Source of the DNA: Escherichia coli
GTDB lineage: Bacteria > Pseudomonadota > Gammaproteobacteria > Enterobacterales > Enterobacteriaceae
Assembly: GCF_045037415.1 (NCBI RefSeq)
Contig: NZ_CP173438.1
Length of the DNA: 64,000 nucleotides
Reading direction: 5' to 3' (one strand)
In this document: piece by piece, positions 1 through 64,000 of the stretch
Layout: the number at the start of each line of letters is the position of its first letter
How positions within the stretch are numbered: the first letter of the stretch is position 1
The notes under the pieces: model-generated
Databases searched by the model: none
Told to the model about the DNA's origin: nothing
The model's input: the letters and a program-made list of their open reading frames with translations, nothing else
Made by a program: the position numbers and the translations under genes

Positions 1-1741
1 CGGGTGTCGAAAGGCCGATATTCATCGCACCGACGATAGCGCCCGTTACCATAGATCCCAGCACAAACGAACCAATAACCCGCAGCGGATCTTCAATCGC
101 CATCGGGATCGCCCCTTCGGTGATACCTGCCAATCCTAACAGCCAGGTGGATTTCCCGGTTTCAATTTCAAACTCTTTAAACAGGCGCGGTGCGAGCATC
201 GTGGAAGCGGTTACGGTAAATGCCGAAACCATTTTGACGGAGGCGAAAATGGCATACGGGCCGTAAACGCCGTTCGCCATTGCCCCCAGACAGAATGCAT
301 AAGCGGCTTTGTTCACTGGCCCACCAAGGTCAAAGGAACACATAAAACCGAGAATGGCGCCCAACAACAGTGCGTTATTTCCTGACAGACCGTTCAGCCA
401 GGCGGTAAGCGAGTTATTGATCCATGCGACAGGTTCCCCTACTACAAACAGCATCAGACTACCCGCCCCCAACGTACCGAGCACCGGGTAGAGATAGAAA
501 GTCAGGAATCCGTTGAATTTACTGCTAAGACGTAGATGATTTTTCACCCAGCGCATCAGATAACCGGCTATCAATCCGCCAACGACCGCGCCGAGAAACC
601 CGGAACCAATCATGTTGGCGGCAAGCCCTGCCGCAAAGCCTGGCGCTAACGCCGGTTTATCAGCCAGTGAATAGGCGGTATAGGCTGCGAGCACCGGTAC
701 CATCAAAATCCCGAGCATCCCGCCGCCCAGCTTGCGGTACATCCACAACCAGGAGTTTTCTTCATTAAACAAATCTTGTAGCCCGAAGATTTGCGACAGT
801 AATACCGCGACCGCCAGCACCGTGCCACCCGCGACAATCAGCGGCACGGCGAAAGAGATCCCGCTCAACAGTGCCTGCTTCAGCTCCGTTTTGACACTTT
901 TCACCGGTTGCGTATCTTGCTGTACGGTACGCGTCTCATCGCTACGCTTGAGGGTAAGCGCTTGTTGAATCAACGCTTCTGCATGGCGAATCGGCTCGGC
1001 AACAGGCACAGAAAGCGCGGGAATGCCGTTAAAACGCTCGCTCTCCTTGATAGCGACTTCCGCCGCAAAAATACAGGCGGTTGCACTATTGAGTTGCTCC
1101 GCCGTTAAACGCTCTTCAATGCCGTTAGCACCTTGCTTTTCAACGTAGATATTCACGCCGAGTTTGCGTCCGGCTTTTTCCAGATATTCCGCAGCCATGT
1201 AGGTGTGAGCAATACCCGCCGGGCAGGCCGTTACGCAGACGATAGTTGGCGCATAAGAAAAAGAGGCAGTATGTTGCGCGTCCCCCTTGTCATCCAGCGC
1301 CGAGAGCAATTCATCGGGCGTCGTTGCCGACTGAATACGCGCCCTGAGCTCATCATCCGCCAGGCGCGTGGTCAGCGCGGTAAGCAGTTTCATATGCGTA
1401 GTACCTGCTTCATTGGGAGGAATGGCCAGCAATACCACTAAATCAACCGCTTCCGGGCCATCCACGCCTTCCCACTGAAGCGGCTCGCTGAGTGTGGCGA
1501 CCGCAAACGCCGCTTCTTTTACCGCAGCAGTTTTGCCATGCGGCACGGCCAGCCCTTCACCTAAGGCGGTCGGGCCGAGGCTTTCACGGCAATACACTTC
1601 TTCCAGAAATTGCTCAGTACTGGAAATTTTCCCCAGAGCAGCAAGACGTTGAGTCAACGCGTGGATGGCCTCTTCACGGCTGGTAAAGCGCACATTCAGA
1701 CACAGCGCATCGCGGTGGGTCAGAGTCGTCAGGTTCATCAT
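1..1741 (-). CDS. mngA: PTS 2-O-alpha-mannosyl-D-glycerate transporter EIIABC, partial (3' end lies beyond window start)
   Basis: Minus-strand frame open to the window edge; reverse complement of 1..60 reads VLGSMVTGAIVGAMNIGLSTP; tandem ATG ATG at about 1736-1741 gives N-terminus MMNLTTLTHRDAL; sits next to mngR. Not in ORF track because it runs off the edge. Confidence 0.8.
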   Translation of the reverse strand, partial: MMNLTTLTHRDALCLNVRFTSREEAIHALTQRLAALGKISSTEQFLEEVYCRESLGPTALGEGLAVPHGKTAAVKEAAFAVATLSEPLQWEGVDGPEAVDLVVLLAIPPNEAGTTHMKLLTALTTRLADDELRARIQSATTPDELLSALDDKGDAQHTASFSYAPTIVCVTACPAGIAHTYMAAEYLEKAGRKLGVNIYVEKQGANGIEERLTAEQLNSATACIFAAEVAIKESERFNGIPALSVPVAEPIRHAEALIQQALTLKRSDETRTVQQDTQPVKSVKTELKQALLSGISFAVPLIVAGGTVLAVAVLLSQIFGLQDLFNEENSWLWMYRKLGGGMLGILMVPVLAAYTAYSLADKPALAPGFAAGLAANMIGSGFLGAVVGGLIAGYLMRWVKNHLRLSSKFNGFLTFYLYPVLGTLGAGSLMLFVVGEPVAWINNSLTAWLNGLSGNNALLLGAILGFMCSFDLGGPVNKAAYAFCLGAMANGVYGPYAIFASVKMVSAFTVTASTMLAPRLFKEFEIETGKSTWLLGLAGITEGAIPMAIEDPLRVIGSFVLGSMVTGAIVGAMNIGLSTP

Positions 1742-1906
1742 GGTTCTCACTTGATCATTTTTATAGTCGCGCAAGTGTGCCTGATAAAACAATACATTTA
1801 CGTGATCACTTTCACTTACAAGATACTATTTGTATTAAATTTGTATTATTTACAAGATGAATTTATCGAGCATAATGGCTAAATTCGTATTAATGAGATA
1901 CTAGAA

Positions 1907-2629
1907 ATGGGACACAAACCCTTATACCGGCAGATTGCCGATCGCATTCGTGAGCAGATTACGTGCGGCGAGCTAAAACCTGGCGATGCGTTACCCACTG
2001 AATCGGCATTACAAACAGAGTTTGGCGTCAGCCGGGTTACGGTGCGCCAGGCTTTGCGCCAGTTAGTCGAGCAGCAGATCCTCGAAAGCATCCAGGGCAG
2101 CGGGACTTACGTCAAAGAAGAGCGGGTCAATTACGATATTTTTCAGTTAACCAGTTTTGATGAAAAACTGTCGGACCGTCACGTCGAAACACATAGTGAA
2201 GTCCTGATATTTGAAGTAATTCCGGCTGACAATTTTCTTCAGCAGCAGCTGCAAATTAGCGAGCAGGATCGTGTGTGGCATGTGAAGCGCGTGCGCTATC
2301 GCAAGCAAAAGCCGGTGGCGCTGGAAGAAACCTGGATGCCGCTTGCATTATTCCCGGATCTCACCTGGCAGGTCATGGAAAATTCGAAATATCACTTTAT
2401 TGAAGAAGTGAAGAAGATGGTTATCGATCGTAGCGAACAGGAGATAATTCCCCTGATGCCCACGGAAGAGATGAGCCGTCTGCTTAATATCAGCCAGACT
2501 AAGCCGATTCTTGAAAAAGTATCGCGTGGATATTTAGTTGATGGCCAGGTGTTTGAATATAGCCGCAACGCTTTTAATACTGATGACTATAAATTTACCC
2601 TGATAGCGCAGCGAAAATCGCCGCGATAA
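1907..2629 (+). CDS. mngR: GntR-family (HutC/UTRA type) transcriptional regulator of mannosyl-glycerate utilisation
   Basis: 240 aa ORF; N-terminal winged HTH (LPTESALQTEFGVSRVTVRQAL); position between mngA and sucD. Confidence 0.9.
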   Translation: MGHKPLYRQIADRIREQITCGELKPGDALPTESALQTEFGVSRVTVRQALRQLVEQQILESIQGSGTYVKEERVNYDIFQLTSFDEKLSDRHVETHSEVLIFEVIPADNFLQQQLQISEQDRVWHVKRVRYRKQKPVALEETWMPLALFPDLTWQVMENSKYHFIEEVKKMVIDRSEQEIIPLMPTEEMSRLLNISQTKPILEKVSRGYLVDGQVFEYSRNAFNTDDYKFTLIAQRKSPR

Positions 2630-2632
2630 GCA

Positions 2633-2656
2633 TAAAAAAGGCCATCATAAGATGGC
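2633..2656 (-). terminator. Intrinsic terminator of the sdh-suc operon
   Basis: GC hairpin followed by a T-run on the minus strand directly downstream of sucD. Confidence 0.5.
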
Positions 2657-2675
2657 CAACCATGTCGAAACCGAC

Positions 2676-2720
2676 AGCCCTTCGCCCTTCCTGTAGGGGG
2701 AAGCGGCGAGGGCTATTTCT
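2676..2720 (+). terminator. Putative mngR terminator hairpin
   Basis: Long imperfect palindrome agcccttcgcc...ggcgagggct followed by a T-rich stretch. Confidence 0.45.
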
Positions 2721-2732
2721 TATTACAGATAT

Positions 2733-3602
2733 TTATTTCAGAACAGTTTTCAGTGCTTCACCGATATCAGCCAGGCTGCGAACGGTTTTCACGCCTGCGG
2801 CTTCCAGAGCAGCGAATTTCTCATCCGCAGTACCTTTACCACCGGCAATGATGGCACCCGCGTGGCCCATACGTTTGCCTTTCGGCGCAGTCACACCAGC
2901 GATGTAACCCACAACTGGCTTGGTGACGTGCTCTTTGATGTACGCAGCCGCTTCTTCTTCAGCGCTACCGCCGATCTCACCGATCATCACGATCGCTTCA
3001 GTCTGCGGATCTTTTTCGAACATTTCGAGAATATCGATAAAGTTAGAGCCAGGGATCGGGTCGCCGCCGATACCAACACAGGTCGACTGACCGAAACCGT
3101 AATCCGTGGTCTGTTTAACCGCTTCATAGGTCAGCGTACCGGAACGGGAAACGATACCCACTTTACCTGGTTTGTGAATGTGACCCGGCTGGATACCGAT
3201 TTTGCATTCCCCCGGGGTGATAACGCCTGGGCAGTTCGGGCCGATCATACGAACGCCTGCTTCATCCAGTTTCACTTTCACCGTCAGCATATCCAGCGTC
3301 GGGATGCCTTCAGTGATGGTGATAATCAGTTTGATGCCTGCATCGATAGCTTCCAGAATGGAGTCTTTGCAGAACGGTGCTGGTACGTAGATAACAGAGG
3401 CGGTAGCGCCAGTGGCAGCAACAGCTTCACGCACGGTGTTAAACACCGGCAGGCCGAGGTGGGTAGTACCGCCTTTACCTGGGGTTACGCCGCCAACCAT
3501 TTTAGTGCCGTATGCAATGGCCTGTTCAGAGTGGAAAGTCCCCTGGCTACCAGTAAAGCCCTGGCAGATAACCTTGGTGTTTTTATCAATTAAAATGGAC
3601 AT
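2733..3602 (-). CDS. sucD: succinyl-CoA synthetase alpha subunit
   Basis: 289 aa; [25 protein letters not shown]-terminus; CoA-binding and His-phosphorylation motifs; start overlaps sucC stop. Confidence 0.97.
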
Positions 3603-4768
3603 TATTTCCCCTCCACTGCGGCAACAACCTGCTGAGCTGCATCCGTCAGACCTTTTGCTGCAATAATATTCAGGCCGCTGTCAGCCAGTTTCTTCGCACC
3701 GAGTTCGGCGTTGTTACCTTCCAGACGTACCACGACCGGTACGTTAACACCCACTTCTGCTACCGCGCCGATGATACCGTCAGCGATCAGGTCGCAACGA
3801 ACGATACCGCCGAAGATGTTAACCAGAACGGCTTTCACTTTGTCGTCAGAGAGGATGATTTTGAACGCTTCGGTTACACGTTCTTTGGTTGCGCCACCGC
3901 CAACGTCCAGGAAGTTAGCCGGTTCGCCGCCGTGCAGTTTAACGATGTCCATCGTACCCATCGCCAGACCTGCGCCGTTAACCATACAACCGATGTTACC
4001 GTCCAGCGCAACGTAGTTCAGTTCCCACTGTGCAGCCTGTGCTTCACGCGGATCTTCCTGCGACTGGTCACGCATTTCACGCAGATCAGGCTGGCGGAAC
4101 AGTGCGTTGCCATCAGCGCCCAGTTTGCCGTCGAGGCAAATCAGATCGCCCTGTTTGGTAATAACCAGCGGGTTGATTTCGATAAGCGCAAGGTCGCGCT
4201 CCAGGAAAATGGTCGCCAGGCCCATGAAGATTTTGGTGAACTGCTGAACCAGTTTACCTTCCAGACCCAGTTTAAACGCCAGCTCGCGTCCCTGATACGG
4301 CATCGGGCCAGTCAGCGGATCAAGCGCAACTTTGTGGATCAGGTGCGGAGTTTCTTCCGCCACTTTTTCGATTTCCACGCCGCCTTCGGTGGAGGCCATA
4401 AAGACCACGCGACGGGAACTACGGTCAACAACGGCACCGAGATACAGCTCTTTAGCGATATCGGTCGCTGCTTCAACCAGAATCTGGTTAACCGGTTGGC
4501 CATTGGCATCTGTTTGATACGTTACCAGACGCTTGCCCAGCCAGTTTTCTGCAAAAGCACGGATGTCTTCTTTGCTGTTTACAACTTTCACACCGCCCGC
4601 TTTACCGCGGCCACCAGCGTGAACCTGACATTTCACTACCCACGGACCGGCACCGATTTTTGAAGCGGCTTCTTCTGCTTCGCGTGGAGTAGTACAGGCA
4701 TAACCCACCGGTGCTGGTAAGCCATAGCGGGCAAAAAGTTGTTTTGCCTGATATTCATGTAAGTTCAT
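3602..4768 (-). CDS. sucC: succinyl-CoA synthetase beta subunit
   Basis: 388 aa; [19 protein letters not shown]-terminus (ATP-grasp). Confidence 0.97.
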
Positions 4769-4808
4769 GTGTTCTGTCCATCCTTCAGTAATCGTTATCT
4801 TTTAAACC

Positions 4809-4839
4809 GTAGACCGACCCCCTATCCACGTCGGTCTAC
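4809..4839. repeat. Inverted repeat / stem-loop in the sucB-sucC intergenic region
   Basis: gtagaccgac ... gtcggtctac, 10-bp arms, about 11-nt loop. Confidence 0.5.
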
Positions 4840-4861
4840 AGTGCAGGTGAAGCTTAAACTA

Positions 4862-6079
4862 CTACACGTCCAGCAGCAGACGCGTCGGATCTTCCAGCAA
4901 CTCTTTGATCGTTACCAGGAAGCCCACGGATTCGCGACCATCGATCAAACGGTGATCGTAGGACAGCGCCAGGTACATCATCGGCAGGATCTCAACCTGG
5001 CCATTCACCGCCATCGGACGATCTTTGATAGCGTGCATACCCAGAATTGCGCTCTGCGGCGGGTTGATGATAGGCGTAGACATCAGGGAACCGAACACAC
5101 CACCGTTGGTGATGGTAAAGTTACCACCAGTCAGATCTTCAACCGTCAGCTTGCCGTCACGGCCTTTAACTGCCAGCTCTTTAATTTTCTTCTCGATGTC
5201 TGCCATGCCGAGGGTATCGACATCACGCAGAACCGGCGTCACCAGGCCGCGCGGCGTAGAAACCGCCATACTGACGTCGAAATAGTTGTGGTAGACCACA
5301 TCATCGCCGTCGATAGACGCATTCACTTCCGGGTAACGTTTCAGGGCTTCAACCACCGCTTTCACGTAGAAGGACATAAAGCCCAGACGGATGCCGTGGC
5401 GTTTTTCAAACGCTTCACCGTACTGCTTACGCAGATCCATAATCGGCTTCATGTTGACTTCGTTGAACGTGGTCAGCATGGCGGTGGAGTTTTTCGCTTC
5501 CAGCAGACGCTCTGCCACACGCTTACGCAGGCGAGTCATCGGCACACGTTTTTCGCTACGTGCAGCCAGGGCCGGTTGCGCCGCCGGAGCAGCCGCTGCC
5601 GGAGCAGACTCTTTCGCCGGGGCTTTCGCCAGATGTTTTTCCACATCTTCACGGGTCAGACGACCACCCACACCCGTGCCTTTAATGGCGCTGGCGTCGA
5701 GGTTATGTTCAGCCAGCAGGCGACGGATCGCCGGGCTTAACGCATCGTTGTTTTGCTCTTCCAGAGACGCCTGCTGGCGTTGCGCCGGAGTGGACGCTTT
5801 CTCTTCAGATTTGGCGCTGGTTTCTTTACCGGCGCTGTTGCCTTCACGCAGGCGACCAAGGATCTGACGAGACGTTACGGTTGTACCTTCATCTTCCAGA
5901 ACCGCATCCAGAATGCCGTCTGCTGATGCCGGTACTTCCAGTACCACTTTGTCAGTTTCGATTTCTACCAGCACTTCATCACGTACGACTACGTCGCCGG
6001 GTTTTTTATGCCAGGTTGCGACGGTGGCATCGGCTACGGATTCAGGCAGGTCAGGGACCAGAATATCTACGCTACTCAT
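4862..6079 (-). CDS. sucB: 2-oxoglutarate dehydrogenase E2, dihydrolipoyllysine succinyltransferase
   Basis: 405 aa; lipoyl domain ([13 protein letters not shown]), Ala/Pro-rich linker, catalytic domain DHRLIDG. Confidence 0.97.
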
Positions 6080-6093
6080 TGTGTATCCTTTAT

Positions 6094-8895
6094 TTATTCG
6101 ACGTTCAGCGCGTCATTAACCAGATCTTGTTGCTGTTTCTGGTGAACGGACATATACCCTACCGCCGGAGAGGCGGAGGCCGGGCGGCCTGCATAACGCA
6201 GAGAAGCCCCAAACGGAATCACTTCACGGAAATGATGCTGGCTGCAGTACCATGCGCCCTGGTTGAGCGGCTCTTCCTGGCACCAGACAAAATCCTTGAC
6301 GTGAGCAAACTGCTGCAACACTTCCTGCATCGCTTTATGCGGGAACGGGTAGAGTTGCTCGATACGCACAATGGCGACATCGTGTTGATTGTTCTTACGA
6401 CGTTGTTCCAGCAGATCGTAATAAACCTTACCAGAACACATCACTACGCGCTTCACGCCCTTCGGATCAAGCTCGTCGATTTCACTGATGGCTGGCAGGA
6501 AGGTGCCGTTCGCCAGTTCTTCGAGGCTGGAAACCGCCAGCGGATGACGCAGCAGGGATTTCGGCGACATCACGACCAGTGGACGACGCATCCCGCGCAA
6601 CGCCTGACGACGCAGCATGTGGTAAACCTGTGCCGGGGTAGAAGGTACGCAAACCTGCATGTTTTGCTCAGCGCAAAGTTGCAGATAACGTTCCAGACGC
6701 GCGGAGGAGTGCTCCGGCCCCTGCCCTTCGTAACCGTGCGGCAGCAACATCACCAGGCCACACATCCGGCCCCATTTCTGTTCGCCAGAGGAGATGAACT
6801 GGTCGATAACCACCTGTGCACCGTTGGCGAAGTCACCGAACTGTGCTTCCCAGATGGTCAGGGTGCGTGGTTCTGCGGTGGCATAACCGTATTCAAACGC
6901 CAGTACGGCTTCTTCAGACAGTACAGAGTCCCAGACGCGGAACGCGCCCTGGCCGTTATGGATATGTTGCAGCGGCGTGTAAGTGGAACCGTTAGACTGG
7001 TTGTGGATCACCGCGTGGCGGTGGAAGAAGGTACCGCGACCGGAGTCTTCACCCGACAGGCGAACCGGAATGCCTTCGTCAACCAACGTGGCGTAAGCGA
7101 GGTTTTCCGCGCCGCCCCAGTCGAACAGTTTCTCACCGGCTGCCATCGCCTGGCGATCGCCATAAATTTTGGCAACGCGAGACTGCATTTCAACCGCTTC
7201 CGGCACCGTGCTGATGCGTTTAGCCAGTTCCTGCAGGCGCTTCATCTCAACTTTGTTCGGGTACTCTTCGTCCCATTCGTGGTTGAGGTACGGCGACCAG
7301 GTGAAAGAGTGCATGTTCATCGGACGCCACTCTGCTACAACGCAATCGCCAGCATCCAGCGCATCGCGGTACAGGTTAACCATCTCGGTGGCATCTTCCA
7401 GCGTCGCGACTTTTTCCTGCTCCAGCTTGTCAGCGTAGATTTTGCGCGGCGTCGGATGTTTTTTGATTTTCTGATACATCAGCGGCTGGGTTGCGCTCGG
7501 CTCGTCGGCTTCGTTGTGGCCGTGACGGCGGTAGCATACCAGGTCGATGAAGACATCACGTTTAAAGGTGTTACGGAAATCGAGCGCCAGACGGGTCACA
7601 AAGGCAACGGCTTCCGGATCATCCGCATTAACGTGGAAAATCGGTGCCTGAACCATCTTACCGATATCAGTACAGTACGGCGTCGAACGGGCATCCAGCG
7701 GGTTAGAGGTGGTGAAGCCAACCTGGTTGTTGATAACGATACGTACCGTACCGCCAACTTCATAACCACGCGCTTTCGACATGTTCAGGGTTTCCTGAAC
7801 TACGCCCTGCCCGGTCACTGCGGCGTCACCATGAATGGTGATTGGCAGCACTTTGTTGCTGCTCGGCTCATCAAGTCTGTCCAGACGGGCACGAACAGAA
7901 CCGATAACGACCGGGCTTACAATCTCAAGGTGAGACGGGTTAAACGCCAGCGCCAGGTGCACCAGGCCGCCATCGGTCTGGAAGTCAGACGAGAAGCCCA
8001 TGTGGTATTTCACGTCGCCCGTGCCGAGGTGTTCTTTATGTTTACCGGCAAACTCGTCGAACAAGTCTTGCGGTTTTTTACCCAGCACGTTCACCAGCAC
8101 GTTCAGACGACCACGGTGCGCCATCCCGAGAACCACTTCGCGGGTGCCGCTGTTGCCAGCGTGGCGGATCATCTCTTTAAGCATCGGGATTAACGCGTCA
8201 CCGCCTTCCAGCGAGAAGCGTTTTGCGCCAGGGAATTTTGCGCCAAGGTAACGTTCAAGGCCTTCAGCGGCGGTCAGTTCGCTTAAGAAGCGTTTTTTCT
8301 CTTCGCTATTGAAAGTCGCGCGACCAGACTCGATACGCTGTTGGATCCAGCGTTTTTCTTCGGTGCTGGTAATGTGCATATACTCGGCACCAATCGGGCC
8401 ACAGTAGGTTTGCTTGAGGGCTTCCAGCAGCTCGCCGAGTTTCATGGTTTCTTTGCCGCTGGCAAATGAACCGACGTTGAAGGTCTCCTGGAAGTCTGCT
8501 TCGGTCAGATCGTGGAAAGACGGATCCAGATCGGCCACTTTATCTTGCTGCCACAGTCCCAGCGGATCGAGATTCGCATGCTGGTGACCACGGAAGCGGT
8601 ATGCGTTAATGAGCTGCAGGACTTTAACCTGCTTCACATTGGTGTCAGGGTCGGAGATCGTTGAAGAGTAACGTGAAGCGTCTTTCGCCAGGCGGCGGAA
8701 ATATTCACGCGTTTGAGAGTGGAATTGATCCGGTTTGACTCCCGTACCAGGTAACTGCTGGAACGTCGAACGCCAGTTAGCGTCAACCGAGTCAGGATCG
8801 GTTAAGAAGTCTTCATAGAGCTGTTCTATCCAGCTCTGGTTTGCGCCAGAGAGGTAAGAAGAGTCCAACCAGGCTTTCAAAGCGCTGTTCTGCAT
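6094..8895 (-). CDS. sucA: 2-oxoglutarate dehydrogenase E1 component
   Basis: 933 aa; [32 protein letters not shown]-terminus. Confidence 0.97.
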
Positions 8896-9068
8896 CGTGA
8901 TCCCTTAAGCATCTTTTTTATGCTTACTTCGCCGTGGATACTACCACGCACATTTCATATCTGATGTGCGTGCCGGGGTTCACTTGTTGCGGACTTGTCG
9001 TGTTTTCTGCGTCCGCTAAGGAACCTTTAAAAACTGTCTTAGTGTCAGGGGCAGTTTTTAAAGATTTC

Positions 9069-9258
9069 CTGCATTTCTTTTGTAGGCCGGATAAGGCATT
9101 CACGCCGCATCCGGCGCTGTTTGCCTGATGCGACGCTTGCGCGTCTTATCAGGCCTACGGTTTCTGCATTTCTTTTGTAGGCCGGATAAGGCGTTCACGC
9201 CGCATCCGGCACTGGTTGCCTGATGCGACGCTTGTGCGTCTTATCAGGCCTACGGTTT
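9069..9258. repeat. Tandem duplication of a roughly 95-bp REP/BIME unit
   Basis: Two near-identical copies of ctgcatttcttttgtaggccggataaggc-ttcacgccgcatccggc...gcctgatgcgacgctt-gcgcgtcttatcaggcctacggttt, abutting the sdhB stop codon. Confidence 0.75.
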
Positions 9259-9973
9259 ACGCATTACGTTGCAACAACATCGACTTGATATGGCCGATGG
9301 CGCGCGTCGGGTTCAGCCCCTTCGGACATACACTGACGCAGTTCATGATGCTGTGACAGCGGAATACACTGAATGCATCGCTCAAACCGTCGAGGCGGCT
9401 GTCAGTCTCGGTATCACGGCTATCGATCAGGAAACGATATGCCGCTAACAAGCCTGCCGGACCGATAAACTTATCGGGATTCCACCAGAAAGACGGACAA
9501 GAGGTTGAACAACATGCGCAGAGAATACATTCATACAACCCGTCGAGTTTTTCGCGCTGCTCTGGCATCTGTAAATGCTCGCGAGCTGGCGGATTTTGTC
9601 CATTATTCAACAGGTAAGGCTTAATTTTCTCATATTGCGCATAGAATTGTCCCATGTCTACCACCAAATCGCGGATCACCGGTAAACCTGGCAGCGGACG
9701 AATCACAATCTTCTTGCCCGGCTGGTTGAGTGCCGAAATCGGGGTAATACAGGCCAGACCATTCTTACCGTTCATGTTCAGACCGTCGGAACCGCACACA
9801 CCTTCACGGCAGGAGCGGCGGAACGACAGGCTGGGATCTTTCTCTTTCAGCTGAATAAGCGCATCCAGCAGCATCATGTCGCGACCTTCTTCCGCTTCCA
9901 GGGTGTAATCCTGCATACGCGGAGCATCATCAACATCCGGGTTATAGCGATAAATTGAAAACTCGAGTCTCAT
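9257..9973 (-). CDS. sdhB: succinate dehydrogenase iron-sulfur subunit
   Basis: 238 aa; Cys clusters for 2Fe-2S, 4Fe-4S and 3Fe-4S. Confidence 0.97.
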   Translation of the reverse strand: MRLEFSIYRYNPDVDDAPRMQDYTLEAEEGRDMMLLDALIQLKEKDPSLSFRRSCREGVCGSDGLNMNGKNGLACITPISALNQPGKKIVIRPLPGLPVIRDLVVDMGQFYAQYEKIKPYLLNNGQNPPAREHLQMPEQREKLDGLYECILCACCSTSCPSFWWNPDKFIGPAGLLAAYRFLIDSRDTETDSRLDGLSDAFSVFRCHSIMNCVSVCPKGLNPTRAIGHIKSMLLQRNA

Positions 9974-9988
9974 TTTCCTGTCTCCGCA

Positions 9989-11755
9989 TTAGTAAGTACG
10001 AATCTTCGGCGGGAATGCCGGGCGCAGTTTCGGTTCCATGTTGACGCTTCGGCGCGTCATGGATTCCGACTCTGGCAGATACAGGGAGTGGCACAGCCAG
10101 TTTTCATCATCACGATCCGGGAAGTCGAAGCGGCTATGCGCGCCACGGCTTTCGGTACGGAAGTTGGCAGAAACAGCCGTTGCATACGCCGTTTCCATCA
10201 GGTTATCCAGTTCCAGGCACTCAACGCGCTGGGTGTTGAACTCGCTGGAAGTGTCATCCAGACGGGCATTTTTCAGACGCTCGCGGATAACTTTCAACTG
10301 CTCAAGCCCTTTCGCCATCGCATCACCTTCACGGAAGACCGAGAAGTTATGCTGCATACATTCTTGCAGTGCTTTACGGATCGCCACCGGATCTTCACCG
10401 TTACGGTTATTGTTCCAGCGGTTCAGGCGATCCAGAGACGCTTCTACATCAGACTCGCTGGCATCGCGCAGTGCGCCCTGCTCGGCGATAGACTCTTGCA
10501 GATGCAGACCTGCCGCACGACCAAATACCACCAGGTCCAGCAGCGAGTTGCCGCCCAGACGGTTAGCGCCGTGTACCGATACACAAGCGATTTCACCAAC
10601 GGCAAACAGCCCCGGAACAACCACATCTTCGCCTTTCTCATTCACCGTCAGCGCCTGACCGGTCACTTTGGTCGGAATACCGCCCATCATGTAGTGACAG
10701 GTTGGGATAACCGGAATCGGCTCTTTCACCGGATCGACGTGAGCGAAGGTACGGGAGAGTTCCAGAATACCCGGCAGACGGGATTCGAGAACTTCTTTCC
10801 CCAGATGGTCAAGTTTCAGTTTTGCGTGTGGCCCCCACGGACCATCACAGCCGCGACCTTCACGGATTTCGATCATGATGGAACGCGCCACCACGTCACG
10901 GCCCGCCAGGTCTTTGGCGTTCGGCGCATAACGCTCCATAAAGCGTTCGCCATGTTTGTTCAGCAGATAACCGCCTTCACCACGGCACCCTTCGGTGACC
11001 AGTACGCCCGCACCGGCAATACCGGTCGGGTGGAACTGCCACATTTCCATATCCTGCACCGGTACGCCTGCACGGATAGCCATGCCGACACCGTCGCCAG
11101 TGTTAATGTGGGCGTTGGTGGTGGACTGATAAATACGCCCTGCCCCGCCAGTCGCCAGCACTGTCGCGCGAGCTTTAAAGTAAACCACTTCACCAGTTTC
11201 GATGCACAGTGCGGTACAACCGACCACTGCGCCATCCTGGTTTTTCACCAGATCCAGCGCATACCACTCGGAGAAAATGGTGGTGTGGTTTTTCAGGTTC
11301 TGCTGATAAAGCGTGTGCAACAGTGCGTGACCGGTACGGTCAGCTGCCGCCGCAGTACGTGCCGCCTGCTCGCCGCCGAAGTTTTTCGACTGACCGCCAA
11401 ACGGACGTTGATAGATACGACCATCATCAAGACGCGAGAACGGCAGGCCCATATGTTCCAGTTCCAGAATCGCTTCCGGCCCGGTTTTACACATATATTC
11501 AATCGCGTCCTGGTCACCGATATAGTCCGACCCTTTTACGGTGTCGTACATATGCCATTCCCAGTTATCTTCATGGGTATTACCCAGCGCAACGGTAATA
11601 CCACCTTGCGCAGAAACGGTATGGGAACGGGTCGGGAAGACCTTAGAGAGCAGCGCACAGGTCTGGCCACTCTGGGAAATTTGCAGCGCCGCGCGCATAC
11701 CTGCGCCGCCAGCACCAATCACAACTGCATCAAATTCTCTGACTGGCAATTTCAT
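9989..11755 (-). CDS. sdhA: succinate dehydrogenase flavoprotein subunit
   Basis: ORF-track frame 9989..11767; start placed at internal Met ([22 protein letters not shown]) where it overlaps the sdhD stop. Confidence 0.95.
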
Positions 11756-12102
11756 CACACACCCCACACCACAACGAATCCATAAATCACGTAAACCACC
11801 AGTGCAACGACAATCACCAGTTGCAGCATCAGGCGCAAGGCCAGCGGTTTAACGTAGTCGGTCAACACCTGCCACATGCCGATCCAGGCATGGATCAAGA
11901 TAGAAAACAGCGCCAGCAGGGTGAACACTTTGGTGAACGCAGAGGCGAAGAAACCAATCCAGACTTCATATGTCAGCTCGCCACTGGTAGCGAAAAAACC
12001 GACCATATAAATGATGTAGAGCGTCAGGACGATAGCGGTAGCACGAACGAGGATGAAATCATGTACGCCATTGCGTCCTAATGCGGAGGCGTTGCTTACC
12101 AT
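11755..12102 (-). CDS. sdhD: succinate dehydrogenase membrane anchor subunit
   Basis: 115 aa hydrophobic protein in the sdhCDAB operon. Confidence 0.95.
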
Positions 12103-12485
12103 ACGAGGACTCCTGCGAGAAGTGAAAGCACGACAGTAATAACAAAGGAGATTTTGGCGGAGCGTTTACCCGCTTCGAATGTTTCTTCCAGATAGCCAAA
12201 ATCCATCATCATGTGGCGAATACCTACGACGACGTGATATGCCAGAGCGGTAAGGATGCCCCACATGATAAATTTGACGAAGAAGCTGCCCATAATCGCG
12301 GAAGCTTGCTCGAAACCTTCAGGGGAAGAGAGGCTGGTACCCAGAAGCCACAGCAGGATGCCCACTGCAACAAAGGTGATCACACCGGAAACGCGATGGA
12401 GAATGGACGCTATCGCCGTGACGGGGAACCGGATGGTCTGTAGGTCCAGATTAACAGGTCTTTGTTTTTTCACATTTCTTATCAT
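12096..12485 (-). CDS. sdhC: succinate dehydrogenase cytochrome b556 subunit
   Basis: ORF-track frame 12096..12500; start placed at [15 protein letters not shown]. Confidence 0.9.
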
Positions 12486-12500
12486 GAATAACGCCCACAT

Positions 12501-13193
12501 GCTGTTCTTATTATTCCCTGGGGACTACGGGCACAGAGGTTAACTTTCTGTTACCAGGAGACGTCGGGATTTCCTTCCTCCGGTCTGCTTGCGGGTCAGA
12601 CAGCGTCCTTTCTATAACTGCGCGTCATGCAAAACACTGCTTCCAGATGCGAAAACGACACGTTACAACGCTGGGTGGCTCGGGATTGCAGGGTGTTCCG
12701 GAGACCTGGCGGCAGTATAGGCTGTTCACAAAATCATTACAATTAACCTACATATAGTTTGTCGGGTTTTATCCCGAACAGTGATCTGCGTCACGATAAC
12801 AACATTTATTTAATTTTTAATCATCTAATTTGACAATCATTCAACAAAGTTGTTACAAACATTACTAGGAAAAGCATATAATGCGTAAAAGTTATGAAGT
12901 CGGTATTTCACCTAAGATTAACTTATGTAACAGTGTGGAAGTATTGACCAATTCATTCGGGACAGTTATTAGTGGTAGACAAGTTTAATAATTCGGATTG
13001 CTAAGTACTTGATTCGCCATTTATTCGTCATCAATAGATCCTTTACCTGCAAGCGCCCAGAGCTCTGTACCCAGGTTTTCCCCTCTTTCACAGAGCGGCG
13101 AGCCAAATAACAAACGGGTAAAGCCAGGTTGATGTGCGAAGGCAAATTTAAGTTCCGGCAGTCTTACGCAATAAGGCGCTAAGGAGACCTTAA
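12501..13193. promoter_or_regulatory. Divergent sdhC / gltA promoter-regulatory region
   Basis: About 690-bp AT-rich non-coding spacer between divergent sdhC and gltA; individual binding sites not mapped here. Confidence 0.7.
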
Positions 13194-14477
13194 ATGGCTG
13201 ATACAAAAGCAAAACTCACCCTCAACGGGGACACAGCTGTTGAACTGGATGTGCTGAAAGGCACGCTGGGTCAAGATGTTATTGATATCCGTACTCTCGG
13301 TTCAAAAGGTGTGTTCACCTTTGACCCAGGCTTCACTTCAACCGCATCCTGCGAATCTAAAATTACTTTTATTGATGGTGATGAAGGTATTTTGCTGCAC
13401 CGCGGTTTCCCGATCGATCAGCTGGCGACCGATTCTAACTACCTGGAAGTTTGTTACATCCTGCTGAATGGTGAAAAACCGACTCAGGAACAGTATGACG
13501 AATTTAAAACTACGGTGACCCGTCATACCATGATCCACGAGCAGATTACCCGTCTGTTCCATGCTTTCCGTCGCGACTCGCATCCAATGGCAGTCATGTG
13601 TGGTATTACCGGCGCGCTGGCAGCGTTCTATCACGACTCGCTGGATGTTAACAATCCTCGTCATCGTGAAATTGCCGCGTTCCGCCTGCTGTCAAAAATG
13701 CCGACCATGGCCGCGATGTGTTACAAGTATTCCATTGGTCAGCCATTTGTTTACCCGCGCAACGATCTCTCCTACGCCGGTAACTTCCTGAATATGATGT
13801 TCTCCACACCGTGCGAACCGTATGAAGTTAATCCGATTCTGGAACGTGCTATGGACCGTATTCTGATCCTGCACGCTGACCATGAACAGAACGCCTCCAC
13901 CTCCACCGTGCGTACCGCTGGCTCTTCGGGTGCGAACCCGTTTGCCTGTATCGCAGCAGGTATTGCTTCACTGTGGGGACCTGCGCACGGTGGTGCTAAC
14001 GAAGCGGCGCTGAAAATGCTGGAAGAAATCAGCTCCGTTAAACACATTCCGGAATTTGTTCGTCGTGCGAAAGACAAAAATGATTCTTTCCGCCTGATGG
14101 GCTTCGGTCATCGCGTGTACAAAAACTACGACCCGCGCGCCACCGTAATGCGTGAAACCTGCCATGAAGTGCTGAAAGAGCTGGGCACCAAAGATGACCT
14201 GCTGGAAGTGGCTATGGAGCTGGAAAACATCGCGCTGAACGACCCGTACTTTATCGAGAAAAAACTGTACCCGAACGTCGATTTCTACTCTGGTATCATC
14301 CTGAAAGCGATGGGTATTCCGTCTTCTATGTTCACCGTGATCTTCGCTATGGCACGTACGGTTGGCTGGATCGCCCACTGGAGCGAAATGCACAGTGACG
14401 GTATGAAGATTGCCCGTCCGCGTCAGCTGTATACCGGCTACGCGCAGCGTGATTTTAAGTCGGATATTAAGAAGTAA
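13194..14477 (+). CDS. gltA: citrate synthase
   Basis: 427 aa; [22 protein letters not shown]-terminus; GFGHRVY active-site motif. Confidence 0.97.
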
Positions 14478-14492
14478 AAATGACACCGACAA

Positions 14493-14521
14493 AACCCTGC
14501 GTGGACACGCAGGGTTTTTAA
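14493..14521. terminator. Bidirectional intrinsic terminator between gltA and the TRAP operon
   Basis: aaaa-ccctgcgtg-gac-acgcaggg-tttttt: perfect hairpin flanked by A-run and T-run. Confidence 0.75.
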
Positions 14522-14523
14522 TT

Positions 14524-15834
14524 CTACACCAGCAGCAAAGATATTGCCGGAATATAGGTAATGACCAACAGAAGTAAAATAAGACTGATCAGTAATGGCA
14601 CCGCTTCACGCATAAATTGCCCGACAGAAACCTGTACGGTATTACATACCAGCAGCATCACCGTTCCGACAGGTGGTGATAACGTTCCTAACGATAAGTT
14701 GAGGATCATAATGATGCCAAAATGCACCGGATCAATGCCAAAATGAGCCACCACGGGTTTAAGTAATGGGACTAATATCAGCAGAATGGCACTACCTTCA
14801 AGGAACATGCCAAGCACCAGCAGCAATAGATTGATAATCAATAAAAAGACGTATTTATTATCGGTCAGAGAAGTTACAAACTCCGCAACCGTGATACCTG
14901 CCCGCTCAAGGGAAAATATCCAGCCCAGCGCGGCACTCGCCATAATGATTAACATGACCGATGCCGTGGAACGCGCCGTCTCAGAGAGTGCTGTAAATAC
15001 ATGGCTGATTTTCAGTTCGCGATAAATTACAAAACCAATAAACATTACCAATAATACTGCTACCGCTCCGGCTTCCGTTGGCGTAAAGATATTTGCCCGA
15101 ATACCACCGATAACCGCAACAATTAAGAACAGTGCTGGCCAGGCCTGCACCAGCGCCACTGACACTTCTTTCGGTTTTGGCCAGTGTTCGCTGGAAGGTT
15201 TTAAACCGCGACGAATAGCCACCAACCATACGGTAACGATCAACATGGCGGAGCACAGCAGACCTGGCAGGATCCCGGCCATAAACATGGAGCCGATGGA
15301 GACATCCGCCACCAGTCCGTAAAGGATCAGTGCAATACCCGGTGGAATAATTGGTGTAATCAGCGAACCACTTGCCGTTATCGCCGCCGCAAAGCCACGG
15401 GAATAACCTTTCTGTTCCATTTCCGGCACCATCATGCGCGATAACATTGCGGCATCCGCCAGATTTGAGGCACTGACACCGCCCATCATGGTACTGACCA
15501 GAATATTAGCCCCACCCAGGCCACCGCGCATTCTGCCAATCAACACGTTGGCAATTTGCAAAATACGCGCGGCAATACCGGTATAGCTCATTAACGTGCC
15601 TAATAAGATAAAAAACGGAATAGCTAACAGCGAAGGGGTTTGCGTCGTGGCAATCAAACGCTGAATTGCCACCATTAACGGCACATTTGAATAGCAAAGG
15701 AAGTAGGTCAGAATGCCGCAAAACATCGCCAGCCATACCGGCATATTGATAAATAAACAGACGAACATAAGCGGAATGATCATCAGCCAGTTATCCAGCC
15801 AGCTTCCCGCCAGTAATTCACTCAATGCTGTCAT
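14524..15834 (-). CDS. TRAP transporter large permease subunit (DctM family)
   Basis: 436 aa polytopic membrane protein; stop/start overlap with the upstream small permease. Confidence 0.85.
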   Translation of the reverse strand: MTALSELLAGSWLDNWLMIIPLMFVCLFINMPVWLAMFCGILTYFLCYSNVPLMVAIQRLIATTQTPSLLAIPFFILLGTLMSYTGIAARILQIANVLIGRMRGGLGGANILVSTMMGGVSASNLADAAMLSRMMVPEMEQKGYSRGFAAAITASGSLITPIIPPGIALILYGLVADVSIGSMFMAGILPGLLCSAMLIVTVWLVAIRRGLKPSSEHWPKPKEVSVALVQAWPALFLIVAVIGGIRANIFTPTEAGAVAVLLVMFIGFVIYRELKISHVFTALSETARSTASVMLIIMASAALGWIFSLERAGITVAEFVTSLTDNKYVFLLIINLLLLVLGMFLEGSAILLILVPLLKPVVAHFGIDPVHFGIIMILNLSLGTLSPPVGTVMLLVCNTVQVSVGQFMREAVPLLISLILLLLVITYIPAISLLLV

Positions 15835-16295
15835 TATTCACCTTCTTTGCGTGGCGTTTTCTTGATCAGTTGTAAGGCAGTAAAACAGGCGACACCGATA
15901 GCGCCAACCGTGACGGCAATATCGATCCAAAACCAGGATATTTTTAATATTTGCGTGGTTTTAAAGGCTGTCCCGGCAGCTAATTTCCATGCTGACCAGG
16001 CCATGACCACCAGCAAAATAATAGACATCAGAGAGACTAAAAACGCTAATATACGTTGCCCGCGTGAAGTAAGTGCATCGGCTAAAAATGGAATCGATAA
16101 ATGGGTATTATCTCGTTCAGCAACAACCGCACCAAACATGACTACCCAAATCATTAATAAACCGGAAACCTCTTCTGTCCACTGTAATGGCATATGAAAA
16201 CAGTAACGCATTATTACCGCAGCAATGGTCATGATTACCAATATAAAGAGCGTTAATACCGCAGCAACTTCAATCATTTTCCCTAAAAGACGCAT
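15834..16295 (-). CDS. TRAP transporter small permease subunit (DctQ family)
   Basis: ORF-track frame 15834..16331; start placed at ATG 16295 (MRLLGKMIEVAAVL, GAGG Shine-Dalgarno); alternative upstream start at 16331. Confidence 0.7.
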   Translation of the reverse strand: MRLLGKMIEVAAVLTLFILVIMTIAAVIMRYCFHMPLQWTEEVSGLLMIWVVMFGAVVAERDNTHLSIPFLADALTSRGQRILAFLVSLMSIILLVVMAWSAWKLAAGTAFKTTQILKISWFWIDIAVTVGAIGVACFTALQLIKKTPRKEGE

Positions 16296-16354
16296 AAACA
16301 CCTCTGCTCTTAACGGTCGGTGCCGAAACACCGACCAGTCCTTATGCCATGAAG

Positions 16355-17323
16355 TTATTTCAGCTGTTGCTGAATAGTGTCATACAAACCAGGGGTCCAT
16401 TCCGGGAATTGTTGATAGACTTTTAAGGCTTTTTCTTTGAAAGGGGCGACGTCAGGATAGATGATTTCCACGCCCTGCTCCTGCATGGTTTTCAACATTG
16501 TCGCATCCTGCTCAGTGGTAATTTTCTGGCTATATAAACCAGCTTCATACGCTGTCTGGTGAATAATATCTAACTGCGCAGGTGTCAGGGTACTGAAAAA
16601 CGCTTCGCCACCCAACCATAATGATGTATTGGTCAGATAGTTCACCATTGACAGATATTTCGCCTGCTCATGCAGCTTTTGCCCATAGAGAACAGAAACC
16701 GGGTTTTCCACACCATCGATCATCCCCTGAGTCAGCGCCGGATAAACATCTCCCAGCGGCATTGGTGTTGGGGTTGCGCCCATCGCTTCGATAGCTTTAA
16801 TCTGCATGACGTTATTCGGCACGCGGATCTTCATCCCTTTCAAGTCTTCAGGTGTACGAATCGGTTTTTTAGCAATGATCTGCCTGGTACCGTACAGATA
16901 GTTGCTCATGACAATATGCACACCTTTTTCCCGTAGTTTCTGTTCTTTTTGTTTAAACCAGTCACTGGCATAAATCGCAAACAGTTTCTGCGGATCTTCG
17001 GTTAAATAAGGCCCAAACAATATTCCCAAGTCTGCATCGTAGTCAGTTAAAAATCCTACATCACTGATGGTGATAATATTCATCCCCATCAACGCTTGTT
17101 CAGTAATATCTTGTTTAGAACCTAACTGTGAACTTGGGTAAAGTTCGAAAACAATATCTCCATTGCTTTTTTTCTTCACAAGTTCTGCCCAGTGCTTCAC
17201 TACTGTATCCGCTGGCTCGCCGGGGTTACTTTCATAGGCGATTTTGATAGTTACCGGTGCGGCATTCAGCATCGGACTAAATAAAGCTAAAAGAAATAAA
17301 AGTGGTGTCAGTAATTTTTTCAT
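16355..17323 (-). CDS. TRAP transporter substrate-binding protein (DctP family)
   Basis: 322 aa; signal peptide MKKLLTPLLFLLALFSPMLNAAPV; periplasmic binding-protein fold. Confidence 0.85.
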   Translation of the reverse strand: MKKLLTPLLFLLALFSPMLNAAPVTIKIAYESNPGEPADTVVKHWAELVKKKSNGDIVFELYPSSQLGSKQDITEQALMGMNIITISDVGFLTDYDADLGILFGPYLTEDPQKLFAIYASDWFKQKEQKLREKGVHIVMSNYLYGTRQIIAKKPIRTPEDLKGMKIRVPNNVMQIKAIEAMGATPTPMPLGDVYPALTQGMIDGVENPVSVLYGQKLHEQAKYLSMVNYLTNTSLWLGGEAFFSTLTPAQLDIIHQTAYEAGLYSQKITTEQDATMLKTMQEQGVEIIYPDVAPFKEKALKVYQQFPEWTPGLYDTIQQQLK

Positions 17324-17350
17324 TATTATTACCTGTAAGAGCTTTATCGA

Positions 17351-18547
17351 TTAACGGGGATCTGCCCGACAGACTGCACTTTTGCTGTAATCAAATGCTT
17401 TATACGTTAAAACAAACTCCTGATGTTCCAGTCGTTCTGCGGCACAATATTGACCGTTGGCGACATGTTCAATCACCTGCATAATATCGTCTGCAATATC
17501 GTCGAGCGTTGCGCCTTCGCTAATTACACGACCGGCATTAACGTCCATATCGTCAGATAAATGCTCCCACGTCTGCGGGTTATTACACACTTTAATAATA
17601 GGAGCGATCACTGAACCAATAACTGAACCGCGACCTGTGGTAAATAACACCATATGACAGCCAGAGGCGATAAGTTCCAGTGCTTCTGAGGAATCGTTAA
17701 TATTCGGATACCCAAAACGAGGTTCACCATCAGGCACCACGTCCATCAACCAAAGCCCAGGAAAGGGCGTTTGTTGCGTCGGCAAAATAACGCCAGCAAT
17801 CAGCGCATCGCCCGACTTGGTATAAGCCCCAAGGGATTTTTCTTCCTGAGTGGTTAAGCCGCCTTCAGCATTACCGTTAGAAAAACTCCCCAGCCCCATC
17901 AAACTGTAATAACGTTCGGCTTTTGTCATTGCCACTTCGATGGCATCACGTGCCTGCGAACTAGCCGCGCGCGACATCATATGCTGCTCACAACCAAGCA
18001 ACTCACCGCTTTCTTCAAAAATACAGGTAGCCCCTTTCTCCAGCAGTTGGTCAAAGGCACGTCCTACTGCCGGGTTACCCGTGATACCACTGGTGCCATC
18101 GGAGCCACCGCAGATAGTACCAACCACCAGGTCGCTCCAGTTCAGGATACAACGCGGTGTATCCGCAAGCTGTTCCAGCATTTCAGCGACCAACTGCTTA
18201 CCCAGAGTAATGGTGTTGGTCGTGCCTTTATTTTCCTGAATGACCAGCGTATGGCACGGTCGCCCACTTTCTCGTACTTCTTGCTCCAGCCGACGGCGAT
18301 CGAAATTCTCGCACCCCAGCGAAATAATCAGTACACCACCTACGTTGCTATGAGTCGCCAGATTTTTCACCAGCCGATAGCCATAATCGCTGGGATAACA
18401 ACCTGAAAAACCAAAATACTGCACGTCGTGACAAGGAAATCCTTCGGCAATCTTTTTAGCGACATGGCTGGCACACTCCACCATAAAGATTACCTGCACA
18501 GTATTACGAATACCTGGTCGACCATTTTGCCGTACATAACCTTCCAT
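17351..18547 (-). CDS. UxaA-family sugar-acid dehydratase, large subunit
   Basis: 398 aa resembling the C-terminal domain of altronate/galactarate dehydratases; 1-nt stop/start overlap with the SAF-domain partner. Confidence 0.8.
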   Translation of the reverse strand: MEGYVRQNGRPGIRNTVQVIFMVECASHVAKKIAEGFPCHDVQYFGFSGCYPSDYGYRLVKNLATHSNVGGVLIISLGCENFDRRRLEQEVRESGRPCHTLVIQENKGTTNTITLGKQLVAEMLEQLADTPRCILNWSDLVVGTICGGSDGTSGITGNPAVGRAFDQLLEKGATCIFEESGELLGCEQHMMSRAASSQARDAIEVAMTKAERYYSLMGLGSFSNGNAEGGLTTQEEKSLGAYTKSGDALIAGVILPTQQTPFPGLWLMDVVPDGEPRFGYPNINDSSEALELIASGCHMVLFTTGRGSVIGSVIAPIIKVCNNPQTWEHLSDDMDVNAGRVISEGATLDDIADDIMQVIEHVANGQYCAAERLEHQEFVLTYKAFDYSKSAVCRADPR

Positions 18548-18855
18548 TATGCTTTTTCCTCTGACTGATAGCCGGCATCATCATGATGAAAAATGGCGAT
18601 GGCATTGCTGGCAAGATTATGGGAATGCACATGTTCACCCATGGCAATATCGCGAGTGGCGTGTCCGATAATGGCGCCGTATTTCAGAATCGAATCACCA
18701 TTGTTCAGCGCTTCGCAGGCCAGTTTGTGCCCCAGGGTAACGGAACTACAGGCCACCATTTCCCCCTCATCCCACCAGACAATATCGCCACTGGCGATGT
18801 CATTCAGCGCGACTACACAGTTATCTTTGGCATGTAGCTTTAACGCACGTTTGCG
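18547..18855 (-). CDS. UxaA-family dehydratase small subunit (SAF domain)
   Basis: ORF-track frame extends to 18963 and would overlap the SDR gene; start placed at internal Met (MRKRALKLHAKDNCVVAL). Confidence 0.65.
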   Translation of the reverse strand, partial: RKRALKLHAKDNCVVALNDIASGDIVWWDEGEMVACSSVTLGHKLACEALNNGDSILKYGAIIGHATRDIAMGEHVHSHNLASNAIAIFHHDDAGYQSEEKA

Positions 18856-18872
18856 CATAATTCCTCCGTACA

Positions 18873-19628
18873 TCAGAAGCCGATCAATGCGCCGCCATCC
18901 ACCACCAGCACCTGACCACTGACAAACGCCGCTGCGTCTGAAGCCAGATAAACCGCAGCCCAACCGATATCCTCCGGCTTGCCGAATTTTTTCATCGGGG
19001 TACGACCCAGGATTTTGTTACGGCGTTCGTCATCACCTTCAATGGCCTTACGCAACATTGGTGTATCGATCCAGCCTGGCGCAATACCATTGACGCGAAT
19101 CCCATGAACGGCAAGCTCCGTGGTCATACCGCGAATCATGCCGAGATAGGCTGACTTCGCTGCGCTGTAGCCAGTAACCAGAGGCTGCCCAAGAAATGAG
19201 GTCATCGATGCAGTAAAAAGCACACAGCCTTTACCGCGTTGTTTCATATGCGGCACCAGCGCTTTGGTTAACGCAAATGCGCCGACTACGTGAACGTCGA
19301 GTACTGACTCAAAATCACTGACGCTCATCTCTTCAATCGGTTTTTTGCAGTGATTGCCTGCGTTATTGACCAGGATATCGATAGCCCCGTGTTCGCTAAT
19401 AAGCACATCAACTTTTTCCTGCGCGGCTGCGGTATCCCCGACATCCATTTGTATCCAACTGGCCTGCGACCCCAATGTTCCGGCGGTCGCTTGCGCCAGC
19501 TCGCCGTTCAGGTCAGCAATAATGACCTTCGCCCCGCTGACTATCATGCATTTCGCCATTGCCAGCCCCAGCCCACTGGCTGCACCGGTGATCAACGCGG
19601 TTTTGTTATGTAAAGAAAAAGCATTCAT
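18873..19628 (-). CDS. SDR-family NAD(P)-dependent oxidoreductase
   Basis: 251 aa; TGAASGLGLA Rossmann motif, YSAAK catalytic motif. Confidence 0.85.
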   Translation of the reverse strand: MNAFSLHNKTALITGAASGLGLAMAKCMIVSGAKVIIADLNGELAQATAGTLGSQASWIQMDVGDTAAAQEKVDVLISEHGAIDILVNNAGNHCKKPIEEMSVSDFESVLDVHVVGAFALTKALVPHMKQRGKGCVLFTASMTSFLGQPLVTGYSAAKSAYLGMIRGMTTELAVHGIRVNGIAPGWIDTPMLRKAIEGDDERRNKILGRTPMKKFGKPEDIGWAAVYLASDAAAFVSGQVLVVDGGALIGF

Positions 19629-19639
19629 GGTGTCGCTCC

Positions 19640-20653
19640 TTAAAGGTCAATGAGGATTTTGGTATACGCGCCGGGATCACTTGCCCAGTCGCTAAAAGCG
19701 TGATCAGCCTGTTCCAGCGGGTAGTGAGCACTCACCAGATTGCTGACCGGATAACGCCCGGACTCCATCAATGCCAGCACGGCACGAAAATCCGCCACGG
19801 TGGCATTGCGCGAACCACGGATATCCAGTTCTTTCATCAGGAACTGCGCACTCTGATAACTCACTGGCTGTTTGGCGTAACCGACATAAACCACACGACC
19901 GCTAAACGCCACCAACCCTGTAGCCTGTTCAATGGTTTGTTGATTACCCACCGCTTCAATCACCACTTCCGGGCCGCGACCGTCATTTAACAGCACCAGT
20001 TCTGCCGCCACGTCACATTGCTGCGAATTAAGAAAACGTTGCGCACCGCATTCCAGGGCAATGTTCCGCTTGCGATCATCAATATCGATAGCAATTACGC
20101 GCGCCCCCATGGCGGATGCCGCGGCGATAGCGCCAAGGCCAATTACCCCACAACCGATAACTGCGACCCATTCACCCACATTAATTTGCGCACGTCTGGC
20201 CGCATGTAGTCCCACGGCCAGCGGTTCTACCAGCGCTAACTCATCAACACTTAAGGCATTACAGACAATGACTTTATGTGCAGGCATCGTCAGTTGTTGC
20301 GCCATCCCCCCCTGACGTTGCACACCAAGAGTTTGGTTGTTTTTACAGGCGTTAGGACGACCGCTCAGACAGGAGCTGCACACGCCACACTCAGTGCAAG
20401 GCAGAACGACCACCCGGTCACCTGGCTTGATCGCCCCTGCCATATCGCCAGTTGCCAGCACCGTGCCGCCAATTTCATGCCCCGGAATACAGGGATAATT
20501 AACCAGCGGATTTAGTCCCCGCCAGGTATTGAGGTCAGAACCACACAGTCCGACACGCTCAACATTGATTAGCACTTCTCCTTTACCGCAGACAGGTTCG
20601 GGGATATCAACAAATCGCGCCTGACTTCCCTGCTCAATGGTTAATGCCTTCAT
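19640..20653 (-). CDS. Zn-dependent medium-chain alcohol/polyol dehydrogenase
   Basis: 337 aa; catalytic zinc motif (GHEIGG), structural-zinc Cys cluster (CTECGVCSSC), GCGVIGLG NAD motif. Confidence 0.85.
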   Translation of the reverse strand: MKALTIEQGSQARFVDIPEPVCGKGEVLINVERVGLCGSDLNTWRGLNPLVNYPCIPGHEIGGTVLATGDMAGAIKPGDRVVVLPCTECGVCSSCLSGRPNACKNNQTLGVQRQGGMAQQLTMPAHKVIVCNALSVDELALVEPLAVGLHAARRAQINVGEWVAVIGCGVIGLGAIAAASAMGARVIAIDIDDRKRNIALECGAQRFLNSQQCDVAAELVLLNDGRGPEVVIEAVGNQQTIEQATGLVAFSGRVVYVGYAKQPVSYQSAQFLMKELDIRGSRNATVADFRAVLALMESGRYPVSNLVSAHYPLEQADHAFSDWASDPGAYTKILIDL

Positions 20654-20665
20654 TCATTGCTCTCC

Positions 20666-21352
20666 TTACATTACGCCGAAGGTTTCAAAGGCCTGTACCG
20701 TGCTCATGCCATCACTGATGGCTTTGCGCACTTCACTTTCAGTTGCCACTTTTTCCAGGGCCTGGGTAATAACTTCTTTCTCAACAACCTGGGGAATAAT
20801 CAGTAATCCGTCACGATCACCAAACACGATATCGCCCGGATTCACTCGCACGCCGTGAAATTCAATAGGTACGCCGAAGTCGATGACCTTGCCGCGCGGA
20901 CCTTGATCCTGTGCGTAAGTGCCATGACAAAAAGTGGGAAATTTCAATTCAAGAATTTCAGCAGAGTCACGGGCGTAACCATCGAGTACCGCACCTGCTG
21001 CTTTCAGATGCATGGCACGGGTAGACATCAACCCGCCCCACAAGGCATAGCGCAGAGAGCTGCCCGTAGTGATGTAAACATCGTTCTCTTTGAGGGCATC
21101 CAGCGCTTCAAACATGATGCCAAACGGTTTTTCGCCAATCGCCGTCTTACCCGACGTCGATTTGGTTTCGTAAACGTCCGACTCCAGCACCGGCATTGCC
21201 CGGCCTGCCACCACCGTATTCACATCCAGCGGCTTGATTGCCGGAGAAACAAACTGGTGCATATAGCCCAGCGTGTCGAGAATATCGCCAACCACGGCGG
21301 TAAATAGCCGGGTTTTCATCAAAGCAAAAAGTTCGTTATCACTCTTCCACAT
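20666..21352 (-). CDS. RraA-family protein (putative 4-hydroxy-2-oxoacid aldolase / oxaloacetate decarboxylase-like)
   Basis: ORF-track frame 20666..21409; start placed at MWKSDNELFALMK; first gene of the catabolic operon. Confidence 0.7.
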   Translation of the reverse strand: MWKSDNELFALMKTRLFTAVVGDILDTLGYMHQFVSPAIKPLDVNTVVAGRAMPVLESDVYETKSTSGKTAIGEKPFGIMFEALDALKENDVYITTGSSLRYALWGGLMSTRAMHLKAAGAVLDGYARDSAEILELKFPTFCHGTYAQDQGPRGKVIDFGVPIEFHGVRVNPGDIVFGDRDGLLIIPQVVEKEVITQALEKVATESEVRKAISDGMSTVQAFETFGVM

Positions 21353-21409
21353 TATTTTCGTCCTGTAAGCCTGTTTAACAGGTTTACAGGGTAAGGAGAA
21401 AAAGCGCAC

Positions 21410-21615
21410 AATACTGCGAAGGGCGTCACGAAAAAGTTGTGTATTTACTATTTCTTCGCCACTCTTTCACACAATATGTCTTTGATTCGCACTGCATGGC
21501 GGGCGCACAGGCGCAGTAGTCTATTGATAATCAAGGGTTCTGGAGGAAAATATGAAGGATACAGTCCCGGTATTCTGGATTTCACCGACCAGGAAAAAGT
21601 ACAACAGGAGTAAAA
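21410..21615. promoter_or_regulatory. Divergent promoter region between the island-A catabolic operon and its GntR regulator
   Basis: 206-bp spacer between divergently oriented genes; contains a 23-codon uORF with a strong Shine-Dalgarno sequence. Confidence 0.45.
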
Positions 21616-22329
21616 ATGAGTGAGAGTGCGTTATTGACCAGCGTAACGTTATCGTCACAGGTCAAAAATCATATTCTTAATCTGATCGCCGAACAAAAAT
21701 TGACACCGGGGATGCCAGTTCCCAGTGAAGTTCAGCTGATTCAGAAATTGGGTGTCAGTCGGGGTATTGTGCGTGAGGCCTATCGTTCACTTGCCGCCCT
21801 GGGGATTCTGGAAACGCACAGCGGTAAAGTGCCACGAATCAAAAAATTTGATGATGAAGTGCTGCGCGTGGTGTTTGGATTTGCCCTGGCGACCGAACAA
21901 GTGACAACAGAGCAAATTCTTCAAGTACGCCGCTGGCTGGAGTTGGGCGTTGTGGAAGCTGCTGCCCGTAATGGCGAAGAGGAAGATTTTGCTAACCTAC
22001 GGGCTGAAATGGCAAAAATCCGCGAACAGTTCAATGATGTTGAAAGCTTTATCACCCATGATATCCGCTTCCATCAGTTACTTGCCGTTGCCTCAAAAAA
22101 TCCGCTTTTTATGATGTTATTGCAGGCATTACATCAGCAGTTGCGGCAATCCATCCAGGAGGGTTTAAACGCCCAAAGCGATCAGAAAGAGTATGGCAAT
22201 CACATCATCACACTACACCAGAAAATCTGCGATGCTGTGTGTGCCAGGGATGTCGAAACGGCGACTCAAGCCATGAAATCACACTTCGACAGCCCGGTCA
22301 GTGCACTGATCAATAATTCCTCGTCATAA
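21616..22329 (+). CDS. GntR/FadR-family transcriptional regulator
   Basis: 237 aa; N-terminal HTH (SEVQLIQKLGVSRGIVREAYRSL) and helical C-terminal effector domain; AGGAG Shine-Dalgarno. Confidence 0.85.
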   Translation: MSESALLTSVTLSSQVKNHILNLIAEQKLTPGMPVPSEVQLIQKLGVSRGIVREAYRSLAALGILETHSGKVPRIKKFDDEVLRVVFGFALATEQVTTEQILQVRRWLELGVVEAAARNGEEEDFANLRAEMAKIREQFNDVESFITHDIRFHQLLAVASKNPLFMMLLQALHQQLRQSIQEGLNAQSDQKEYGNHIITLHQKICDAVCARDVETATQAMKSHFDSPVSALINNSSS

Positions 22330-22508
22330 GACTTATCTCAGTTCAATCGTTTACTCTTCCCTCTTTTACAAACGAGAGGGAGACAACGGTACTTAATACG
22401 CCCTTTAGCCAAAATCTGTCTTTTTCTTGATTACCGCTATTTTTTCGTTGAGGCGCATTCTTTATGCTGTATCGATACACCAAAGGTAAGTTAAACAGGG
22501 AGTGACGG

Positions 22509-23555
22509 ATGCCAGTGCTACAGTGGGGAATGTTATGTGTTCTGTCACTTCTCCTTTCTATTGGCTTCCTCGCTTTACATCTCCCGGCGGCACTCCTGCT
22601 TGGCCCGATGATCGCGGGGATCATCTTCAGTATGCACGGAGTCACTCTGCAACTTCCCCGCTCCGCTTTTCTCGCTGCCCAAGCCATTCTTGGCTGCATG
22701 ATTGCACAAAACCTCACTGGTTCGATTCTCACCACGCTGGCCGTCAACTGGCCGATCGTGCTTGCGATTTTACTGGTGACGCTGCTTTCCAGCGCCATCG
22801 TGGGTTGGTTATTGGTGCGCTATAGCTCACTGCCTGGGAATACCGGGGCCTGGGGTTCTTCTCCTGGCGGCGCGGCGGCAATGGTCGCAATGGCGCAAGA
22901 TTACGGCGCAGATATTCGCCTGGTGGCGTTTATGCAATATCTGCGAGTGCTGTTCGTCGCAGGAGCCGCTGTTCTGGTCACCCGCATGATGCTGGGCGAT
23001 AACGCTGAAGCGGTTAACCAGCAGATCGTCTGGTTCCCGCCAGTGAGCATTAATCTCCTGCTTACGATTTTGCTCGCGGTCGTTGCCGGTACGGCGGGAT
23101 GCTTGCTACGTCTTCCTTCCGGCACGATGCTCATCCCGATGCTGGCGGGCGCAGTGCTCCAGTCTGGTCAGCTCATCACGATTGAACTCCCGGAATGGCT
23201 GCTGGCGATGGCATATATGGCAATTGGCTGGCGGATTGGTCTTGGTTTCGATAAGCAAATATTACTGCGGGCATTGCGCCCGCTACCGCAAATCCTGCTG
23301 TCGATTTTTGCTCTGCTGGCTATTTGTGCGGGCATGGCGTGGGGGCTGACCCGGTTTATGCATATTGATTTTATGACCGCCTACCTCGCCACCAGCCCCG
23401 GCGGGCTTGATACCGTGGCGGTCATCGCCGCAGGGAGCAATGCCGATATGGCGCTCATCATTGCGATGCAAACCCTGCGCCTGTTCAGTATTTTGCTGAC
23501 GGGGCCTGCCATCGCACGGTTTATTTCAACCTATGCGCCGAAGCGTTCGGCCTAG
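22509..23555 (+). CDS. abrB: AbrB-family inner membrane protein
   Basis: 348 aa polytopic membrane protein; 4-bp convergent overlap with nei. Confidence 0.85.
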
Positions 23556-24343
23556 TGCTGGCAGCCTGGGCACCAGTAAAACGGGCGCGATGACAGCGTG
23601 GTTTTCTCAATGATGCCGCCACAGCGTTCGCAAGGTTCGCCATCACGATGAAAAACCTTAAAGCGAAACAGCGCCCCATGATATTTGTTTTCATCCACCT
23701 GCCCCCGCGTAGCGTAAGAAAGTCGCGGAATATCCAGTAACGCGTGTGCGAGTGCATCCAGTTGCGGCGCATTGAGATCTTTCGCTTTATGATTTCCGGT
23801 CAACCCAACCTGCCAGAGGATCTCCACCCGCAAATAATTGCCAAGTCCTGCCAGAAACGCCTGATCGAGCAGTAATCCAGCAAACTGACGGTTACGAAAG
23901 CGCGGCGACAATAATCGTTCCTTTACCACCTCCGGCGTCAGATTCGGATCCAGCACATCGGGACCAACGCGTTGTAAAAACGGATGCGTGGTCAGTTGTT
24001 CCGGAGTCAACATCTCAATATCCGAGGCGCTATAAAGCAGAATGGTTTTGTCAGCCGTTTGCAGTTTTACCCGCAATACTCGCGTGGTCTGCGGCTCTTC
24101 GCCGGTATCAACCACGCGCCAGACGCCGTAAAGCTGATTATGGCTGTAGAGCGTTAAGTCGTTGGAAAAATGAGTTAACAACGCCTTACCACGCGTTTCC
24201 ACATGGGTAACGTGTTGACCGATAAGTCGTGATTGATAAGATTTTAACTGCGGGAAGGCAAACCAGACATCAGTTAGTGGTTTGCCTTTGATCGCCGCCT
24301 CCAGGTTATCCGCTGCACGGCGGATCTCCGGGCCTTCAGGCAT
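23552..24343 (-). CDS. nei: endonuclease VIII (DNA glycosylase / AP lyase)
   Basis: 263 aa; [21 protein letters not shown]-terminus; C-terminal zinc finger CERCGG...CPGCQ. Confidence 0.95.
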
Positions 24344-24378
24344 GGTGATATCCTTTTTTCATTCTTTATTAAGCGGGG

Positions 24379-25113
24379 TTATGCTGCGACAACAATCCCC
24401 TTTTCAGCAAATGTAGCTCGTAATCGGCGGGCGAACGCCAGTGCGTGCTCGCCATCGCCATGTAGGCAGACCGTTTGCGCCGTGACCATTGCCCATTCGC
24501 CGGTGATACTTTTGACTCTGCCGTGTTGCACCATCTCCAACGTTTGCGCCAGCGCCTGTTCTTCGTTTTCAATCAACGCGCCTGGCTGGCTTCGCGGCAC
24601 CAGCGAACCGTCTGCCTGATAACCACGATCGGCAAACACTTCCTCGCGCGTTACCAGGCCATATCGTTCGCCTGCACGAATCAGCTCGCTTCCTGCCAGC
24701 CCGACGAGAATCAATGCCGGATCGCAAGCGTATACCGCTCTGGCGATAGCGTCTGCCAGTTGTGCCTCTTTCGCCGCCTGGTTGTATAACATGCCGTGCG
24801 GTTTGACATGACACATTACGCCGCCTTGCGCACGGGTAATCGCTGCCAGCGCGCCAATTTGATACAGCGTCTGGGCGAAAATGGTTTCTGGCGGCAGCTG
24901 CATGGCGCTGCGACCAAAATTTTCCCTGTCGGGAAAACTCGGGTGAGCGCCAATCGCGACACCATTTTTTATTGCTTCACGCACGCAAGCCTGCATGGTT
25001 TGCGCATCTCCTGCATGAAATCCACAGGCAATATTGGCAGAGGAAACCAGCGTTAATAGCTCTGCGTCGCTGGCGCAGCCTTCGCCCAGATCGGCGTTCA
25101 GGTCAATTTTCAT
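24379..25113 (-). CDS. pxpA: 5-oxoprolinase subunit A (LamB/YcsF family)
   Basis: 244 aa; [13 protein letters not shown]-terminus. Confidence 0.9.
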
Positions 25114-26035
25114 TGTGCAGCCGCCACGCTAATTGTTCGAAATAACGTTGCTGATCTTGCCGCGCTTTCAGTGCCTCTTCCAGTGAACACTGGACAAAAT
25201 GAATCGGCTGACCGAGCGGAATTTGCGCCAGATGGTACATATCAGCCTCAATGATACAGGCAATACGCGGGTAACCACCGGTGGTCTGTGCGTCGTTCAT
25301 CAATACAATCGGCTGGCCGTTATGCGGCACCTGCACCACGCCCGGCAACAAACCGTGAGATAACAGTTCGCGATCGGTGGTGCGTTTTAAAATTTGCCCC
25401 TGTAAGCGATAGCCCATGCGGTTACTTTGCGGGCTAAGCTGCCAGGGCGAACGCCAGAATGCATCCTGCGAGGCGCGATCGAACTCATGATATTCCGGCC
25501 CCGGCAAGGCGCGAATGCGGTTGCCCCAGAGCAGCTGTTTAACGCCCTGCGCTTCCATAAAATCACGCTTCGCTTTGCCAATCGGGAGTCGGTCACCATC
25601 CCTCAGTAAACGGCCTTCCAGCCCGCCAATCCCCACTTTGAGATCGGTGCTGCATGATCCCATTACCGGCGGAACATCAATACCACCCGCGACCGCCAGA
25701 TAACTGCGCATCCCGTGCTGCGGGCGTTTAAGCGTTAAACGCTGGCCTGCTTTCATCGGCAATCGCCAGCCGGTCCAGACGGCATTATCATCCAGCCGCG
25801 CTTCGCAACCGGCACCCGTCAGAGCAAACCACCCATCAGTTTCGAACTCAACCGTTAACTGACCGAGCGTGATCTCCAGCGCGGGGGCATTGGCGTCATT
25901 ACCCACCAGCAGGTTAGCAATGCGTAACGCAGGCATATCCAGTGCGCCACAGTGGCTGATACCAGACTGACGAAAGCCGTGACGGCCGCCATCCTGCACG
26001 GTGGTGTACATGCCCGCACGAATAATCTTCAGCAT
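25103..26035 (-). CDS. pxpC: 5-oxoprolinase subunit C
   Basis: 310 aa; overlaps pxpA and pxpB in an operon arrangement. Confidence 0.9.
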
Positions 26036-26685
26036 ACTCCCTCCTTCTGCGGTACAAAGCGCACGCTGTCTCCCGGACGTAATAAGATGGGTTCGTCACA
26101 CGCCGGATCAAACAGGCTGAGTGAGGTATGACCAATCAACTGCCAGCCACCCGGCGTTGCCAGCGGATAAACACCGGTCTGCGGCCCGCCGATCCCGACA
26201 GAACCTGCCGGAACGTGCAAGCGCGGTTCAGCGCGCCGTGGCGTGTGTAGTTGTTCCGGCAAACTCCCGAGATACGGGAAGCCCGGTTGAAAACCTAAAA
26301 ACCAGACCACGTATTCCACGGAGGAGTGCAATTCAACAACCTGTTTTTCGCTCAATCCACAATGCGCCGCGACCACCGCCAAATCCGGTCCGGCTGCGCC
26401 ACCGTAAACTACCGGAATTTCAATAAAGCGAGACTCCGGCTCCAGCGCCTCACTCTCCTCCCACCAGCGTTGCAAACGCTCTATGGCATCCAGCGCCAGC
26501 GACTCAGGATTACGCAAAATCACTGTGATATTGTTCATGCCAGGAATGGCTTCAACCACATTCGGCATATCCACCAGACGCTGTGCCAGTCGCCAGATCC
26601 GTTTCTGGCTAGCCAGCGTCACCGGCGGTTCCAGTTCCAGTACTACCGCCGTTTCACCTATCAGATAACAACGCGCTCGTTGCAC
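26029..26685 (-). CDS. pxpB: 5-oxoprolinase subunit B
   Basis: 218 aa; operon with pxpC and pxpA. Confidence 0.9.
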
Positions 26686-26707
26686 TTTCGATCCCTCTGA
26701 TTATTCG

Positions 26708-27451
26708 TTATGCAGGATTAGGAATATCAATAAAGGTCACATCAAGATCGGTATTTTCATTCAGCCACTCGCTCAATGCGCGAATACCACCGCGTTCAGT
26801 GGCATGGTGACCCGCAGCATAAAAATGCAATCCCTGCTCGCGGGCTGAATGAATGGTCTGTTCAGAAACTTCGCCAGTAATAAAAGCATCCACGCCAAAA
26901 CGCGCGGCGCTATCGATAAAACTTTGCCCACCCCCCGTGCACCAGGCGACGCGCTGGACCACCTCAGGTCCGGTATCGCCACACCATAACGGCTTACGTC
27001 CCAGACGCGCTTCAATCCAGGAGGCCAGTTCCAGTCCCGGCACAGGCATGGTCAGTTCGCCCCACGGCACCAACGGCTCAATTTCGCCCATGACCGTGAT
27101 CCCCAGTAACGCCGCCAGCTGTGCGTTATTACCCAGCTCCGGATGCGCGTCCAGGGGCAGATGCCAGCCATACAGGTTGATATCATTCGCCAGCAACGTT
27201 TTTAAACGGTTACGCTTCATTCCGCGAATGACCGGAGATTCACCTTTCCAGAAGTAGCCATGATGCACAATGACCGCATCCGCGCCCAGACGCACTGCCT
27301 CATCGAGCAAAGCCTGGCTGGCAGTTACACCGGTAACAATTTTTTGCACCATCTCTTTGCCTTCCACCTGCAAACCATTCGGCGCGTAATCACTAATCGC
27401 CGCGCTGTTCAGTTTTTCGTTAATCAGTTGTTCCAGTTCGGTGTTTTTCAT
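26708..27451 (-). CDS. ybgI: Nif3-family metal-binding protein (GTP cyclohydrolase 1 type 2 homologue)
   Basis: 247 aa; conserved position upstream of pxpB. Confidence 0.9.
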   Translation of the reverse strand: MKNTELEQLINEKLNSAAISDYAPNGLQVEGKEMVQKIVTGVTASQALLDEAVRLGADAVIVHHGYFWKGESPVIRGMKRNRLKTLLANDINLYGWHLPLDAHPELGNNAQLAALLGITVMGEIEPLVPWGELTMPVPGLELASWIEARLGRKPLWCGDTGPEVVQRVAWCTGGGQSFIDSAARFGVDAFITGEVSEQTIHSAREQGLHFYAAGHHATERGGIRALSEWLNENTDLDVTFIDIPNPA

Positions 27452-27538
27452 CTTCGCGCCTTCCGTATTCTGATAGCTACACCGTTAACATAGCGTTACC
27501 TCGCCTGTTCGTCGATAGCCAATCTTTTGACATATTAA

Positions 27539-29203
<1,665 letters not shown>

Positions 29204-29217
29204 TAAGCCAGCACCAT

Positions 29218-29250
29218 GCCTGATAAAACGCTCGCTGCGTTTTATCAGGC
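29218..29250 (+). terminator. Hairpin at the dtpD 3' end (overlaps phr stop)
   Basis: gcctgataaaacgc-tcgct-gcgttttatcaggc inverted repeat. Confidence 0.45.
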
Positions 29251-30663
29251 TCCTTTCCTCGCTTCTTCGTACGCTGCCAGCGTTCGCAGCCTTGCCTCTT
29301 TGTGATCGACTATCGGTTGCGGATAATCCAACGTCACACCTGTTTTCTCTGCCCACTTCCACGGCTCATGCACCGCTTTCCCCGGTACATCGCGCAGCTC
29401 CGGTAGCCACTGGCGGATAAATTCGCCTTCGCGGTCAAATTTCTCGCCCTGAGTTGTCGGGTTGAAAATACGAAAATACGGCGCTGCATCAGTACCCGTA
29501 GAAGCGGCCCACTGCCAGCCACCGTTATTAGCTGCCAAATCACCATCAATCAGCTGCGACATGAAATATCGCTCGCCTTCGCGCCAGTCGATCAACAAAT
29601 CTTTCACCAGAAAACTGGCTGTAATCATCCGTAGCCGGTTATGCATCCAGCCAGTGCTGTTAAGCTGACGCATGGCAGCATCGACAATCGGGTATCCCGT
29701 TTTGCCTTCCTGCCAGGCCTTTAAATGGGCGGGATTACTTTGCCACTGTACACGATCCGTCCAGGCAATAAACGGACGATGTTTACACAGCGAAGGATAA
29801 TACGTCATCAAATGGCGGTAGAACTCGCGCCAGATCAGCTCACTAAGCCAGACACTACCGGCTCCACCGTCCAGCGCCTGCGGCTGTTCCGCCAACAAGC
29901 GATGCAAACACTGGCGAGGCGATAACCCGCCCGTTGCCAGGCTGGCGGACAAACGACTGGTGCCTTCTACTGCCGGAAAATCTCGTTGTTGCTCATACTC
30001 TCCGGCACCGTTCTGGCAAAACTGGCGTAATTGCGCAATCGCCGCTTTTTCTTCCACCGGGAAATGCGCAGTATCGAAAGACTGACGAGGATAATTCAGC
30101 GTAATGGATGGCGCGGGATCTATCGCTCCACTACTACGTACTTTTGGCGCAGCGACGCACTCCGGCATCCCTTCCCGCAGCCGTTTCAGCCAGGCATTCT
30201 TAAAAGGCGTAAAGACTTTGTACATCTCATGATTGCCAGTCATCACCGCCCCCGGCGGCAGGATCACGCTGTCATCAAATCCTTCACACACCACGTTACG
30301 CAGCGCTCTTTCAACTTCCACATCCCGCGCCCGCTCATTTACCTCATACTGATAGTTATAAAAAAGATGAGTAACGCGGTTTTCCGCGCACACCTGTTTA
30401 ACTATTTCGACGCTGGCGGCAAAGTCATCCACTTCACGGAACAATAAAGGAATACCTTTTTCCGCCAGCGCGTTTTGCAGCGCATTAAGTTGTGTATTGA
30501 TAAGTTCAGCCTGACGCGGCGACACATTATGCGCCGCCCACTGGCGTGGGGTAGCGATATACAACGCCAGCACGCGTGCAGACGAATTGCGGCAGGCGGC
30601 AGCCAGTGCGAGATTATCGTGCAGACGTAAATCCTGGCGAAACCAGACCAGATGGGTAGTCAT
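29245..30663 (-). CDS. phr: deoxyribodipyrimidine photolyase
   Basis: 472 aa; MTTHLVWFRQDLRLHDNLAL N-terminus; FAD-binding C-terminal domain. Confidence 0.93.
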   Translation of the reverse strand: MTTHLVWFRQDLRLHDNLALAAACRNSSARVLALYIATPRQWAAHNVSPRQAELINTQLNALQNALAEKGIPLLFREVDDFAASVEIVKQVCAENRVTHLFYNYQYEVNERARDVEVERALRNVVCEGFDDSVILPPGAVMTGNHEMYKVFTPFKNAWLKRLREGMPECVAAPKVRSSGAIDPAPSITLNYPRQSFDTAHFPVEEKAAIAQLRQFCQNGAGEYEQQRDFPAVEGTSRLSASLATGGLSPRQCLHRLLAEQPQALDGGAGSVWLSELIWREFYRHLMTYYPSLCKHRPFIAWTDRVQWQSNPAHLKAWQEGKTGYPIVDAAMRQLNSTGWMHNRLRMITASFLVKDLLIDWREGERYFMSQLIDGDLAANNGGWQWAASTGTDAAPYFRIFNPTTQGEKFDREGEFIRQWLPELRDVPGKAVHEPWKWAEKTGVTLDYPQPIVDHKEARLRTLAAYEEARKGA

Positions 30664-31169
30664 AAAACTCCTGCATGGCGCAAGTTAATCACACGCGGCC
30701 AAAGTTCGAAATAACGCTGCCCTGAAAGCCAGGCGTCAGGATAAAGCGCCATATAGTGTTTGATACGCATCAGCGGCGCAAGAAGCGATTGCTCGCCACG
30801 GCGATAACTGTCGATAAGCGCCGCCAGCTGCTGGCGTTCTGTGGAATCAATATGTGGGCGAAAATATCCCTGAACGTGCATCAAAACGTTAGTATGATCA
30901 CGCCGGTTGGCAGGGTGAGAAAGCAAAACAATCACGCGTTGGCGGTACTGGTTGTAATAGTCATCCAGACTTTGCCACCGGTGAATATCAGCCACAAACG
31001 GGCCAAGTTTGCGGTACTCCGGCTGAGAATGCGCCAGAAAGACGAGTTTATAGCGGCTGTGATAATCGAGAAGCGCCCCGCGCGTTAGTCCTCGATCTTT
31101 GAGATTGTGTAACTCATGCAAAGCAAAAATGCGGATAAGGGTGCTGTCATCAAAAAGTTGTTGATTCAT
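30660..31169 (-). CDS. ybgA: DUF1722-family protein co-transcribed with photolyase
   Basis: 169 aa; 4-bp overlap with phr start. Confidence 0.85.
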   Translation of the reverse strand: MNQQLFDDSTLIRIFALHELHNLKDRGLTRGALLDYHSRYKLVFLAHSQPEYRKLGPFVADIHRWQSLDDYYNQYRQRVIVLLSHPANRRDHTNVLMHVQGYFRPHIDSTERQQLAALIDSYRRGEQSLLAPLMRIKHYMALYPDAWLSGQRYFELWPRVINLRHAGVL

Positions 31170-31210
31170 TACTGCTCCTGAACGGTTTACAGGAGTAAGT
31201 GTAGACGCCG

Positions 31211-31250
31211 AAAAAAGAAAACCGCCAGCGTTTCCACCGGCGGTTTTCTT
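31211..31250. terminator. Bidirectional terminator between ybfA and ybgA
   Basis: aaaaaagaaaaccgcc...ggcggttttcttt hairpin flanked by A-run and T-run. Confidence 0.5.
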
Positions 31251-31269
31251 TAAACGTCATGTTTGGCAA

Positions 31270-31476
31270 TCAGTAAAAATCACCGGTTGCCTTTTCGGCC
31301 TGATCCATCCACACCGGTTTATCGCTGGTTTTCGACCAGACGCGGTGCAGGTAGCTATAAAAGCGGGCGCGGTCTTTCCAGAAAAGCATGAAAGGCAGCG
31401 CCAGAACGCCCGCTGCAACCGCACAAGTACGGCGTAAAAAGATAAGCCATGCAGGATATTCTTTGTAGAGTTCCAT
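31270..31476 (-). CDS. ybfA: small DUF2517-family protein
   Basis: 68 aa; [17 protein letters not shown]-terminus. Confidence 0.8.
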
Positions 31477-31687
31477 ACTTTTCTCCCCCTTTTGTATCTA
31501 CCCGGTGAATAGCACCGGAAAAATGAATTCGTTTATCTGATGAAAATAGTACCGCTGTTTGTGTAATTTTACTACTCATCCGACCACTTATTTTTGCTTA
31601 TTGATGGTTTATTTATATTCACCGTGTAATTAAGTTACATAAAAGTTAAATTAATACTAAACATTAGTTAAATCATTGCTTTTGCCA

Positions 31688-31708
31688 TTTTTATACTTTT
31701 TTTACACC
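31688..31708 (+). promoter_or_regulatory. KdpE response-regulator binding site of the kdpFABC promoter
   Basis: tttttatactttttttacacc about 80 bp upstream of kdpF, matching the known T-rich KdpE operator. Confidence 0.6.
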
Positions 31709-31788
31709 ACGCCCGCAGATTTTTGCGAAATCTTTGCAGCCAGAACTCTACCCTTCCGGTATCACTTTTAGGCCACTGGAGGTGCACT

Positions 31789-31878
31789 GTGAGTGCAGGC
31801 GTGATAACCGGCGTGTTGCTGGTGTTTTTATTACTGGGTTATCTGGTTTATGCCCTGATCAATGCGGAGGCATTCTGA
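31789..31878 (+). CDS. kdpF: K+-transporting ATPase small subunit F (29 aa)
   Basis: GTG-initiated ORF reading [29 protein letters not shown]; stop overlaps kdpA ATG (TGATG); below ORF-track size cutoff. Confidence 0.8.
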
Positions 31879-33551
31879 TGGCTGCGCAAGGGTTCTTACT
31901 GATTGCCACGTTTTTACTGGTATTAATGGTGCTGGCGCGTCCCTTAGGTAGCGGGCTGGCGCGGCTGATTAATGATATTCCTCTTCCTGGTACGACGGGC
32001 GTTGAACGCGTACTCTTTAGCGCGCTTGGCGTCTCTGACCGCGAGATGAACTGGAAGCAGTATCTCTCAGCCATTCTTGGCCTGAATATACTGGGGCTGG
32101 CGGTGCTGTTTTTTATGTTGCTCGGTCAGCACTATCTGCCGCTTAATCCACAGCAGTTGCCAGGGCTGTCGTGGGATCTGGCGCTCAATACCGCCGTCAG
32201 CTTTGTCACCAATACCAACTGGCAATCTTATAGCGGTGAAACCACGTTGAGCTATTTCAGCCAGATGGCGGGCTTAACGGTACAAAACTTTCTTTCTGCC
32301 GCCAGCGGGATTGCGGTGATTTTTGCCCTCATTCGTGCATTTACCCGCCAGAGCATGAGCACACTCGGGAATGCCTGGGTCGATCTGCTACGCATCACGT
32401 TATGGGTGCTAGTCCCTGTGGCGTTGTTGATCGCACTGTTTTTTATTCAACAAGGTGCGCTGCAAAACTTTCTGCCCTATCAGGCGGTGAATACCGTTGA
32501 AGGAGCACAACAGCTGTTACCCATGGGGCCAGTAGCTTCTCAGGAAGCGATCAAAATGCTCGGAACTAACGGCGGTGGCTTTTTTAATGCCAACTCGTCG
32601 CATCCGTTTGAAAACCCAACCGCACTGACCAACTTCGTGCAAATGCTGGCGATTTTCTTGATCCCAACAGCGCTGTGCTTTGCCTTTGGTGAAGTGGCGG
32701 GCGATCGTCGCCAGGGGCGCATGTTGCTGTGGGCGATGTCGGTGATTTTTGTCATCTGCGTAGGCGTAGTGATGTGGGCAGAAGTTCAGGGTAATCCTCA
32801 TCTGCTGGCGCTCGGCGCGGACAGCAGCATCAATATGGAAGGTAAAGAGAGCCGTTTCGGCGTGCTGGTCAGTAGCCTGTTTGCGGTCGTGACTACGGCG
32901 GCTTCCTGCGGCGCGGTGATTGCGATGCATGATTCGTTTACCGCTCTTGGTGGCATGGTGCCGATGTGGTTGATGCAAATTGGTGAAGTGGTATTCGGCG
33001 GCGTCGGTTCCGGCCTTTACGGCATGATGCTGTTTGTCCTGCTGGCGGTGTTTATTGCCGGGCTGATGATTGGTCGTACACCGGAATATCTGGGTAAAAA
33101 AATCGACGTACGCGAGATGAAACTGACTGCACTGGCGATTCTGGTCACCCCGACGCTGGTGCTGATGGGCGCGGCGCTGGCAATGATGACCGACGCCGGA
33201 CGTAGCGCCATGCTCAACCCTGGCCCGCATGGTTTTAGCGAAGTGCTGTACGCCGTGTCATCCGCCGCTAACAACAACGGCAGCGCCTTTGCCGGATTAA
33301 GCGCCAACTCTCCATTCTGGAACTGTTTACTGGCGTTGTGCATGTTTGTCGGGCGCTTCGGGGTGATTATCCCGGTGATGGCAATTGCCGGTTCGCTGGT
33401 GAGTAAAAAGAGCCAACCCGCCAGCTCCGGCACATTGCCAACGCACGGCCCGCTGTTTGTTGGCCTGTTAATCGGCACCGTGTTGCTGGTTGGCGCACTG
33501 ACCTTTATCCCTGCCCTGGCGCTTGGTCCGGTGGCGGAATATCTCTCCTGA
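31878..33551 (+). CDS. kdpA: K+-transporting ATPase subunit A
   Basis: ORF-track frame 31734..33551; start placed at [14 protein letters not shown] overlapping the kdpF stop. Confidence 0.95.
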
Positions 33552-33573
33552 TGATATTGAGTGAGCACTGAAT

Positions 33574-35622
33574 ATGAGTCGTAAACAACTGGCGCTATTC
33601 GAACCAACACTTGTCGTTCAGGCGCTGAAAGAAGCGGTGAAAAAATTAAACCCGCAGGCGCAATGGCGCAATCCGGTGATGTTTATCGTCTGGATCGGCA
33701 GTCTGCTGACCACCTGTATTAGCATCGCGATGGCAAGCGGTGTGATGCCTGGTAATGCGCTGTTTAGCGCGGCAATTAGCGGCTGGCTGTGGGTCACCGT
33801 ACTGTTCGCTAATTTCGCCGAGGCGTTGGCAGAAGGCCGCAGTAAAGCGCAGGCCAACAGTCTGAAAGGGGTGAAAAAAACCGCTTTTGCTCGCAAGCTG
33901 CGCGAACCGAAATATGGCGCTGTGGCAGACAAAGTTCCTGCCGATCAACTGCGTAAAGGCGATATCGTACTGGTAGAAGCTGGCGATATTATCCCCTGCG
34001 ATGGTGAAGTCATTGAAGGCGGCGCATCGGTCGATGAAAGCGCCATCACCGGGGAATCGGCTCCGGTGATCCGTGAATCCGGCGGTGATTTTGCCTCCGT
34101 CACTGGCGGCACGCGTATTCTTTCTGACTGGCTGGTGATTGAGTGCAGCGTTAACCCCGGCGAGACATTTCTGGATCGGATGATCGCGATGGTGGAAGGT
34201 GCGCAGCGACGTAAAACGCCGAACGAGATTGCCCTGACCATTCTCCTGATTGCCCTGACTATCGTCTTTTTACTGGCAACCGCCACGCTGTGGCCGTTTT
34301 CCGCGTGGGGCGGTAATGCAGTCAGCGTAACGGTACTGGTGGCACTGCTGGTCTGTCTGATCCCAACCACTATTGGCGGCCTGTTGTCAGCGATTGGCGT
34401 CGCCGGGATGAGTCGGATGCTGGGCGCGAATGTTATTGCCACCAGCGGGCGTGCAGTTGAAGCGGCGGGCGACGTGGACGTCCTGCTGCTGGATAAAACC
34501 GGCACCATCACACTCGGTAACCGTCAGGCGTCGGAGTTTATCCCTGCGCAGGGCGTGGATGAAAAAACGCTGGCTGACGCCGCACAACTGGCTTCGCTGG
34601 CTGATGAAACGCCGGAAGGCCGCAGTATTGTGATCCTCGCCAAGCAGCGTTTTAACCTGCGCGAGCGCGATGTGCAGTCGCTCCATGCCACCTTTGTACC
34701 GTTTACTGCGCAAAGCCGGATGAGCGGGATCAACATCGACAACCGCATGATCCGTAAAGGTTCTGTCGATGCCATTCGCCGCCATGTTGAGGCTAACGGC
34801 GGTCACTTCCCTGCCGATGTTGATCAAAAAGTCGATCAAGTTGCGCGTCAGGGAGCCACGCCGCTGGTGGTGGTGGAAGGTTCTCGTGTGCTGGGCGTTA
34901 TTGCGCTGAAAGATATCGTCAAAGGCGGTATTAAAGAGCGCTTCGCCCAGCTGCGTAAAATGGGCATTAAAACGGTGATGATTACCGGCGATAACCGTCT
35001 GACTGCCGCCGCGATTGCCGCGGAAGCGGGCGTCGATGATTTTCTCGCCGAAGCAACACCGGAGGCCAAGCTGGCGTTGATTCGTCAGTATCAGGCAGAA
35101 GGCCGTTTAGTGGCGATGACCGGCGATGGCACCAACGATGCTCCGGCGCTGGCGCAGGCGGATGTCGCGGTGGCGATGAACTCCGGCACCCAGGCGGCGA
35201 AAGAAGCAGGCAATATGGTGGATCTCGACTCCAACCCGACCAAGTTGATCGAGGTGGTGCACATTGGCAAACAGATGCTGATGACCCGTGGCTCGTTGAC
35301 CACCTTCAGCATTGCCAACGATGTGGCGAAATACTTCGCCATTATTCCAGCGGCGTTCGCGGCAACGTATCCGCAGTTAAATGCGCTGAACATCATGCGC
35401 CTGCATTCGCCCGACTCCGCCATTCTCAGTGCGGTCATTTTCAACGCCTTGATTATCGTCTTTTTGATTCCCCTGGCGTTAAAAGGCGTGAGTTATAAAC
35501 CGCTTACCGCTTCTGCCATGTTGCGCCGTAACTTATGGATTTACGGTCTGGGTGGGCTGCTGGTGCCGTTTATTGGTATCAAAGTCATTGATTTACTGCT
35601 AACCGTTTGCGGTCTGGTGTGA
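33574..35622 (+). CDS. kdpB: K+-transporting ATPase subunit B (P-type ATPase)
   Basis: 682 aa; DKTGTIT phosphorylation motif, [10 protein letters not shown] motif. Confidence 0.97.
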
Positions 35623-35630
35623 GGTTTACC

Positions 35631-36203
35631 ATGAGTGGATTACGTCCGGCATTATCGACATTTCTCTTTCTGTTATTGATTACTGGCGGCGTTTACCCGC
35701 TGCTGACCACCGCACTGGGGCAATGGTGGTTTCCCTGGCAGGCCAACGGTTCATTGATTCGTGAAGGTGATACGGTGCGCGGTTCGGCATTAATCGGGCA
35801 AAATTTTACCGGCAACGGCTATTTTCATGGTCGCCCGTCGGCAACAGCAGAAATGCCCTATAATCCACAGGCTTCTGGCGGGAGCAATCTGGCAGTCAGT
35901 AACCCGGTGCTGGATAAACAGATAGCCGCACGCGTTGCCGCATTACGGGCCGCTAACCCGGACGCCAGCACGAGCGTTCCGGTTGAACTGGTGACAGCGT
36001 CAGCAAGCGGGCTGGACAATAATATTACCCCGCAAGCGGCGGCCTGGCAGATCCCACGCGTGGCGAAAGCGCGTAATCTCAGCGTTGAACAGCTCACGCA
36101 ACTGATCGCAAAATACAGCCAACAACCGCTGGTGAACTATATCGGCCAGCCGGTCGTCAACGTTGTAGAACTCAATCTGGCGCTGGATAAGCTTGATGAA
36201 TAA
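35631..36203 (+). CDS. kdpC: K+-transporting ATPase subunit C
   Basis: ORF-track frame from 35607; start placed at [11 protein letters not shown]. Confidence 0.93.
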
Positions 36204-38880
36204 CGAACCCTTACGTCCCGACCCCGATCGTCTGCTGGAACAAACTGCCGCGCCGCATCGGGGGAAGCTGAAAGTTTTCTTCGGTGCCTGCGCAGGCGTC
36301 GGAAAGACCTGGGCGATGCTGGCAGAAGCCCAGCGACTGCGGGCGCAAGGGCTGGATATTGTGGTTGGCGTGGTAGAAACCCACGGGCGGAAAGATACCG
36401 CCGCAATGCTGGAAGGTCTGGCTGTTCTGCCGCTGAAACGCCAGGCGTACCGTGGGCGGCATATCAGCGAGTTTGATCTCGATGCCGCCCTCGCCCGCCG
36501 TCCGGCACTGATCTTAATGGACGAACTGGCGCACAGTAATGCGCCAGGTTCTCGTCATCCTAAACGCTGGCAGGACATCGAAGAGCTGCTGGAAGCAGGC
36601 ATTGATGTTTTCACTACCGTCAACGTTCAGCATCTGGAAAGCCTGAACGATGTGGTCAGTGGCGTAACCGGAATTCAGGTTCGGGAAACCGTGCCCGATC
36701 CTTTTTTCGATGCCGCCGACGACGTAGTACTGGTGGACTTGCCCCCGGACGATCTGCGCCAACGACTGAAAGAAGGCAAAGTCTATATTGCCGGGCAGGC
36801 AGAACGCGCCATTGAGCATTTTTTCCGCAAAGGCAATCTGATCGCCCTGCGCGAGCTGGCGCTACGCCGTACTGCCGATCGCGTAGATGAGCAAATGCGC
36901 GCGTGGCGGGGGCATCCTGGCGAAGAGAAAGTCTGGCACACGCGCGACGCGATCCTTTTATGCATCGGGCATAACACCGGCAGTGAGAAACTGGTCCGCG
37001 CGGCGGCGCGGCTGGCGTCGCGCCTGGGCAGTGTCTGGCACGCGGTGTATGTTGAAACCCCTGCCCTGCATCGCTTACCGGAGAAAAAACGTCGGGCAAT
37101 TCTCAGCGCCTTACGTCTGGCGCAGGAGTTGGGCGCGGAGACGGCAACACTTTCTGATCCAGCGGAAGAAAAAGCAGTAGTGCGTTATGCCCGTGAACAT
37201 AATCTCGGCAAGATTATTCTCGGTCGCCCGGCCTCGCGCCGCTGGTGGCGTCGGGAAACGTTTGCTGACCGGCTGGCGCGCATCGCCCCCGATCTCGATC
37301 AGGTACTGGTCGCGCTTGATGAACCACCCGCCCGCACGATTAATAACGCGCCGGATAGCCGCTCTTTTAAAGACAAGTGGCGGGTACAGATTCAGGGATG
37401 CGTGGTTGCCGCCGCGTTATGCGCCGTTATCACCTTAATTGCCATGCAGTGGCTGATGGCGTTTGATGCCGCCAACCTGGTGATGCTGTATCTGCTTGGC
37501 GTGGTTGTGGTGGCACTATTTTACGGACGCTGGCCTTCGGTGGTTGCGACCGTCATTAATGTGGTGAGTTTCGATCTCTTTTTTATCGCCCCACGCGGCA
37601 CGCTCGCCGTCTCTGATGTGCAATATCTGCTGACCTTCGCGGTGATGTTAACCGTCGGGCTGGTGATCGGGAACCTTACTGCTGGCGTGCGTTATCAGGC
37701 GCGGGTAGCCCGTTACCGCGAACAACGCACACGGCACTTATATGAAATGTCCAAAGCTCTGGCTGTGGGCCGTAGTTCGCAGGATATCGCCGCCACCAGC
37801 GAACAGTTTATTGCCTCCACGTTTCATGCCCGTAGCCAGGTGTTGCTGCCTGATGACAACGGTAAATTGCAGCCTTTAACACATCCGCAAGGAATGACGC
37901 CGTGGGACGATGCCATCGCGCAGTGGAGTTTTGATAAAGGCCTGCCTGCGGGCGCGGGCACCGACACGTTACCCGGTGTACCGTACCAGATTTTGCCGCT
38001 AAAAAGCGGCGAGAAAACCTACGGACTGGTGGTGGTGGAACCGGGGAATCTGCGCCAGTTGATGATCCCGGAACAGCAGCGCCTGCTGGAGACGTTTACG
38101 CTGTTAGTCGCCAATGCCCTTGAGCGACTGACACTGACCGCCAGCGAAGAACAGGCGCGGATGGCAAGCGAACGTGAACAGATCCGCAACGCCCTGCTGG
38201 CGGCGCTTTCGCATGATTTACGCACGCCGCTTACGGTGCTGTTCGGTCAGGCAGAAATCTTAACGCTCGATCTGGCAAGCGAAGGATCGCCCCACGCCCG
38301 CCAGGCCAGCGAGATTCGTCAGCATGTGCTGAACACCACCCGACTGGTGAATAATCTACTGGATATGGCGCGAATTCAGTCCGGCGGCTTTAATTTGAAG
38401 AAAGAGTGGTTAACGCTGGAAGAAGTGGTCGGCAGCGCGCTGCAAATGCTGGAACCGGGTTTATCGTCGCCCATCAATCTTTCTCTGCCAGAGCCGCTGA
38501 CCTTAATCCACGTTGACGGGCCACTCTTTGAACGGGTGCTGATTAACCTGCTGGAGAACGCGGTGAAATATGCGGGGGCGCAGGCCGAAATTGGTATCAA
38601 TGCCCACATCGAGGGCGAAAATCTACAACTGGATGTCTGGGATAACGGCCCCGGTCTTCCACCAGGCCAGGAGCAGACGATATTTGATAAGTTTGCTCGC
38701 GGGAATAAAGAGTCGGCGGTACCGGGTGTAGGGCTTGGGTTGGCAATTTGTCGGGCGATAGTGGATGTACACGGCGGCACCATTACCGCATTCAACCGAC
38801 CGGAAGGTGGTGCCTGTTTTCGTGTTACACTTCCCCAGCAAACAGCCCCTGAACTTGAAGAATTTCATGAGGATATGTGA
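36196..38880 (+). CDS. kdpD: sensor histidine kinase KdpD
   Basis: About 894 aa; N-terminal KdpD and Usp domains, membrane segments, C-terminal HisKA/HATPase ([10 protein letters not shown]). Confidence 0.95.
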
Positions 38881-39554
38881 CAAACGTTCTGATTGTTGAA
38901 GATGAACAGGCTATTCGTCGCTTTCTGCGCACGGCGCTGGAGGGCGATGGGATGCGCGTCTTTGAGGCCGAAACGCTGCAACGCGGCTTGCTGGAAGCGG
39001 CTACCCGTAAGCCAGATTTGATTATTCTCGATCTCGGCCTGCCCGATGGTGATGGGATTGAGTTTATCCGCGACCTGCGCCAGTGGAGCGCGGTGCCGGT
39101 GATTGTGCTTTCCGCACGTAGCGAAGAGAGCGACAAAATCGCCGCGCTGGATGCCGGAGCGGATGATTATCTGAGTAAGCCGTTTGGCATTGGCGAATTG
39201 CAGGCCCGTCTGCGCGTCGCTTTACGTCGCCACTCCGCCACCGCCGCGCCCGATCCGCTGGTGAAATTTTCCGATGTTACCGTCGATTTAGCCGCCCGCG
39301 TTATCCATCGGGGCGAGGAAGAGGTGCATCTCACCCCGATTGAGTTCCGCCTGCTGGCAGTGTTGCTCAACAACGCCGGAAAAGTGCTCACCCAGCGCCA
39401 GTTACTCAATCAGGTGTGGGGACCAAACGCGGTCGAACACAGCCACTATTTGCGTATTTATATGGGGCATCTGCGACAAAAACTGGAGCAAGATCCCGCC
39501 CGCCCCCGCCATTTTATTACTGAAACCGGTATTGGGTATCGGTTTATGCCATGA
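38877..39554 (+). CDS. kdpE: response regulator KdpE (OmpR family)
   Basis: 225 aa; receiver domain (LIILDLGLPDGDG) and winged-helix domain; overlaps kdpD stop. Confidence 0.95.
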   Translation: MTNVLIVEDEQAIRRFLRTALEGDGMRVFEAETLQRGLLEAATRKPDLIILDLGLPDGDGIEFIRDLRQWSAVPVIVLSARSEESDKIAALDAGADDYLSKPFGIGELQARLRVALRRHSATAAPDPLVKFSDVTVDLAARVIHRGEEEVHLTPIEFRLLAVLLNNAGKVLTQRQLLNQVWGPNAVEHSHYLRIYMGHLRQKLEQDPARPRHFITETGIGYRFMP

Positions 39555-39598
39555 ATTATTATTCAATAAATACGCTTAAATAATTATTAATTTATTAT

Positions 39599-39640
39599 TA
39601 AACCTGCCCCGAAAATTATTATTTGGCAGGTTTAATTTCT
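39599..39640 (+). terminator. Intrinsic terminator downstream of kdpE
   Basis: aacctgcc...ggcaggtt hairpin followed by a T-rich tract. Confidence 0.55.
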
Positions 39641-39828
39641 TAATGAAAATACAACCCACAAAATTGCAACATTTAAACAACAAAACAGCATCTAATATGG
39701 CGCTATTCATCATTAATGATTTATTATTTGGGATATGATCGTTTTTTGTTGATCTTCTTCACAGATTATAGCCATTTCATGGATAGAATAACCCTACCTT
39801 CAACTGACACAGAAAAAGGTAAAGGTAA

Positions 39829-39933
39829 ATGGAAAATAATAACCGCTTAATGCCTCATATAAGGCGGACAACCCATATCATGAAGTTTGCCCATCGTAAT
39901 AGTTTTGACTTTCATTTTTTTAATGCCCGCTAG
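39829..39933 (+). CDS. speFL: speF leader / ornithine-sensing ribosome arrest peptide (34 aa)
   Basis: ORF MENNNRLMPHIRRTTHIMKFAHRNSFDFHFFNAR* about 300 bp upstream of speF; matches the known SpeFL leader including the C-terminal HFFNAR-type arrest region; below ORF-track cutoff. Confidence 0.8.
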   Translation: MENNNRLMPHIRRTTHIMKFAHRNSFDFHFFNAR

Positions 39934-40242
39934 TCTTCTGACTAAAGGGCACCCCAGCGTACAGGTCTCCCTGACTTTAAGCATTACAGGTTAATACCTG
40001 TATCCCTCGGTGCTCATATACTGCTAACCCTTTTAAACTCTAAATAATTCGAGTCGCAGCACATGCAACTTGAAGTATGACGAGTATAGCCAGTTACCGG
40101 GCTGGTCTGGGTTATTGCATCTGCAAAAAGCAAACTACTGATTTATTTATCAGCGGTGGGGTTTTGCTTTTTTCCGGCGTGATCAATTTCTCCTTTGAGA
40201 AATTGAGGACCTGCTATTACCTGAAATAAAGAGATGAACAAA

Positions 40243-42441
40243 ATGTCAGAATTAAAAATTGCCGTTAGCCGTTCTTGCCCGGATTGTTTTTCCACTCATC
40301 GTGAATGCGTGAATATTGACAAAAGTAATTATATTGACGTTGCCGCCATTATTTTATCAGTCAATGATGTTGAACATGGAAAACTCGATGAAATAGACGC
40401 TACTGGCTATGGCATTCCTGTTTTTATTGCAACGGAAAATGAAGAACGTGTACCAGCAGAATATCTGCCACGTATTTCTGGTGTCTTCGAGCATTGCGAA
40501 TCACGGAAAGAGTTTTATGGACGTCAGTTAGAAACCGCTGCCAGCCATTATGAAACGCAACTGCGCCCGCCCTTCTTCCGCGCACTGGTCGATTATGTCA
40601 ATCAGGGCAATAGCGCTTTTGACTGCCCGGGTCATCAGGGAGGTGAGTTTTTCCGTCGCCATCCGGCAGGCAATCAGTTCGTGGAATATTTTGGCGAAAT
40701 GCTCTTCCGCTCCGACTTGTGTAATGCCGACGTTGCAATGGGCGATCTACTGATTCATGAAGGTGCGCCATGCATTGCACAGCAACATGCGGCTAAAGTG
40801 TTTAATGCCGATAAAACGTACTTTGTTTTAAACGGCACATCCTCCTCCAACAAAGTGGTTTTAAACGCCCTGCTGACACCGGGTGATCTGGTGCTGTTTG
40901 ACCGTAATAACCATAAGTCTAACCACCACGGAGCGTTGCTACAGGCTGGTGCAACACCGGTTTATCTGGAAACAGCACGTAACCCGTATGGTTTTATCGG
41001 TGGCATTGATGCGCACTGCTTCGAAGAAAGTTATCTGCGTGAACTGATTACAGAAGTTGCACCGCAACGGGCAAAAGAGGCGCGTCCGTTCCGCCTCGCT
41101 GTGATTCAGTTAGGCACCTACGACGGTACTATTTATAACGCCCGCCAGGTGGTGGATAAAATCGGCCATCTGTGTGACTACATCCTGTTTGACTCCGCAT
41201 GGGTCGGCTATGAACAGTTTATTCCGATGATGGCGGACTGTTCGCCGCTGCTACTGGAGCTTAATGAGAACGATCCGGGTATTCTGGTTACGCAATCTGT
41301 GCATAAACAACAGGCTGGTTTTTCTCAGACTTCACAAATTCATAAAAAAGACAGCCATATCAAAGGGCAACAGCGTTATGTACCGCACAAACGCATGAAC
41401 AACGCCTTTATGATGCACGCCTCCACCAGCCCGTTCTATCCGCTGTTTGCCGCACTGGATATCAACGCCAAAATGCATGAAGGTGTCAGCGGTCGTAATA
41501 TGTGGATGGATTGTGTGGTTAACGGTATTAATGCCCGCAAATTGATCCTCGATAACTGCCAGCACATTCGCCCGTTCGTTCCTGAACTGGTGGATGGTAA
41601 ACCCTGGCAGTCGTATGAAACAGCGCAAATTGCGGTTGATCTGCGCTTCTTTAAATTTGTACCCGGTGAGCACTGGCATTCTTTTGAAGGCTACGCAGAG
41701 AACCAATACTTTGTCGATCCGTGCAAACTGTTGCTGACAACTCCAGGTATTGATGCACGTAACGGCGAATATGAAGCGTTCGGTGTACCCGCAACGATTC
41801 TTGCTAACTTCCTGCGCGAAAATGGCGTAGTGCCGGAAAAATGCGATCTTAACTCCATCCTCTTCCTGCTGACTCCGGCAGAAGATATGGCCAAACTGCA
41901 GCAACTTGTTGCCCTGCTGGTACGCTTCGAAAAACTACTGGAAGCTGATGCGCCTCTGGCGGAAGTACTGCCTTCCATCTACAAACAGCATGAAGAGCGC
42001 TACGCCGGTTATACCCTGCGTCAGTTGTGCCAGGAAATGCATGATTTGTATGCCCGTCACAACGTGAAACAACTGCAAAAAGAGATGTTCCGTAAGGAAC
42101 ACTTCCCTCGCGTCAGCATGAATCCGCAAGAAGCCAACTACGCCTACTTACGCGGTGAAGTGGAGCTGGTTCGTCTGCCGGATGCAGAAGGCCGTATCGC
42201 TGCCGAAGGTGCGCTTCCTTATCCTCCGGGTGTGCTGTGTGTTGTTCCTGGTGAAATCTGGGGTGGTGCTGTTCTGCGTTACTTCAGCGCTCTGGAAGAA
42301 GGCATCAACCTGCTGCCAGGTTTTGCACCGGAGCTGCAGGGTGTCTATATCGAAGAACATGATGGTCGTAAGCAAGTTTGGTGCTATGTCATCAAGCCTC
42401 GTGATGCGCAAAGCGCCCTGTTGAAAGGGGAAAAATTATGA
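40243..42441 (+). CDS. speF: inducible ornithine decarboxylase
   Basis: Large PLP-dependent decarboxylase; ORF-track start 40234 (MNKMSELKIAV...) with an alternative ATG at 40243 that has better Shine-Dalgarno spacing; overlaps potE start. Confidence 0.93.
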   Translation: MSELKIAVSRSCPDCFSTHRECVNIDKSNYIDVAAIILSVNDVEHGKLDEIDATGYGIPVFIATENEERVPAEYLPRISGVFEHCESRKEFYGRQLETAASHYETQLRPPFFRALVDYVNQGNSAFDCPGHQGGEFFRRHPAGNQFVEYFGEMLFRSDLCNADVAMGDLLIHEGAPCIAQQHAAKVFNADKTYFVLNGTSSSNKVVLNALLTPGDLVLFDRNNHKSNHHGALLQAGATPVYLETARNPYGFIGGIDAHCFEESYLRELITEVAPQRAKEARPFRLAVIQLGTYDGTIYNARQVVDKIGHLCDYILFDSAWVGYEQFIPMMADCSPLLLELNENDPGILVTQSVHKQQAGFSQTSQIHKKDSHIKGQQRYVPHKRMNNAFMMHASTSPFYPLFAALDINAKMHEGVSGRNMWMDCVVNGINARKLILDNCQHIRPFVPELVDGKPWQSYETAQIAVDLRFFKFVPGEHWHSFEGYAENQYFVDPCKLLLTTPGIDARNGEYEAFGVPATILANFLRENGVVPEKCDLNSILFLLTPAEDMAKLQQLVALLVRFEKLLEADAPLAEVLPSIYKQHEERYAGYTLRQLCQEMHDLYARHNVKQLQKEMFRKEHFPRVSMNPQEANYAYLRGEVELVRLPDAEGRIAAEGALPYPPGVLCVVPGEIWGGAVLRYFSALEEGINLLPGFAPELQGVYIEEHDGRKQVWCYVIKPRDAQSALLKGEKL

Positions 42442-43757
42442 GTCAGGCGAAATCGAACAAAATGGGTGTCGTTCAGTTAACCATACTGACGATGGTCAAC
42501 ATGATGGGCTCCGGTATCATCATGCTGCCGACAAAGCTTGCCGAAGTCGGGACAATCTCAATTATCTCCTGGCTGGTGACAGCCGTAGGCTCAATGGCAC
42601 TGGCATGGGCATTCGCAAAATGCGGTATGTTCAGCCGTAAATCAGGAGGTATGGGCGGTTATGCCGAGTATGCTTTCGGTAAATCCGGTAACTTTATGGC
42701 GAACTATACCTACGGCGTCTCGCTGCTGATTGCTAACGTCGCGATTGCTATTTCGGCGGTTGGTTACGGCACCGAACTGCTCGGCGCGAGTTTGTCGCCA
42801 GTGCAGATTGGTCTTGCGACCATCGGGGTGCTGTGGATTTGTACCGTGGCTAACTTTGGTGGTGCGCGCATTACCGGGCAAATCAGTAGCATTACCGTGT
42901 GGGGGGTCATTATTCCGGTGGTAGGCCTGTGCATTATCGGCTGGTTCTGGTTTAGCCCGACGCTTTACGTTGATTCCTGGAATCCGCATCATGCACCCTT
43001 CTTCAGTGCGGTAGGTTCTTCCATCGCTATGACGCTGTGGGCTTTTCTTGGTCTGGAGTCTGCGTGTGCGAATACTGATGTAGTGGAAAACCCGGAACGT
43101 AATGTGCCAATCGCGGTACTCGGCGGTACGTTAGGTGCGGCGGTGATTTATATCGTCTCCACCAACGTGATTGCCGGGATTGTGCCAAATATGGAGCTGG
43201 CAAATTCAACGGCACCATTTGGTCTGGCCTTCGCGCAGATGTTCACGCCGGAAGTGGGTAAAGTCATTATGGCGCTGATGGTGATGTCCTGCTGCGGTTC
43301 GCTGCTTGGCTGGCAGTTCACCATTGCCCAGGTGTTTAAATCTTCATCTGATGAAGGCTACTTCCCTAAAATTTTCTCCCGTGTAACCAAAGTGGATGCA
43401 CCGGTGCAGGGAATGTTGACCATTGTGATTATCCAGAGCGGGTTGGCGCTGATGACGATTAGCCCGTCGCTAAACAGTCAGTTCAACGTGCTGGTTAACC
43501 TGGCCGTGGTGACTAATATCATTCCGTATATTCTGTCAATGGCGGCATTAGTCATTATTCAGAAGGTCGCTAATGTGCCCCCCTCAAAAGCGAAAGTTGC
43601 AAACTTTGTTGCTTTTGTTGGCGCGATGTACAGCTTTTATGCGCTGTACTCATCCGGGGAAGAAGCCATGCTATACGGTTCCATCGTGACCTTCCTCGGT
43701 TGGACACTGTATGGTCTGGTCTCACCACGCTTTGAACTGAAAAATAAACACGGTTAA
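42438..43757 (+). CDS. potE: putrescine-ornithine antiporter (APC family)
   Basis: 439 aa; MSQAKSNKMGVVQLTILTMVNMMGSGIIMLP N-terminus. Confidence 0.95.
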   Translation: MSQAKSNKMGVVQLTILTMVNMMGSGIIMLPTKLAEVGTISIISWLVTAVGSMALAWAFAKCGMFSRKSGGMGGYAEYAFGKSGNFMANYTYGVSLLIANVAIAISAVGYGTELLGASLSPVQIGLATIGVLWICTVANFGGARITGQISSITVWGVIIPVVGLCIIGWFWFSPTLYVDSWNPHHAPFFSAVGSSIAMTLWAFLGLESACANTDVVENPERNVPIAVLGGTLGAAVIYIVSTNVIAGIVPNMELANSTAPFGLAFAQMFTPEVGKVIMALMVMSCCGSLLGWQFTIAQVFKSSSDEGYFPKIFSRVTKVDAPVQGMLTIVIIQSGLALMTISPSLNSQFNVLVNLAVVTNIIPYILSMAALVIIQKVANVPPSKAKVANFVAFVGAMYSFYALYSSGEEAMLYGSIVTFLGWTLYGLVSPRFELKNKHG

Positions 43758-43766
43758 TTAAGCAAA

Positions 43767-43802
43767 GCAAAAAAGGGCGATCTTCCGACCGCCCTTTTTC
43801 TT
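43767..43802. terminator. Bidirectional terminator between potE and pgm
   Basis: aaaaagggcg...cgccctttttc hairpin with flanking A-run and T-run. Confidence 0.6.
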
Positions 43803-43813
43803 ATTTGATATGT

Positions 43814-45454
43814 TTACGCGTTTTTCAGAACTTCGCTAACAATTTCAACCGCTTCTTTCTCAATCTGCTTGCGATGTTCTTCACCAAGGAAGCTTTCGCA
43901 GTAGATCTTATATGCGTCTTCCGTGCCTGACGGACGCGCGGCGAACCAGCCGTTGTCAGTCATCACTTTCAGACCGCCGATAGAAGCGCCATTACCCGGT
44001 GCCGCCGTCAGACGCGCGGTGATCGGGTCACCTGCCAGGGTGCTGGCGCTCACCATTTCCGGAGACAGCTTAGACAACGCCGCTTTTTGTGCGGAAGTCG
44101 CTGCTGCCTGCAAACGGTTATAGCTCGGCGCACCAAAGCGTTTTGCCAGTTCGTTATAGTGTTCCTGCGGGTTCTTACCGGTGACAGCGGTGATTTCCGC
44201 CGCCAGCAGACACATAATGATGCCGTCTTTATCGGTGGACCACGGCGTGCCGTCGAAACGCAGGAAGGAAGCCCCTGCGCTCTCTTCGCCGCCAAAGCCG
44301 AAGCTGCCGTCGAACAGACCATCAACAAACCATTTGAAACCTACCGGGACTTCTACCAGCTTACGGCCCAAGTCATTGACCACACGGTCGATCATCGCAG
44401 ATGAAACCAGCGTTTTACCGACAGCAACATCTTTGCCCCACTGCGGACGATGCTGGAACAGGTAATTGATCGCCACCGCCAGGTAGTGGTTCGGATTCAT
44501 CAAACCTGCCGGAGTGACGATACCGTGACGGTCATAATCCGGGTCGTTAGCAAACGCCAGATCGAACTTATCACGCAGTGCCAGCAGGCCCGCCATCGCA
44601 CACTCGGAGGAGCAGTCCATACGGATCGCGCCGTCTTTATCAAGGTGCATAAAGCGGAAGGTTTGATCGACCTGATCGTTAACAATAGTCAGGTTGAGGT
44701 TGTAATACTCGCCAATACGCTTCCAGTATTCGATACCGGAACCGCCCAGCGGATCAACGCCAAGCGTCAGGCCCGCTTTCTGAATCGCCGCCATATCAAC
44801 GATATCGGCCAGCCCTTCCACAAACGGCTGCACCAGATCCTGCTCTTTCACATGACCGGATGCCATCGCTTCGTCGAGGGAGATACGCTTCACGCCTTTC
44901 AGGCCATCAGCCAGCAGTGCGTTTGCTCTGTCTTCCACCACTTTAGTGACGTTGGTATCAGCCGGGCCACCATTTGGCGGATTGTACTTGATACCACCAT
45001 CTTCCGGCGGGTTATGGGACGGTGTAATCACGATACCGTCTGCCAGCGGGCCACCTTTTTTATTGTGAACCAGAATGGCATTGGAAATGGCAGGTGTCGG
45101 AGTGAAGCCATTGTTTTCCTGCACAATGACATCAACGCCGTTCGCTGCCAGCACTTCCAGTACGGAAATGAACGCAGGCTCGGACAGGGCGTGAGTATCT
45201 TTACCCACATAGCAAGGGCCAGTGATGCCGTTTTTCGCACGTTCTTCAGCAATTGCCTGAGCGATCGCCAGAATGTGCGGCTCGTTAAAGCTGTGGCGCG
45301 CTGCACTGCCACGGTGACCGGAAGTACCGAATTTCACCGCGTGCTCCGCATTCCCTGCTTCTGGTTTCAGTACATAATATTGCGCCGTCAGTTGGGCGAC
45401 GTTAATCAAATCACTCTGTTGTGCAGGTTGGCCTGCACGATTGTGGATTGCCAT
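43814..45454 (-). CDS. pgm: phosphoglucomutase
   Basis: ORF-track frame to 45505; start placed at [16 protein letters not shown]; active-site TSGHRG and phosphosugar-binding motifs. Confidence 0.95.
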
Positions 45455-45479
45455 TGCTTTGTCCTTTGTCTGCAACGTT

Positions 45480-46025
45480 TTAGATAGTTCCGCAAACCTT
45501 CTCAATCAATTCCGCCGGGAATTGCATCGACTGCATGATGTGTTCGATCATGCTGCATTTACGGCCGGTGTTGGTGTTGGTGATCACCCAATACGGCGTA
45601 CCAGGCACATGTTTCGGCTTGGTCTGATTACCATTTTTCAGCAGCGTTTGTTCATCTGCCGCAAAGTAAACGCGTGTACGACCGTGCAACGATTCCGTTG
45701 CTTCGGCAAACGCCTGGGCGTCAAGAGAATATAGTGTAGACAACAGCAGCATAAAGCGATTGACCGCTCGCTTTTGCTCTGCGTATTCGTCCGAAAGCAG
45801 AAGTTCACGCATTGCGCGAACCTTGTCTTTAATCGTTTTGACCGGCTTCGCTTCGACGATAGCAGGTGACGCAACGCGAACCTCTTTCGTCACCGGAGCA
45901 GCAGGCTGTGATGCGGCGGTAAATTTCAACATACGCCGTAAAATGTCGGATGCGCTCTCGCCGATATGCTTAGTGTGGCTGGCAATATAGCTGTAGAGTT
46001 CATCATCAACTTCAATCGTTTTCAT
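45480..46025 (-). CDS. seqA: replication initiation negative regulator SeqA
   Basis: ORF-track frame to 46160; start placed at [22 protein letters not shown]. Confidence 0.93.
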
Positions 46026-46209
46026 CTTAATCCAGTGCAGTGTCTTAGCTGAATACAAGTCGCCAGGAGTATATGAATAAATCCCGGCAGCGGATAGCGT
46101 CAAGCCTGGCTTGCAGAAAAACTCGGAATAAACCTTATTTGTTGCAGCCCTGTGGCACAATGGTCAACATAATACCCTAACCCGACAACGCGAAAAAAAG
46201 AACTTTGCC

Positions 46210-46974
46210 ATGAAATTGAATATCCGCGCGCAAACTGCACAAAACCAGCACAATAATTCTCCCATCGTTCTTGTCCATGGTCTGTTTGGCAGCCTCGACA
46301 ACCTTGGCGTACTGGCTCGCGATCTGGTAAACGATCACAATATCATCCAGGTTGATATGCGTAACCACGGTCTTTCACCGAGAGATCCGGTAATGAATTA
46401 CCCGGCGATGGCGCAGGATCTTGTTGATACCCTGGATGCACAGCAGATCGACAAAGCAACATTTATCGGTCACTCCATGGGCGGTAAAGCGGTAATGGCT
46501 CTTACTGCACTAGCCCCTGATCGCATTGACAAGCTGGTGGCGATTGATATTGCGCCGGTCGATTATCACGTTCGCCGTCATGATGAGATTTTCGCGGCCA
46601 TCAACGCAGTCAGTGAATCAGACGCACAAACACGCCAGCAAGCAGCGGCAATAATGCGCCAGCATCTTAATGAAGAAGGGGTGATTCAGTTTCTGTTGAA
46701 ATCTTTTGTTGACGGGGAGTGGCGCTTTAACGTGCCAGTATTGTGGGATCAGTATCCGCATATTGTGGGTTGGGAGAAAATCCCGGCATGGGATCATCCT
46801 ACCCTGTTTATCCCTGGCGGCAATTCTCCGTATGTTAGCGAGCAGTACCGTGATGATTTACTGGCACAATTTCCACAGGCTCGGGCGCATGTGATTGCAG
46901 GCGCGGGTCACTGGGTCCATGCTGAAAAACCGGATGCGGTATTACGCGCTATCCGTCGCTATCTCAATGATTAA
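46210..46974 (+). CDS. ybfF: alpha/beta-hydrolase-fold esterase
   Basis: 254 aa; GHSMGG nucleophile-elbow motif. Confidence 0.9.
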   Translation: MKLNIRAQTAQNQHNNSPIVLVHGLFGSLDNLGVLARDLVNDHNIIQVDMRNHGLSPRDPVMNYPAMAQDLVDTLDAQQIDKATFIGHSMGGKAVMALTALAPDRIDKLVAIDIAPVDYHVRRHDEIFAAINAVSESDAQTRQQAAAIMRQHLNEEGVIQFLLKSFVDGEWRFNVPVLWDQYPHIVGWEKIPAWDHPTLFIPGGNSPYVSEQYRDDLLAQFPQARAHVIAGAGHWVHAEKPDAVLRAIRRYLND

Positions 46975-47113
46975 CGCAACTGATTAAAAACCCAGCGTCC
47001 GCGTCGCTTTCCGCGCGTGGACGTTGGCGTGACTCATCGCGCTGATGTATTATGGCGCGCTATCCATCCGGGCAGAGGCCTGGCTGATTGTTTCCCCCGA
47101 AGTCACCAAGATC

Positions 47114-47407
47114 ATGGCCAAAGAACAAACGGACCGTACGACATTAGATCTGTTCGCGCACGAGCGTCGACCGGGACGACCGAAAACTAATCCGCTTTCG
47201 CGCGATGAACAGCTGCGTATTAATAAACGCAACCAACTAAAACGCGACAAAGTACGTGGCCTTAAGCGTGTCGAACTGAAGCTGAACGCGGAAGCTGTCG
47301 AGGCGCTGAACGAGCTGGCGGAATCGCGTAATATGAGCCGTAGCGAACTGATCGAAGAGATGTTAATGCAGCAACTGGCGGCGCTGCGTAGTCAGGGCAT
47401 CGTTTAA
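47114..47407 (+). CDS. ybfE: CopG/ribbon-helix-helix family protein
   Basis: ORF-track frame from 47045; start placed at [14 protein letters not shown]. Confidence 0.8.
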
Positions 47408-47546
47408 ATTTCCACTTTCATGTAGCACAGTGTGCAGTCCTGCTCGTTTGCTGATTCCGCAAGACTGCCTGTTCTGCTATGATTGCCTTTATCCGTGGGC
47501 AATTTTCCACCCCCATTTCAATAAGTTTCAAGAGGTTATTTCACTC

Positions 47547-48077
47547 ATGGCTATCACTGGCATCTTTTTCGGCAGCGACACCGGTAATACCGAAAATATC
47601 GCAAAAATGATTCAAAAACAGCTTGGTAAAGACGTTGCCGATGTCCATGACATTGCAAAAAGCAGCAAAGAAGATCTGGAAGCATATGACATTCTGCTGC
47701 TGGGCATCCCAACCTGGTATTACGGCGAAGCGCAGTGTGACTGGGATGACTTCTTCCCGACTCTCGAAGAGATTGATTTTAATGGTAAACTGGTTGCGCT
47801 GTTTGGTTGTGGCGACCAGGAAGATTACGCAGAATACTTCTGCGATGCATTGGGCACCATCCGCGACATCATTGAACCGCGCGGCGCAACTATCGTTGGT
47901 CACTGGCCAACCGCGGGCTACCACTTCGAAGCGTCAAAAGGTCTGGCTGATGATGACCACTTTGTCGGTCTGGCTATCGACGAAGATCGTCAGCCGGAAC
48001 TGACCGCTGAACGTGTAGAAAAATGGGTTAAACAAATTTCTGAAGAGCTGCATCTCGACGAAATTCTCAATGCCTGA
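47547..48077 (+). CDS. fldA: flavodoxin 1
   Basis: ORF-track frame from 47430; start placed at [20 protein letters not shown] (FMN-binding loop). Confidence 0.95.
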
Positions 48078-48282
48078 TGTGATGCGGCGTAGACTCATGT
48101 CTACGCCGTATTAATAGATAATGCCAATCAAAATAATTGCTACAAATTTGTAACTTTTGCTGTTGTACCTGTACAATGTCCCGGTGTTCAAGTGGCCTTG
48201 CCGTTGTAAATGTAAGCTGTGCCACGTTTTTATTAACAATATTTGCCAGGGACTTGTAGTTTTCATTTAGGCGTGGCAATTC

Positions 48283-48301
48283 TATAATGATACGCATTAT
48301 C
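48283..48301 (+). promoter_or_regulatory. Fur box in the uof-fur promoter
   Basis: tataatgatacgcattatc matches the Fur consensus GATAATGATAATCATTATC at about 16 of 19 positions; overlaps the uof start. Confidence 0.65.
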
Positions 48302-48373
48302 TCAAGAGCAAATTCTGTCACTTCTTCTAATGAAGTGAACCGCTTAGTAACAGGACAGATTCCGCATGACTGA
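48287..48373 (+). CDS. uof: fur leader peptide (28 aa)
   Basis: ORF MIRIISRANSVTSSNEVNRLVTGQIPHD* ending just inside the fur start; below ORF-track cutoff. Confidence 0.7.
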   Translation: MIRIISRANSVTSSNEVNRLVTGQIPHD

Positions 48374-48812
48374 TAACAATACCGCCCTAAAGAAAGCTGG
48401 CCTGAAAGTAACGCTTCCTCGTTTAAAAATCCTGGAAGTTCTTCAGGAGCCGGACAACCATCACGTCAGTGCGGAAGATTTATACAAACGTCTGATCGAT
48501 ATGGGTGAAGAAATTGGTCTGGCTACGGTATATCGCGTACTGAACCAGTTTGACGACGCTGGTATCGTCACCCGCCACAATTTTGAAGGCGGTAAATCCG
48601 TATTTGAACTGACACAGCAACATCACCACGATCACCTGATCTGCCTCGACTGCGGTAAGGTTATCGAATTTAGTGATGATTCCATCGAAGCGCGTCAGCG
48701 TGAAATCGCCGCAAAACATGGCATTCGCCTGACTAACCACAGTCTCTATCTTTACGGTCACTGTGCCGAAGGCGATTGCCGCGAAGATGAGCACGCGCAC
48801 GAAGGCAAATAA
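48366..48812 (+). CDS. fur: ferric uptake regulator
   Basis: 148 aa; MTDNNTALKKAGLKVTLPRLKILEVL N-terminus; HHHDH and CxxC metal sites. Confidence 0.97.
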   Translation: MTDNNTALKKAGLKVTLPRLKILEVLQEPDNHHVSAEDLYKRLIDMGEEIGLATVYRVLNQFDDAGIVTRHNFEGGKSVFELTQQHHHDHLICLDCGKVIEFSDDSIEARQREIAAKHGIRLTNHSLYLYGHCAEGDCREDEHAHEGK

Positions 48813-48826
48813 GCCAGCCTGAACGA

Positions 48827-48856
48827 GAAAAGCCAACCTGCAGGTTGGCTTTTTTA
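48827..48856 (+). terminator. Intrinsic terminator downstream of fur
   Basis: aaaagccaacctg-caggttggctttttt: perfect hairpin followed by a T-run. Confidence 0.75.
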
Positions 48857-48895
48857 TACAAGGGAAATAAGAAAAGCGAGAGTTACAGCTCTCAC

Positions 48896-49222
48896 TTATT
48901 TGTTATTACTGCGAATTTCCTGCCAGACCTTATCACAATCGGCTTTCACCGCCTGATCATTTCCGGTTTGCGTTGCCTGAATGCACTGCTGATAATCCAG
49001 TACGCGGACACTTTCCTGCTCGGCAAACTGCTGATGTTGTTTCTCTTTCTTCAGCACGTTTAACACGCTCTGGCAGGCTTCAATTTTTTCCGGCGAACCT
49101 TGCGCGGTGTTGATACAGGCGCTGTAAGCCTCTTTCAGACGACTGTCTTCCTGTGGCGCGGTTGATTGCGCACAAGCCACCAGCCCCGATGCCATCATGG
49201 CGATGAGAATCAGTTTTTTCAT
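48896..49222 (-). CDS. chiQ: small lipoprotein co-transcribed with the chitoporin
   Basis: 108 aa; lipobox MKKLILIAMMASGLVAC. Confidence 0.85.
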   Translation of the reverse strand: MKKLILIAMMASGLVACAQSTAPQEDSRLKEAYSACINTAQGSPEKIEACQSVLNVLKKEKQHQQFAEQESVRVLDYQQCIQATQTGNDQAVKADCDKVWQEIRSNNK

Positions 49223-49271
49223 AGCAAATTCCTCAAACGTGCGGCAGGCACAAAACCTGCCGCATCGGGCA

Positions 49272-50678
49272 TCAGAAGATGGTGAATGGTGCGATTACCA
49301 TAAATTTCACGTCACGCTCATCCTGGAAGATGTTGCCATAACCACCGCCCCAGCTTGGGATGTCGGAGTGGTTGTCGTATTCGGTGAAGTGCAGTTTGAA
49401 CATCGTGCCTTTGGCGCGGCCGTCCTGAATGGTGTAGACCGCATCCAGGCTGTAGGCAGACTCTTCAATAGTCCGGTTTTTGTCGTAGTACGCATCCGGA
49501 TTGCTCTGCCAGGTAGCGGGTTTAGCATCCCATGCGTAAACGTAGGAGGCGCCGATGGCAAAACCTGGAAGATTCCAGTTTTTCAGGTCATACATCGCGC
49601 CGAAGAAGACCGCTTTTTCGCCGTTGGCGTTGAAGTCAGAACGGTTATCCCACCAGATATCCAGGCGACCGTTCGAGGAAGCGTAGGTTGGTGTCATACG
49701 TTGCAGGAAGTATCCCTGCTGACCGTCGGCTTTAACCCAGGTGCCTTCCAGACGCAAATCCACTACGTCAGCCGCCCGGTAACCAAAGGTCAACGCCTGC
49801 AGCCAGGCGGTGCCGTCATAAAGATCGTTGGCGCTGCGATCGTCAACTTTATCGCGCGTGCCATAGAACTGGTAGCTGGTGGTTAACGGGCTACCGGCGA
49901 TATCAAATTTGTAGCTGGCTTTGGCAAAATATTGATCGATATACCCTTCGGCCTGACCAAACGCCGCTTCCAGTACGAAGTTATTTTTGAAGTCGTACTT
50001 CGCCCCAAGGGAGTGTAGATAATCAACTTTGGTGGTTTTATCGTTCTGATAAAACTCATCCATTTCCAGATGCCACGGTGCTTTGTATTCGTTGGTCCAC
50101 ATGTAGGAGAAACTCAACGCACCAGCATCGCCGTAATCAAAATTCGCCCCGGCCTCCGCCCCCTGATAAGTACCCGGCATAAAGCTCCAGTGTGGCGCTA
50201 ACAGCGTCTGACCGGTTGGCTGAATATAACCTGCCCTCGCCCAAACCGGACCGTATTTAAATTTGGCCGCTGCTTTATACAGGCTTATACCGCTTTTATC
50301 GCCGGACCAGTCTTCGTCATAGGCTTTATTACTTTTTGAAAACGCGATTTCGTTCGGGTGAGAGCTGTCGCCGTTTTCCGCCATTTCAATCGCCGTAAAC
50401 GCGGCAATATCAAGGCCGAACATATCAGCAGCATAACCAGACTGAAAATCGAGGTTGGCGTTCCAGGTGGAGTGAGAAAGGTTGGTTTTGTATTTATCGC
50501 CGTCGGTAACATCTTTACGGTCGCGTTCACGCTGCCAGTAATAGATACCGCCGGTTAAGGTTGAATCGTCGATGAATCCTTCGGCGCGAGCCTCCGGAAT
50601 TGCCATAAAGCCCGACATAGCTGTAACACCGGCGATAGCCAGCGCCAGCGTACTACGTTTGCCACTAAACGCACGCAT
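49272..50678 (-). CDS. chiP: chitooligosaccharide-specific outer-membrane porin (OprD family)
   Basis: 468 aa; signal peptide; C-terminal aromatic residue typical of beta-barrels. Confidence 0.9.
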
Positions 50679-51030
50679 GGGTTAATCCTCTTTGACGTAT
50701 AAATTGCTGCACCAAAGGTGAACAGCGAAAAAAATAAAAATTAAAAAAGTAGCGTTGAGAAAAGTCTCGCTGACTACAGGAACAGACTATTTTTCGCGAC
50801 GCGAATTATCAATCTCTTTCTGTAACCAGAATGTAAGAACATGAGCAACCGCACATATTTTGATGATTTTTGTTACAAGGCTTAAGTTTGCAGTTGAAAG
50901 GCTTGCAGAAGAATAAAAACGTGAAATTCCAGCAAGATGAAAGCGGTTACATTTTATTTAATTATGTTTTGTGATTTTAAATTTATTTTATGGATAAATT
51001 GCGAAGCGGAATTAATTCGCGAAGAAAAGC

Positions 51031-51058
51031 AGAAAAAAACGCCGCAGAGCGCGGCGTT
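51031..51058 (-). terminator. Intrinsic terminator downstream of glnS
   Basis: aacgccgc-agag-gcggcgtt hairpin with a U-run on the minus strand. Confidence 0.6.
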
Positions 51059-51080
51059 TGGGATAATTTGCATATTTCTT

Positions 51081-51110
51081 GCCGGATGCGGCGTAAACGC
51101 TCTATCCGAC
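51081..51110. repeat. REP-like palindromic element
   Basis: gccggatgcggcgtaaacgctctatccgac resembles the REP consensus. Confidence 0.4.
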
Positions 51111-51119
51111 AACGTAAAC

Positions 51120-52784
51120 TTACTCGCCTACTTTCGCCCAGGTATCACGCAGCCCAACGGTGCGGTTAAATACCGGTTTTTCCGCCGTAGAATGGCGGCT
51201 GTCGAGGCAGAAGTAACCTTCACGCTCAAACTGGAATGCTTTACCCGCAACCGCATCTTTCAGCGACGGTTCAGCAAAGCCCTGTTTGATCACCAGCGAT
51301 TCCGGGTTAATCACCGACAGGAAATCATCCGCAGCACCAGGGTTCGGCACGCTGAACAGACGGTCATACAAACGGATTTCAACCGGCAGCGCATGTGCCG
51401 CGCTCACCCAGTGAATAACACCTTTGACTTTACGACCATCTGCCGGATCTTTGCTTAAGGTGTCGGCGTCATAAGTACAGAAGATGGTGGTGATATTGCC
51501 TTCGGCATCTTTCTCCACGCGTTCTGCCTTAATGACGTAAGCATTACGCAGACGCACTTCTTTACCCAGCACCAGACGTTTGTACTGCTTGTTAGCTTCT
51601 TCGCGGAAATCGGCGCGATCGATCCAAATCTCACCGCTAAATGGCACCTGACGGCTGCCCATTTCCGGTTTATTCGGATGGTTCGGCATGGTAACCATTT
51701 CGCCTTCGCCCTGGTAGTTTTCGATAACCAGTTTCACCGGATCGATAACCGCCATTGCGCGCGGCGCATTTTCGTTGAGATCTTCACGGATGCAGGATTC
51801 CAGTGACGCCATCTCAATGGTGTTGTCCTGCTTGGTCACACCAATGCGTTTGCAGAACTCACGAATAGAAGCCGCAGTGTAACCACGACGACGCAGACCA
51901 GAAATGGTCGGCATACGCGGGTCATCCCAGCCTTCAACGTGCTTGTCGGTCACCAGCAGGTTCAGCTTACGCTTGGACATCACAGTGTATTCCAGATTCA
52001 GGCGCGAGAATTCGTACTGGCGCGGGTGAACAGGAATGGTGATGTTGTCCAGTACCCAGTCGTACAGACGACGGTTGTCCTGGAACTCAAGCGTACACAG
52101 AGAGTGCGTAATACCTTCCAGCGCATCGCTGATGCAGTGGGTGAAGTCGTACATCGGGTAGATGCACCACTTGTTGCCAGTCTGGTGGTGTTCAGCAAAC
52201 TTAATGCGGTACAGCACCGGATCGCGCATCACGATAAACGGCGAAGCCATGTCGATTTTCGCACGCAGGCAGGCTTTACCTTCTTCAAAACCGCCGGTAC
52301 GCATTTTCTCGAACAGCGCCAGGTTCTCTTCAACGCTGCGATCGCGGTACGGGCTGTTTTTACCCGGCTGCGTCAAGGTGCCGCGGTATTCGCGGATCTG
52401 TTCCGGCGTCAGTTCATCAACGTACGCCAGGCCTTTATTGATCAGTTCGATCGCATAGGCGTGGAGCTGATCAAAATAATCGGAGGAGTAACGGACGTTA
52501 CCAGACCAGTGAAAACCTAACCACTCTACGTCGTTTTTGATCGAATCGACATACTCGATATCTTCTTTTACCGGGTTAGTGTCGTCGAAACGCAGGTTGC
52601 ACTGGCCTTTATAGTCCTGGGCGATCCCGAAGTTCAGGCAGATAGATTTCGCATGGCCAATATGCAGATAGCCATTCGGCTCCGGCGGGAAACGGGTGTG
52701 TACTGTGGTGTGCTTACCACTGGCCAGATCTTCATCGATGATCTGACGGATAAAGTTAGTCGGGCGGGCTTCTGCCTCACTCAT
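51120..52784 (-). CDS. glnS: glutaminyl-tRNA synthetase
   Basis: 554 aa; class I HIGH motif ([14 protein letters not shown]) and MSK motif. Confidence 0.97.
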
Positions 52785-53003
52785 CGTGGATTCCTCAAAG
52801 CGTAAACAACGTATAACGGCGTATGATCTTATAAGCGGGACAGGCTGACAACTGTTAGTTAGCGAAAAAATGGTTTTGCGTAAGATATTGGGGCGTTTTC
52901 TGCGCTACTGCCAGCAGATCCTCGCGCTGGAAACGTAAGGCCAAACGTCGCCAGCCTGACGCATTTATTAAATTTCCGGATGAGCTGGCCGCAGAGTCGT
53001 AGA

Positions 53004-53765
53004 TTAGTCGGCTATGATTAAACGCGTCGACAAGGACGCAAGCGTTCTACGCGTCTGCCCATCAAGCTGACTATCCGTAATAATCTCTGTCAGTTCATTA
53101 AGATGCGCGATATTAAACAGCGACCATGAACCGTATTTTGAGCTGTCAGCCAGGAGAATTTTGCGCGAAGCATGCGCGATAAGATCGCGTTTTAGTGCGG
53201 CTTTCTCTTCCGTGGGTGCTGTAATACCCTTTTCAAGATCCCAGCTGTTACAGCTTAAAAATGCCACGTCCGGCCAGGTATTTTGCAGCAATTTACGACC
53301 ATGTTCGCCAATGCAGGACTGGCTGGAGTCGTCAATACGTCCGCCGATAATCGTCACTTCAATTTGCTTGAATTCAGCCAAAAAAAGCGCGATATGCAGG
53401 TCGCTTGTGATCACGCGAAGCGGTAAATGTGTAATCTGCCGCGCAAGTTCAATCATTGTCGTACCGGCATCAAGGACGACGGAATCCCCCGCTTTGACCA
53501 TTGACGCCGCTGCGCTGGCGATGGCATGTTTTTCCGCCAGGCTGCGCTGCATTTTCTCATGGGTAGTCGGTTGGGTAGGAATAAACCGGTTGAGAGTCAC
53601 ACCGCCGTGTGTACGGCTGATAACACCCTGCTCATCGAGTTTTATCAGGTCTCGACGAATCGTAGCCGGCGACGCATTGGTTACCGCCACCAGCTCATCT
53701 ACGGTGACCAGATTATGGCTTTTCAGGTAATCCATGATCTGCTCTAACCGGTTATATCCCTTCAT
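53004..53765 (-). CDS. DeoR-family transcriptional regulator
   Basis: 253 aa; N-terminal HTH ([17 protein letters not shown]) and C-terminal sugar-phosphate sensor domain. Confidence 0.85.
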
Positions 53766-53766
53766 T

Positions 53767-54753
53767 TTATTCTCGCGAAATCTGCATTGCTAACTGGATG
53801 GAAACTGCCATGCTCTCAGACTTGGCTTTTCCTGTCCAGGCAATATCAAACGCGGTGCCGTGGTCGGCAGAAGTGCGAATAAATGGCAACCCGGCGGTGA
53901 TATTCACCCCATCATAAAATCCAAGCAGTTTTAAAGGGATATGCCCCTGATCGTGGTACATAGCCACTACCATATCGAATAGCCCTTCATGGCATTGCAT
54001 AAACACGGTATCTGGCGGGCACGGGCCAGTAACATCAATATCTTCGGCCTGCATTGCTTCAATCGCAGGCGCGATAATCTCGATTTCCTCAGTGCCGAAT
54101 AAACCATGTTCCCCTGCATGTGGATTTACACCCGCCACGGCAATACGCGGACGCTCAATACCAACACGTTTCAGGAAGTGGTTCGCAACTCGAATAACCG
54201 TTTTGACCCTTTCACCATTCAAAGTATCCAGGAATTTACGCAGTGAGATGTGAGTCGAAATATGGATAACCTTGAGCTTCTCGGTATAGAGCACCATCGC
54301 GTACTCTTTGCTGCCGGTAAGATGGGCCAGCAATTCCGTATGCCCCGGATAGTTATGCCCGCCAAGATGCAGCGCTTCTTTATTCAGCGGCGCAGTGGCT
54401 ATGGCTTTCACCTCGCCTGATAAGGCCAGAGCCGTTGCACGTTTGATACAGCGATACGCTAAATCGCCTGCCACAGCCTGTACCACTCCGGGTGTCAGCG
54501 CATCGGGGTTAGCCAGCGGCTCATCCATCACGTTAATCACGCCGGGAGCAAAATGGGCGTCGCACACCTTTTGAATGACGCGTAACTCTGCCTGCGGCGT
54601 GATATTCATCGCCATAATACGTCGCAGCGTGCGCACACAGCCCACCACCACCACCGGGGCACCAGCAAGCCCGGCTTCGCTCAGGGATTTAATAATGATC
54701 TCCGGGCCAATACCCGCCGGATCGCCCATCGTTACCGCAATAATATTATTCAC
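53767..54753 (-). CDS. PdxA-family NAD-dependent dehydrogenase (PdxA2-like, 4-phospho-hydroxy-acid oxidative decarboxylase type)
   Basis: 328 aa; [21 protein letters not shown]-terminus typical of PdxA; 8-nt overlap with the upstream kinase. Confidence 0.85.
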
Positions 54754-55984
54754 TACGCTTCTCCTCGATAAAATTCAGAACCTGATGCAACGTGGTCTCA
54801 TCGCCAAACCCACCGGCTTTCGTCATCACCGAACGGGACCAGACGCCGCCCAGAAAGTGACCGTATGGAACGCATTGCGCCACCTTCCCCGTAATACGAA
54901 ATCCGGTCGCGCCTAACGCACTGGCTGTTGCCATTGCGACATCACCACCAGAGAGATAAAGCGCATCGGGCATTGCGCAAAGCAGAACTTGCCGGGTAAG
55001 TTCGCCAAGAAACCGGCAAATTTTTTCCCCAAGTGCAGCGCGACTCATCTGCCAACGCTGGCAAAGGGTGTCGATCTGATGCCTTGCTACAGAATCGTTA
55101 CAGGTGTGGACAATACAGTGGTCGCCTTTCTGCAAGGCCTGCACAATACGCGCGTCATAGTCACTGGCATTGCCTGCCAGAATGTGTTCAACATCGACGT
55201 ATATCTGTGTGATACGTGGGTGTGAATGAAGTGTGGCGATCTGCCGTTGAGCGATTTCGCTCATTGAACCAATAATGGCCAGCACGGTGGGTGGCGGCAT
55301 AATCGCGGAGCGCCGGGCAACGGCATCACAAATACCAGCGGAGCCGACCAGCAGCAGCGGTTGTTTAGCCTGCATCACAGCGGCAGCGATGCGATCCAGG
55401 TCGCTGTCCGTCTGCGCATCTATCACGCCAATCCACGGTTGCTCATAAGACAAATGGCTGAGCTGAGAAACCGTAACGGGCTGGCATGGAATGGCCGTCT
55501 GCAACCGGATGATGTCCGCAATTCGGGCGCTCAATACCGGGGTTTTCGGATCGCTAGCAAACTCGGTTTCCGTTATCCGCACACCGTTTACCCAACACTC
55601 ACCGGCCACTGTGGTCCTTCCCGCCTGAGGAAATGCGGGGGCAACCACTGCGCCCGTTATACCGCATGCCTTCATCAGGGCTTCAATTTCTGCGCCGATA
55701 TTGCCTCGCAGCGTGGAATCTATCTTTTTAATCACGAGCGGCGGGTTATTCGCCAGAGGGAGATGACTCATCAGCGAGGTTATTTTCATCGCCGCCAGCT
55801 TAGGATCCATCGCCCGACTGTCGCTGTTAATCACCCATACGCTGGCATCACCGCGATAAGGCATTTCAAAGGCCACATCAACTGTATGCCCCACCTGCGC
55901 CAGGCTTACCCCCGCGTCGTTGGCTCCCGTGAAATCATCGGCAACGATGAGAATGCTCGGCTTAGTGATTCCCTTTTCCATCAT
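54746..55984 (-). CDS. DUF1537-family four-carbon acid-sugar kinase
   Basis: ORF-track frame to 56023 (TTG); start placed at tandem Met MMEKGITKPSILIVADDFTGANDAG, typical of the family. Confidence 0.8.
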   Translation of the reverse strand: MMEKGITKPSILIVADDFTGANDAGVSLAQVGHTVDVAFEMPYRGDASVWVINSDSRAMDPKLAAMKITSLMSHLPLANNPPLVIKKIDSTLRGNIGAEIEALMKACGITGAVVAPAFPQAGRTTVAGECWVNGVRITETEFASDPKTPVLSARIADIIRLQTAIPCQPVTVSQLSHLSYEQPWIGVIDAQTDSDLDRIAAAVMQAKQPLLLVGSAGICDAVARRSAIMPPPTVLAIIGSMSEIAQRQIATLHSHPRITQIYVDVEHILAGNASDYDARIVQALQKGDHCIVHTCNDSVARHQIDTLCQRWQMSRAALGEKICRFLGELTRQVLLCAMPDALYLSGGDVAMATASALGATGFRITGKVAQCVPYGHFLGGVWSRSVMTKAGGFGDETTLHQVLNFIEEKRSE

Positions 55985-56019
55985 CACTCCAGGTTGTTTT
56001 ATGATAACAATGATTATAT

Positions 56020-56033
56020 TCAATCATGATTGA
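56020..56033. promoter_or_regulatory. Perfect 14-bp palindrome TCAATCA|TGATTGA, candidate operator
   Basis: Located about 35 bp upstream of the kinase start in the divergent intergenic region. Confidence 0.4.
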
Positions 56034-56116
56034 TTAAATGTGAGCAAGCTCAAGTTATTAATCACTCGAATAAATTATAAAATTAGACCATGTTACGTAG
56101 GCTACGGCATTTTGAA

Positions 56117-56132
56117 TGATTGAATTCAATCA
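56117..56132. promoter_or_regulatory. Perfect 16-bp palindrome TGATTGAA|TTCAATCA, candidate operator
   Basis: Same half-site as 56020..56033 in opposite arrangement; about 20 bp upstream of the Fe-ADH start. Confidence 0.4.
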
Positions 56133-56150
56133 CCAGAAGAGAGGTTATTT

Positions 56151-57308
56151 GTGGTAATTATCAATAGCACGATACTGAGCGGCGCAGGCGCTATCCCTTC
56201 CCTGACGTCGCTCTTACCCGACATCAGAAAAATGCTGCTGGTCACTGACCGTAATATTGCGCAGCTCGACGGTGTGCAGCAGATTCGCGCCTTACTGGAA
56301 AAGCACTGCCCGCAGGTTAACGTTATCGATAATGTGCCCGCAGAGCCCACGCATCATGATGTGCGCCAGCTAATGGATGCCCTTGGCGATGCCTCTTTTG
56401 ATGTGGTGGTCGGGATCGGCGGTGGCAGCGTGTTGGATGTGGCGAAGCTGCTATCGGTGCTTTGCCATCCACAATCACCGGGGCTGGATGCGCTGCTTGC
56501 GGGTGAAAAACCGACTCAGCGGGTGCAATCATGGTTGATTCCTACAACCGCCGGAACCGGCTCAGAAGCCACGCCGAATGCGATTCTGGCAATCCCTGAG
56601 CAAAGCACGAAGGTGGGTATTATTTCCCAGGTGCTGTTACCAGACTATGTGGCGCTTTTCCCGGAACTGACCACCAGTATGCCCGCGCATATTGCGGCGT
56701 CCACGGGCATTGATGCTCTTTGCCACTTACTGGAGTGTTTTACCGCGACCGTGGCAAATCCGGTCAGCGATAACGCGGCGCTGACTGGGTTAAGTAAACT
56801 TTTCCGGCACATTCAACCCGCCGTGAACGATCCTCAGGATCTGCGCGCAAAACTGGAAATGCTGTGGGCGTCTTACTATGGCGGCGTAGCGATAACCCAT
56901 GCGGGCACGCATCTCGTTCATGCGCTCTCCTACCCGTTAGGTGGCAAATATCATCTGCCGCATGGCGTCGCGAATGCCATCTTGCTGGCGCCGTGCATGG
57001 CGTTTGTTCGCCCCTGGGCGGTCGAGAAATTTGCCCAGGTCTGGGATTGCATTCCCGATGCGGAAACCGCCCTGAGCGCGGAAGAAAAATCTCATGCCCT
57101 GGTGACCTGGTTACAGGCATTAGTCAATCAACTCAAGCTACCCAACAATCTCGCGGATCTCGGCGTACCGCCAGAGGATATTGCCTCTCTGAGCGAGGCG
57201 GCACTGAACGTGAAGCGCCTTATGAACAATGTGCCGTGCCAGCTTGATCTACAGGACGTACAGGCCATTTACCAAACACTGTTTCCGCAACATCAATTTA
57301 AGGAATAA
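56151..57308 (+). CDS. iron-containing (group III) alcohol dehydrogenase
   Basis: 385 aa; GTG start with GAGAGG Shine-Dalgarno; GGGSVLD and metal-binding His motifs. Confidence 0.85.
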   Translation: MVIINSTILSGAGAIPSLTSLLPDIRKMLLVTDRNIAQLDGVQQIRALLEKHCPQVNVIDNVPAEPTHHDVRQLMDALGDASFDVVVGIGGGSVLDVAKLLSVLCHPQSPGLDALLAGEKPTQRVQSWLIPTTAGTGSEATPNAILAIPEQSTKVGIISQVLLPDYVALFPELTTSMPAHIAASTGIDALCHLLECFTATVANPVSDNAALTGLSKLFRHIQPAVNDPQDLRAKLEMLWASYYGGVAITHAGTHLVHALSYPLGGKYHLPHGVANAILLAPCMAFVRPWAVEKFAQVWDCIPDAETALSAEEKSHALVTWLQALVNQLKLPNNLADLGVPPEDIASLSEAALNVKRLMNNVPCQLDLQDVQAIYQTLFPQHQFKE

Positions 57309-57311
57309 ATC

Positions 57312-58199
57312 ATGCCGAAAACCATTGAAGGTGTATTAACCGCTATCGTCACCCCGTTTACCGCGACCGGCAGTCTGAATATCCCGGCGTTAAAAGTGCA
57401 GGTGAATCGTCAACTGGAAGCGGGTAACGCGATTTTTTGCGGCGGCACCAACGGCGAGTTTTTTGTGTTGAATGAACAGGAGAAGCTCAGCGTTACGCAA
57501 ACCTGCGTGGATGAAGTGGCTGGTCGTGCGCCAGTCGTGGCACACATTGGCGAGATCTCTACGCGCGAAACGATTCGTCTGGGTCAGCAGATTGAAAAAC
57601 TTGGCGTAGATGCCGTGTCGGTCATTGCCCCTTACTTCGTACCGCTGAAACAGGAAGAGTTGATTGCGCATTACAGCGCAATTGCCGACACACTGAGCAT
57701 TCCGATGTTTCTCTATAACATCCCGGCCCGCACTGGCAATACGATCCAGCCAGAAACCGCGCGTGCTCTGGCGTCGCACCCCAATATCATTGGGATTAAA
57801 GACAGCGACGGAAGCGACGAAAGCCTGAAGGGTTTTCTCGATGCGGTGCGCGACATTGACGGCTTTAATGTGCTCAACGGCCCGGATTCGCTGATCCATA
57901 AAGGGTTTGTCGAGGGATGTTCAGCCTGTATCTCTGGGCTCGCCAACGTCGCGCCGCGAGAAATCAATGCCATCTGGTCTCGCTTCCATGCCGGTGATAT
58001 TGAAGGGTCTTATGAAGCACAGGAGAGTGTAACGGGCCTGCGTACCGATCTTTATAAAGTAGCATTCTCCCCGGCTGCGGTGAAAAAAGCGTTGCAGCTT
58101 ATGGGGCATGATGTTGGTGATAGCCGCTACGCGGTTAATTTCACGCCTGAACAGATCAGCGAGATTCAACAAATTATTCGTCATTATAACATTAATTAA
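57312..58199 (+). CDS. DapA/NanA-family class I aldolase (pyruvate-lyase type)
   Basis: 295 aa; GTNGEF motif, Schiff-base lysine in IIGIKDS, Tyr in LYNIP. Confidence 0.85.
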   Translation: MPKTIEGVLTAIVTPFTATGSLNIPALKVQVNRQLEAGNAIFCGGTNGEFFVLNEQEKLSVTQTCVDEVAGRAPVVAHIGEISTRETIRLGQQIEKLGVDAVSVIAPYFVPLKQEELIAHYSAIADTLSIPMFLYNIPARTGNTIQPETARALASHPNIIGIKDSDGSDESLKGFLDAVRDIDGFNVLNGPDSLIHKGFVEGCSACISGLANVAPREINAIWSRFHAGDIEGSYEAQESVTGLRTDLYKVAFSPAAVKKALQLMGHDVGDSRYAVNFTPEQISEIQQIIRHYNIN

Positions 58200-58258
58200 A
58201 TTAACTCTATTATCCAGCCCGCTATAAAGTTTAGATAAAGAGAATAAAGGATTACCCC

Positions 58259-59017
58259 ATGTTTTTGTGGTTTATGCAGCCAGATATCTGGCTCACTTTA
58301 ATTACCCTCACCTTTCTGGAAATTATTCTTGGGGTGGATAATATTATTTTTCTTTCACTGGTGGTGGCAAAACTTCCGTTATCACAACAAAATATGGCGC
58401 GTAAACTGGGTTTAAGCTGCGCGATGATTATGCGGATATTATTGCTGATATCCATTGCGTGGCTTTCACATATTACCCAGCCGCTTTTTACCGTGCTGAC
58501 GCTGGAGATTTCGTTCCGCACGTTGATTCTGCTCGGGGGCGGGCTGTTCCTGATTTATAAAGCGATACAGGAGATACGCGAAGAGCTGTCGCCCGCGCAG
58601 GAAGACGAACATGGCAGCGGATCGCGGCAACTGTCGTTGTGCGGTGCCATTGTACAGATAATGCTGCTCGATATCGTGTTTAGCCTGGATTCGGTGATCA
58701 CCGCCGTCGGCCTTTCTCAGCATATATTTATCATGATTGCCGCCGTAATGATTGCCGTCGGTGTCATGATGTTTGCGGCGAAAACAATTGGTGATTTCGT
58801 TAACGCCACGCCGTCAATAAAAATACTGGCGTTAACCTTTTTATTGTTTGTCGGTGTATTGCTGGTTGCCGATAGTCTCAACATTCATATTGCCAAAGAG
58901 TATCTCTACTTCGCGATATTTTTCTCATTAAGTGTTGAGACACTCAATATTATCCGTGAAAGAAAAAATAAAAAAGTTTCGACATTGATCGAAACGCATG
59001 AATCGCACTCGCATTAA
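58259..59017 (+). CDS. TerC-family integral membrane protein (YgdQ-like)
   Basis: 252 aa; LGVDNIIFLSLVVAKLP and QIMLLDIVFSLDSVITAVGL motifs. Confidence 0.8.
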   Translation: MFLWFMQPDIWLTLITLTFLEIILGVDNIIFLSLVVAKLPLSQQNMARKLGLSCAMIMRILLLISIAWLSHITQPLFTVLTLEISFRTLILLGGGLFLIYKAIQEIREELSPAQEDEHGSGSRQLSLCGAIVQIMLLDIVFSLDSVITAVGLSQHIFIMIAAVMIAVGVMMFAAKTIGDFVNATPSIKILALTFLLFVGVLLVADSLNIHIAKEYLYFAIFFSLSVETLNIIRERKNKKVSTLIETHESHSH

Positions 59018-59052
59018 TAAATCTATTACCAACTTTAAGATGGAGTCTAACT

Positions 59053-60222
59053 ATGTCTGTAGCCCTTATTCGTGACGGCGTCATCCGTCCATCCGAAAAC
59101 GATTCGCATGTGCTTACCGCCATGCTGCCCTCGTCCTGCCCGCAAAACCACGCGGCGAATATTCTGCCTTTGCCGGATGGCGCGTTAATGTGCGTCTGGT
59201 TTGCGGGAACGCAGGAAGGTATTGCCGATATTTCTGTCTGGGGATCGCGATTGCCCGCTGGCGGAATGCAGTGGAGCGATGCGGCCAAACTTTCCCACGA
59301 TGACACGCGTTCAGAGCAAAACCCGGTGCTGTTTCTCGCGCCGGATAACGTGCTGTGGCTCCTATGGACCGCACAAATATCCGGTAATCAGGACACCGCC
59401 ATCGTCCGCTACCGTAAGTCAGACGACCTCGGACAAACCTGGGGCGAGATTGCCACCCTGCTTGATAAACCCGGTACGTTCATTCGACAGCCAATCACGG
59501 TGCTTGATAACGGCAACTGGCTGCTGCCCGTCTTTTATTGCCGTACCCAACCCGGCGAAAAATGGGTCGGCAATGATGATATCAGCGCAGTGAAAATTTC
59601 CGCTGACGGTGGTCACTCCTGGCGCGATGTCGAGGTGCCGCAAAGTCTCGGCTGTGTTCATATGAATATCACAATGTTGCACGACGGTACGTTGGTTGCT
59701 CTCTTTCGCAGCCGTTGGGCAGACAACATCTATATCAGCCATTCAGTGGACAACGGCGAGAGTTGGTCGGTGCCGCAAGCAACCGAATTGCCCAACAACA
59801 ATTCGTCTATTCAGGTAACGACGCTTGCCAGCGGCGAACTGGCGCTGGTGTACAACGCGATGAGTGCGGCAGGCGCAGTAGAACGTCGCGCGTCGCTTTA
59901 TGACGAAATCGACGATGGCGACGACAGCCGCAAAGAACCGACAGCCGTCGGACGCTCCGCTTTCTGGGGTGCCCCACGCGCGCCGATGACGGTAGCGATT
60001 TCTGCCGATGGTGGGAAAAGCTGGTCGTGGCGGCGCAATCTCGATGAAGGCGACGGCTACTGCATGACCAACAATTCCCTGGAAAAGCTAAATCGTGAGT
60101 TCTCCTACCCCAGCATCAAACAAAGCCCGGACGGTACGCTACATATCGCTTACACCTGGTGGCGTCAGGCCATCAAGTACGTACGCATCTCCCCCGAGTG
60201 GGTTAAGGGGCAGGCATCATGA
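59053..60222 (+). CDS. BNR/Asp-box repeat protein, sialidase-like beta-propeller, no signal peptide
   Basis: 389 aa; four Asp-boxes (SDDLGQTW, SADGGHSW, SVDNGESW, SADGGKSW); N-terminus not hydrophobic. Confidence 0.8.
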   Translation: MSVALIRDGVIRPSENDSHVLTAMLPSSCPQNHAANILPLPDGALMCVWFAGTQEGIADISVWGSRLPAGGMQWSDAAKLSHDDTRSEQNPVLFLAPDNVLWLLWTAQISGNQDTAIVRYRKSDDLGQTWGEIATLLDKPGTFIRQPITVLDNGNWLLPVFYCRTQPGEKWVGNDDISAVKISADGGHSWRDVEVPQSLGCVHMNITMLHDGTLVALFRSRWADNIYISHSVDNGESWSVPQATELPNNNSSIQVTTLASGELALVYNAMSAAGAVERRASLYDEIDDGDDSRKEPTAVGRSAFWGAPRAPMTVAISADGGKSWSWRRNLDEGDGYCMTNNSLEKLNREFSYPSIKQSPDGTLHIAYTWWRQAIKYVRISPEWVKGQAS

Positions 60223-60689
60223 TTATCGGTAATCTCAACCATTTGTCGCTGGCGGGGCTTCCTGCCTGGGTGAGAAATATTCTGCTGCGCCCGGAGTGTT
60301 CGTTATCGGCGTTATCCACCAGAGAGGACGGTCGCTGGCAACCTGAAGGATGTCGGTGGTTCTGCTCGCTGGGAACTTCAGACACGCAACCCGCCGAACT
60401 TCGCCATACGGAGTATCACCATCTATGGGCCGATATACAGGTGGTGATTACTGGTTGTGAGGGCATTAATGCGGGAACGCGGCCCATCGCTCGCGAAAAC
60501 GATGAAGAACGTAAGCCCGATCTGTTTATCGCCCCATCCCCTGAAAACAGTGTCGCCATCACCCTACACGCCGGTGATTTCGCCGTCTTTATGCCTGAGG
60601 AACCTCACCAGGCACTGTGCGCAATTGGCACGGCTACTTCAATACGCAAAGCGGTCTTTAAAGTACCGCGCGACATGCTGGAAGCCTAA
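60219..60689 (+). CDS. YhcH/YjgK/YiaL-family (DUF386) protein
   Basis: 156 aa; ATGA start/stop overlap with the BNR gene. Confidence 0.75.
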   Translation: MIIGNLNHLSLAGLPAWVRNILLRPECSLSALSTREDGRWQPEGCRWFCSLGTSDTQPAELRHTEYHHLWADIQVVITGCEGINAGTRPIARENDEERKPDLFIAPSPENSVAITLHAGDFAVFMPEEPHQALCAIGTATSIRKAVFKVPRDMLEA

Positions 60690-60702
60690 AAGGAGAGAAA
60701 AA

Positions 60703-61983
60703 ATGACAATGGAAATGATCCTGGCATTAGGAATACTGGTCCTGATGATCGTGCTGATCATGTCGGACAAAATGCCTTTTGGCGCACCGCCACTGCTTGC
60801 GTGTTTATTGCTGGTTGTATCGGGACTTTCGACCGTTCAACAGGCTTTTGCCGGATTCGTCAATCCAAGCGTGGTGATGATTGCAGGGTTTATGGTGGTC
60901 ATGGCGGCGCTACAAAAAACCCGGCTTATCAGCAACGTTAAATCTGCGATGATAAGCCTGGTCAATAAAGGCAGTTACCGCAGCTATGGGCTGTTATTAG
61001 TCATTGTTATGCTGGGTGCCAGTCTTGCCGGCACCGGAGCGACCGGTTATTACGTGCTAATTCTGTCGCTGGTATCCACCATTCCGTACAGTAAAAAGCT
61101 ACCAACATCGAAATTAATGATGCCCCTGGGATTTGCCACCAACCACCCGCTTCTTCCTATCAATCTCGCGCTTCTCTTTGGCGTTACGGCGACCGTACTC
61201 GAAACCGCGGGGTTTCATCAGGCGATTTCGATGGGGCGCTTTGCGCTGGTGAATCTCATCATGTCAGCGGCTTTCCTCGCATGGAGTCTTATTGCCTACC
61301 GTTTTCTTCCGGATCATCCCATTGCGGATGCTTCCGAGGATGCGCTGGCGGCACGCGAGGAAACGTTTAACGCCCTTCCTGCCTGGAAAGAATATTGCAC
61401 TATTGCCGCATTCGCTGTCAGCGTTATCGGCATGATGCTAATGAACATTCTGGGAAATATCGCCTTCGTTATTCCGGGTCTTGCGGGTGCGTTTGTTCTG
61501 ATGATCGATGTACTGGACTTCAAAGAAGTTCGCGATCATATGGGGGCTCCGGTCATTTTAATGATGGCGGGGGTGATCGGTGTAGCTGATGCACTGGCGG
61601 GCACCGGCTTTACGGCGATGGTTGGCGATGCCGTTGCAGGTGTGCTCGGTTCTGGCGTCTCACCGTTTGTATTTATTGTCGCCTTTGCTTTGCTTACCAG
61701 TACCTGCGCCACCTTCACGGGTTCGAATATGGGGTCAGTATATATTTTTGCCCCCATCGCCATTGCCGCCTGTACTAGCCTTGGGCTTAACCCGACCGCT
61801 GCCGCGATTGCGGTGGTGATTTCTGGCTGGAATGGCGGCTATATGCCTATTGACGGAATGCCAGCCATGATCCTCGGAATGGGGAAATACAAACTTCCCG
61901 AATTCTGGGTGTTCTCTGTACCAATGTATCTCATCCGCATTCTGGCGCTTTGTGCAGGCGCTGTTTTTATCTTCCCAATGTAA
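60703..61983 (+). CDS. polytopic permease, ion-transporter superfamily (DASS/CitMHS-like), substrate unknown
   Basis: ORF-track frame from 60457 overlaps upstream genes; start placed at ATG 60703 (MTMEMILALGILVL) after AAGGAGAG Shine-Dalgarno. Confidence 0.75.
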   Translation: MTMEMILALGILVLMIVLIMSDKMPFGAPPLLACLLLVVSGLSTVQQAFAGFVNPSVVMIAGFMVVMAALQKTRLISNVKSAMISLVNKGSYRSYGLLLVIVMLGASLAGTGATGYYVLILSLVSTIPYSKKLPTSKLMMPLGFATNHPLLPINLALLFGVTATVLETAGFHQAISMGRFALVNLIMSAAFLAWSLIAYRFLPDHPIADASEDALAAREETFNALPAWKEYCTIAAFAVSVIGMMLMNILGNIAFVIPGLAGAFVLMIDVLDFKEVRDHMGAPVILMMAGVIGVADALAGTGFTAMVGDAVAGVLGSGVSPFVFIVAFALLTSTCATFTGSNMGSVYIFAPIAIAACTSLGLNPTAAAIAVVISGWNGGYMPIDGMPAMILGMGKYKLPEFWVFSVPMYLIRILALCAGAVFIFPM

Positions 61984-61991
61984 TCTCAGAC

Positions 61992-62027
61992 AAAAAAAGC
62001 GGCAGAGAAGATCCCTGCCGCTTTTTA
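61992..62027 (+). terminator. Intrinsic terminator of the island-B plus-strand operon
   Basis: aaaaaaagcggcag-agaagatcc-ctgccgcttttt hairpin with a T-run. Confidence 0.65.
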
Positions 62028-62032
62028 TTGTT

Positions 62033-62057
62033 GGATGCGACGCTGCCGCGTCGCATC
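62033..62057. repeat. REP-like palindrome between the island-B operon and nagE
   Basis: ggatgcgacgc-tgc-cgcgtcgcatc. Confidence 0.4.
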
Positions 62058-62071
62058 AGACATAAAGCAGA

Positions 62072-64000
62072 TTACTTTTTGATTTCATACAGCGGTGTTT
62101 GACCCGCCACAACATGGCCCTGAGCTTTAATGATAAGGCCGCTGAAATCATCGATATTGCTGCAAACCACCGGGCTAATCATCGAACGGGCGTTAGCGTT
62201 CAGGTAATCCAGATCCATTTCCAGAATCGGTTGCCCTGCGCTTACCTGCGCGCCCTCTTCCACCAGACGTTTAAAGCCTTTACCTTCCAGCGCTACGGTG
62301 TCGATACCCATATGGACGACGATCTCCGCGCCTTTTTCGGTTTCCAGACAGAACGCGTGGTTGGTGTTGAAGATTTTCACGATTGTTCCTGCGGCTGGTG
62401 ATACGACGATTTTATCTGTCGGTTTCACCGCCACACCGTCACCCACCGCTTTGCTGGCGAATGCTTCGTCAGGAATCTGATCCAGTGCCACAACATCCCC
62501 GGTAATCGGCGATACCAGCTCCGCGATAGATACCGCGTTTGGTACAGCCTGCGGTTTTGCTACAGGAGCGGCAGTTGCCGGAGTTGCTTCAGCTGACGCA
62601 GCGGCTACCGGACCACGGGCAACGACTTTCTTCATCGCATCGCCGATGGATTCTGCTTTCGCGCCAACAATCACCTGAATAGTCTGTTTGTTCAGTTTTA
62701 CTACCCCAGAAGCACCCAGACGTTTACACATCGCATCGTTGACGCGAGCTGAGTCAACCACGGTAAGGCGCAGACGAGTAATACAGGCGTCAATGGCTTT
62801 CAGGTTGTCAGTACCGCCAACCGCAGCAATATAGTTGGTTGCCAGTTGATTGAGACCTTCTTCAGTATTGCTGTTAGCCTCTTCAGTAACGATCTCGTCT
62901 TCTTTATCTTCACGACCCGGCGTTTTCAGGTTGAACATGCGGATAACCAAACTGAACACCACGAAGTAGATAGCGAAGAAGACAACCCCCATCACCAGCA
63001 GCATCCAGACGTTCTGGCTGGCGGCCGGCAGGTTATACATCAACGCGTAGTCGATAGCCCCCGCAGAGAAAGAGAAGCCGGCATGGATACCCAGCAACGT
63101 TGCCACAAACAGGCTGATACCGGTCAGCAGTGCGTGCAGGAGGTACAGCAGCGGTGCAAGGAACATGAACAGGAATTCCAGCGGCTCAGTCACACCGGTC
63201 AGGAACGCAGTAACAGCAACAGAAAGCAGCATCCCGCCAACCATCGGACGACGCTCTTTCGGTGCTGCGAAGTACATCGCCAGCGCCGCACCCGGCAGGC
63301 CGAACATCATAATCGGGAAGAAGCCGGACATGAACATCCCCGCGGTGCCGTCACCGGCATAGAAGCGGTTGATATCACCGTGGAAAACCGTTCCCGCCGC
63401 GTTGGTGAATTCACCAATCTGGAACCAGGCGATGGTGTTCAGCACCTGATGCAGACCGGTTGGGATCAGCAGACGGTTGATGAAACCAAAGATACCGGAA
63501 CCCAGCGCGCCCGCAGAAACGATCCACTCGCCGCCTGCATGGATAGCGTGCTGTACCGGTGGCCAGACGTAACCAAAAATGGCCGCCAGCACCAGACAGA
63601 AGAAGCCGGTGGCTATCGGCACAAAGCGTTTGCCGCCGAAGAAGCTCAGGAAGTCCGGCAGTTTAATATCGGACCAACGGTTATAGGCTGCGCCACCAAC
63701 CAGACCGGTAATGATACCCGCCAGTACACCCATGTTAATTTCTGGGTTGATGGTCACCATCGCTTTGGTTAACACAAAGTAACCTACCGCACCCGCCAGT
63801 GCCGCCGCACCTGCGCTGTCTTTCGACCAGCTGGATGCCACGCCGATGGCGAATATTAATGCGAGGTTATCAAAAATCGCACCGCCCGCCTGGGCAATAA
63901 ACGCAACGTTAAGTAAATCTGGCTGACCGAATCGCAGCAACAGCGCCGCCACCGGCAGCACCGCGATAGGGAGCTGTAACGCCCTACCGAGTCGCTGGAA
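62072..64000 (-). CDS. nagE: PTS N-acetylglucosamine-specific EIICBA, partial (5' end beyond window end)
   Basis: ORF-track protein begins within the N-terminal region (LPVAALLLRFGQPDLLNVAF...); frame stays open to the window edge. Confidence 0.95.
   Translation of the reverse strand, partial: FQRLGRALQLPIAVLPVAALLLRFGQPDLLNVAFIAQAGGAIFDNLALIFAIGVASSWSKDSAGAAALAGAVGYFVLTKAMVTINPEINMGVLAGIITGLVGGAAYNRWSDIKLPDFLSFFGGKRFVPIATGFFCLVLAAIFGYVWPPVQHAIHAGGEWIVSAGALGSGIFGFINRLLIPTGLHQVLNTIAWFQIGEFTNAAGTVFHGDINRFYAGDGTAGMFMSGFFPIMMFGLPGAALAMYFAAPKERRPMVGGMLLSVAVTAFLTGVTEPLEFLFMFLAPLLYLLHALLTGISLFVATLLGIHAGFSFSAGAIDYALMYNLPAASQNVWMLLVMGVVFFAIYFVVFSLVIRMFNLKTPGREDKEDEIVTEEANSNTEEGLNQLATNYIAAVGGTDNLKAIDACITRLRLTVVDSARVNDAMCKRLGASGVVKLNKQTIQVIVGAKAESIGDAMKKVVARGPVAAASAEATPATAAPVAKPQAVPNAVSIAELVSPITGDVVALDQIPDEAFASKAVGDGVAVKPTDKIVVSPAAGTIVKIFNTNHAFCLETEKGAEIVVHMGIDTVALEGKGFKRLVEEGAQVSAGQPILEMDLDYLNANARSMISPVVCSNIDDFSGLIIKAQGHVVAGQTPLYEIKK

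Follow-up and report, generated by a model that had tools for sequence, protein, structure and literature searches.

[quoted passage not shown] Window positions 2732..2632 aligned without gaps to sdhX of K-12 MG1655, where the gene is annotated in the RefSeq record directly after sucD as the ncRNA 'small regulatory RNA SdhX' (b4764; NC_000913.3 765050-765150), with 97 of 101 positions identical. The four differences are U36C, U46G, G83U and G100A, where position p after the sucD stop corresponds to window coordinate 2733-p. The original prediction of a candidate SdhX at the 3′ end of sucD was therefore borne out, and its span of 2633-2732 was right to within 1 nt of the MG1655 annotation (2632-2732). 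It had proposed an alignment to the published sequence as a check, with the seed region as the critical part; there, the published seed UUCGACAUGGU (PMC6393394) was 100% identical, as were positions 47-82. sdhX is an ordinary, already described feature at this place, and the finding is that a correct annotation has been confirmed. The only aspect that goes beyond the searchable literature is the effect that U36C and U46G may have on the target katG.

The RNA lies at the end of a complete operon, which runs contiguously on the minus strand from sdhC, with its outer border at 12500, to sucD. The latter encodes 289 aa and ends with a TAA stop codon at 2735..2733 (-), so that the SdhX region begins at 2732. 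From the sucD stop, it is 99 nt to the end of the U tract and 103 intergenic bases to the stop of the convergent gene mngR. The features discussed below are as follows.

2733..12500, minus strand: sdhCDAB-sucABCD transcription unit, from the open reading frames and from the RefSeq annotation of a genome that matches window 1-20000 at 100% identity
12096-12500, minus strand: sdhC, with sdhD and sdhA next in the operon
9257-9973, minus strand: sdhB
6094-8895, minus strand: sucA
4862-6079, minus strand: sucB/odhB
3602-4768, minus strand: sucC
2733-3602, minus strand: sucD
2632..2732, minus strand: full-length SdhX, equal to the whole sucD 3′UTR (101 nt), from the alignment to b4764
2676..2714, minus strand: 5′ hairpin of the long form (positions 19-57), variable and Escherichia-specific, from MFE folds
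2691..2704, minus strand: segment complementary to the katG Shine-Dalgarno sequence (positions 29-42), from duplex calculations and the published pairing including C34 (PMC6393394)
2668..2672, minus strand: probable RNase E site GG/UUU (positions 61-65), proposed from a sequence that is the same as in K-12
2659..2669, minus strand: conserved seed UUCGACAUGGU (positions 64-74), an exact match to the published seed (PMC6393394)
2634..2657, minus strand: Rho-independent terminator, a 7-bp stem with a 4-nt loop (2657..2640) and U6 (2639..2634)
1907..2629, plus strand: convergent neighbour mngR, with its stop codon at 2627-2629

Among the records examined, sdhX was annotated only in MG1655, and PGAP-annotated genomes omit it. 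A search of 2600-2750 with Rfam 15 returned no family at E≤1 or at the gathering thresholds; as no Rfam model matches the SdhX RNA, this silence is not evidence against SdhX.

The 11-mer seed is present as a single exact copy in the 64-kb window and lies single-stranded directly 5′ of the terminator. The strong minus-strand terminator that had been predicted beyond the sucD stop was also found, as a GC-rich hairpin (GGCCAUC-UUAU-GAUGGCC) followed by the six U residues. It was the sole terminator-like site in 1800-3700, a count that by itself carries no statistical weight (1 site in a simple scan versus 1.8 expected in shuffled sequences). Folding z-scores were -4.75 for the 101-nt RNA and -4.55 for its 44-nt 3′ module. 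In Hfq-dependent sRNAs, the terminator and its U tail form the 3′ Hfq-binding module. By analogy, the SdhX terminator, which ends the operon, is predicted to serve as such a module. A small open reading frame starting at the AUG of the seed (MVGHLMMAFF...) was rejected as a candidate: it runs through the terminator and is differently truncated in genomes without mngR.

For expression, processing and Hfq binding, the functional picture of the window's SdhX is carried over from K-12 and Salmonella and should be read as an analogy. SdhX has no transcription start site (TSS) of its own; RNase E frees a long form and a form of ~38 nt from the ~10-kb operon mRNA, and SdhX is lost in an rne-ts strain (PMC6393394). 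The processing site of SdhX2 has been placed at a UUU stretch and at G62 of E. coli (PMC6393394). Judged by the identical sequence in the window, RNase E probably cuts at GG/UUU here as well, giving a short form of ~38 nt at about 2671..2634. The ~10-kb sdhCDAB-sucABCD mRNA would accordingly yield SdhX species of ~101 nt and ~38 nt with no promoter of their own. One could instead picture SdhX as a MicL-like sRNA that is transcribed independently from a promoter within sucD and does not arise by processing. SucD and SdhX levels are indeed discordant (PMC6393394), and the minus strand of sucD holds two weak sigma-70-like matches, at 3528..3499 and 3178..3151. However, promoter-like matches occurred at chance frequency (4 versus 2.4 ± 1.6 expected) and lie 420-800 nt 5′ of the RNA, and both the missing TSS and the loss of SdhX in the rne-ts strain contradict an own promoter. 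We regard such a gene as extremely improbable and continue to read SdhX as a product of mRNA processing.

Published work has established SdhX as an Hfq-associated RNA (PMC6393394; CLASH data in PMC7213987) that represses ackA translation by base pairing, as demonstrated by compensatory mutations in E. coli and Salmonella (PMC6393394); a further review covers its mechanism (PMC9438474). [quoted passage not shown] In silico, the seed of the window formed a 10-bp duplex with ackA from -3 to +7 (CCAUGUCGAG, the AUG plus the second codon UCG; -15.7 kcal/mol) and a duplex with fdoG around -26 to -11, 5′ of the start codon (-16.5 kcal/mol), both as in K-12. The E. coli-type G62 that takes part in fdoG pairing is present. 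Furthermore, ackA from -40 to +20 was invariant in 5416 of 5424 E. coli records, among them SK1144, whose SdhX region is identical to that of the window. Together with Hfq, SdhX of E. coli would lower translation of ackA while sparing pta, lower fdoG through G62, and lower katG through the 5′ hairpin region. Repression of ackA would link acetate and acetyl-phosphate metabolism to how strongly the TCA-cycle operon is expressed, and it is this coupling to acetate kinase that SdhX, a textbook 3′UTR-derived sRNA, would provide.

Within E. coli, a 241-nt query around the SdhX region found matches in 5425 of 5426 complete genomes. The 36-mer spanning positions 47-82, which runs from the hairpin base through G62 and the seed to the 5′ arm of the terminator stem, was exact in 5365 E. 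coli records. The seed module is therefore essentially fixed in the species, whereas the katG arm is polymorphic.

To look beyond the species, we scanned one genome per species for a pattern made of the seed and a U tract, which matched at least 120 loci. Among the matches listed, 97 had no sucD by tblastn and were mostly chance matches in unrelated phyla; this number includes Citrobacter youngae (L037), whose match lies at the extreme end of the locus. At least 23 loci (L013-L126) are located directly 3′ of a sucD homologue and carry the same seed ahead of a terminator, the seed being 32-83 nt past the start of the sucD stop codon. Among the matches listed, the sucD-linked ones came from Citrobacter, Enterobacter, Kluyvera, Pluralibacter, Phytobacter, Mangrovibacter, Siccibacter, Superficieibacter and Pseudocitrobacter, a record labelled Klebsiella oxytoca, E. 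albertii and E. coli; the same matches held no Salmonella and no K. pneumoniae, and the taxonomic range is incomplete. In an alignment of 15 sequences (window, K-12 and 13 cross-genus loci), UUUCGACAUGGUUG was invariant and the flanks diverged. The terminator stem was 100% paired in 15 enterobacterial sequences, and three of its seven pairs covary (A-U/G-C, C-G/U-A and C-G/U-A). Because the loci were fetched with the seed itself, they give no unbiased estimate of seed conservation, but the taxonomic spread, the unchanging place behind sucD and the independent covariation of the terminator stem still show. A covariance model built from the non-Escherichia sequences for scoring the window was discarded as circular, the sequences having been fetched with the window's own seed. 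The cross-genus pattern agrees with Figure 1A of PMC6393394.

A stable hairpin between stop codon and seed was present in every sucD 3′UTR examined (at least 23), with an MFE of -10 to -27 kcal/mol and z-scores of -1.9 to -5.4. It comes in at least three unrelated sequence types: Enterobacter, Pluralibacter and Kluyvera have GCUCCCC...GGGGAGC, Citrobacter has CAGCCCUGAC...GUCAAGGGCUG, and Escherichia has AGCCCUCGCC...GGCGAAGGGCU. The structure is thus kept without conservation of the sequence. The hairpin of E. albertii differs from that of E. coli by a compensatory C28U/G47A pair and keeps U36 and U46.

The region could also be thought to act in cis only, as a 3′UTR with an intrinsic terminator that serves termination and protection of the sucD mRNA 3′ end and has no trans role at this locus. 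[quoted passage not shown] Yet the stretch of 11-17 nt that separates hairpin from terminator does not vary across genera and is complementary to the ackA start region, and the compensatory mutations in E. coli and Salmonella show regulation in trans (PMC6393394). We consider a cis-only region highly improbable. A trans-acting SdhX does not preclude an additional role of the same 3′UTR in cis.

On the other side of SdhX, the mngR stop codon is ~2-3 nt from the 3′ end of the sRNA, both in the window and by the MG1655 annotation, which means that any mngR 3′UTR would be antisense to SdhX. The plus strand at 2676-2725 contains the reverse complement of the SdhX 5′ hairpin (-27.9 kcal/mol) followed by the terminator-like UAUUUCUUAUU. 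The idea that the SdhX terminator works in both directions and also serves mngR was rejected, since its plus-strand copy lacks a U tract; transcripts of mngR would consequently cross the whole SdhX seed and terminator in antisense before ending, and their 3′UTR would be complementary to SdhX over its full length. A literature search found no paper naming both mngR and SdhX. With the mngR stop only ~3 nt away and a plus-strand hairpin leading into a terminator-like sequence, the main selected function of the region might be that of an mngR 3′UTR or terminator, the SdhX-like sequence being incidental. This is contradicted by the ~28% of E. coli genomes in which mngR is missing here but all 101 nt of SdhX, hairpin included, are retained, by E. 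albertii and other genera that keep the seed and terminator next to different neighbours, and by the lack of a U tract after the SdhX terminator hairpin when it is read on the plus strand. There is next to no probability that the plus strand accounts for the region, and we retain the assignment of the conserved elements to SdhX on the minus strand.

In the genomes without mngR (~1545 of 5426, ~28%), homology to the window breaks off precisely where the SdhX terminator ends, 101-106 nt past the sucD stop. The junction corresponds to window positions 2627-2632 and, in the two comparison loci, to 9219-9230 (L006) and 9219-9225 (L007). In strain Ch1, mngR-mngA is replaced by a LysR regulator and a methylaspartate/mesaconate-pathway cluster with an IS200/IS605 transposase, and in strain N62 by a TPR protein with cydAB immediately behind it. 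The SdhX terminator thus marks the edge of a hotspot of variable content that lies between sucD and cydA.

With four substitutions relative to K-12, two of which fall in the published target-pairing segment, the regulon of the window's SdhX may differ from that of K-12. G83U, in the terminator loop, and G100A, past the U tract, should be of no consequence. U36C (2697) and U46G (2687) both lie inside the 5′ hairpin. U46G replaces a G29.U46 wobble and a C30 bulge with a C30-G46 pair, which takes the MFE from -41.3 kcal/mol in K-12 to -44.5 kcal/mol in the window, a gain of ~3 kcal/mol. U36C is located in the hairpin loop and within the stretch (positions 29-42) through which K-12 SdhX forms a duplex of 14 contiguous bp with katG (-28.2 kcal/mol). 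The window RNA did not reach this K-12-type 14-bp pairing: its duplex was interrupted by an internal A.C mismatch at position 36, leaving 6 + 7 bp and -23.4 kcal/mol. For comparison, the published loss-of-function mutation C34G was computed at -23.8 kcal/mol, near the value of the window allele. Opening positions 29-42 costs 7.9 kcal/mol in the window and 6.3 kcal/mol in K-12. The change that would compensate U36C is a katG A-to-G exchange opposite position 36, that is, GUAGAGGGG to GUAGGGGGG. As katG from -50 to +10 was identical in 5419 of 5425 records, no such compensating change has occurred. Given both the mismatch and the firmer hairpin, these calculations suggest that the window allele probably represses katG less strongly and should act on ackA and fdoG as in K-12.

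The first 60 nt of the window allele were found exactly in 697 E. coli records (~13%) and those of the K-12 allele in 4256 (~79%), other alleles accounting for ~460 records. An O25b:H4-ST131 isolate has the exact window allele and the same mngR neighbour, and the cerebrospinal fluid (CSF) isolate N62 has the exact allele next to a different neighbour. E. albertii and E. coli E69 carry U36, U46 and U83; C36 and G46 therefore appear to be derived in the lineage of the window, and G83 on the K-12 side. That lineages with U36C/U46G have lost or weakened SdhX control of katG (catalase HPI) in the cell, while keeping control of ackA and fdoG, is a tentative proposal to which we give somewhat less than even odds. 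If true, it would be a natural and recent case in which targets are rewired through the 'evolutionary playground' region of a 3′UTR-derived sRNA, and the SdhX regulon would not be uniform within E. coli. The allele survey is of small added value in itself; it bears on the speed at which accessory sRNA targets turn over within a species.

Several observations concern other parts of the window. Two REP/BIME-type palindromic units at 9085-9155 and 9180-9250, between sdhB and sucA, gave the only Rfam hits; they match the family naRNA4 (RF02564) with 79.6 and 86.8 bits on the plus strand and more weakly on the minus strand. Both lie where the sdh-suc operon is known to have an internal terminator/promoter region. 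Between sdhC and gltA, the RefSeq genome that is identical over window 1-20000 has an annotated 35-aa hypothetical protein at 12881-12988 (+). Directly beside gltA, the minus strand at 14524-20000 carries three genes of a TRAP C4-dicarboxylate transporter and genes for a split UxaA-family hydrolase, an SDR oxidoreductase and a zinc alcohol dehydrogenase. Many genomes match window 1-20000 at 100% identity, and only 658 genomes covered it to ≥80% in one place, which suggests that the 14524-20000 cluster is an accessory block common to the lineage of the window.

Compared with known systems, the RNA is closest to SdhX of K-12 MG1655 (b4764), with which it shares the locus, the length of 101 nt, the seed, G62, the terminator stem, the U tract and the predicted ackA and fdoG duplexes; it differs by two substitutions in the 5′ hairpin (U36C, U46G), one in the terminator loop (G83U) and one past the U tract (G100A). 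Salmonella SdhX1 (87 nt) and SdhX2 (38 nt) resemble it in operon position, seed, terminator architecture and the ackA target (PMC6393394). In contrast, Salmonella SdhX has a U at the place of E. coli G62, and hence no fdoG regulation, lacks the katG-pairing 5′ region and targets fumB and yfbV (PMC6393394), whereas the window's SdhX has both the E. coli-type G62 and the E. coli-type 5′ hairpin. More distantly, CpxQ, SroC, NarS, MalH and GlnZ follow the same plan, with a seed just 5′ of the parental Rho-independent terminator and release by RNase E (PMC9438474), but they derive from other parental genes, have other seeds and targets, and are unrelated to SdhX in sequence.

Follow-up and report, generated by a model that had tools for sequence, protein, structure and literature searches.

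A two-unit BIME-2 array between sdhB and sucA is one allele of a variable-number tandem repeat in Escherichia coli

The spacer between sdhB and sucA in Escherichia coli raises the question of what the repeated sequence found there is, how old it is, and whether it bears on expression of the two halves of the sdh-suc transcript. The question was addressed in a 64-kb stretch of E. coli DNA (here called the window), in which sucA and sdhB, followed by sdhA, sdhD, and sdhC, are encoded on the minus strand and gltA is divergent from the sdh and suc genes. Annotation of sdhB and sucA was supported by BLAST against complete E. coli genomes, and the 361-bp spacer and the features within and around it are collected in Table 1. 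Tandem Repeats Finder indicated one array with a period of 95 bp, 2.1 copies, 94% matches, no indels, and a score of 352. The array is extragenic, lying between the sdhB stop codon and the sucA start, and it accounts for 188 of the 361 bp of the spacer (~52%), such that the claim of an earlier, preliminary description that the repeat fills most of the spacer was generous. Gapless alignment of the two units gave 91 identical positions of 95, for which the chance probability in register is ~1.7e-49, and the four differences were located at 9098/9193 (A/G), 9116/9211 (G/A), 9120/9215 (T/G), and 9140/9235 (C/T). Thus, the units are nearly identical, as had been proposed, but the word "exact" that was applied to the duplication in the title of the same description does not hold. 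ORFs of 46 to 64 amino acids overlap the array, and these are mechanical by-products of the REP sequence.

Table 1. Positions of the repeat array and neighboring features; positions are those of the window unless otherwise indicated
Feature	Position	Strand	Description
sucA	6094-8895	minus	start at 8895
sdhB-sucA spacer	8896-9256		361 bp
sdhB ORF	9257-9973	minus	
sdhB stop codon	9257-9259	minus	TAA
Tandem array	9069-9265		as delimited by Tandem Repeats Finder
Stop-proximal unit P	9164-9258	minus	95-bp BIME-2: Z2 REP, 7-nt tail-to-tail linker AACCAGT, Y REP, 18-nt head-to-head linker AAAAGAAATGCAGAAACC
Z2-type REP, proximal	9218-9253	minus	loop ACAA
Y-type REP, proximal	9177-9210	minus	iREP orientation on mRNA strand, CTAC at end
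Distal unit D	9069-9163	minus	95-bp BIME-2: Z2 REP, 7-nt tail-to-tail linker AAACAGC, Y REP, 13-nt terminal linker AAAAGAAATGCAG after the last unit
Z2-type REP, distal	9123-9158	minus	loop GCAA
Y-type REP, distal	9082-9115	minus	C-to-T change at the loop-closing position, read as a G-U wobble in RNA
Hairpin directly downstream of array	9022-9067	minus	AAAAACTG...CAGTTTTT
Remainder of sucA 5′ leader	8896-9021	minus	context outside the repeat
Polymorphic hairpin block	8989-9016		GCGGAC-16 nt-GTCCGC; window and E. albertii
Long-loop hairpin	8945-8972		CACGCACA...TGTGCGTG; window and E. albertii
GlnZ-target-like sequence	8928-8939	minus	ATCCACGGCGAA
Hairpin	8907-8925	minus	
Shine-Dalgarno sequence	8901-8906	minus	AAGGGA
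Region of IS1397 insertion	3251-5142 of the extracted BH100N locus		

Each unit contained a pair of REP palindromes, as the preliminary description had noted. On the mRNA strand, the first REP of each unit is 36 nt long (GTAGGCCTGATAAGACGC-NCAA-GCGTCGCATCAGGC) and the second is 34 nt long and in the opposite orientation (GCCGGATGCGGCG-TGAA-YGCCTTATCCGGCCTAC), and GTAG or CTAC is present in all four REPs of the array. The REPs were typed by regular expression as Z2 and Y, respectively, labels that rest on REP325 as a reference and on the general REP consensus. At the junction with sdhB, the mRNA strand reads TAA-ACC-GTAGGCC, with GTAG beginning at +4 after the stop codon and the stem beginning at +4 to +8. 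The duplication had been said to end on the sdhB stop codon; the proximal unit as delimited indeed overlaps two bases of the TAA, but the REP itself, beginning with GTAG, starts 3 nt beyond it.

BIME-2 elements are composed of Z2 and Y REPs in multiple tandem copies, with a short linker S, a flanking linker, and a conserved GTAG (PMC3333891, PMC1187871), and the anatomy of the units in the window matches that definition. The array alternates REP with iREP in tandem conserved units that retain GTAG, occupies an extragenic site, varies in unit number among strains, and is a target of IS1397. Both Y and Z2 REPs were present and Z1 was absent, the Z REPs being 36 nt with a GACGC/GCGTC stem as opposed to the 29-nt Z1-like REP found in K-12. 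Alignment to the Rfam model RF02564, which spanned each unit end to end with all stems kept and the linker alone 6 nt shorter, agreed with the Y/Z2 typing and bore out the earlier assignment of the sequence between sdhB and sucA as REP/BIME. No essential difference separated the window array from the BIME-2 elements of E. coli. We conclude that the feature is an ordinary BIME-2 array, a long-known kind of E. coli repeat, and that the two-unit form is a common natural allele.

Comparison with known systems placed the array more closely. REP325, a six-unit BIME-2 between yjdM and yjdN, shares the Y-Z2 unit with the window array, and both lie between two codirectional genes of one operon. The window array differs from REP325 in having two units, with a 95-bp period, and a tail-to-tail linker that is 6 nt shorter, and its Rfam-sense strand is antisense to the operon. 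At the same locus in K-12, where the spacer is 300 nt, the first Z2-linker-Y pair is also located 3 nt past the stop codon, and the conserved hairpin downstream and the GlnZ target are shared with the window. In K-12, however, the Z2-Y pair is followed by a short Z1-like REP (an "atypical BIME") in place of a second Z2-Y unit, and the hairpin block further downstream differs from that of the window. The Z2-Y pair is also similar to a REPIN, a putatively mobile doublet of REPs, in that the two inverted REPs of a unit are predicted to form one long hairpin (approximately −44.5 to −44.8 kcal/mol), and the GTAG required for binding of TnpA-REP (PMC3333891) is intact throughout the array. The locus differs from REPINs mobilized by RAYT/TnpA-REP in that whole units were added or removed in place, for which homologous recombination alone suffices as an explanation.

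To determine spacer length in other strains, the final 250 nt of sdhB were fused to the initial 250 nt of sucA to form a query, and length was read from the span of the hit in the 5,425 of 5,426 complete genomes that matched. Allele frequencies were estimated by systematic "spread" sampling of those genomes, which yielded 59 informative rows. Spacers of 199 to 200 bp that lacked REPs were found in 19 of the 59 (32%), and the 300-bp K-12 type, Z2-Y-Z1, was found in 23 (39%). Two units were present in spacers of 349 bp (5/59; 8.5%) and in the 361-bp spacer of the window (7/59; 12%), together 20% of the sample, while three units were present in spacers of 445 to 456 bp (3/59; 5%) and four units in spacers of 550 bp (2/59; 3%). 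As a cross-check, 1,768 of the 5,425 genomes covered less than 80% of a REP-containing query, which put the REP-less share at ~33%. Spacers of 266 and 311 bp also occurred among the complete genomes, where the 445- to 456-bp class extended to 457 bp, and the rare 266-bp allele of strain E1 was the window spacer minus the proximal unit. Moreover, a 561-bp query (8800-9360) was matched with 100% identity by several E. coli chromosomes that are unrelated to one another. Comparison with the same spacer in other strains, which had been suggested as a follow-up, therefore uncovered ordinary BIME-2 length polymorphism, the states seen being 0 units, Z2-Y-Z1, and one to four units. REPs in this spacer and strain-level length polymorphism of BIME-2 elements have been known and described for decades. 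We conclude that the array represents a single allele of a variable-number tandem repeat of long standing, in which 95-bp units are gained and lost singly.

The four variable positions were used to define unit types. The arrangement was P-D in the window, D in E1, and P-P-D in 24AR0180 and H22; further arrangements were P-D′-D′ in BH100, P′-P-D in EC67, and P′-P-P′-D in SSGw1, 25POL, and GPEC1186. Because unit types differ among strains, different units have been duplicated or lost independently on related backgrounds. The GTAG of the first REP was lost in the alleles of RIVM_C019217, SSGw1, and EC67. Gain and loss would involve either unequal recombination between units or slippage from one unit to another during replication, and the REP-associated transposase TnpA-REP may assist. 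REPs of E. coli are known targets of the insertion sequence IS1397 (PMC1525189), and in BH100N a copy interrupted the loop of the Z2 REP nearest the stop codon, between GACGCACAA and ACAAGCGTC with ACAA on both sides, which demonstrates that the array is an IS1397 target at the DNA level. We note that the unit order was P-D′-D′ in BH100 and P(IS)-P-D′ in BH100N, which belong to one strain lineage, and the disagreement reflects either very rapid change or a difference in assembly. The REP-less alleles were not simple empty sites: in strain W, ~38 nt of unrelated sequence (TTAAATGTTGATGCCGGGGAAATCCCCCGGCTATTCAG; positions 405-444 of the extracted locus) with a GC hairpin replaced the array, and REP-less alleles rejoined the common sequence at GGAAATC. 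The array of strain N96 began with ATTCA, like the end of the W-type replacement segment.

To determine how far the array extends beyond E. coli, species-representative genomes were scanned with a 21-mer (CTGCCCCTGACACTAAGACAG) taken from the conserved hairpin downstream of the array. The scan matched only Escherichia albertii NBRC 107761. No E. coli record was returned, even though the 21-mer was present in every E. coli allele read, and thus the scan is uninformative on Salmonella or other genera; the 21-mer region of the E. coli representative may be absent from the representative collection or its index. In E. albertii, a 550-bp spacer carried four 95-bp units at the same site, followed by a downstream leader of the window type, which indicates that the array is old. 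Over 90 compared positions, the two window units differ from one another at 4 and from the units of E. albertii at 3 to 10, and because they are as divergent from each other as from units of another species, for which counts of 3 to 4 were obtained, the duplication in the window is not recent. In both E. albertii and the window, the first unit had the Z2 loop ACAA and the last unit had CAGC at the end of its linker. In E. albertii, the inner linkers carried a species-specific G (AAAAGGAATGCAG), which suggests concerted evolution. From these sequences, we infer that an array with two or more units either predates the species split or was exchanged between the species and was later partly homogenized. 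The E. albertii array spans spacer nucleotides 1 to 380 in mRNA orientation; its first REP is degenerate, with CCAGTCC for GTAGGCC, and its third unit has stem mutations (GGATACGG and CCTGC).

Folding of the array in the mRNA sense gave −98.3 kcal/mol compared with −60.4 ± 3.9 kcal/mol for shuffled sequences (z = −9.8). Alternative folds of close energy were four single REP hairpins (−84.1 kcal/mol), two unit-long hairpins, each formed by a Z2 paired to a Y REP (−92.3 kcal/mol), and a nested form (−95.8 kcal/mol). Each unit-long hairpin is predicted to be an imperfect duplex of ~30 bp, in principle enough for RNase III. All four differences between the units fell in loops, in a linker, or at a loop-closing wobble position where C to T gives G-U, a placement that is weakly suggestive of stem conservation.

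Newbury et al. are said to have found in 1987 that REPs shield upstream mRNA from 3′ exonucleases, and attenuation associated with BIMEs was reportedly described by Espeli et al. in 2001. RNase III sites have been reported in the sdhB-sucA spacer of K-12, where SucA drops in an rnc mutant (PMC9731577), and RNA-seq gave a signal for a known K-12 RNase III site at 758515 (Gordon et al., PMC5371410). As sdhB ends at 758405 in NC_000913.3, the site corresponds to nucleotide 110 of the spacer, within the third REP (nucleotides 93 to 121). REP325 stabilizes the upstream mRNA, attenuates the downstream gene ~8- to 10-fold, partly via Rho, and gives rise to a ladder of hairpin-ended transcripts (bioRxiv 10.64898/2026.03.23.713779). 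In the same study, tandem gene pairs separated by REPs showed a raised upstream/downstream expression ratio genome-wide, with REP effects being strongly context dependent and half-lives not uniformly changed. Finally, gyrase cleavage sites are enriched in BIME-2 elements (PMC6379681), a report in which the sdhB-sucA locus is not named.

By analogy with these systems throughout, functional steps can be proposed for the window allele. The array would be transcribed within the polycistronic sdhCDAB-sucABCD mRNA and, as suggested by the predicted fold and by the K-12 and REP325 papers, would form very stable hairpins right after the sdhB stop codon. Such hairpins would block 3′ exonucleases and thereby stabilize the sdhCDAB part, and would partially attenuate read-through into sucABCD, probably with help from Rho. 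Long REP-REP duplexes would be substrates for RNase III, and their cleavage would separate the sdh and suc halves, and the DNA of the array is a probable gyrase site. The most likely role of the array would thus be that of a stabilizer, attenuator, and processing block between the two halves of the transcript. Consistent with published work, the idea in the preliminary description that the element bears on processing and stability of sdh/suc mRNA is reasonable, and it is already in the literature in general form. Two observations run counter to a role in RNA: the RNase III signal of K-12 lies in the Y/Z1 pair, which is missing from the window allele, and no intrinsic (Rho-independent) terminator-like site, defined as a GC-rich hairpin with a T-run after it, was found on either strand within 8700-9500. 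Moreover, about one-third of E. coli genomes are REP-less at the site, and therefore the array is dispensable, its effect cannot be essential, and whatever influence it has must be small or compensated for. We consider it very probable that the element is a two-unit BIME-2, an old variable-number allele, whose RNA hairpins would stabilize sdh and attenuate or process read-through into suc.

Alternatively, the array could be neutral or selfish, persisting and changing length by recombination or by the REP-associated transposase, with unit number having no measurable effect on sdh/suc expression. Consistent with neutrality, alleles with zero to four units all occur in successful lineages, the sucB-sucC BIME of K-12 is simply missing from the window strain, length polymorphism is general across BIME-2 loci (PMC3333891, PMC1187871), and REP effects, being dependent on context, are often undetectable (10.64898/2026.03.23.713779). 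Neutrality fits poorly, however, with the same site, 95-bp period, and intact stems being found in both E. coli and E. albertii, with RNase III processing in the K-12 REP cluster (PMC9731577, PMC5371410), and with the upstream-biased expression ratio of REP-containing tandem gene pairs genome-wide (10.64898/2026.03.23.713779). We regard a neutral repeat as a real possibility, the chances of which fall somewhat short of even.

Another possibility is that the REP nearest the stop codon acts mainly on translation, by stalling the terminating ribosome such that trans-translation ensues and less SdhB is made, with extra units being irrelevant. REPs 15 nt or less from a stop codon are reported to stall ribosomes and downregulate translation (Liang et al. 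2015, as relayed in PMC12306157), and sdhB falls within that distance, as GTAG starts 3 nt past the TAA and the stem starts 3 to 7 nt past it. In the accessible part of the text on stop-proximal REPs, however, sdhB was not found named, and the same spacing occurs in K-12, such that the effect would say nothing about the duplication. Action on translation is also compatible with a stabilizer and attenuator and could operate alongside one. As the main function of the array, we consider it rather unlikely.

A further alternative is that each unit is a gene for an naRNA4-like, nucleoid-associated noncoding RNA that condenses the chromosome together with HU. The naRNA4 family is defined as one Y-linker-Z2 unit of the six-unit REP325 (PMC4550694), and the units scored 86.8 and 79.6 bits against RF02564, above the gathering cutoff of 59.5, the two being the sole above-threshold Rfam matches in the window. 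A match to mir-8515 (E = 0.19) was noise. The naRNA4 matches were on the plus strand, however, and the operon is on the minus strand, such that the matching strand is antisense to the operon and is not the transcribed one; the minus strand scored 53.7 and 46.7, below the cutoff. In addition, no sigma-70-like promoter was found on either strand within 8700-9500, and RF02564 is in effect a generic model of the BIME-2 unit. Finally, REP325 and naRNA4 did not measurably compact the nucleoid according to a 2026 preprint, among whose authors is the senior author of the original work (10.64898/2026.03.23.713779). With the match on the wrong strand and the function of the family disputed, we reject the presence of an naRNA4 gene here as very improbable.

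Lastly, assembly can collapse or expand tandem repeats of such a length, and the BH100 and BH100N records disagree in unit arrangement, but a recent strain-specific event or an assembly artifact is refuted to near certainty by the occurrence of the identical 361-bp spacer in ~12% of the complete genomes sampled, with carriers from unrelated sources, by the four positions at which the units differ, and by the presence of the same array in E. albertii.

The number of units after sdhB could be a heritable, stepwise dial that sets expression of succinate dehydrogenase relative to 2-oxoglutarate dehydrogenase and succinyl coenzyme A (succinyl-CoA) synthetase in a lineage-specific manner. We think such a dial improbable; were it real, more units would mean stronger attenuation and more RNase III substrates. 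On its own, the array matters little and is a textbook BIME-2 length variant. The locus is nonetheless a convenient test bed for REPs as tunable terminator-stabilizer dials, with a series of zero to four units, several of which share one flanking haplotype, and with RNase III processing already documented in an operon that is highly expressed and important to cell physiology. In particular, the arrangements D, P-D, and P-P-D form a natural near-isogenic series on one haplotype.

The sequence downstream of the array was also compared among alleles. The hairpin directly downstream was kept in every allele examined, including the REP-less alleles and E. albertii, and it is a fixed landmark that delimits the variable array on the right. 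The leader block further downstream (8945-9016) recombines with respect to the BIME alleles, as the 349- and 361-bp two-unit forms differ only in that block. In the leaders of K-12, W, and RIVM_C019217, a different sequence had the same hairpin shape (GCGAGC...GCTCGC) with a shorter loop, and the swap could be a structure-preserving replacement at a place where RNase III and GlnZ act. The GlnZ-target-like ATCCACGGCGAA, which precedes the sucA start by ~33 to 44 nt, is complementary over most of its length to the GlnZ seed that has been published (UUGCCGUGGAAA) and was identical in all alleles read, including E. albertii.

Other REP-like sequences were noted in the window. The sucB-sucC spacer (4769-4861) is 93 bp long and has no Y or Z REP, the only hairpin being GTAGACCGAC...GTCGGTCTAC. 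The K-12 sucB-sucC spacer is 274 bp (269-542 of the extracted locus) and contains a cluster of REP-like palindromes, one of which fits the strict Y/Z2 patterns; the region has been named as a BIME-2 with a strong gyrase site (Sutormin et al.). Compared with K-12, the window is therefore richer in units at sdhB-sucA and without any at sucB-sucC. Two degenerate, lone REP-like palindromes, one Y-like (GCCGGATGCGGCGTAAACGCTCTATCCGAC; ~51081-51115) and one Z-like (GGATGCGACGCTGCCGCGTCGCATCAGAC; ~62030-62065), each occur a short way downstream of a hairpin that resembles a terminator and has a T-run.

Follow-up and report, generated by a model that had tools for sequence, protein, structure and literature searches.

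The window analysed here, 64,000 nt of Escherichia coli contig NZ_CP173438.1, carries between gltA (positions 13194-14477, plus strand) and abrB (22509-23555, plus strand) an island of approximately 8 kb that comprises nine genes, all of them intact. An identical locus is present in RefSeq, whose annotation agrees with all nine island genes at the coordinates given below. As listed in the preliminary description, genes for an RraA-like protein, a Zn-dependent dehydrogenase (Zn-ADH), an SDR oxidoreductase, a split UxaA-type dehydratase and a DctPQM TRAP transporter lie on the minus strand, divergent from a GntR/FadR regulator. The features of the locus are:

14435-14477, plus strand: gltA 3' end with its last 43 nt diverged, an island-linked haplotype (comparison with K-12, ST95, E. 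albertii and E. whittamii)
14491-14518, no strand: intrinsic terminator hairpin, bidirectional, separating the convergent gltA and dctM genes and flanked by an A-tract and, at the opposite side, a T-tract
14524-15834, minus strand: dctM, TRAP large permease, 436 aa (TIGR00786, 390 bits against a 268-bit cutoff; RefSeq concurs)
15834-16295, minus strand: dctQ, TRAP small permease, 153 aa (matches the YiaM model weakly; start according to RefSeq)
16355-17323, minus strand: dctP, periplasmic solute-binding protein, 322 aa, with signal peptide (NF037995, 175 bits against a 50-bit cutoff)
17351-18547, minus strand: split UxaA/GarD-type dehydratase, large subunit, 398 aa (TIGR03248, 162 bits, below cutoff)
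18547-18858, minus strand: split dehydratase, small (SAF-domain) subunit, 103 aa (aligns with the N-terminus of fused UxaA and GarD)
18873-19628, minus strand: SDR oxidoreductase, 251 aa (NF005559, 232 bits against a 215-bit cutoff; motifs TGxxxGxG, NAG and YxxxK)
19640-20653, minus strand: Zn-ADH, a Zn-dependent MDR dehydrogenase, 337 aa (motifs GHE, CxxCxxCx7C and GxGxxG)
20666-21352, minus strand: RraA-like protein, 228 aa (PRK06201/PRK08245 and HMG/CHA aldolase models, all below cutoff)
21362-21390, no strand: 29-bp palindrome, candidate operator (inverted repeat, 93% complementary)
21616-22329, plus strand: divergent GntR/FadR (FCD) regulator, 237 aa (NanR, LldR and GlcC models, all below cutoff)
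22330-22520, no strand: right border (22330-22419 island-specific; 22420-22520 covering the abrB upstream region and the first abrB codons)

Organization, borders and distribution of the island

The minus-strand genes fit a single operon, since the gaps between them range from a 1-nt overlap to 59 nt; the stop codon of the small dehydratase subunit overlaps the start of the large one by 1 nt. The GC content is 40-55% in the island versus 54-57% in the flanks. The gltA-abrB interval contains no integrase, transposase or tRNA gene, and its two island borders have no direct or inverted repeats longer than 7 nt, in agreement with the earlier remark that mobility genes are missing. The island comprises an uncharacterised, non-mobile operon with an unusual enzyme set.

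At the left border, homology to K-12 and ST95 ends inside gltA, at approximately 14434/14435, and the diverged last 43 nt give the gltA product a C-terminus that differs from that of K-12 and ST95. Among the genomes compared (K-12, ST95, E. albertii and E. whittamii), this 3' haplotype accompanied the island wherever the latter abuts gltA, and on this basis it marks the left recombination breakpoint. The terminator hairpin is stable (-18.5 kcal/mol, z = -3.6, with none of 200 shuffles folding equally well) and unlike the K-12 gltA terminator in sequence; it is assigned to the island haplotype. The island had been described as abutting the gltA terminator exactly; instead, the breakpoint falls in the 3' end of gltA and the terminator itself is counted as island DNA. 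At the right border, homology to K-12/ST95 restarts at 22420, with just 79-88% identity until approximately 22520, and the spacer between the regulator gene and abrB matches its E. whittamii counterpart at 97% identity; in that species, too, the island adjoins abrB.

Of 5426 complete E. coli genomes, 660 (~12%) carry the island, the pandemic ST131 clone among them, always on the chromosome and as a single copy. Its designation as an accessory segment is borne out. E. albertii and E. whittamii carry it at the same locus with a divergence about equal to that of core genes, which argues that the island is old in Escherichia and not a recent import. It had been proposed to occupy the place of the ybgOPQD genes. 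With respect to K-12 this is correct, as MG1655 carries ybgO-ybgP-ybgQ-ybgD between abrB and gltA; however, both segments coexist in E. albertii and one divergent Escherichia genome (order gltA-island-ybgDQPO) and in E. whittamii (order gltA-ybgDQPO-island-abrB).

The palindrome CCTGTAAGCCTGTTTAACAGGTTTACAGG is located 10-38 nt upstream of the start codon of the RraA-like gene. It is kept in three other Escherichia species, Entomohabitans and Sodalis, whereas the remaining intergenic sequence diverges, and its core motif has a single match across the window. The GntR/FCD regulator is 62% identical to a Sodalis regulator and 43% identical to that of Propionivibrio, each of which adjoins the same enzyme cassette as in the island. 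The palindrome is probably an operator bound by this regulator, which would repress the operon.

Relatives and genomic context of the transporter and enzymes

DctP exhibits 68% identity to the EFI-solved solute-binding protein Oant_3902 (PDB 4OVT; 1.3e-142) and 43% to PDB 4O8M, two structures reportedly crystallised with L-fuconate and L-galactonate. Its AF2 model (pLDDT 91) superimposes on 4OVT with TM scores of 0.88-0.94, and residues R147 and R167 are retained in all of 24 relatives. DctQ is conserved beside DctP and DctM at all ortholog loci. In a gene-context survey of 70 DctP ortholog loci, a Zn-ADH gene was found near DctP in at least 61. Zn-ADH was accompanied by a UxaB-like reductase and a fused UxaA at 31 of the 70 loci, by an SDR, a split UxaA and RraA at six, and by a fused UxaA and an SDR without UxaB at two; at none of the 70 did an island-type SDR occur together with a UxaB-like tagaturonate reductase. 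The Brucella/Ochrobactrum ortholog is accompanied by a Zn-ADH, a fused UxaA and a GntR regulator together with a tagaturonate reductase of the UxaB-like type, the Pseudomonas fluorescens ortholog adjoins a Zn-ADH, a UxaB-like reductase, UxaA and KdgK, and in Citrobacter amalonaticus an island-type TRAP system replaces lgoT between lgoR/lgoD (88% and 85% identical to K-12, respectively) and tsr. The preliminary description held that the substrate could not be named; the orthology of DctP and the context of its 70 loci point to L-galactonate and/or L-fuconate. Furthermore, Pseudaminobacter, Mesorhizobium and Phaeobacter possess all eight genes of the set, 54-67% identical and differently ordered, which argues for one selected pathway.

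The Zn-ADH shares 35% identity with LgoD of K-12 and 49% with its counterpart in the Brucella UxaB/UxaA cluster, and is a putative aldonate 5-dehydrogenase analogous to LgoD. The SDR would be a keto-uronate (tagaturonate) reductase, because SDR and UxaB-like genes never co-occur across the 70 loci, a pattern of non-orthologous displacement of UxaB. The cassette RraA-SDR-SAF-UxaL adjoins pectin-degradation genes on a metagenome contig and UxaC, an enzyme that also yields tagaturonate, in Propionivibrio.

The large dehydratase subunit matches GarD (PDB 6U7L, 2.7e-31), a cluster 99% identical to it is assigned to the Pfam families PF04295 and PF20629, and cysteines 25, 79, 146 and 297 are conserved. 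The split enzyme is 31% identical to UxaA versus 28% to GarD, and possesses a UxaA-type His cluster and a fourth conserved Cys that GarD lacks. The separate SAF ORF is kept in the Sodalis, Propionivibrio and metagenome homologs.

[quoted passage not shown] Residues 106-132 contain the G-x20-R-D-x2-E motif, which marks RraA-fold proteins active as aldolases, and we consider it a putative metal-dependent lyase yielding pyruvate. A KDG aldolase of the RraA family is not known. The only RraA-like enzyme with sugar-acid activity found in the literature is FlDet, a dehydratase/decarboxylase (PMC8563752).

Proposed pathway and competing explanations

We propose, with a probability of roughly one half, that the operon mediates high-affinity uptake and catabolism of L-galacto aldonic acids, namely L-galactonate and, probably, its 6-deoxy analogue L-fuconate. 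The gene identities and ortholog contexts support the outline given in the preliminary description (an acidic sugar imported by a TRAP system, then oxidised/reduced, dehydrated by a UxaA-type enzyme and passed to an RraA-like lyase), and the best reading of the route is a non-orthologous variant of L-galactonate to tagaturonate to altronate to KDG, with the RraA-like lyase in a putative additional role. DctPQM, a clear TRAP transporter, would import an acid of the class suggested by orthology and gene context. The Zn-ADH would then oxidise C5 to a keto-uronate (D-tagaturonate from L-galactonate), which the SDR, as a displacement of UxaB, would re-reduce to the C5 epimer D-altronate. The two-subunit dehydratase, a Fe/Cys-type member of the UxaA family, would produce KDG or 6-deoxy-KDG. 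In the weakest step, the RraA-like protein may cleave this 2-keto-3-deoxy acid, without phosphorylation, into pyruvate and glyceraldehyde or lactaldehyde.

One island-carrying strain also holds the canonical lgoT-lgoR-lgoD genes, so a role in L-galactonate use only would be redundant, and L-fuconate may be the distinguishing substrate. Several observations count against the main reading: in Sodalis and L083 the cassette is accompanied by neither a Zn-ADH nor UxaC, one full cluster, in Geminicoccus, has no RraA gene, the Zn-ADH shares just 35% identity with LgoD, and a KDG aldolase of the RraA family would be without known precedent.

A possible but clearly less probable explanation is direct, non-phosphorylative dehydration of L-fuconate ('Route I/III'), in which the split dehydratase converts L-fuconate (or L-galactonate) into L-2-keto-3-deoxyfuconate and the RraA-like protein cleaves the latter into pyruvate and L-lactaldehyde; alternatively, the SDR would oxidise C4 and the RraA-like protein would be a diketo-acid hydrolase replacing the FAH-family enzyme. 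The Zn-ADH would serve L-galactonate only, or act on the aldehyde product. L-fuconate, D-altronate and L-galactonate share a common C2-C4 configuration, and Campylobacter jejuni Cj0482/Cj0483 is reportedly a heteromeric UxaA/GarD-type L-fuconate dehydratase. Among relatives of the large subunit whose surroundings are informative, the closest, a Sphingomonas homolog (58% identical), belongs to a classical non-phosphorylative L-fucose set of AKR, dehydratase, SDR, FAH hydrolase and RhaM, which implies direct L-fuconate dehydration and not altronate dehydration; yet the SDR of that cluster is just 35% identical to the island enzyme. [quoted passage not shown] The lgoTRD genes of carriers and the three-enzyme cassette of Sodalis and L083, which stands alone without an entry enzyme, are also in keeping with direct dehydration. 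However, it leaves unexplained the near-universal pairing of Zn-ADH with DctP and the UxaC of Propionivibrio, the SDR replaces the UxaB-like reductase across loci even beside a fused-type dehydratase, and an RraA-family hydrolase or KDF aldolase is undocumented. The L-fucose pathway clusters with heteromeric dehydratases have an L-fucose dehydrogenase, a lactonase and a DHDPS-type aldolase or FAH hydrolase, none of which is encoded in the island.

An oxidative, aldarate-type route appears improbable. Here, the two dehydrogenases would generate galactarate (e.g., from L-galactonate via D-galacturonate), a GarD-like reaction 5-keto-4-deoxyglucarate, and a FlDet-like RraA protein alpha-ketoglutarate semialdehyde. 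The dehydratase/decarboxylase activity of Flavobacterium FlDet has been shown experimentally (PMC8563752), and the island dehydratase matches no NCBIfam model and no solved structure other than those of galactarate dehydratase; nevertheless, the island enzyme is slightly closer to UxaA and has the His cluster and fourth Cys absent from GarD. In addition, every cluster examined lacks an aldehyde dehydrogenase, the replacement of UxaB by the SDR points to keto-uronate reduction, and the route is closed to L-fuconate.

Least probable by far is a sulfolactate pathway, with a SuyAB-like sulfo-lyase and two dehydrogenases racemising sulfolactate via sulfopyruvate, although the Chromohalobacter scheme reportedly resembles the island set in having two dehydrogenases and a split lyase. 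Although SuyAB is the classic example of a heteromeric enzyme in the UxaA/GarD superfamily, it is reported to lack the four dehydratase-conserved cysteines present here (PMC6336799), DctP orthologs occur in L-galactonate/hexuronate contexts, and the locus has no sulfite exporter or sulfite dehydrogenase.

Comparison with known systems

The proposed L-galactonate/L-fuconate route parallels the K-12 L-galactonate pathway (LgoT/LgoR/LgoD, then UxaB and UxaA, then KdgK/Eda): in both, an aldonate is taken up, oxidised at C5 by an MDR Zn-dehydrogenase, re-reduced and dehydrated to a 2-keto-3-deoxy acid by a UxaA-family enzyme, under the control of a GntR-family regulator. In contrast, every island component is non-orthologous: a TRAP system is found instead of an MFS transporter and an SDR instead of the long-chain, mannitol-dehydrogenase-type UxaB, the Zn-ADH and the two-subunit dehydratase are only 35% and 31% identical to LgoD and UxaA, respectively, an RraA-like enzyme is added, and a single operon holds all genes. 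The Ochrobactrum/Brucella Oant_3902 cluster, an EFI target, shares an orthologous DctP (65-68%), the Zn-ADH (49%) and a GntR regulator, but differs in its UxaB-like reductase, its fused 514-aa UxaA and the lack of an RraA-like gene.

The RraA-like protein shares its fold and the RD-x2-E metal/enolate motif with the HMG/CHA aldolase and with FlDet of Flavobacterium sp. UMI-01, an enzyme showing that 2-keto-3-deoxy sugar acids are among the possible substrates of the family (PMC8563752). The sequence similarity is low (4e-7 to 3NOJ, all NCBIfam models below cutoff), and the substrate of the island protein would be a neutral-tailed keto-deoxy hexonate, versus an aromatic-pathway tricarboxylate or a hexarate. 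In the L-glucose pathway of Paracoccus sp. 43P (LgnH/LgnI/LgnE), a dehydrogenase pair is said to epimerise an aldonate at C5 ahead of a UxaA-family dehydratase, as proposed here, although that pathway reportedly converts L-gluconate into D-idonate and employs a fused dehydratase, a kinase and a KDPGal aldolase, with no RraA-like enzyme.

Gene organization, borders and regulation of the island

The island consists of eight tightly spaced minus-strand genes and a divergent regulator, located in the window together with their flanking genes and associated elements as follows.

Genes and sequence elements of the gltA-abrB interval
13194-14477, plus strand: gltA, left flank
14491-14518: bidirectional terminator hairpin (-18.5 kcal/mol, z = -3.6), the island's own
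14524-15834, minus strand: dctM, TRAP large permease
15834-16295, minus strand: dctQ, TRAP small permease
16355-17323, minus strand: dctP, solute-binding protein
17351-18547, minus strand: UxaA-family large subunit (UxaL)
18547-18858, minus strand: SAF small subunit
18873-19628, minus strand: SDR
19640-20653, minus strand: Zn-dependent MDR dehydrogenase (Zn-ADH)
20666-21352, minus strand: RraA-like protein
21362-21390: 29-bp palindrome CCTGTAAGCCTGTTTAACAGGTTTACAGG, 10-38 nt upstream of the first gene
21616-22329, plus strand: GntR/FCD regulator, divergent from the eight minus-strand genes
22509-23555, plus strand: abrB, right flank

All island reading frames are intact and agree with the RefSeq annotation, which confirms the gene set and the divergent regulator that the preliminary description had placed between gltA and abrB. 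The K-12 synteny given there was also correct, ybgO-ybgP-ybgQ-ybgD occupying this position in K-12. A 151-aa ORF (22343-22798, minus strand), antisense to the abrB start and its upstream region and absent from the RefSeq annotation, is probably spurious. An Rfam scan of positions 12000-24000 returned no match.

The island had been described as abutting the gltA terminator exactly; its left border is instead located within gltA, and the terminator is part of the island state. Homology to K-12 and ST95 ends at approximately 14434/14435, with 43 nt of gltA still to run, and the island state carries its own GltA C-terminus, with two or three C-terminal residues changed. The segment 14435-14518, comprising these 43 nt and the terminator, constitutes a separate haplotype that accompanies the island wherever the island abuts gltA; in E. 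whittamii, where ybgD abuts gltA, the end of gltA is of the K-12 type. On the right side homology is restored at 22420, yet identity stays at 79-88% up to approximately 22520.

Over its full length the regulator matches the NanR, LldR and GlcC models, and PF00392 and PF07729 are recorded on its homologs at 62% and 43% identity. It is a GntR/FadR (FCD) protein, with an N-terminal GntR winged helix-turn-helix and a C-terminal FCD domain. The 29-bp palindrome is kept from Escherichia to Sodalis while the intergenic DNA around it diverges, and its core pattern gave a single match; judged by this conservation, the palindrome is likely to serve as the operator of the divergent regulator. A promoter scan yielded 14 sites, not above the 11.4 expected from a shuffled background.

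Transporter orthology and the class of ligand

The TRAP components DctP, DctQ and DctM are encoded together, and every ortholog locus keeps their genes side by side. DctM scored 390 bits against TIGR00786 (cutoff 268) and DctP 175 bits against NF037995 (cutoff 50), with DctQ showing a weak match to the YiaM model. DctP is 68% identical to PDB 4OVT from Ochrobactrum anthropi (Oant_3902; phmmer E = 1.3e-142) and 43% identical to PDB 4O8M from Actinobacillus succinogenes. An AlphaFold (AF2) model of DctP (pLDDT 91) superposed on 4OVT with a TM-score of 0.88-0.94, and residues R147 and R167, invariant in 24 relatives, are candidate carboxylate-binding arginines. The Oant_3902 structure was determined by the Enzyme Function Initiative, and 4OVT and 4O8M presumably contain L-fuconate and L-galactonate.

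The neighbours of DctP orthologs agree with this ligand class. In Brucella and Ochrobactrum they are a GntR regulator, a UxaB-like tagaturonate reductase, a UxaA-type dehydratase in its fused form (514 aa) and a Zn-ADH 49% identical to that of the island; in a Pseudomonas fluorescens genome a KDG kinase accompanies the DctP ortholog, along with UxaA, a Zn-ADH and a UxaB-like reductase. In Citrobacter amalonaticus (comparison locus L008, 5412-13395), dctPQM stands in place of the MFS gene lgoT at the otherwise conserved opgB-lgoD-lgoR...tsr locus; its DctP is 72% identical to that of the island, and the neighbours are true orthologs of lgoR (88%), lgoD (85%) and opgB (93%). Gene context thus independently supports an L-galactonate/L-fuconate ligand class. 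From the orthology with 4OVT and the agreeing context, we infer that DctP belongs to an L-galactonate/L-fuconate-binding subgroup. The preliminary description had held that the substrate could not be named; its class can be, on these two grounds.

Proposed enzymatic route and the RraA-SDR-split-UxaA cassette

Seventy loci with a DctP ortholog were classified by their enzyme genes. In at least 61 of them the binding-protein gene has a Zn-ADH gene close by, and the enzyme would be the natural first one of the pathway, an aldonate 5-dehydrogenase. It is accompanied by a UxaB-like reductase and a fused UxaA in 31 loci, by the island-type SDR, the split UxaA and the RraA-like protein in six, and by a fused UxaA and the island-type SDR, without UxaB, in two; no locus (0/70) combined the UxaB-like reductase with the island-type SDR. 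Three of the six loci are from Escherichia and the others from Pseudaminobacter, Mesorhizobium and Phaeobacter, whose clusters show 54-67% identity and a different gene order. Since the two reductases never coexist, non-orthologous displacement is indicated, a pattern in which the SDR would perform the tagaturonate reductase step and the split dehydratase the altronate dehydratase step. The resulting route, from L-galactonate through tagaturonate and altronate to KDG, would be a clear case in which the whole LgoD/UxaB/UxaA route has been displaced non-orthologously; its pathway logic is familiar and does not overturn current knowledge.

Family membership of both dehydrogenases is evident from their motifs. 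Zn-ADH is an MDR protein with GHE at 58 (catalytic zinc), CGVCSSCLSGRPNAC at 89 (the Cys4 structural zinc site) and GCGVIG at 167 (the GxGxxG Rossmann motif). It is not an ortholog of LgoD (YjjN), to which it is 35% identical over 313 aa, compared with 85% for the true Citrobacter ortholog; its context suggests a function analogous to that of LgoD. The SDR is a classical one, with TGAASGLG at 14, NAG at 89 and YSAAK at 154, and scored 232 bits against NF005559 (cutoff 215).

The small and large dehydratase subunits jointly align end to end with fused UxaA and GarD, which places them in the UxaA/GarD superfamily. A cluster 99% identical to the large subunit carries PF04295 and PF20629, homologous small subunits carry PF08666 (SAF), and the database names of the large-subunit homologs are all 'UxaA family hydrolase'. 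Identities of 31% to UxaA and 28% to GarD, together with a TIGR03248 score of 162 bits against a cutoff of 731, rule out equivalog-level identity with either enzyme, and a frameshifted pseudogene is incompatible with a split conserved across phyla. UxaL residues Cys25, Cys79 and Cys146 match cysteines in both UxaA and GarD, and Cys297 matches one in UxaA only. The conserved cysteines are proposed Fe ligands, reportedly absent from the sulfo-lyase SuyAB (PMC6336799); in contrast to SuyAB, the island enzyme keeps them.

The RraA-like protein shares the fold and active-site motif of the RraA-like/HMG-CHA aldolase family, matching 3NOJ, 3K4I and 2C5Q in the PDB and containing a G-x20-R-D-x2-E motif at residues 106-132. 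The significance of the G-x20-R-D-x2-E/D active-site motif in this family was reportedly described by Mazurkewich et al. in 2014. The protein matched no characterised family above cutoff; an HMG/CHA aldolase or RraA equivalog was rejected on scores of 61 bits for NF006731 (cutoff 179), 54 for TIGR02798 (305) and 42 for NF006875, the RraA model (136). The enzyme could cleave the keto-deoxy product non-phosphorylatively, a lyase role that would be easiest to understand with a 6-deoxy acid as substrate. Such a lyase would be needed because KdgK cannot phosphorylate a 6-deoxy keto-deoxy acid. Strain 4/1-1, an island carrier, keeps a canonical lgoT-lgoR-lgoD; the island may thus owe its retention to L-fuconate and not to L-galactonate. 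Among RraA-like enzymes, the literature search turned up a single one with activity on sugar acids, FlDet, a 2-keto-3-deoxyglucarate dehydratase/decarboxylase (PMC8563752). Once assigned, the RraA-like step would give a poorly understood family a new activity.

An alternative is that the island is dedicated to salvage of L-fuconate (6-deoxy-L-galactonate), with the RraA-like protein as a new type of sugar-acid lyase, a proposal that we regard as rather unlikely. The protein would then be a 6-deoxy-KDG/L-KDF aldolase or a 2,4-diketo acid hydrolase. If L-fuconate salvage were true, ST131 and related ExPEC would reach a fucose-derived acid from the host or microbiota, and the widespread RraA-SDR-split-UxaA cassette would acquire its first catabolic sugar-acid role.

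Of the 5426 complete E. coli genomes, 4391 contain at least 80% of the K-12 lgoT-lgoR-lgoD region, and approximately 1000 lack it partly or wholly. Strain 4/1-1 possesses the island as well as lgoTRD; the idea that island carriers are devoid of lgoTRD was therefore rejected, and genomes missing these genes are not simply the carriers.

Among large-subunit homologs, the RraA-like, SDR, SAF-subunit and large-subunit genes recur as a widespread four-gene cassette with a GntR/FCD regulator. The cassette is accompanied by an MFS transporter in Sodalis (74-82% identical) and by an unrelated TRAP system and UxaC in Propionivibrio (61-72%); it was also found in three metagenome contigs, and pectin-degradation genes surround it in one of these. 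Tagaturonate or fructuronate is likewise the product of UxaC, and its presence beside the Propionivibrio cassette therefore fits the altronate route. Evidence against that route comes from Sphingomonas, where a large-subunit homolog (58% identical) belongs to a classical non-phosphorylative cluster for L-fucose whose other members are an AKR-SAF fusion, an SDR, an FAH hydrolase and RhaM; identity between the SDR of that cluster and the one in the island is, however, only 35%.

Several related loci show further variation. In Sphingomonas phyllosphaerae (L078, 8703-13141), the gene for the large dehydratase subunit is immediately preceded by one for a 433-aa aldo-keto reductase-SAF fusion, and the cluster, with its SDR, FAH hydrolase and RhaM-like mutarotase, is an apparent L-fucose (6-deoxyhexose) oxidative pathway with a UxaA-type dehydratase. 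Entomohabitans teleogrylli (L072, 5073-10477) carries the enzyme genes and regulator at 62-81% protein identity; its transporter appears truncated or lost, as dctP matches residues 1-158 only and no dctQ or dctM follows, the contig continuing. In two metagenome contigs the cassette is followed by a gene for a conserved protein about 416 aa long (L081, 11437-12687; L082, 10341-11594), 75% identical between the two and without a Pfam match.

Distribution and age of the gltA-abrB segment

Among 5426 complete E. coli genomes, the distribution survey proposed in the preliminary description found the enzyme core in 660. It was in every case chromosomal and present as a single copy, and 655 of these copies are at least 99% identical. 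Carriers include SE15 and O25b:H4-ST131 strains, and an 8.2-kb query was 100% identical in many ST131-type chromosomes. The pandemic ST131 lineage (SE15 included) is fixed for the operon, yet 88% of complete E. coli genomes lack it; the operon is therefore a candidate niche-specific nutrient-acquisition trait. A literature search found no account of the E. coli island.

A scan of species-representative genomes showed that E. albertii (83-98% protein identity), E. whittamii (92-99%) and the divergent Escherichia genome L005 also carry the entire cluster at this locus. At the nucleotide level, island genes are 82-89% identical to those of E. albertii and 92-96% to those of E. whittamii, with the flanking gltA, abrB and nei at 90-92%. 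Because island genes diverge between species about as much as these core genes, a recent import was rejected, and by this sequence comparison the island is an ancient, variably kept segment of Escherichia. Gene calls and the RefSeq annotation revealed no integrase or transposase in the island interval, as previously described, and no tRNA, and no repeat longer than 7 nt was detected at either border; a mobile genomic island or integrative element was likewise discarded, given these absences and the invariably chromosomal, single-copy state.

The interval (14435-22520 in the window) occurs in at least five states in Escherichia. K-12 harbours only the fimbrial operon, ST95 only a ybgD remnant and ST131 only the island; the order is gltA-island-ybgDQPO in E. 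albertii and L005, and gltA-ybgDQPO-island-abrB in E. whittamii. The view that the island takes the place of ybgOPQD consequently holds for ST131 versus K-12, but not for E. albertii, L005 and E. whittamii, in which both are present. The earlier interpretation is thus supported overall and refined with regard to substrate class, left border, coexistence with the fimbrial operon and age of the island. Furthermore, the occurrence of the island and ybgDQPO in both relative orders suggests repeated homologous exchange at this interval. The ST131 left junction is of the E. albertii type and the right junction of the E. whittamii type, with a spacer 97% identical.

The ybgQ usher gene of E. whittamii (L007, 14871-17313) is divided into two reading frames of 632 and 239 aa, and the fimbrial operon adjoining the island in this species is therefore probably a pseudogene. 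In the ST131-like strain FXCREC145 (NZ_CM135823.1), the island match falls into two pieces and is about 1.07 kb longer than the query, with an ISApl1 (IS30-family) insertion within the island enzyme region.

Follow-up and report, generated by a model that had tools for sequence, protein, structure and literature searches.

The small subunit of a split UxaA/GarD-type dehydratase in Escherichia coli is very probably translated from the ATG at position 18858 and is then 103 aa long, as judged by comparison with related loci. The gene belongs to an accessory sugar-acid operon in the analyzed window, by which we mean the whole stretch of 64,000 nucleotides (GCF_045037415.1, NZ_CP173438.1). The operon is flanked by abrB and gltA on an ST131-like chromosome and shows 100% identity to E. 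coli chromosomes including that of the ST131 strain EC958. Of 5426 complete E. coli genomes, 660 contain the locus (about 12%, ST131 included), each of them as a single copy and in every case on the chromosome. A divergently oriented FadR/GntR-family regulator is followed by genes for an RraA-like protein, a Zn-dependent alcohol dehydrogenase (Zn-ADH), an SDR-family oxidoreductase, the SAF small subunit, the UxaA-type large subunit and the transporter components DctP, DctQ and DctM, in this order. The features are positioned as follows, counted from the first nucleotide of the window:

21616–22329, plus strand: divergent FadR/GntR-family regulator
20666–21352, minus strand: RraA-like protein of the aldolase/decarboxylase family, 228 aa, at the head of the operon
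19640–20653, minus strand: Zn-dependent alcohol dehydrogenase family protein, 337 aa, same operon
18873–19628, minus strand: SDR-family oxidoreductase, 251 aa, stop codon TGA at 18875–18873
18971–18975, minus strand: incidental Shine-Dalgarno-like GGAGG within SDR codons (Pro-Glu-Asp), 7 nt before TTG 18963
18859–18963, minus strand: open N-terminal extension of 35 codons from TTG 18963, non-coding by comparison with E. albertii and with homologues, mostly in an alternative frame of the SDR 3' end
18871–18873, minus strand: alternative in-frame ATG, TGATG overlap with the SDR stop codon, 108-aa form (MYGGI plus the 103 aa)
18863–18867, minus strand: Shine-Dalgarno sequence GGAGG, 4 nt before ATG 18858 and 5 nt past the SDR stop codon
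18547–18858, minus strand: SAF small subunit, 103 aa, ATG 18858–18856, TAA 18549–18547 (RefSeq WP_001295877.1, Pfam SAF)
18545–18549, minus strand: TAATG stop/start overlap of the small and large subunit genes, read from the sequence
17351–18547, minus strand: UxaA-type large subunit, 398 aa (Pfam GD_AH_second and GD_AH_C, PDB GarD 6u7l)
14524–17323, minus strand: TRAP transporter, with DctP at 16355–17323, DctQ at 15834–16295 and DctM at 14524–15834

In Sodalis and Acerihabitans the RraA-like gene, the SDR gene and the split dehydratase are retained, with an MFS transporter instead of the TRAP system. A scan of positions 14300–22600 for promoters and terminators predicted about as many of these elements as in shuffled sequence, and none at the SDR/SAF junction. 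We also considered whether the island corresponds to 'GR 21' of the APEC strain BEN2908 and rejected this, since GR 21 sits between ygiQ and ftsP; it is another TRAP island with other genes, a MtlD-type UxuB homologue and an AllD-like one (PMC12928451).

The large subunit (17351–18547) matches the Pfam families PF04295 (E 2.3e-27) and PF20629 (E 3.1e-75) as well as the structure of GarD (PDB 6u7l, E 2.7e-31), and the small subunit aligns to the N-terminal domain of UxaA (PDB 3k3s, E 5.8e-16). Together the two polypeptides contain the elements of the UxaA/GarD superfamily (COG2721), i.e. the SAF/beta-clip domain, the GD_AH second and C-terminal domains and four cysteines. The latter, Cys25, Cys50, Cys79 and Cys146 of the large subunit, occur without exception in 12 homologues, both split and fused. 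From this conservation we infer that they are the same four cysteines that Watanabe et al. (2019) described as conserved in all UxaA/GarD enzymes but SuyAB and proposed as iron ligands (PMC6336799). TAA at 18549–18547 and ATG at 18547–18545 share one base in the sequence TAATG, where the small subunit gene ends and the large one begins. Both the split UxaA/GarD-type enzyme and the one-nucleotide overlap proposed in the initial annotation, a model's reading of the bare sequence, are therefore real.

Three in-frame start codons are available to the small subunit. The minus-strand ORF extends from TTG 18963 to TAA 18549–18547 with no stop codon in between and comprises 138 aa, the SAF domain being located on residues 47–117 (Pfam PF08666, E 9e-11). 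It shares 91 nt with the 3' end of the SDR gene (18873–19628) if the SDR stop codon is counted, in agreement with the overlap described initially for a frame open from 18963. An internal ATG at 18858–18856 leads to a product of 103 aa. The initial annotation had correctly recognized this short form, with the methionine misplaced to 18855 and the length given as about 102 aa. A third in-frame candidate, ATG 18873–18871, forms a TGATG overlap with the stop codon of the SDR gene; its product would comprise 108 aa. TTG 18963 is preceded by a GGAGG of its own (18975–18971) at a distance of 7 nt, with an anti-Shine-Dalgarno duplex of −9.5 kcal/mol. Neither this motif nor ATG 18873 had been noticed in the initial annotation. 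The presence of both results in a three-way start ambiguity on sequence alone, and on that basis the long form looks more plausible than originally stated.

For ATG 18858 the anti-Shine-Dalgarno duplex likewise amounts to −9.5 kcal/mol, compared with −1.7 kcal/mol for ATG 18873, which has no Shine-Dalgarno sequence. A GGAG-type motif before the equivalent of ATG 18858 is kept in E. albertii, Entomohabitans and Sodalis. The RraA-to-ADH and ADH-to-SDR junctions of the operon are built in a similar way, with spacers of 11–12 nt that contain AAGGAG. At 4 nt, the spacer between GGAGG and ATG 18858 is among the shortest commonly seen.

Translation of the complete 138-aa ORF from TTG 18963 would add a Gly/Arg/Trp-rich extension of 35 residues that overlaps the SDR gene. 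The frame is open and the start codon has a well-placed GGAGG with the duplex energy given above, but in E. albertii an in-frame stop codon occurs inside the extension at the equivalent of 18900, TTG 18963 is changed to CTG and the GGAGG before this codon has disappeared. At 18882–18981 E. albertii differs from the window by 14 substitutions; all of them are silent in the SDR, and 13 change a residue of the extension. Within 18874–18963 there are 10 substitutions, again without exception SDR-silent: nine alter an extension residue, one of these to a stop codon, and the tenth is the exchange of TTG for CTG. The Shine-Dalgarno-like GGAGG before TTG is polymorphic in E. coli itself, where sampled variants carry 18972 G>A, a change that is silent in the SDR. 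In a divergent E. coli lineage five of the six substitutions at 18936–18979 are SDR-silent and change an extension residue. The pattern of substitutions conforms to the SDR frame alone. At the loci of Sodalis ligni, Entomohabitans and a metagenome (L091) the SDR stop codon even lies in the SAF frame, 4–14 codons before the ATG.

A full HMMER scan with the 138-aa ORF over 1.84 billion representatives returned 3951 homologues. Among the best 150 of these we found no alignment of the extension back to 18963; the match begins at query residue 23 or later (at residues 30–45 in 147 cases), and on the target side mostly within the first few residues. The exact 138-aa sequence, the only form with GCGLSGFRRSGVCQWSGAGGGWRR, was absent from a collection of 15 billion proteins. 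The native Met of fused UxaA (PDB 3k3s, E. coli/Shigella) aligns to about residue 38 of the ORF. Close orthologues from E. albertii, Entomohabitans, Sodalis, Acerihabitans and metagenomes are 103–104 aa long, and in all of them M-[RKST]-K-[RK]-[AG]-L forms the N-terminus, aligned with ATG 18858. Since the protein starts of these orthologues are products of gene callers, we read the DNA upstream of each of them.

We further surveyed 82 homologous loci, split and fused. A start codon is located within −6 to +2 codons of the ATG 18858 equivalent in 73 of them. There is no room for a 35-codon extension at 62 loci. At the other 20 (24%) the frame before the equivalent start stays open for 35 codons or more, which is close to chance. 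The expectation for an open frame of this length ahead of a true start is (61/64)^35 = 0.19, and a long open frame in this position is not unusual.

By these comparative data the long form is effectively refuted, and we consider its translation extremely improbable. The ambiguity between 138 and about 102 aa raised in the initial annotation disappeared once homologues were compared; homologues consistently carrying the long extension were not found and the short form stands. The extension is the conserved C-terminus of the SDR (…PEDIGWAAVYLASDAAAFVSGQVLVVDGGALIGF) read in another frame; the final residues of this C-terminus, VVDGGALIGF followed by the stop codon, are kept at all orthologous loci.

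The real ambiguity in the databases is between 103 aa (RefSeq) and 108 aa (older GenBank and JGI records). RefSeq lists the small subunit as WP_001295877.1, 'UxaA family hydrolase', with a 312-nt CDS that begins at ATG 18858, 14 nt past the SDR stop codon. This start was present in every RefSeq/PGAP record of E. coli inspected, four further records included, and at least 1000 RefSeq contigs carry the 103-aa form. On 82 contigs of older GenBank and JGI annotations ATG 18873 serves as start. In Escherichia the small subunit could be made mainly or partly from ATG 18873, by termination-reinitiation at TGATG, as a 108-aa protein with the additional residues MYGGI. ATG 18873 is in frame, forms a canonical TGATG overlap with the SDR stop codon and is conserved in E. 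coli, also in the divergent lineage, in E. fergusonii and in E. whittamii. However, it is ATT in E. albertii and is missing from the orthologues of Entomohabitans, Sodalis, Acerihabitans and metagenomes, whereas ATG 18858 is universal, and the codon has the weak duplex and the RefSeq start against it. If ATG 18873 were the start, the GGAGG of ATG 18858 would fall inside the coding sequence, so that ATG 18858 would be a strong internal start anyway. Initiation at ATG 18873 as the main or a partial source of the subunit therefore seems unlikely to us, and older records with a 108-aa protein probably include five codons too many. Escherichia may make both the 103- and the 108-aa isoform from the two ATGs, and minor initiation at ATG 18873 or TTG 18963 may occur in this E. 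coli lineage.

With ATG 18858 as the very probable start, the GGAGG at 18867–18863 directs translation of the small subunit. The 35 codons back to TTG 18963 are not part of the protein and represent an alternative frame of the conserved SDR C-terminus that by chance has no stop codon in this lineage of E. coli.

The initial annotation had also assumed that the choice of start decides whether SDR and dehydratase are translationally coupled. This no longer holds, as ATG 18858 is still only 14 nt away from the SDR stop codon. With a Shine-Dalgarno sequence and an ATG following the stop codon this closely (at 5 and 14 nt, respectively), SDR-to-SAF coupling is still possible: a ribosome terminating on the SDR gene would cover the initiation region of the small subunit, which makes some coupling plausible, if not required. 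The SDR-to-SAF spacer ranges from 12 to 44 nt in orthologues, and tight coupling of SDR and dehydratase is therefore no conserved feature. A local hairpin was predicted in which CUUCUG (last SDR codon and stop) pairs with CGGAGG, but this junction hairpin is no more stable than shuffled sequence (RNA fold, z = 0.67) and structural support for an obligatory SDR-to-SAF coupling is thus absent.

The situation is different at the junction of the two subunit genes. Each of the five close orthologous loci (E. albertii, divergent E. coli, Entomohabitans, Sodalis and Acerihabitans) likewise has the 1-nt overlap, as TAATG or TGATG; more distant split homologues show small overlaps or gaps. The junction has the stop/start overlap of translationally coupled gene pairs. 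Termination-reinitiation at TAATG is likely and would provide matched amounts of both subunits. Conserved coupling appears to concern the small and large subunit genes, not SDR and dehydratase.

We also assessed which substrate the operon might serve. The DctP binding protein shares 67% identity with PDB 4OVT (Ochrobactrum anthropi Oant_3902, E 1.3e-142) and 42% with PDB 4O8M (Actinobacillus succinogenes), and both entries were also returned when the PDB was searched with a modelled structure of DctP (pLDDT 70). We take the ligands in these two structures to be L-fuconate and L-galactonate. The Zn-ADH is 35% identical to LgoD, the L-galactonate oxidoreductase of E. coli K-12, over 313 aa without gaps. 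In other bacteria TRAP systems specific for L-fuconate/L-galactonate have been reported to adjoin lgoD-uxaB-uxaA genes (PMC5507952). Our best guess for the substrate is an L-galactonate/L-fuconate-type acid.

The split enzyme would then catalyze the dehydration step of a TRAP-fed sugar-acid operon under control of the GntR/FadR regulator. The sugar acid would be taken up by DctPQM and undergo oxidoreduction by Zn-ADH and SDR; the split dehydratase would convert the product to a 2-keto-3-deoxy acid, which the RraA-like protein, as a candidate aldolase, may cleave. Our searches of literature and databases found neither an assigned substrate nor a characterized enzyme for this operon. That ExPEC-type E. 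coli lineages employ a heteromeric UxaA/GarD dehydratase for an L-galactonate/L-fuconate-type acid imported via TRAP is a tentative proposal, which we hold to be possible rather than probable. If true, a split dehydratase with assigned substrate and pathway would constitute a new characterized branch, because only SuyAB has so far been described as heteromeric (PMC6336799).

As to the start codon, the finding is ordinary: position 18858 is already given in RefSeq, split UxaA-type genes are annotated as a matter of routine, and the open frame to 18963 is real but at chance level. It does provide a rule for this locus, where the 138-aa ORF is a side effect of the frame in which the SDR is read. 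The operon, carried by about 12% of the complete genomes of E. coli and also by ST131, would be a reasonable target for substrate discovery.

Among known systems, E. coli altronate dehydratase UxaA has the same three domains (SAF/beta-clip, second and C-terminal) and shares the four cysteines, and its N-terminus (3k3s) aligns within two residues of the start at ATG 18858. UxaA is a fused single chain, whereas the SAF domain described here is a separate polypeptide of 103 aa with its own gene. Identity between the large subunit and fused homologues is only about 30%, as against 50–77% with other split ones. GarD (PDB 6u7l, 3laz) belongs to the same superfamily and is matched by the small subunit with E 5e-4, but is a single chain as well, unlike the two-gene enzyme. 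NCBIfam holds no specific equivalog for either subunit, the GarD model TIGR03248 being the sole match of both. We rejected identity with GarD: the small subunit scores 38 bits and the large subunit 161.9 bits against a cut-off of 730.85 bits, and with scores this far below the cut-off the enzyme is not GarD. The D-arabinonate dehydratase C785_RS13685 and the D-idonate dehydratase resemble the enzyme, by their description, in superfamily and four-cysteine signature, but are single-chain proteins from other gene clusters; the enzymes of that study act on acids of the D-arabinonate, D-altronate, L-fuconate or L-galactonate configuration (PMC6336799). The gene layout is shared by the (R)-sulfolactate sulfo-lyase SuyAB, which likewise consists of a small (SAF) and a large subunit encoded by two genes. 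SuyAB is the only heteromeric member of the superfamily that has been reported (PMC6336799), and our literature searches on split UxaA enzymes found it as the only characterized one. In contrast to SuyAB, which lacks the four conserved cysteines (PMC6336799), the E. coli split enzyme has all four of them, ruling out a SuyAB-type enzyme, and its gene neighborhood points to sugar-acid catabolism rather than to sulfonate metabolism. The E. coli enzyme therefore combines the two-gene layout of SuyAB with the cysteine signature of sugar-acid dehydratases.

The SDR gene contains a sequence that looks like a canonical initiation site and places a GGAGG motif in front of TTG 18963, the rejected long start of the SAF-domain small-subunit ORF:

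18961-18975, minus strand: GGAGG, 7 nt and TTG, lying inside the SDR codons for Pro-Glu-Asp-Ile-Gly-Trp

The Shine-Dalgarno-like GGAGG is polymorphic among E. coli (G>A at 18972) and the GGAGG/TTG site is lost in E. albertii. We therefore regard it as incidental, an example of the mimicry of an initiation site by a conserved protein motif. The mechanical ORF list also over-extended two further genes of the operon:

20666-21409, minus strand: RraA-like gene, start GTG 21409 in the ORF list versus ATG 21352 in RefSeq
15834-16331, minus strand: DctQ, start GTG 16331 in the ORF list versus ATG 16295 in RefSeq

Together with its regulator the operon (14524-22329) is located between abrB and gltA, and only 660 of the 5426 complete genomes of E. 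coli carry it. In E. albertii (L004, 1-3279) the operon is flanked on the regulator side by genes for a fimbrial usher and subunit, not by abrB. Orthologous clusters in Sodalis ligni and Acerihabitans (L002, L003, L005) retain the regulator, the RraA-like protein, the SDR and the split dehydratase. An MFS transporter takes the place of the TRAP system in these clusters, and the Sodalis cluster has no Zn-ADH. Their spacers between the SDR and SAF genes measure 42-44 nt and enclose a short GC-rich inverted repeat.

Variants of both dehydratase genes were encountered, at these positions:

18553-18557: run of five A shortly before the small-subunit stop
L092 2141-3115 (NZ_CM135823.1): large-subunit gene disrupted by ISApl1, equivalent to the middle of 17351-18547

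Several assemblies carry frameshifted small-subunit variants of 112–117 aa (P0001, P0005, P0007), in which reading continues past the TAA and enters a different frame at the start of the large subunit (…HNGRLCTAKWSTRYS). Sequencing errors or pseudogenes could account for them. The IS30-like element ISApl1 interrupts the large-subunit gene in a single clinical urine isolate, E. coli FXCREC145, splitting it so that one part encodes a 225-aa fragment and the other a 'hypothetical protein'.

The TRAP binding protein (16355-17323, minus strand) shares 67% identity with the solved structure 4OVT (Oant_3902) and 42% with 4O8M, and the substrate of the whole operon can probably be named from the ligands bound in these two structures. 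Within the transporter genes DctQ and DctM overlap by one base at 15834 on the minus strand, and the stop/start architecture of this junction matches that of the two dehydratase subunit genes.

Follow-up and report, generated by a model that had tools for sequence, protein, structure and literature searches.

What does a protein of the RraA family do at the head of a sugar-acid operon in Escherichia coli? The window, the whole 64,000-nucleotide stretch of DNA analysed here, carries such a gene, and the usual labels for RraA-like proteins (RNase E regulator, 'demethylmenaquinone methyltransferase', HMG aldolase) do not explain why thousands of RraA-like genes lie in clusters for the use of sugar acids and glycans, in organisms that range from E. 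coli through Bacteroidales, Flavobacteriaceae and Rhizobiales to haloarchaea. Its full set of catalytic and metal-binding residues and its lead position in a sugar-acid island make the protein most likely the pathway's 2-keto-3-deoxy-acid aldolase. In its specific form, our reading is of a predicted divalent-metal, class II, pyruvate-forming C–C lyase that would convert a 2-keto-3-deoxy-hexonate made by the operon into pyruvate and a three-carbon aldehyde; judged from sequence, we give this a probability of roughly 55%.

This work computed directly the order of the genes, their family assignments and the conservation of catalytic residues and of gene neighbourhoods. The open reading frame starts at an ATG at 21352, has its stop within 20666–21352 on the minus strand and encodes 228 amino acids. 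A longer alternative with a GTG start reaches 21409; since the homologues are 228–233 residues long and start at the position of the ATG, we take 20666–21352 as the coding sequence. The protein is identical to RefSeq WP_000265973.1 ('RraA family protein'), and the sole Pfam family it matches is PF03737, RraA-like (110.8 bits against a cutoff of 24.5, E 9.1e-32, residues 18–184, profile positions 1–151 of 152), which bears out the family named in the original prediction. Its AF2 model has a pLDDT of 95.7 and superimposes in Foldseek on the long-form members 5IR2, 3K4I and 3NOJ with TM 0.79–0.82. Every PDB match with E < 1e-9 is an RraA-like protein (TM 0.5–0.82).

The gene had also been proposed to open a catabolic operon beside a dehydratase, and both points hold. 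It leads a co-directional run of eight genes that encode the RraA-like protein, a Zn-ADH, an SDR, a split UxaA-type dehydratase and the TRAP proteins DctPQM, with short successive gaps of 12, 11, 14, −1, 27, 59 and −1 nt. The dehydratase is recognised by its GD_AH_C and GD_AH_second domains and a separate SAF subunit. The features of the locus are as follows.

20666–21352, minus strand: RraA-like protein at the head of the operon, predicted class II pyruvate-forming aldolase (Pfam PF03737, motif, AF2/Foldseek)
19640–20653, minus strand: Zn-dependent alcohol dehydrogenase, probable hexonate 5-dehydrogenase, L-galactonate 5-dehydrogenase-like (ADH_N, ADH_zinc_N)
18873–19628, minus strand: SDR of the gluconate-5-dehydrogenase/KduD/DhuD type, probable 5-keto-hexonate reductase and UxaB analogue (adh_short_C2, E 7e-59)
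18547–18858, minus strand: UxaA-family dehydratase, small SAF subunit (PF08666 SAF, E 4e-11; RefSeq 'UxaA family hydrolase')
17351–18547, minus strand: UxaA-family dehydratase, large subunit, altronate/galactarate dehydratase family (GD_AH_C, E 3e-75; GD_AH_second, E 2e-27)
16355–17323, minus strand: TRAP solute-binding protein DctP, predicted L-galactonate/L-fuconate binder (PDB 4OVT match)
15834–16295, minus strand: TRAP small permease DctQ (PF04290, E 1e-28; RefSeq start, with a further upstream GTG open at 16331)
14524–15834, minus strand: TRAP large permease DctM (PF06808, E 4e-109)
21616–22329, plus strand: divergent GntR/FCD-family regulator (GntR and FCD domains)
21362–21390, no strand assigned: palindrome CCTGTAAGCCTGTT-A-AACAGGTTTACAGG (14-nt arms, 93% complementary)

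A GntR/FCD gene stands alongside in most loci with an RraA-like cluster. The palindrome overlaps the ribosome-binding site of the RraA-like gene, and its core AACCTGTTAAACAGG does not vary between E. coli, E. whittamii, E. albertii and Entomohabitans, although the flanking bases do; the palindrome is probably the operator of the GntR/FCD regulator. A scan of 14300–21700 gave promoter and terminator counts not above those in shuffles (12 versus 10.6 and 10 versus 8.3), and base composition gave no clear signal of horizontal transfer (44–53% GC, against 50–56% in the flanks). About 12% of complete E. coli genomes carry the island in place of the ybgOPQD fimbrial operon. This distribution, together with the mostly human origin of the island-positive strains among those listed, may reflect a niche-specific nutrient capability.

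The two motif definitions used for this fold, D-X20-R-D and G-X20-R-D-X2-E/D, reportedly come from Mazurkewich in 2014. The RraA-like protein has the second type, G107-X20-R128-D129-S-A-E132 (G-X20-R-D-X2-E), plus E205, which lies on a helix predicted at residues 188–213 in the AF2 model. An alignment to a characterised HMG/CHA aldolase had been proposed as a check on the aldolase role, with a lack of conserved active-site residues counting against it. Aligned to 3NOJ, the protein conserves the catalytic Arg and all metal-site acids (R128 = R123, D129 = D124, E205 = E199, and further K201 = R195), and G106/G107/L108/M109 fall on G101/D102/L103/L104, the backbone of the pyruvate pocket; R128, D129, E132 and E205 are thus all present. 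In 3NOJ, R123 is the essential stabiliser of the enolate, and D124 and E199 are metal ligands (PMC5065237; bioRxiv 10.1101/516542). Over 220 full-length relatives, R128 and D129 are invariant (219/219) and E205 is kept in 203 of 220. Two metal-supporting motifs exist among RraA-like lyases (PMC5065237), and the relatives divide between them: 118 of the 220 have a second-shell acid at 132 with Gly at 107, about 92 have an acid at 107 with a non-acid at 132, 4 have an acid at both positions and about 3 at neither. As read from the alignment, this near-strict alternation is a compensatory exchange, and the catalytic Arg and the metal-site acids are under strong selection in the family.

We compared the genomic neighbourhoods of relatives at 56–67% identity to the RraA-like protein. 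A split UxaA adjoins the gene in Escherichia, Entomohabitans, Succinivibrionaceae, Bacteroidales, Phaeobacter and Aliiruegeria, UxuA adjoins it in Ensifer, Rhizobium, Tabrizicola, a Rhodobacteraceae MAG and Ancalomicrobiaceae, and an enolase-superfamily dehydratase does so in Snuella; the pairing therefore recurs across phyla with three non-homologous families of sugar-acid dehydratase. The RraA-adjacent UxuA passes the mannonate-dehydratase equivalog at the three loci tested (467–491 bits against a cutoff of 199.55), whereas a second UxuA paralogue, in an FAH operon of the same locus, fails it at 108 bits. KDG is the product of both mannonate and altronate dehydratases, and the coupling of RraA-like genes to these KDG-forming enzymes (UxuA, UxaA family) is a genomic association. 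The gene set in Phaeobacter matches that of the island exactly, and the Aliiruegeria cluster encodes in addition an aldo-keto reductase and a member of Amidohydro_2, to which L-fucono-1,5-lactonase belongs. In most loci the RraA-like gene has an SDR gene directly beside it, with overlapping ORFs in several, and a TctCBA–SDR–RraA–cupin module contains no dehydratase. The homologues in Variovorax and Kiloniellaceae were found without sugar-acid context.

The neighbouring proteins give clues to the substrate. DctP is 68% identical to Oant_3902 of O. anthropi (PDB 4OVT; E 1e-142, TM 0.87), with 4O8M its second-best PDB match at 43% identity; the ligands bound in these structures we take to be L-fuconate and L-galactonate. 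A full-text literature search on 4OVT and on fuconate with TRAP found nothing useful. DctP orthologues (65–72% identity) occur in clusters with a Zn-ADH, a Mannitol_dh protein (UxaB) and UxaA, which are of the L-galactonate to KDG type, and the island Zn-ADH is 52% identical to that of a Castellaniella DctPQM–UxaB–UxaA cluster. The orthologues of the binding protein and the Zn-ADH thus point to hexonates over aldarates. The large dehydratase subunit is 33–35% identical to full-length UxaA of L-galactonate clusters, and its sole sequence relative in the PDB is the galactarate dehydratase 6U7L (E 3e-31). The best named matches of the SDR are of the gluconate 5-dehydrogenase and KduD/DhuD types, all under the equivalog cutoffs. 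We also considered the SDR as an L-KDF 4-dehydrogenase and found this unsupported, as no protein so named is among its best 60 PDB matches.

From these clues we infer the substrate, the order of the steps and the activity itself as follows. The TRAP transporter would import an L-galacto-configured hexonate (L-galactonate and/or L-fuconate), the Zn-ADH would oxidise C5, and the SDR would then re-reduce C5 to the opposite configuration, as in the IdnD/IdnO and LgoD/UxaB pairs. The split UxaA-type dehydratase would yield 2-keto-3-deoxy-D-gluconate (KDG) or its 6-deoxy analogue. The RraA-like enzyme, a predicted Mg2+-dependent aldolase, would have KDG or a close analogue as its likely substrate, this being our best guess; with KDG the function would be EC 4.1.2.51-like and the products pyruvate and D-glyceraldehyde. 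It would hold the 2-oxo-acid end via Mg2+, ligated by D129, by E205 of the neighbouring subunit and by a water positioned by E132, and R128 would stabilise the pyruvate enolate as the C3–C4 bond is broken.

The dehydratase next door had been held to make an aldolase role more plausible, and that judgement gains support from the conserved residues, the recurrent pairing with dehydratases and the failed RraA equivalog (see below). The accompanying claim that the operon otherwise lacks a cleavage step stands within the operon but not for the cell, as the E. coli core genome encodes KdgK and Eda, which could also dispose of KDG. A dedicated KDG aldolase therefore looks redundant unless its substrate cannot be phosphorylated, as would be the case for, e.g., a 6-deoxy analogue. 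Full-text searches of the literature found no assayed member of this RraA-like subfamily.

The near-constant SDR neighbour and the dehydratase-less TctCBA–SDR–RraA–cupin module also fit an oxidise-then-cleave sequence, a point against the aldolase reading. Under such a scheme the SDR would oxidise C4 of the 2-keto-3-deoxy acid to give a 2,4-diketo-3-deoxy acid, and the RraA-like protein would act as a β-diketone hydrolase that cuts C3–C4 of the hydrated diketone to release pyruvate and a carboxylic acid (L-lactate or glycerate). We regard this as unlikely, and to our knowledge no such reaction is described for the RraA fold. The direct SDR adjacency and ORF overlaps described above and the existence of an FAH–RraA fusion protein (PRK12764 in NCBIfam) are in its favour, as is the fold's established cleavage of C3–C4 bonds in which C4 is an alcohol (aldolase) or a carboxylate (oxaloacetate decarboxylase) (PMC5065237). 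A route 3 of dehydratase, SDR 4-dehydrogenase and hydrolase is, moreover, established for L-fucose (PMC11199699). Yet an FAH hydrolase and an RraA-like gene occur together in one Ensifer cluster, and again in one on a B. pseudomallei plasmid; this weakens a simple replacement of FAH, and UxuA and RraA form units with no SDR between them. The island SDR, with its named matches of other types, shares just 31% identity with its counterpart in the FAH-type operon, and the scheme leaves the Zn-ADH without a role.

Other lyase chemistry is a fainter prospect still, in the form either of a dehydration and decarboxylation of a keto-deoxy-aldarate to 2-ketoglutarate semialdehyde, or of the decarboxylation of an oxaloacetate-like β-keto acid made by the dehydrogenases. 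FlDet of Flavobacterium sp. UMI-01, an RraA-family enzyme, turns 2-keto-3-deoxy-glucarate into α-KGSA and demonstrates that RraA proteins have chemistry beyond aldol cleavage (PMC8563752); oxaloacetate decarboxylase activity stands in the name and annotation of HMG/CHA aldolase, and the island dehydratase belongs to a family that includes galactarate dehydratase, with 6U7L its one relative of known structure. The identity to FlDet is, however, 29% and the motif types differ (D-X20-R-D in FlDet versus G-X20-R-D-X2-E here), neither the island nor the matching Phaeobacter module encodes an α-KGSA (aldehyde) dehydrogenase, and the transporter and Zn-ADH orthologues favour hexonates. It is very improbable that the protein, like E. 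coli RraA, regulates RNase E and the degradosome without catalytic activity and sits in a catabolic island by chance. The Pfam family and fold are common to the two, and RraAS2 (5X15), a long-form protein from Streptomyces, is described as inhibiting RNase ES, but we rejected orthology to E. coli RraA on the RraA equivalog (NF006875, 42.7 against a cutoff of 136) and on a TM of only about 0.54 to the short RraAs 1Q5X and 2YJV. Membership of operons with sugar-acid enzymes is conserved across phyla, and the invariant catalytic and metal-binding residues, together with the exchange between positions 107 and 132, argue against a non-enzyme, which would not maintain them.

If the aldolase reading is true, RraA-like proteins would be a third non-homologous solution for KDG-type cleavage, beside the DHDPS/NAL and HpcH families, and would provide a kinase-independent end to bacterial catabolism of hexuronates, L-galactonate and 6-deoxy-hexonates. 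The annotation of a large protein family would be corrected, including that of a PDB entry labelled 'cellulase'. Were the protein instead a β-diketone hydrolase, the FAH-family hydrolase of the non-phosphorylative route 3 would have been replaced independently, with a carboxylic acid as product instead of a reactive aldehyde.

Among characterised relatives, E. coli RraA is a short form of about 160 residues, as opposed to 228 here with N- and C-terminal extensions. In HMMER alignments, T. thermophilus RraA (1J3L) and yeast Yer010c (2C5Q) have the same G-X20-R-D-X2-E/D motif as the RraA-like protein, and the stretch GGLMSTRA is common to the latter and Yer010c. Both are said, in work by Mazurkewich et al. 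from 2014, to show HMG aldolase and oxaloacetate decarboxylase activity. They differ from our protein in having no sugar-acid operon context, and the T. thermophilus protein is a short form of 164 residues.

With the HMG/CHA aldolase of P. putida F1 (LigK/ProA/GalC; 3NOJ) the RraA-like protein has in common the long-form RraA fold (TMq 0.79), the catalytic Arg, the metal-binding Asp, the Glu that the neighbouring subunit contributes through its C-terminal helix, and a Gly-lined pyruvate pocket. Identity is nevertheless 20–23%, the D that opens the X20 motif is replaced by G107 and compensated by E132, and D149 and R153 are invariant and specific to the family of the RraA-like protein. The operons differ as well, one for sugar acids with a TRAP transporter and the other for protocatechuate/gallate meta-cleavage. 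An HMG/CHA aldolase proper (LigK/PcmE/GalC, EC 4.1.3.17) was rejected on TIGR02798 (53.9 against 304.5) and NF006731 (61.0 against 179).

FlDet is the sole enzyme with the RraA fold whose activity on a sugar acid has been demonstrated; it is a Mg2+-activated KDGR dehydratase/decarboxylase, not an aldolase, and does not use KDG (PMC8563752). High-identity homologues in Flavobacteriaceae had first suggested orthology to our protein. Comparison with the FlDet sequence, taken from the supplement of PMC8563752, led us to reject this, since FlDet orthologues are 63–80% identical to it, a level far from that of our protein, and the motif type and missing aldehyde dehydrogenase agree. The likeness lies in the use of an RraA fold on a 2-keto-3-deoxy sugar acid, while the substrate (a diacid), the product (α-KGSA) and the partner aldehyde dehydrogenase differ. 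The closest solved structure is HLB5 of Parabacteroides johnsonii (5IR2; E 5e-18, TM 0.82), which has the WGG(L/V)M pocket and R-D pair in common with our protein but is 26–29% identical and has Q for E at the X2 position. Its gene lies in a glycan-utilisation cluster, and its crystal showed tartrate in a pocket equivalent to the pyruvate site and no metal; its 'cellulase' label originates in a screen, and the structure does not account for it (bioRxiv 10.1101/516542).

The nearest functional parallels have folds unrelated to that of the RraA-like protein. Archaeal KD(P)G aldolase and bacterial L-KDF aldolase are class I enzymes of the DHDPS/NAL family, and E. coli GarL and YfaU are class II enzymes of the HpcH family. 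As the RraA-like protein matches PF03737 only, it would be a non-homologous isofunctional enzyme to these. The proposed step is the same as that of the non-phosphorylative aldolases, which act right after a sugar-acid dehydratase to give pyruvate and an aldehyde (route 1, PMC11199699). The island as a whole resembles the E. coli L-galactonate pathway (LgoT/LgoD, UxaB, UxaA, KdgK, Eda) in its predicted substrate class and in the sequence of C5 oxidation, re-reduction and dehydration, but it has a TRAP importer, an SDR for UxaB and a split, divergent UxaA (33–35% identity), and it would place the RraA-like enzyme where that pathway uses a kinase and KDPG aldolase.

We predict that the RraA-like protein is an aldolase acting on a 2-keto-3-deoxy-hexonate, a reading to which we assign a probability of roughly 0.55. 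The original prediction had placed an RraA-family gene at the head of a catabolic operon beside a dehydratase gene, and each of these points was borne out: RefSeq WP_000265973.1 ("RraA family protein") has exactly these CDS coordinates, the gene stands first in its operon, and the operon encodes a split UxaA-family dehydratase.

20666-21352, minus strand: RraA-like protein (Pfam PF03737, E 9e-32)
19640-20653, minus strand: Zn-ADH
18873-19628, minus strand: SDR
18547-18858, minus strand: UxaA-family dehydratase, SAF subunit
17351-18547, minus strand: UxaA-family dehydratase, large subunit
16355-17323, minus strand: TRAP transporter DctP
15834-16295, minus strand: TRAP transporter DctQ (RefSeq annotation)
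14524-15834, minus strand: TRAP transporter DctM
21616-22329, plus strand: GntR/FCD regulator, divergent to the operon

Because the intergenic gaps span only -1 to 59 nt, the genes from RraA-like to DctM form one operon. The start of DctQ is ambiguous, as the longest ORF begins at GTG 16331 (165 aa) versus 153 aa in RefSeq. The surroundings are E. coli chromosome, with gltA (citrate synthase) at 13194-14477 and abrB, nei and pxpA from 22509 on; the gltA-abrB interval (14478-22508) holds this nine-gene island, whereas K-12 (L038) has the ybgOPQD fimbrial operon there. Neither mobility genes nor flanking repeats were seen at the island junctions. Of 5426 complete E. coli genomes, 660 carry the RraA-like gene, each as a single chromosomal copy of at least 99% identity; E. 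whittamii, E. albertii and Entomohabitans have it as well.

A near-perfect palindrome, CCTGTAAGCCTGTT-A-AACAGGTTTACAGG, lies at 21362-21390, 10-38 nt 5' of the RraA-like start codon, and overlaps the Shine-Dalgarno sequence. Its core, AACCTGTTAAACAGG, is unchanged in all four of these taxa while the flanks vary, and includes TGT-N3-ACA, a signature typical of GntR/FadR-type operators. The divergently encoded GntR/FCD regulator probably uses this palindrome as its operator.

Relatives at 56-67% identity are found in Proteobacteria, Bacteroidales and Flavobacteriaceae. We compared 31 loci ORF by ORF, together with precomputed Pfam tables, and found the RraA-like gene next to three unrelated sugar-acid dehydratase families: split UxaA (Escherichia, Entomohabitans, a Succinivibrionaceae MAG, a Bacteroidales MAG with GH2/GH43 on its flanks, Phaeobacter and Aliiruegeria), UxuA (Ensifer, Rhizobium, Tabrizicola, a Rhodobacteraceae MAG and Ancalomicrobiaceae) and an enolase-superfamily enzyme (Snuella). 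At the three loci tested, the adjacent UxuA reaches 467-491 bits against the mannonate-dehydratase equivalog (cutoff 199.55), whereas a second UxuA paralogue, inside the neighbouring FAH-type operon, gets just 108 bits. ManD/UxuA-RraA adjacency also appears in two published genome descriptions without biochemistry, for haloarchaea and Paenibacillus/Agrobacterium (PMC10963439, PMC12673573). The unifying point is that UxuA and UxaA both lead to 2-keto-3-deoxy-D-gluconate (KDG). An SDR gene lies directly beside the RraA-like gene in most loci, and Nitratireductor and a Paracoccus plasmid carry a conserved GntR(FCD)-TctCBA-SDR-RraA-cupin module without a dehydratase (loci L019, 5533-11223, and L033, 4554-10226). 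Speculatively, its cupin may be an isomerase analogous to KduI, so that this module too would lead to KDG.

Three side observations came from these loci. In Snuella sedimenti (locus L002, 3350-6768), a split UxaA and an MFS transporter come straight after a second, more remote RraA paralogue (218 aa, 31% identity to the query, E at position 107), and the group lies between a GH20 gene and a GH29 alpha-L-fucosidase gene; this is an independent RraA-dehydratase association with an L-fucose flavour. The Ensifer locus (L007/L008, 1-10693) unites a true-UxuA/RraA-like pair with a complete, divergently oriented FAH-type operon of route 3, a non-phosphorylative sugar pathway (ABC transporter, SDR, divergent UxuA paralogue, SGL lactonase, FAH), under one shared GntR regulator, an arrangement that hints at two parallel terminal routes for related sugar acids. 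Unmatched in Pfam and NCBIfam, a conserved protein of some 335-340 aa recurs in the same sugar-acid clusters (L007, 227-1249, minus; L017, 10681-11706, plus; L032, 7948-8952, plus) and, in a Rhizobium MAG and on a B. pseudomallei plasmid, is the immediate neighbour of the RraA-like gene; it may represent a sugar-acid pathway enzyme that has gone unrecognised, perhaps the missing sugar dehydrogenase.

The transporter hints at the probable substrate. DctP is 68% identical to PDB 4OVT (O. anthropi Oant_3902, EFI target), and its second match is 4O8M (A. succinogenes, EFI-510004; 43%). We take 4OVT to be an L-fuconate complex and 4O8M an L-galactonate complex. DctP orthologues (65-72% identity) in Salipiger and Castellaniella lend independent support: they lie in clusters of Zn-ADH, Mannitol_dh (UxaB-type) and full-length UxaA, the gene set for the established route from L-galactonate through D-tagaturonate and D-altronate to KDG; the island and Castellaniella Zn-ADHs are 52% identical. 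The gene content of the Phaeobacter locus equals that of the island, with nothing extra; in Aliiruegeria, an aldo-keto reductase and a member of Amidohydro_2, to which L-fucono-1,5-lactonase belongs, are also present. The SDR resembles gluconate-5-dehydrogenase, KduD and DhuD, which reduce a C5 ketone beside the terminal carbon.

Alignment to a characterised HMG/CHA aldolase, proposed earlier as a check, shows the catalytic arginine and the metal-binding acids (R128, D129, E205) to be kept. Residues 20-222 of the P. putida F1 enzyme (3NOJ), taken from a HMMER alignment, were aligned with the query and other members. R128 corresponds to R123, which is essential and stabilises the pyruvate enolate (PMC5065237), and G106-G107-L108-M109 to G101-D102-L103-L104, whose backbone binds pyruvate (bioRxiv 10.1101/516542). 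D129 and E205 match the two acidic metal ligands D124 and E199, and K201 matches R195. D102 is replaced by Gly in the query, which has instead E132, four residues past the Arg (RDSAE); the resulting motif, G-X20-R-D-X2-E/D, is shared in HMMER alignments by T. thermophilus RraA and yeast Yer010c. Both proteins reportedly showed HMG aldolase and oxaloacetate decarboxylase activity in the 2014 work of Mazurkewich et al., and the motif is said there to be absent from E. coli RraA.

Among 220 distinct full-length relatives, reaching down to about 35% identity, R128 and D129 are kept in 219 of 219 aligned, G106 in 219, E205 in 203 and K201 in 194. An acid at 132 goes with Gly at 107 in 118 relatives, and E or D at 107 with a non-acid at 132 in about 92; four have an acid at both positions and about three at neither. 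An either/or exchange this close to perfect is to be expected when one carboxylate, and only one, has to get into the water shell of the metal; it fits poorly with a protein that is not a catalyst. D149 (200/220) and R153 (214/220) are family-specific, lie in the loop over the distal substrate pocket of 3NOJ and are candidate substrate-recognition residues.

The query scores below both NCBIfam equivalogs for HMG/CHA aldolase (53.9 vs 304.5 and 61 vs 179) and, at 42.7 bits, below the one for the RNase E regulator RraA (cutoff 136). It is thus orthologous to neither family, and a role in RNase E regulation is very improbable. Its AlphaFold model (pLDDT 95.7) superposes best on long-form RraA-like members, namely HLB5 of Parabacteroides johnsonii (5IR2, TM 0.82), 3NOJ (TMq 0.79), PSPTO_3204 (3K4I) and Yer010c (2C5Q), and not on the 160-aa RraAs (TM only about 0.54). 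The protein belongs to the catalytically equipped branch of the RraA-like superfamily, outside HMG/CHA aldolase proper, RraA proper and the group of FlDet, the KDGR dehydratase/decarboxylase of Flavobacterium sp. UMI-01. FlDet itself demonstrates that the fold is capable of dehydration/decarboxylation, but the query is only 29% identical to it, has a different motif type and lacks an aldehyde dehydrogenase neighbour, and we consider such chemistry, or beta-keto-acid decarboxylation, unlikely. The closest solved structure, 5IR2, bears the name "novel cellulase" both in its PDB deposition and in its description. Yet it shows the RraA fold and the R-D pair, holds tartrate in the pocket of the pyruvate site and is encoded among glycan-utilisation genes. 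We doubt that it is a cellulase and consider a sugar-acid lyase the likelier assignment.

In the pathway we propose, L-galactonate and/or L-fuconate would be imported, Zn-ADH and SDR would invert C5, split UxaA would dehydrate the product to KDG or its 6-deoxy analogue, and the RraA-like enzyme would perform Mg2+-dependent retro-aldol cleavage to pyruvate and glyceraldehyde or lactaldehyde. Alternatively, the SDR could oxidise C4 and the RraA-like enzyme hydrolyse the 2,4-diketo acid, standing in for the FAH of the known route 3 (PMC11199699). Such a step would be chemically natural, given that the fold is already able to split C3-C4 alcohols and carboxylates, and it would account for the constant SDR neighbour; yet FAH and the RraA-like gene occur together in two clusters, no SDR lies between the members of UxuA-RraA pairs and no role remains for Zn-ADH, so we rate it a minor possibility. 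For the aldolase reading, KDG as the specific substrate is a tentative choice. Its main puzzle is overlap in function with KdgK/Eda; a 6-deoxy substrate, whose C6 is not phosphorylatable, would speculatively remove this redundancy and fit the L-fuconate ligand ascribed to 4OVT.

The aldolase label is not new, since UniRef already calls the protein "putative HMG aldolase", where RefSeq has the family name; our additions are a pathway, a sugar-acid class of substrates and the evidence from covariation. Our full-text literature search found no assay of this RraA-like subfamily. Archaeal KD(P)G aldolase, L-KDF aldolase, GarL and YfaU are parallel in function to the role proposed here but share no common fold with the RraA-like protein.

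Follow-up and report, generated by a model that had tools for sequence, protein, structure and literature searches.

The short upstream open reading frame (uORF) that precedes the FadR-family repressor gene of an Escherichia coli accessory island is probably a fortuitous, Escherichia-restricted ORF located in the promoter or leader of that gene, and not a selected control element. A fortuitous origin is probable because the uORF is found in Escherichia only, its body shows no purifying selection, its Shine-Dalgarno (SD) sequence is lost in Escherichia albertii, the distant orthologous loci have no uORF, and the regulator gene has an SD of its own. The sequence data neither establish nor exclude an effect in cis, and we lean to coincidence. 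The caveat of an earlier note on this DNA, that the arrangement could be coincidental, was appropriate.

The window analysed here is a stretch of 64,000 nucleotides of an E. coli chromosome of the ST131 type, with an accessory island between gltA and abrB. The minus-strand genes of the island encode a TRAP transporter, a split UxaA-family dehydratase, an SDR, a Zn-alcohol dehydrogenase and an RraA-family protein. The regulator gene, on the plus strand, is divergent from this operon, and the intergenic region of 263 nt (21353-21615) holds the uORF. The features of the locus are as follows.

20666-21352, minus strand: RraA-family gene, the first of the divergent sugar-acid operon (ORF and annotation).
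21362-21390, no strand assigned: 29-bp nested palindrome CCTGTAAGCCTGTTTAACAGGTTTACAGG, with arms that are 93% complementary; likely operator of the regulator.
21415-21430, no strand assigned: CRP-like site TGCGA-N6-TCACG, matching the CRP consensus TGTGA-N6-TCACA at 8/10 positions, found by eye and without statistics.
21476-21613, plus strand: 45-codon ORF in another frame, without an SD, overlapping the uORF; 58 codons if read from the TTG at 21437.
21524-21551, plus strand: sigma-70 promoter-like sequence TTGATA-16 nt-GAAAAT, with 9/12 matches, overlapping the GGAGG and ending before the uORF ATG.
21542-21546, plus strand: GGAGG, SD-like, followed by a 5-nt A-rich spacer (AAAAT) and then the uORF ATG.
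21552-21623, plus strand: 23-codon uORF, MKDTVPVFWISPTRKKYNRSKNE followed by a stop, with its ATG at 21552-21554 and its TGA at 21621-21623, as read from the sequence.
21606-21610, plus strand: AGGAG, the regulator's own SD, 5 nt before the ATG at 21616 and within the uORF.
21616-22329, plus strand: FadR/GntR-family regulator gene, 237 aa, with PF00392 (GntR HTH) and PF07729 (FCD).

The last 8 nt of the uORF overlap the regulator ORF, in a different frame, the junction being ATGAGTGA, and the uORF stop lies 5 nt past the regulator AUG in all four Escherichia lineages described below. The earlier note had described a 23-codon ORF with GGAGG at ideal spacing and an 8-nt out-of-frame overlap with the regulator, which is correct to the base; the regulator's own strong SD (AGGAG) was missing from that description. 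PGAP places the regulator start at the same ATG, 21616 (WP_000004202.1, FadR/GntR family), and its annotation does not include the uORF. An N-terminal extension of the regulator is impossible, because a TGA in the regulator frame is present at 21553-21555. The second codon of the uORF specifies lysine, and the predicted peptide exhibits a short hydrophobic patch, VPVFWI, with a basic tail after it. AGG, the rarest codon in E. coli, accounts for two of the 23 codons. The overlapping 45-codon ORF is listed as a hypothetical protein in a few GenBank records.

The locus was found in 660 of 5426 complete E. coli genomes at an identity of at least 95% across the intergenic region (at least 99% in 657 of them). 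The uORF region, taken as a 90-nt query, is identical in 546 of these 660 genomes, among them the ST131 strains EC958 and JJ1886, and non-identical in the other 114. A scan of one genome per species identified the locus in three further Escherichia representatives: Escherichia whittamii (99% amino acid identity of the regulator), E. albertii (96%) and SCPM-O-B-8794 (93%), which is a divergent Escherichia lineage labelled E. coli. The next relatives of the regulator, in Entomohabitans, Sodalis, Citrobacter and Serratia, share at most 68% amino acid identity with it. Regulator protein matches at 87-96% identity were considered as diverged copies and rejected, being frameshifted or partial E. coli copies. 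A metagenome scan for diverged copies with a 21-nt operator sequence returned five matches, all E. coli-like. The intermediate diversity therefore comprises four Escherichia lineages in total, which gives all the tests below low power.

Among the more distant relatives, Entomohabitans, two Sodalis species and Citrobacter keep both the divergent order of the RraA-family and regulator genes and the palindrome, and no homologous or SD-bearing uORF was found in their leaders. As judged from the loci compared, the uORF exists solely in the Escherichia form of the locus.

Within Escherichia, the uORF frame is uninterrupted in E. coli, E. whittamii (MKDTAPAFWILPARKKYNRSKNE), SCPM-O-B-8794 (MKDTAQVLWMSPARKKHSRSKNE) and E. 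albertii (MSDADQLAKKQNNRSKNE), where a 15-nt in-frame deletion removes five codons and leaves 18; the ATG is present in all four lineages. The earlier note had proposed that a uORF broken in close relatives would speak against a function, and on that count the uORF stands, being open in all four. Nevertheless, such survival is expected by chance: when the observed changes are placed at random, the uORF stays open with a probability of 0.85 in E. whittamii and 0.67 in SCPM-O-B-8794. The 45-codon ORF at 21476-21613, used as a control, is likewise open in these two relatives and is destroyed in E. albertii. As chance predicts the retention of the uORF, and as an ORF in another frame is retained equally in two relatives, this retention is uninformative.

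Changes were counted in 21555-21605, the part of the uORF that is free of the constraint imposed by the SD and start of the regulator. In this part, E. whittamii exhibits no synonymous and four non-synonymous changes and SCPM-O-B-8794 three synonymous and seven non-synonymous changes (pN/pS 0.58). In SCPM-O-B-8794, eight of the first 18 residues are altered. Overall, the uORF body shows about 12-14 non-synonymous changes against three synonymous ones. The polymorphisms within E. coli, S11L, T13P and R19W, are all non-synonymous (3/3); C21583T (S11L) occurs in all three of the fetched E. coli genomes with one or two mismatches, and A21606T (R19W), which falls in the SD of the regulator, in one fetched genome. 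The flanking genes, in comparison, have a pN/pS of about 0.03-0.07. Relative to the window copy, their pS and pN are 0.16-0.19 and 0.008-0.011 in E. whittamii, 0.32-0.48 and 0.010-0.034 in SCPM-O-B-8794, and 0.5-0.7 and 0.025-0.036 in E. albertii. The divergence of the uORF body in the three relatives is 0.078, 0.196 and 0.389, and the segment 21476-21523 alone evolves faster. On these counts, the uORF peptide is not under purifying selection.

These data bear directly on the idea that the uORF encodes a small protein of 23 aa acting in trans. The strong ribosome-binding site (RBS) and the succession of the hydrophobic patch VPVFWI and a basic tail would suit such a protein. However, a pN/pS of about 0.6 or higher, the loss of five codons and the heavy substitution of the remaining uORF in E. 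albertii, and the presence of two AGG codons among 23 argue against it. The predominance of non-synonymous changes and the lack of a counterpart outside Escherichia, in Entomohabitans, Sodalis and Citrobacter, are not what a conserved small protein would exhibit. The exact peptide was also absent from a collection of 15 billion proteins, which carries little weight, as ORFs of 23 aa are rarely called. We consider a trans-acting product very unlikely.

E. coli, E. whittamii and SCPM-O-B-8794 share the GGAGG, which in E. albertii is lost through a 1-nt deletion and a G>A change, giving CT-GAAG. The AGGAG of the regulator, for its part, is invariant in all four lineages. Judging by this loss, the SD of the uORF is dispensable in E. 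albertii. The conserved parts of the leader are the block 21524-21554 and the SD and start of the regulator. This block is the best-conserved segment of the distal intergenic region, with divergences of 0, 0.097 and 0.233 in the three relatives, as against 0.04, 0.40 and 0.48 for the segment upstream of it. It includes 17 nt, TCTGGAGGAAAATATGAA, which are identical in three lineages despite a synonymous divergence of up to 0.3-0.5. This invariance, the presence of the ATG in all four lineages and the fact that the E. albertii deletion is in frame speak against a fortuitous ORF and favour a uORF that acts in cis. Moreover, a cis-acting uORF can function without conservation of its peptide, so that a dN/dS near 1 is compatible with one, and the small number of lineages, with its low test power, also tempers the case for a fortuitous origin.

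The block 21524-21554 may be read in two ways, as the ribosome-binding site of the uORF or as a sigma-70 promoter. According to the second reading, which we hold tentatively as a sub-case of the fortuitous origin, the conserved block would be the promoter of the regulator rather than an RBS, transcription would start near 21558, and GGAGG would be spacer and -10 sequence. The match of TTGATA-16-GAAAAT at 9/12 positions in the promoter scan, the high conservation of the block and the retention of GAAAAT but not of GGAGG in E. albertii are consistent with this. The alternative promoter further upstream, TTTACA-18-CACAAT, had appeared to be supported by a TTTACA shared across genera, and this support was rejected, since TTTACAGG is the outer arm of the nested palindrome; the weakening of that candidate also favours the site at 21524-21551. 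On the other hand, promoter-like matches are about as frequent in shuffled sequences (two sites found, 0.9 expected), which is not significant on its own, and in E. albertii the -35 element is degraded to GCGATA and the spacer is cut to 15 nt. The E. albertii sequence does not discriminate between the promoter and the RBS, because the -35 element and GGAGG are both degraded while GAAAAT and ATG are both kept. Literature searches for published ribosome profiling or transcription-start maps (ST131/EC958, island strains), and for this operon, found nothing usable.

How often such a start signal arises by chance was estimated in two ways. When the 263-nt intergenic region was shuffled 5000 times with its dinucleotide composition preserved, a GGAGG followed after 4-9 nt by an ATG and at least 20 codons was obtained in 0.5% of cases (p≈0.005), and in 3% when any GGAG or GAGG core was accepted in place of GGAGG. 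The motif is therefore uncommon by chance at a given locus, which speaks for a functional uORF and against a fortuitous one. In the window, both strands included (128 kb), GGAGG-N4-10-ATG occurs at nine sites. Five of these open long ORFs of 103-557 aa, which likewise weighs against coincidence; the uORF is among the other four, two of which are antisense inside long ORFs. The resulting rate of spurious sites is roughly 0.02-0.03 per kb, and at these rates a window of 64 kb should, by our estimate, contain about 0.1-0.2 cases of this kind in 5' leaders. The start signal of the uORF is thus uncommon per locus and not unusual across a scan of 64 kb.

The overlap with the downstream start was treated in the same way. 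Among the window genes with at least 100 nt free upstream (n=19), six exhibit an out-of-frame ATG ORF of 12-99 codons that ends within -10 to +12 of the gene start. The overlap of the uORF with the regulator start is ordinary geometry. An apparent enrichment of start-overlapping uORFs across genera (3/5 lineages) was discarded, given the base rate of about 0.3 and thresholds that had been set post hoc.

If the uORF were functional, the most plausible mode would be in cis: it would be translated from an upstream transcript and would set the translation of the regulator, either through termination and reinitiation (coupling) or through occlusion of the SD and AUG (damping). The strong SD, the ideal spacing, the ATG, the lysine as second codon and the stop overlapping the downstream start all suit such a role. 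The coupling suggested in the earlier note agrees with the geometry, the stop falling 5 nt after the downstream AUG, and is weakened by the AGGAG of the regulator, by leader folds no better than shuffled ones, by the loss of the SD in E. albertii and by distant orthologues without an SD-bearing uORF. Coupling would call for a downstream RBS that is weak or sequestered, and here AGGAG is invariant, is spaced 5 nt from the ATG and remains single-stranded in the fold predicted for 21530-21660. Since the regulator's own AGGAG is predicted to be unpaired, there would be nothing for translation of the uORF to unmask. The absence of the uORF from the loci of other genera that retain the operator, and the high frequency of the overlap geometry by chance (6/19 first genes), further argue against a role in cis, which we regard as rather unlikely.

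The leader shows no significant or conserved structure. The predicted fold of 21530-21660 has an energy no better than that of shuffled sequences (z -0.54); the SD and AUG of the regulator are unpaired in its minimum free energy form, the SD is unpaired in the centroid too, and the GGAGG of the uORF is partly paired. The fold of the 242-nt leader (21419-21660) has a z of +0.29, and in it the SD of the regulator pairs with ACUCUU. This long-range anti-SD pairing, between ACUCUU (21461-21466) and AGGAGU, was rejected, as the upstream partner is ACGCUU in E. whittamii and SCPM-O-B-8794. The alignment fold of the four Escherichia leaders shows one apparent compensatory pair, located in a poorly aligned stretch of E. 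albertii. A regulatory RNA structure in the leader was consequently dismissed, with fold energies that match those of shuffles and a lone compensatory pair in a poorly aligned region.

Known systems offer a comparison. In tap-repA (R1/IncFII) and repY-repZ (ColIb-P9), a leader ORF of about 24-30 codons has its stop at the start of the downstream gene, and initiation at that gene depends on translation of the leader; the downstream RBS is hidden in a stable structure or depends on a pseudoknot, and the leader is the target of an inhibitory antisense RNA. The position of the uORF stop is similar here, whereas the downstream SD is predicted to be open and no structure beats the shuffles. In uof-fur of E. 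coli, which offers a precedent, translation of a regulator is tied to an ORF ahead of it; experiments demonstrated both this coupling and its control by the sRNA RyhB (Vecerek, Moll and Blaesi 2007, as cited in PMC6191717), and a second promoter lies inside uof. The present locus resembles uof-fur in that a transcription-factor gene directly follows a short ORF on the same strand, with regulator synthesis proposed to depend on the uORF, and the internal promoter of uof has a parallel here in the promoter-like site at the uORF start. In contrast to uof-fur, the present locus is known from sequence alone, a strong RBS precedes the regulator itself, and neither an sRNA site nor a structure is evident.

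The earlier note also raised control by a leader peptide, which could mean attenuation of the trpL/hisL type or a ligand-sensing arrest peptide of the TnaC/SpeFL type. The sole point in favour is that, as in trpL, hisL, thrL, pheL, TnaC, SecM and SpeFL, a short ORF with an RBS lies in a 5' leader. Unlike trpL, hisL, thrL and pheL, the locus exhibits no alternative hairpins, and its short ORF runs into the gene. Between 21200 and 21800, the plus strand contains no hairpin with a T-run that resembles a terminator, and MKDTVPVFWISPTRKKYNRSKNE contains no run of regulatory codons for one amino acid. The extension of the uORF into the gene leaves no place for a terminator hairpin and an antiterminator hairpin. 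A search of 20500-23000 against Rfam, with E values up to 10, returned no leader family and two meaningless matches in the regulator coding sequence (HIV-1_SD and sR39). The uORF peptide, unlike those of TnaC, SecM, SpeFL and ErmCL, lacks a conserved arrest motif, and its sequence is poorly kept even among the Escherichia lineages. Attenuation is excluded, effectively refuted by this anatomy as it reads in the sequence, and control by a leader peptide in either form is extremely unlikely. Even jointly, a trans-acting small protein and a leader peptide of either kind retain very little probability.

A fortuitous uORF, which remains our preferred explanation, could be accommodated in two ways. 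In the first, the leader would be transcribed from upstream of 21540, and ribosomes would load at GGAGG-N5-AUG, read the 23 codons across the SD and AUG of the regulator and terminate 5 nt beyond that AUG. The outcome would be at most a modest, unselected effect in cis, with some reinitiation and some occlusion, as a case of pervasive translation. In the second, the regulator would be transcribed from TTGATA-16-GAAAAT, which would leave the uORF AUG off the mRNA and make the conserved block a promoter. Pervasive translation has been observed in E. coli by Ribo-RET, where most of the short ORFs that were newly revealed give no sign of purifying selection (bioRxiv 10.1101/2021.07.02.450978). Translation was measured in that work, whereas the present uORF is known as a sequence. 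To our knowledge, the island is absent from K-12 and BL21, the strains of those Ribo-RET studies.

The regulator context fits the FadR/GntR class: a GntR HTH with an FCD domain, and a palindrome with a GT-N-AC core in a divergent intergenic region. The palindrome core, CCTGT-N3-ACAGG, is conserved in the orthologous loci of Entomohabitans, Sodalis and Citrobacter, has a single exact match in the whole window, which is the palindrome itself, and sits within the nested palindrome, which lies 10-38 nt upstream of the ATG of the RraA-family gene. The 29-bp palindrome is likely the operator bound by the regulator. No second operator was found near the uORF, as the intergenic region contains no other match to CCTGT-N3-ACAGG within two mismatches. 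The CRP-like site is 32 nt from the palindrome core, and similar sites are 32-33 nt away in Entomohabitans and Citrobacter. Based on the operator palindrome and the CRP-like site at constant spacing, we infer that CRP may activate the sugar-acid operon and the regulator may repress it.

If the uORF were functional after all, it could be an Escherichia-specific and recently evolved layer of translational tuning, by reinitiation or occlusion, on top of autoregulation by the repressor, which we consider doubtful. Such a layer would then operate in a sugar-acid catabolic island that is enriched in ST131 and phylogroup F strains. It would add one more uORF-coupled bacterial transcription factor, like uof-fur, in an accessory island of the pandemic ST131, and would not be conceptually new. 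The conserved 29-bp operator and the CRP-like site at fixed spacing may help studies of the substrate and regulation of the island. For the fortuitous origin that we favour, the case serves as a calibration: a flawless GGAGG-N5-ATG ahead of a gene, even when sister species keep the ORF open, does not count as evidence of function where the body of the ORF evolves in a neutral-like manner, an overlapping frame is equally retained, and the downstream gene has a strong RBS of its own.

The intergenic region (21353-21615) lies within an island comprising genes for a TRAP transporter, a split UxaA dehydratase, an SDR, a Zn-ADH, an RraA-like protein and a FadR-type regulator. The island is carried by only 660 of the 5426 complete E. 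coli genomes, including ST131, IAI39 and CE10 among others, and in E. coli K-12 its position is occupied by the ybgOPQD fimbrial genes. A literature search found no paper on its pathway. The features considered are as follows.

14524-22329, whole island, between gltA and abrB
21362-21390, 29-bp nested palindrome CCTGTAAGCCTGTTTAACAGGTTTACAGG, 10-38 nt upstream of the ATG of the RraA-family gene
21415-21430, CRP-like site TGCGA-N6-TCACG, read by eye, 32 nt from the palindrome
21476-21613, 45-codon ORF (58 codons if read from the TTG at 21437), overlapping the uORF in a different frame

The 45-codon ORF ends 2 nt short of the regulator ATG and lacks a Shine-Dalgarno sequence; a few GenBank entries list it as a 'hypothetical protein'. 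The frame stays open in E. whittamii, with 4 synonymous and 2 non-synonymous changes, and in SCPM-O-B-8794, a divergent Escherichia lineage, with 12 synonymous and 20 non-synonymous changes, and it is destroyed in E. albertii. This ORF, like the 23-codon uORF, is probably fortuitous. In strain AVS0747 (NZ_CP124467.1), ISEcp1 is inserted inside the intergenic region, with a junction at about window position 21441, and parts the regulator from the operator and operon side; the 78-aa hypothetical protein called there by PGAP is the 45/58-aa frame running on into the IS end. Strain CUVET19-970 (NZ_CP098910.1) exhibits a singleton A>T at 21606, which converts the AGGAG of the regulator to TGGAG and is the sole variant seen in this Shine-Dalgarno sequence.

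At the orthologous loci of Sodalis ligni and Sodalis sp. dw_96 (L008, 3903-4004, and L015, 1903-2004), a 33-codon hydrophobic ORF, MFVSSLISALFAVFITGLNGMTHTVHQEGIESP, is observed, which is unrelated to the uORF, lacks a Shine-Dalgarno sequence at both loci, and has a terminal ATGA that falls on the start codon of the regulator. The leader of about 100 nt containing it differs by 7% between the two species, whereas synonymous sites of the regulator differ by 35%; further upstream, the two sequences are unalignable.

The segments 21353-21380 and 21525-21552 show inverted similarity over 28 nt (71% complementary), the former comprising the translation-initiation region of the RraA-family gene and an operator arm, the latter the uORF initiation region. 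Common to the three starts found here are ACAGGA/GGAGGA, an A-rich spacer and ATG. This similarity may be what is left of an inverted duplication, but it may also simply reflect a common RBS composition.

The core of the palindrome, CCTGT-N3-ACAGG, occurs once within the window, and Entomohabitans, Sodalis and Citrobacter all keep it at the orthologous locus. The palindrome is likely the operator for the FadR-family regulator. Sites resembling the CRP-like site, TGTGC-N6-TCACG and TGCGA-N6-TCACA, were also read by eye in Entomohabitans and Citrobacter, 32-33 nt from the palindrome. The CRP-like sites suggest that the divergent sugar-acid operon may be under catabolite control.
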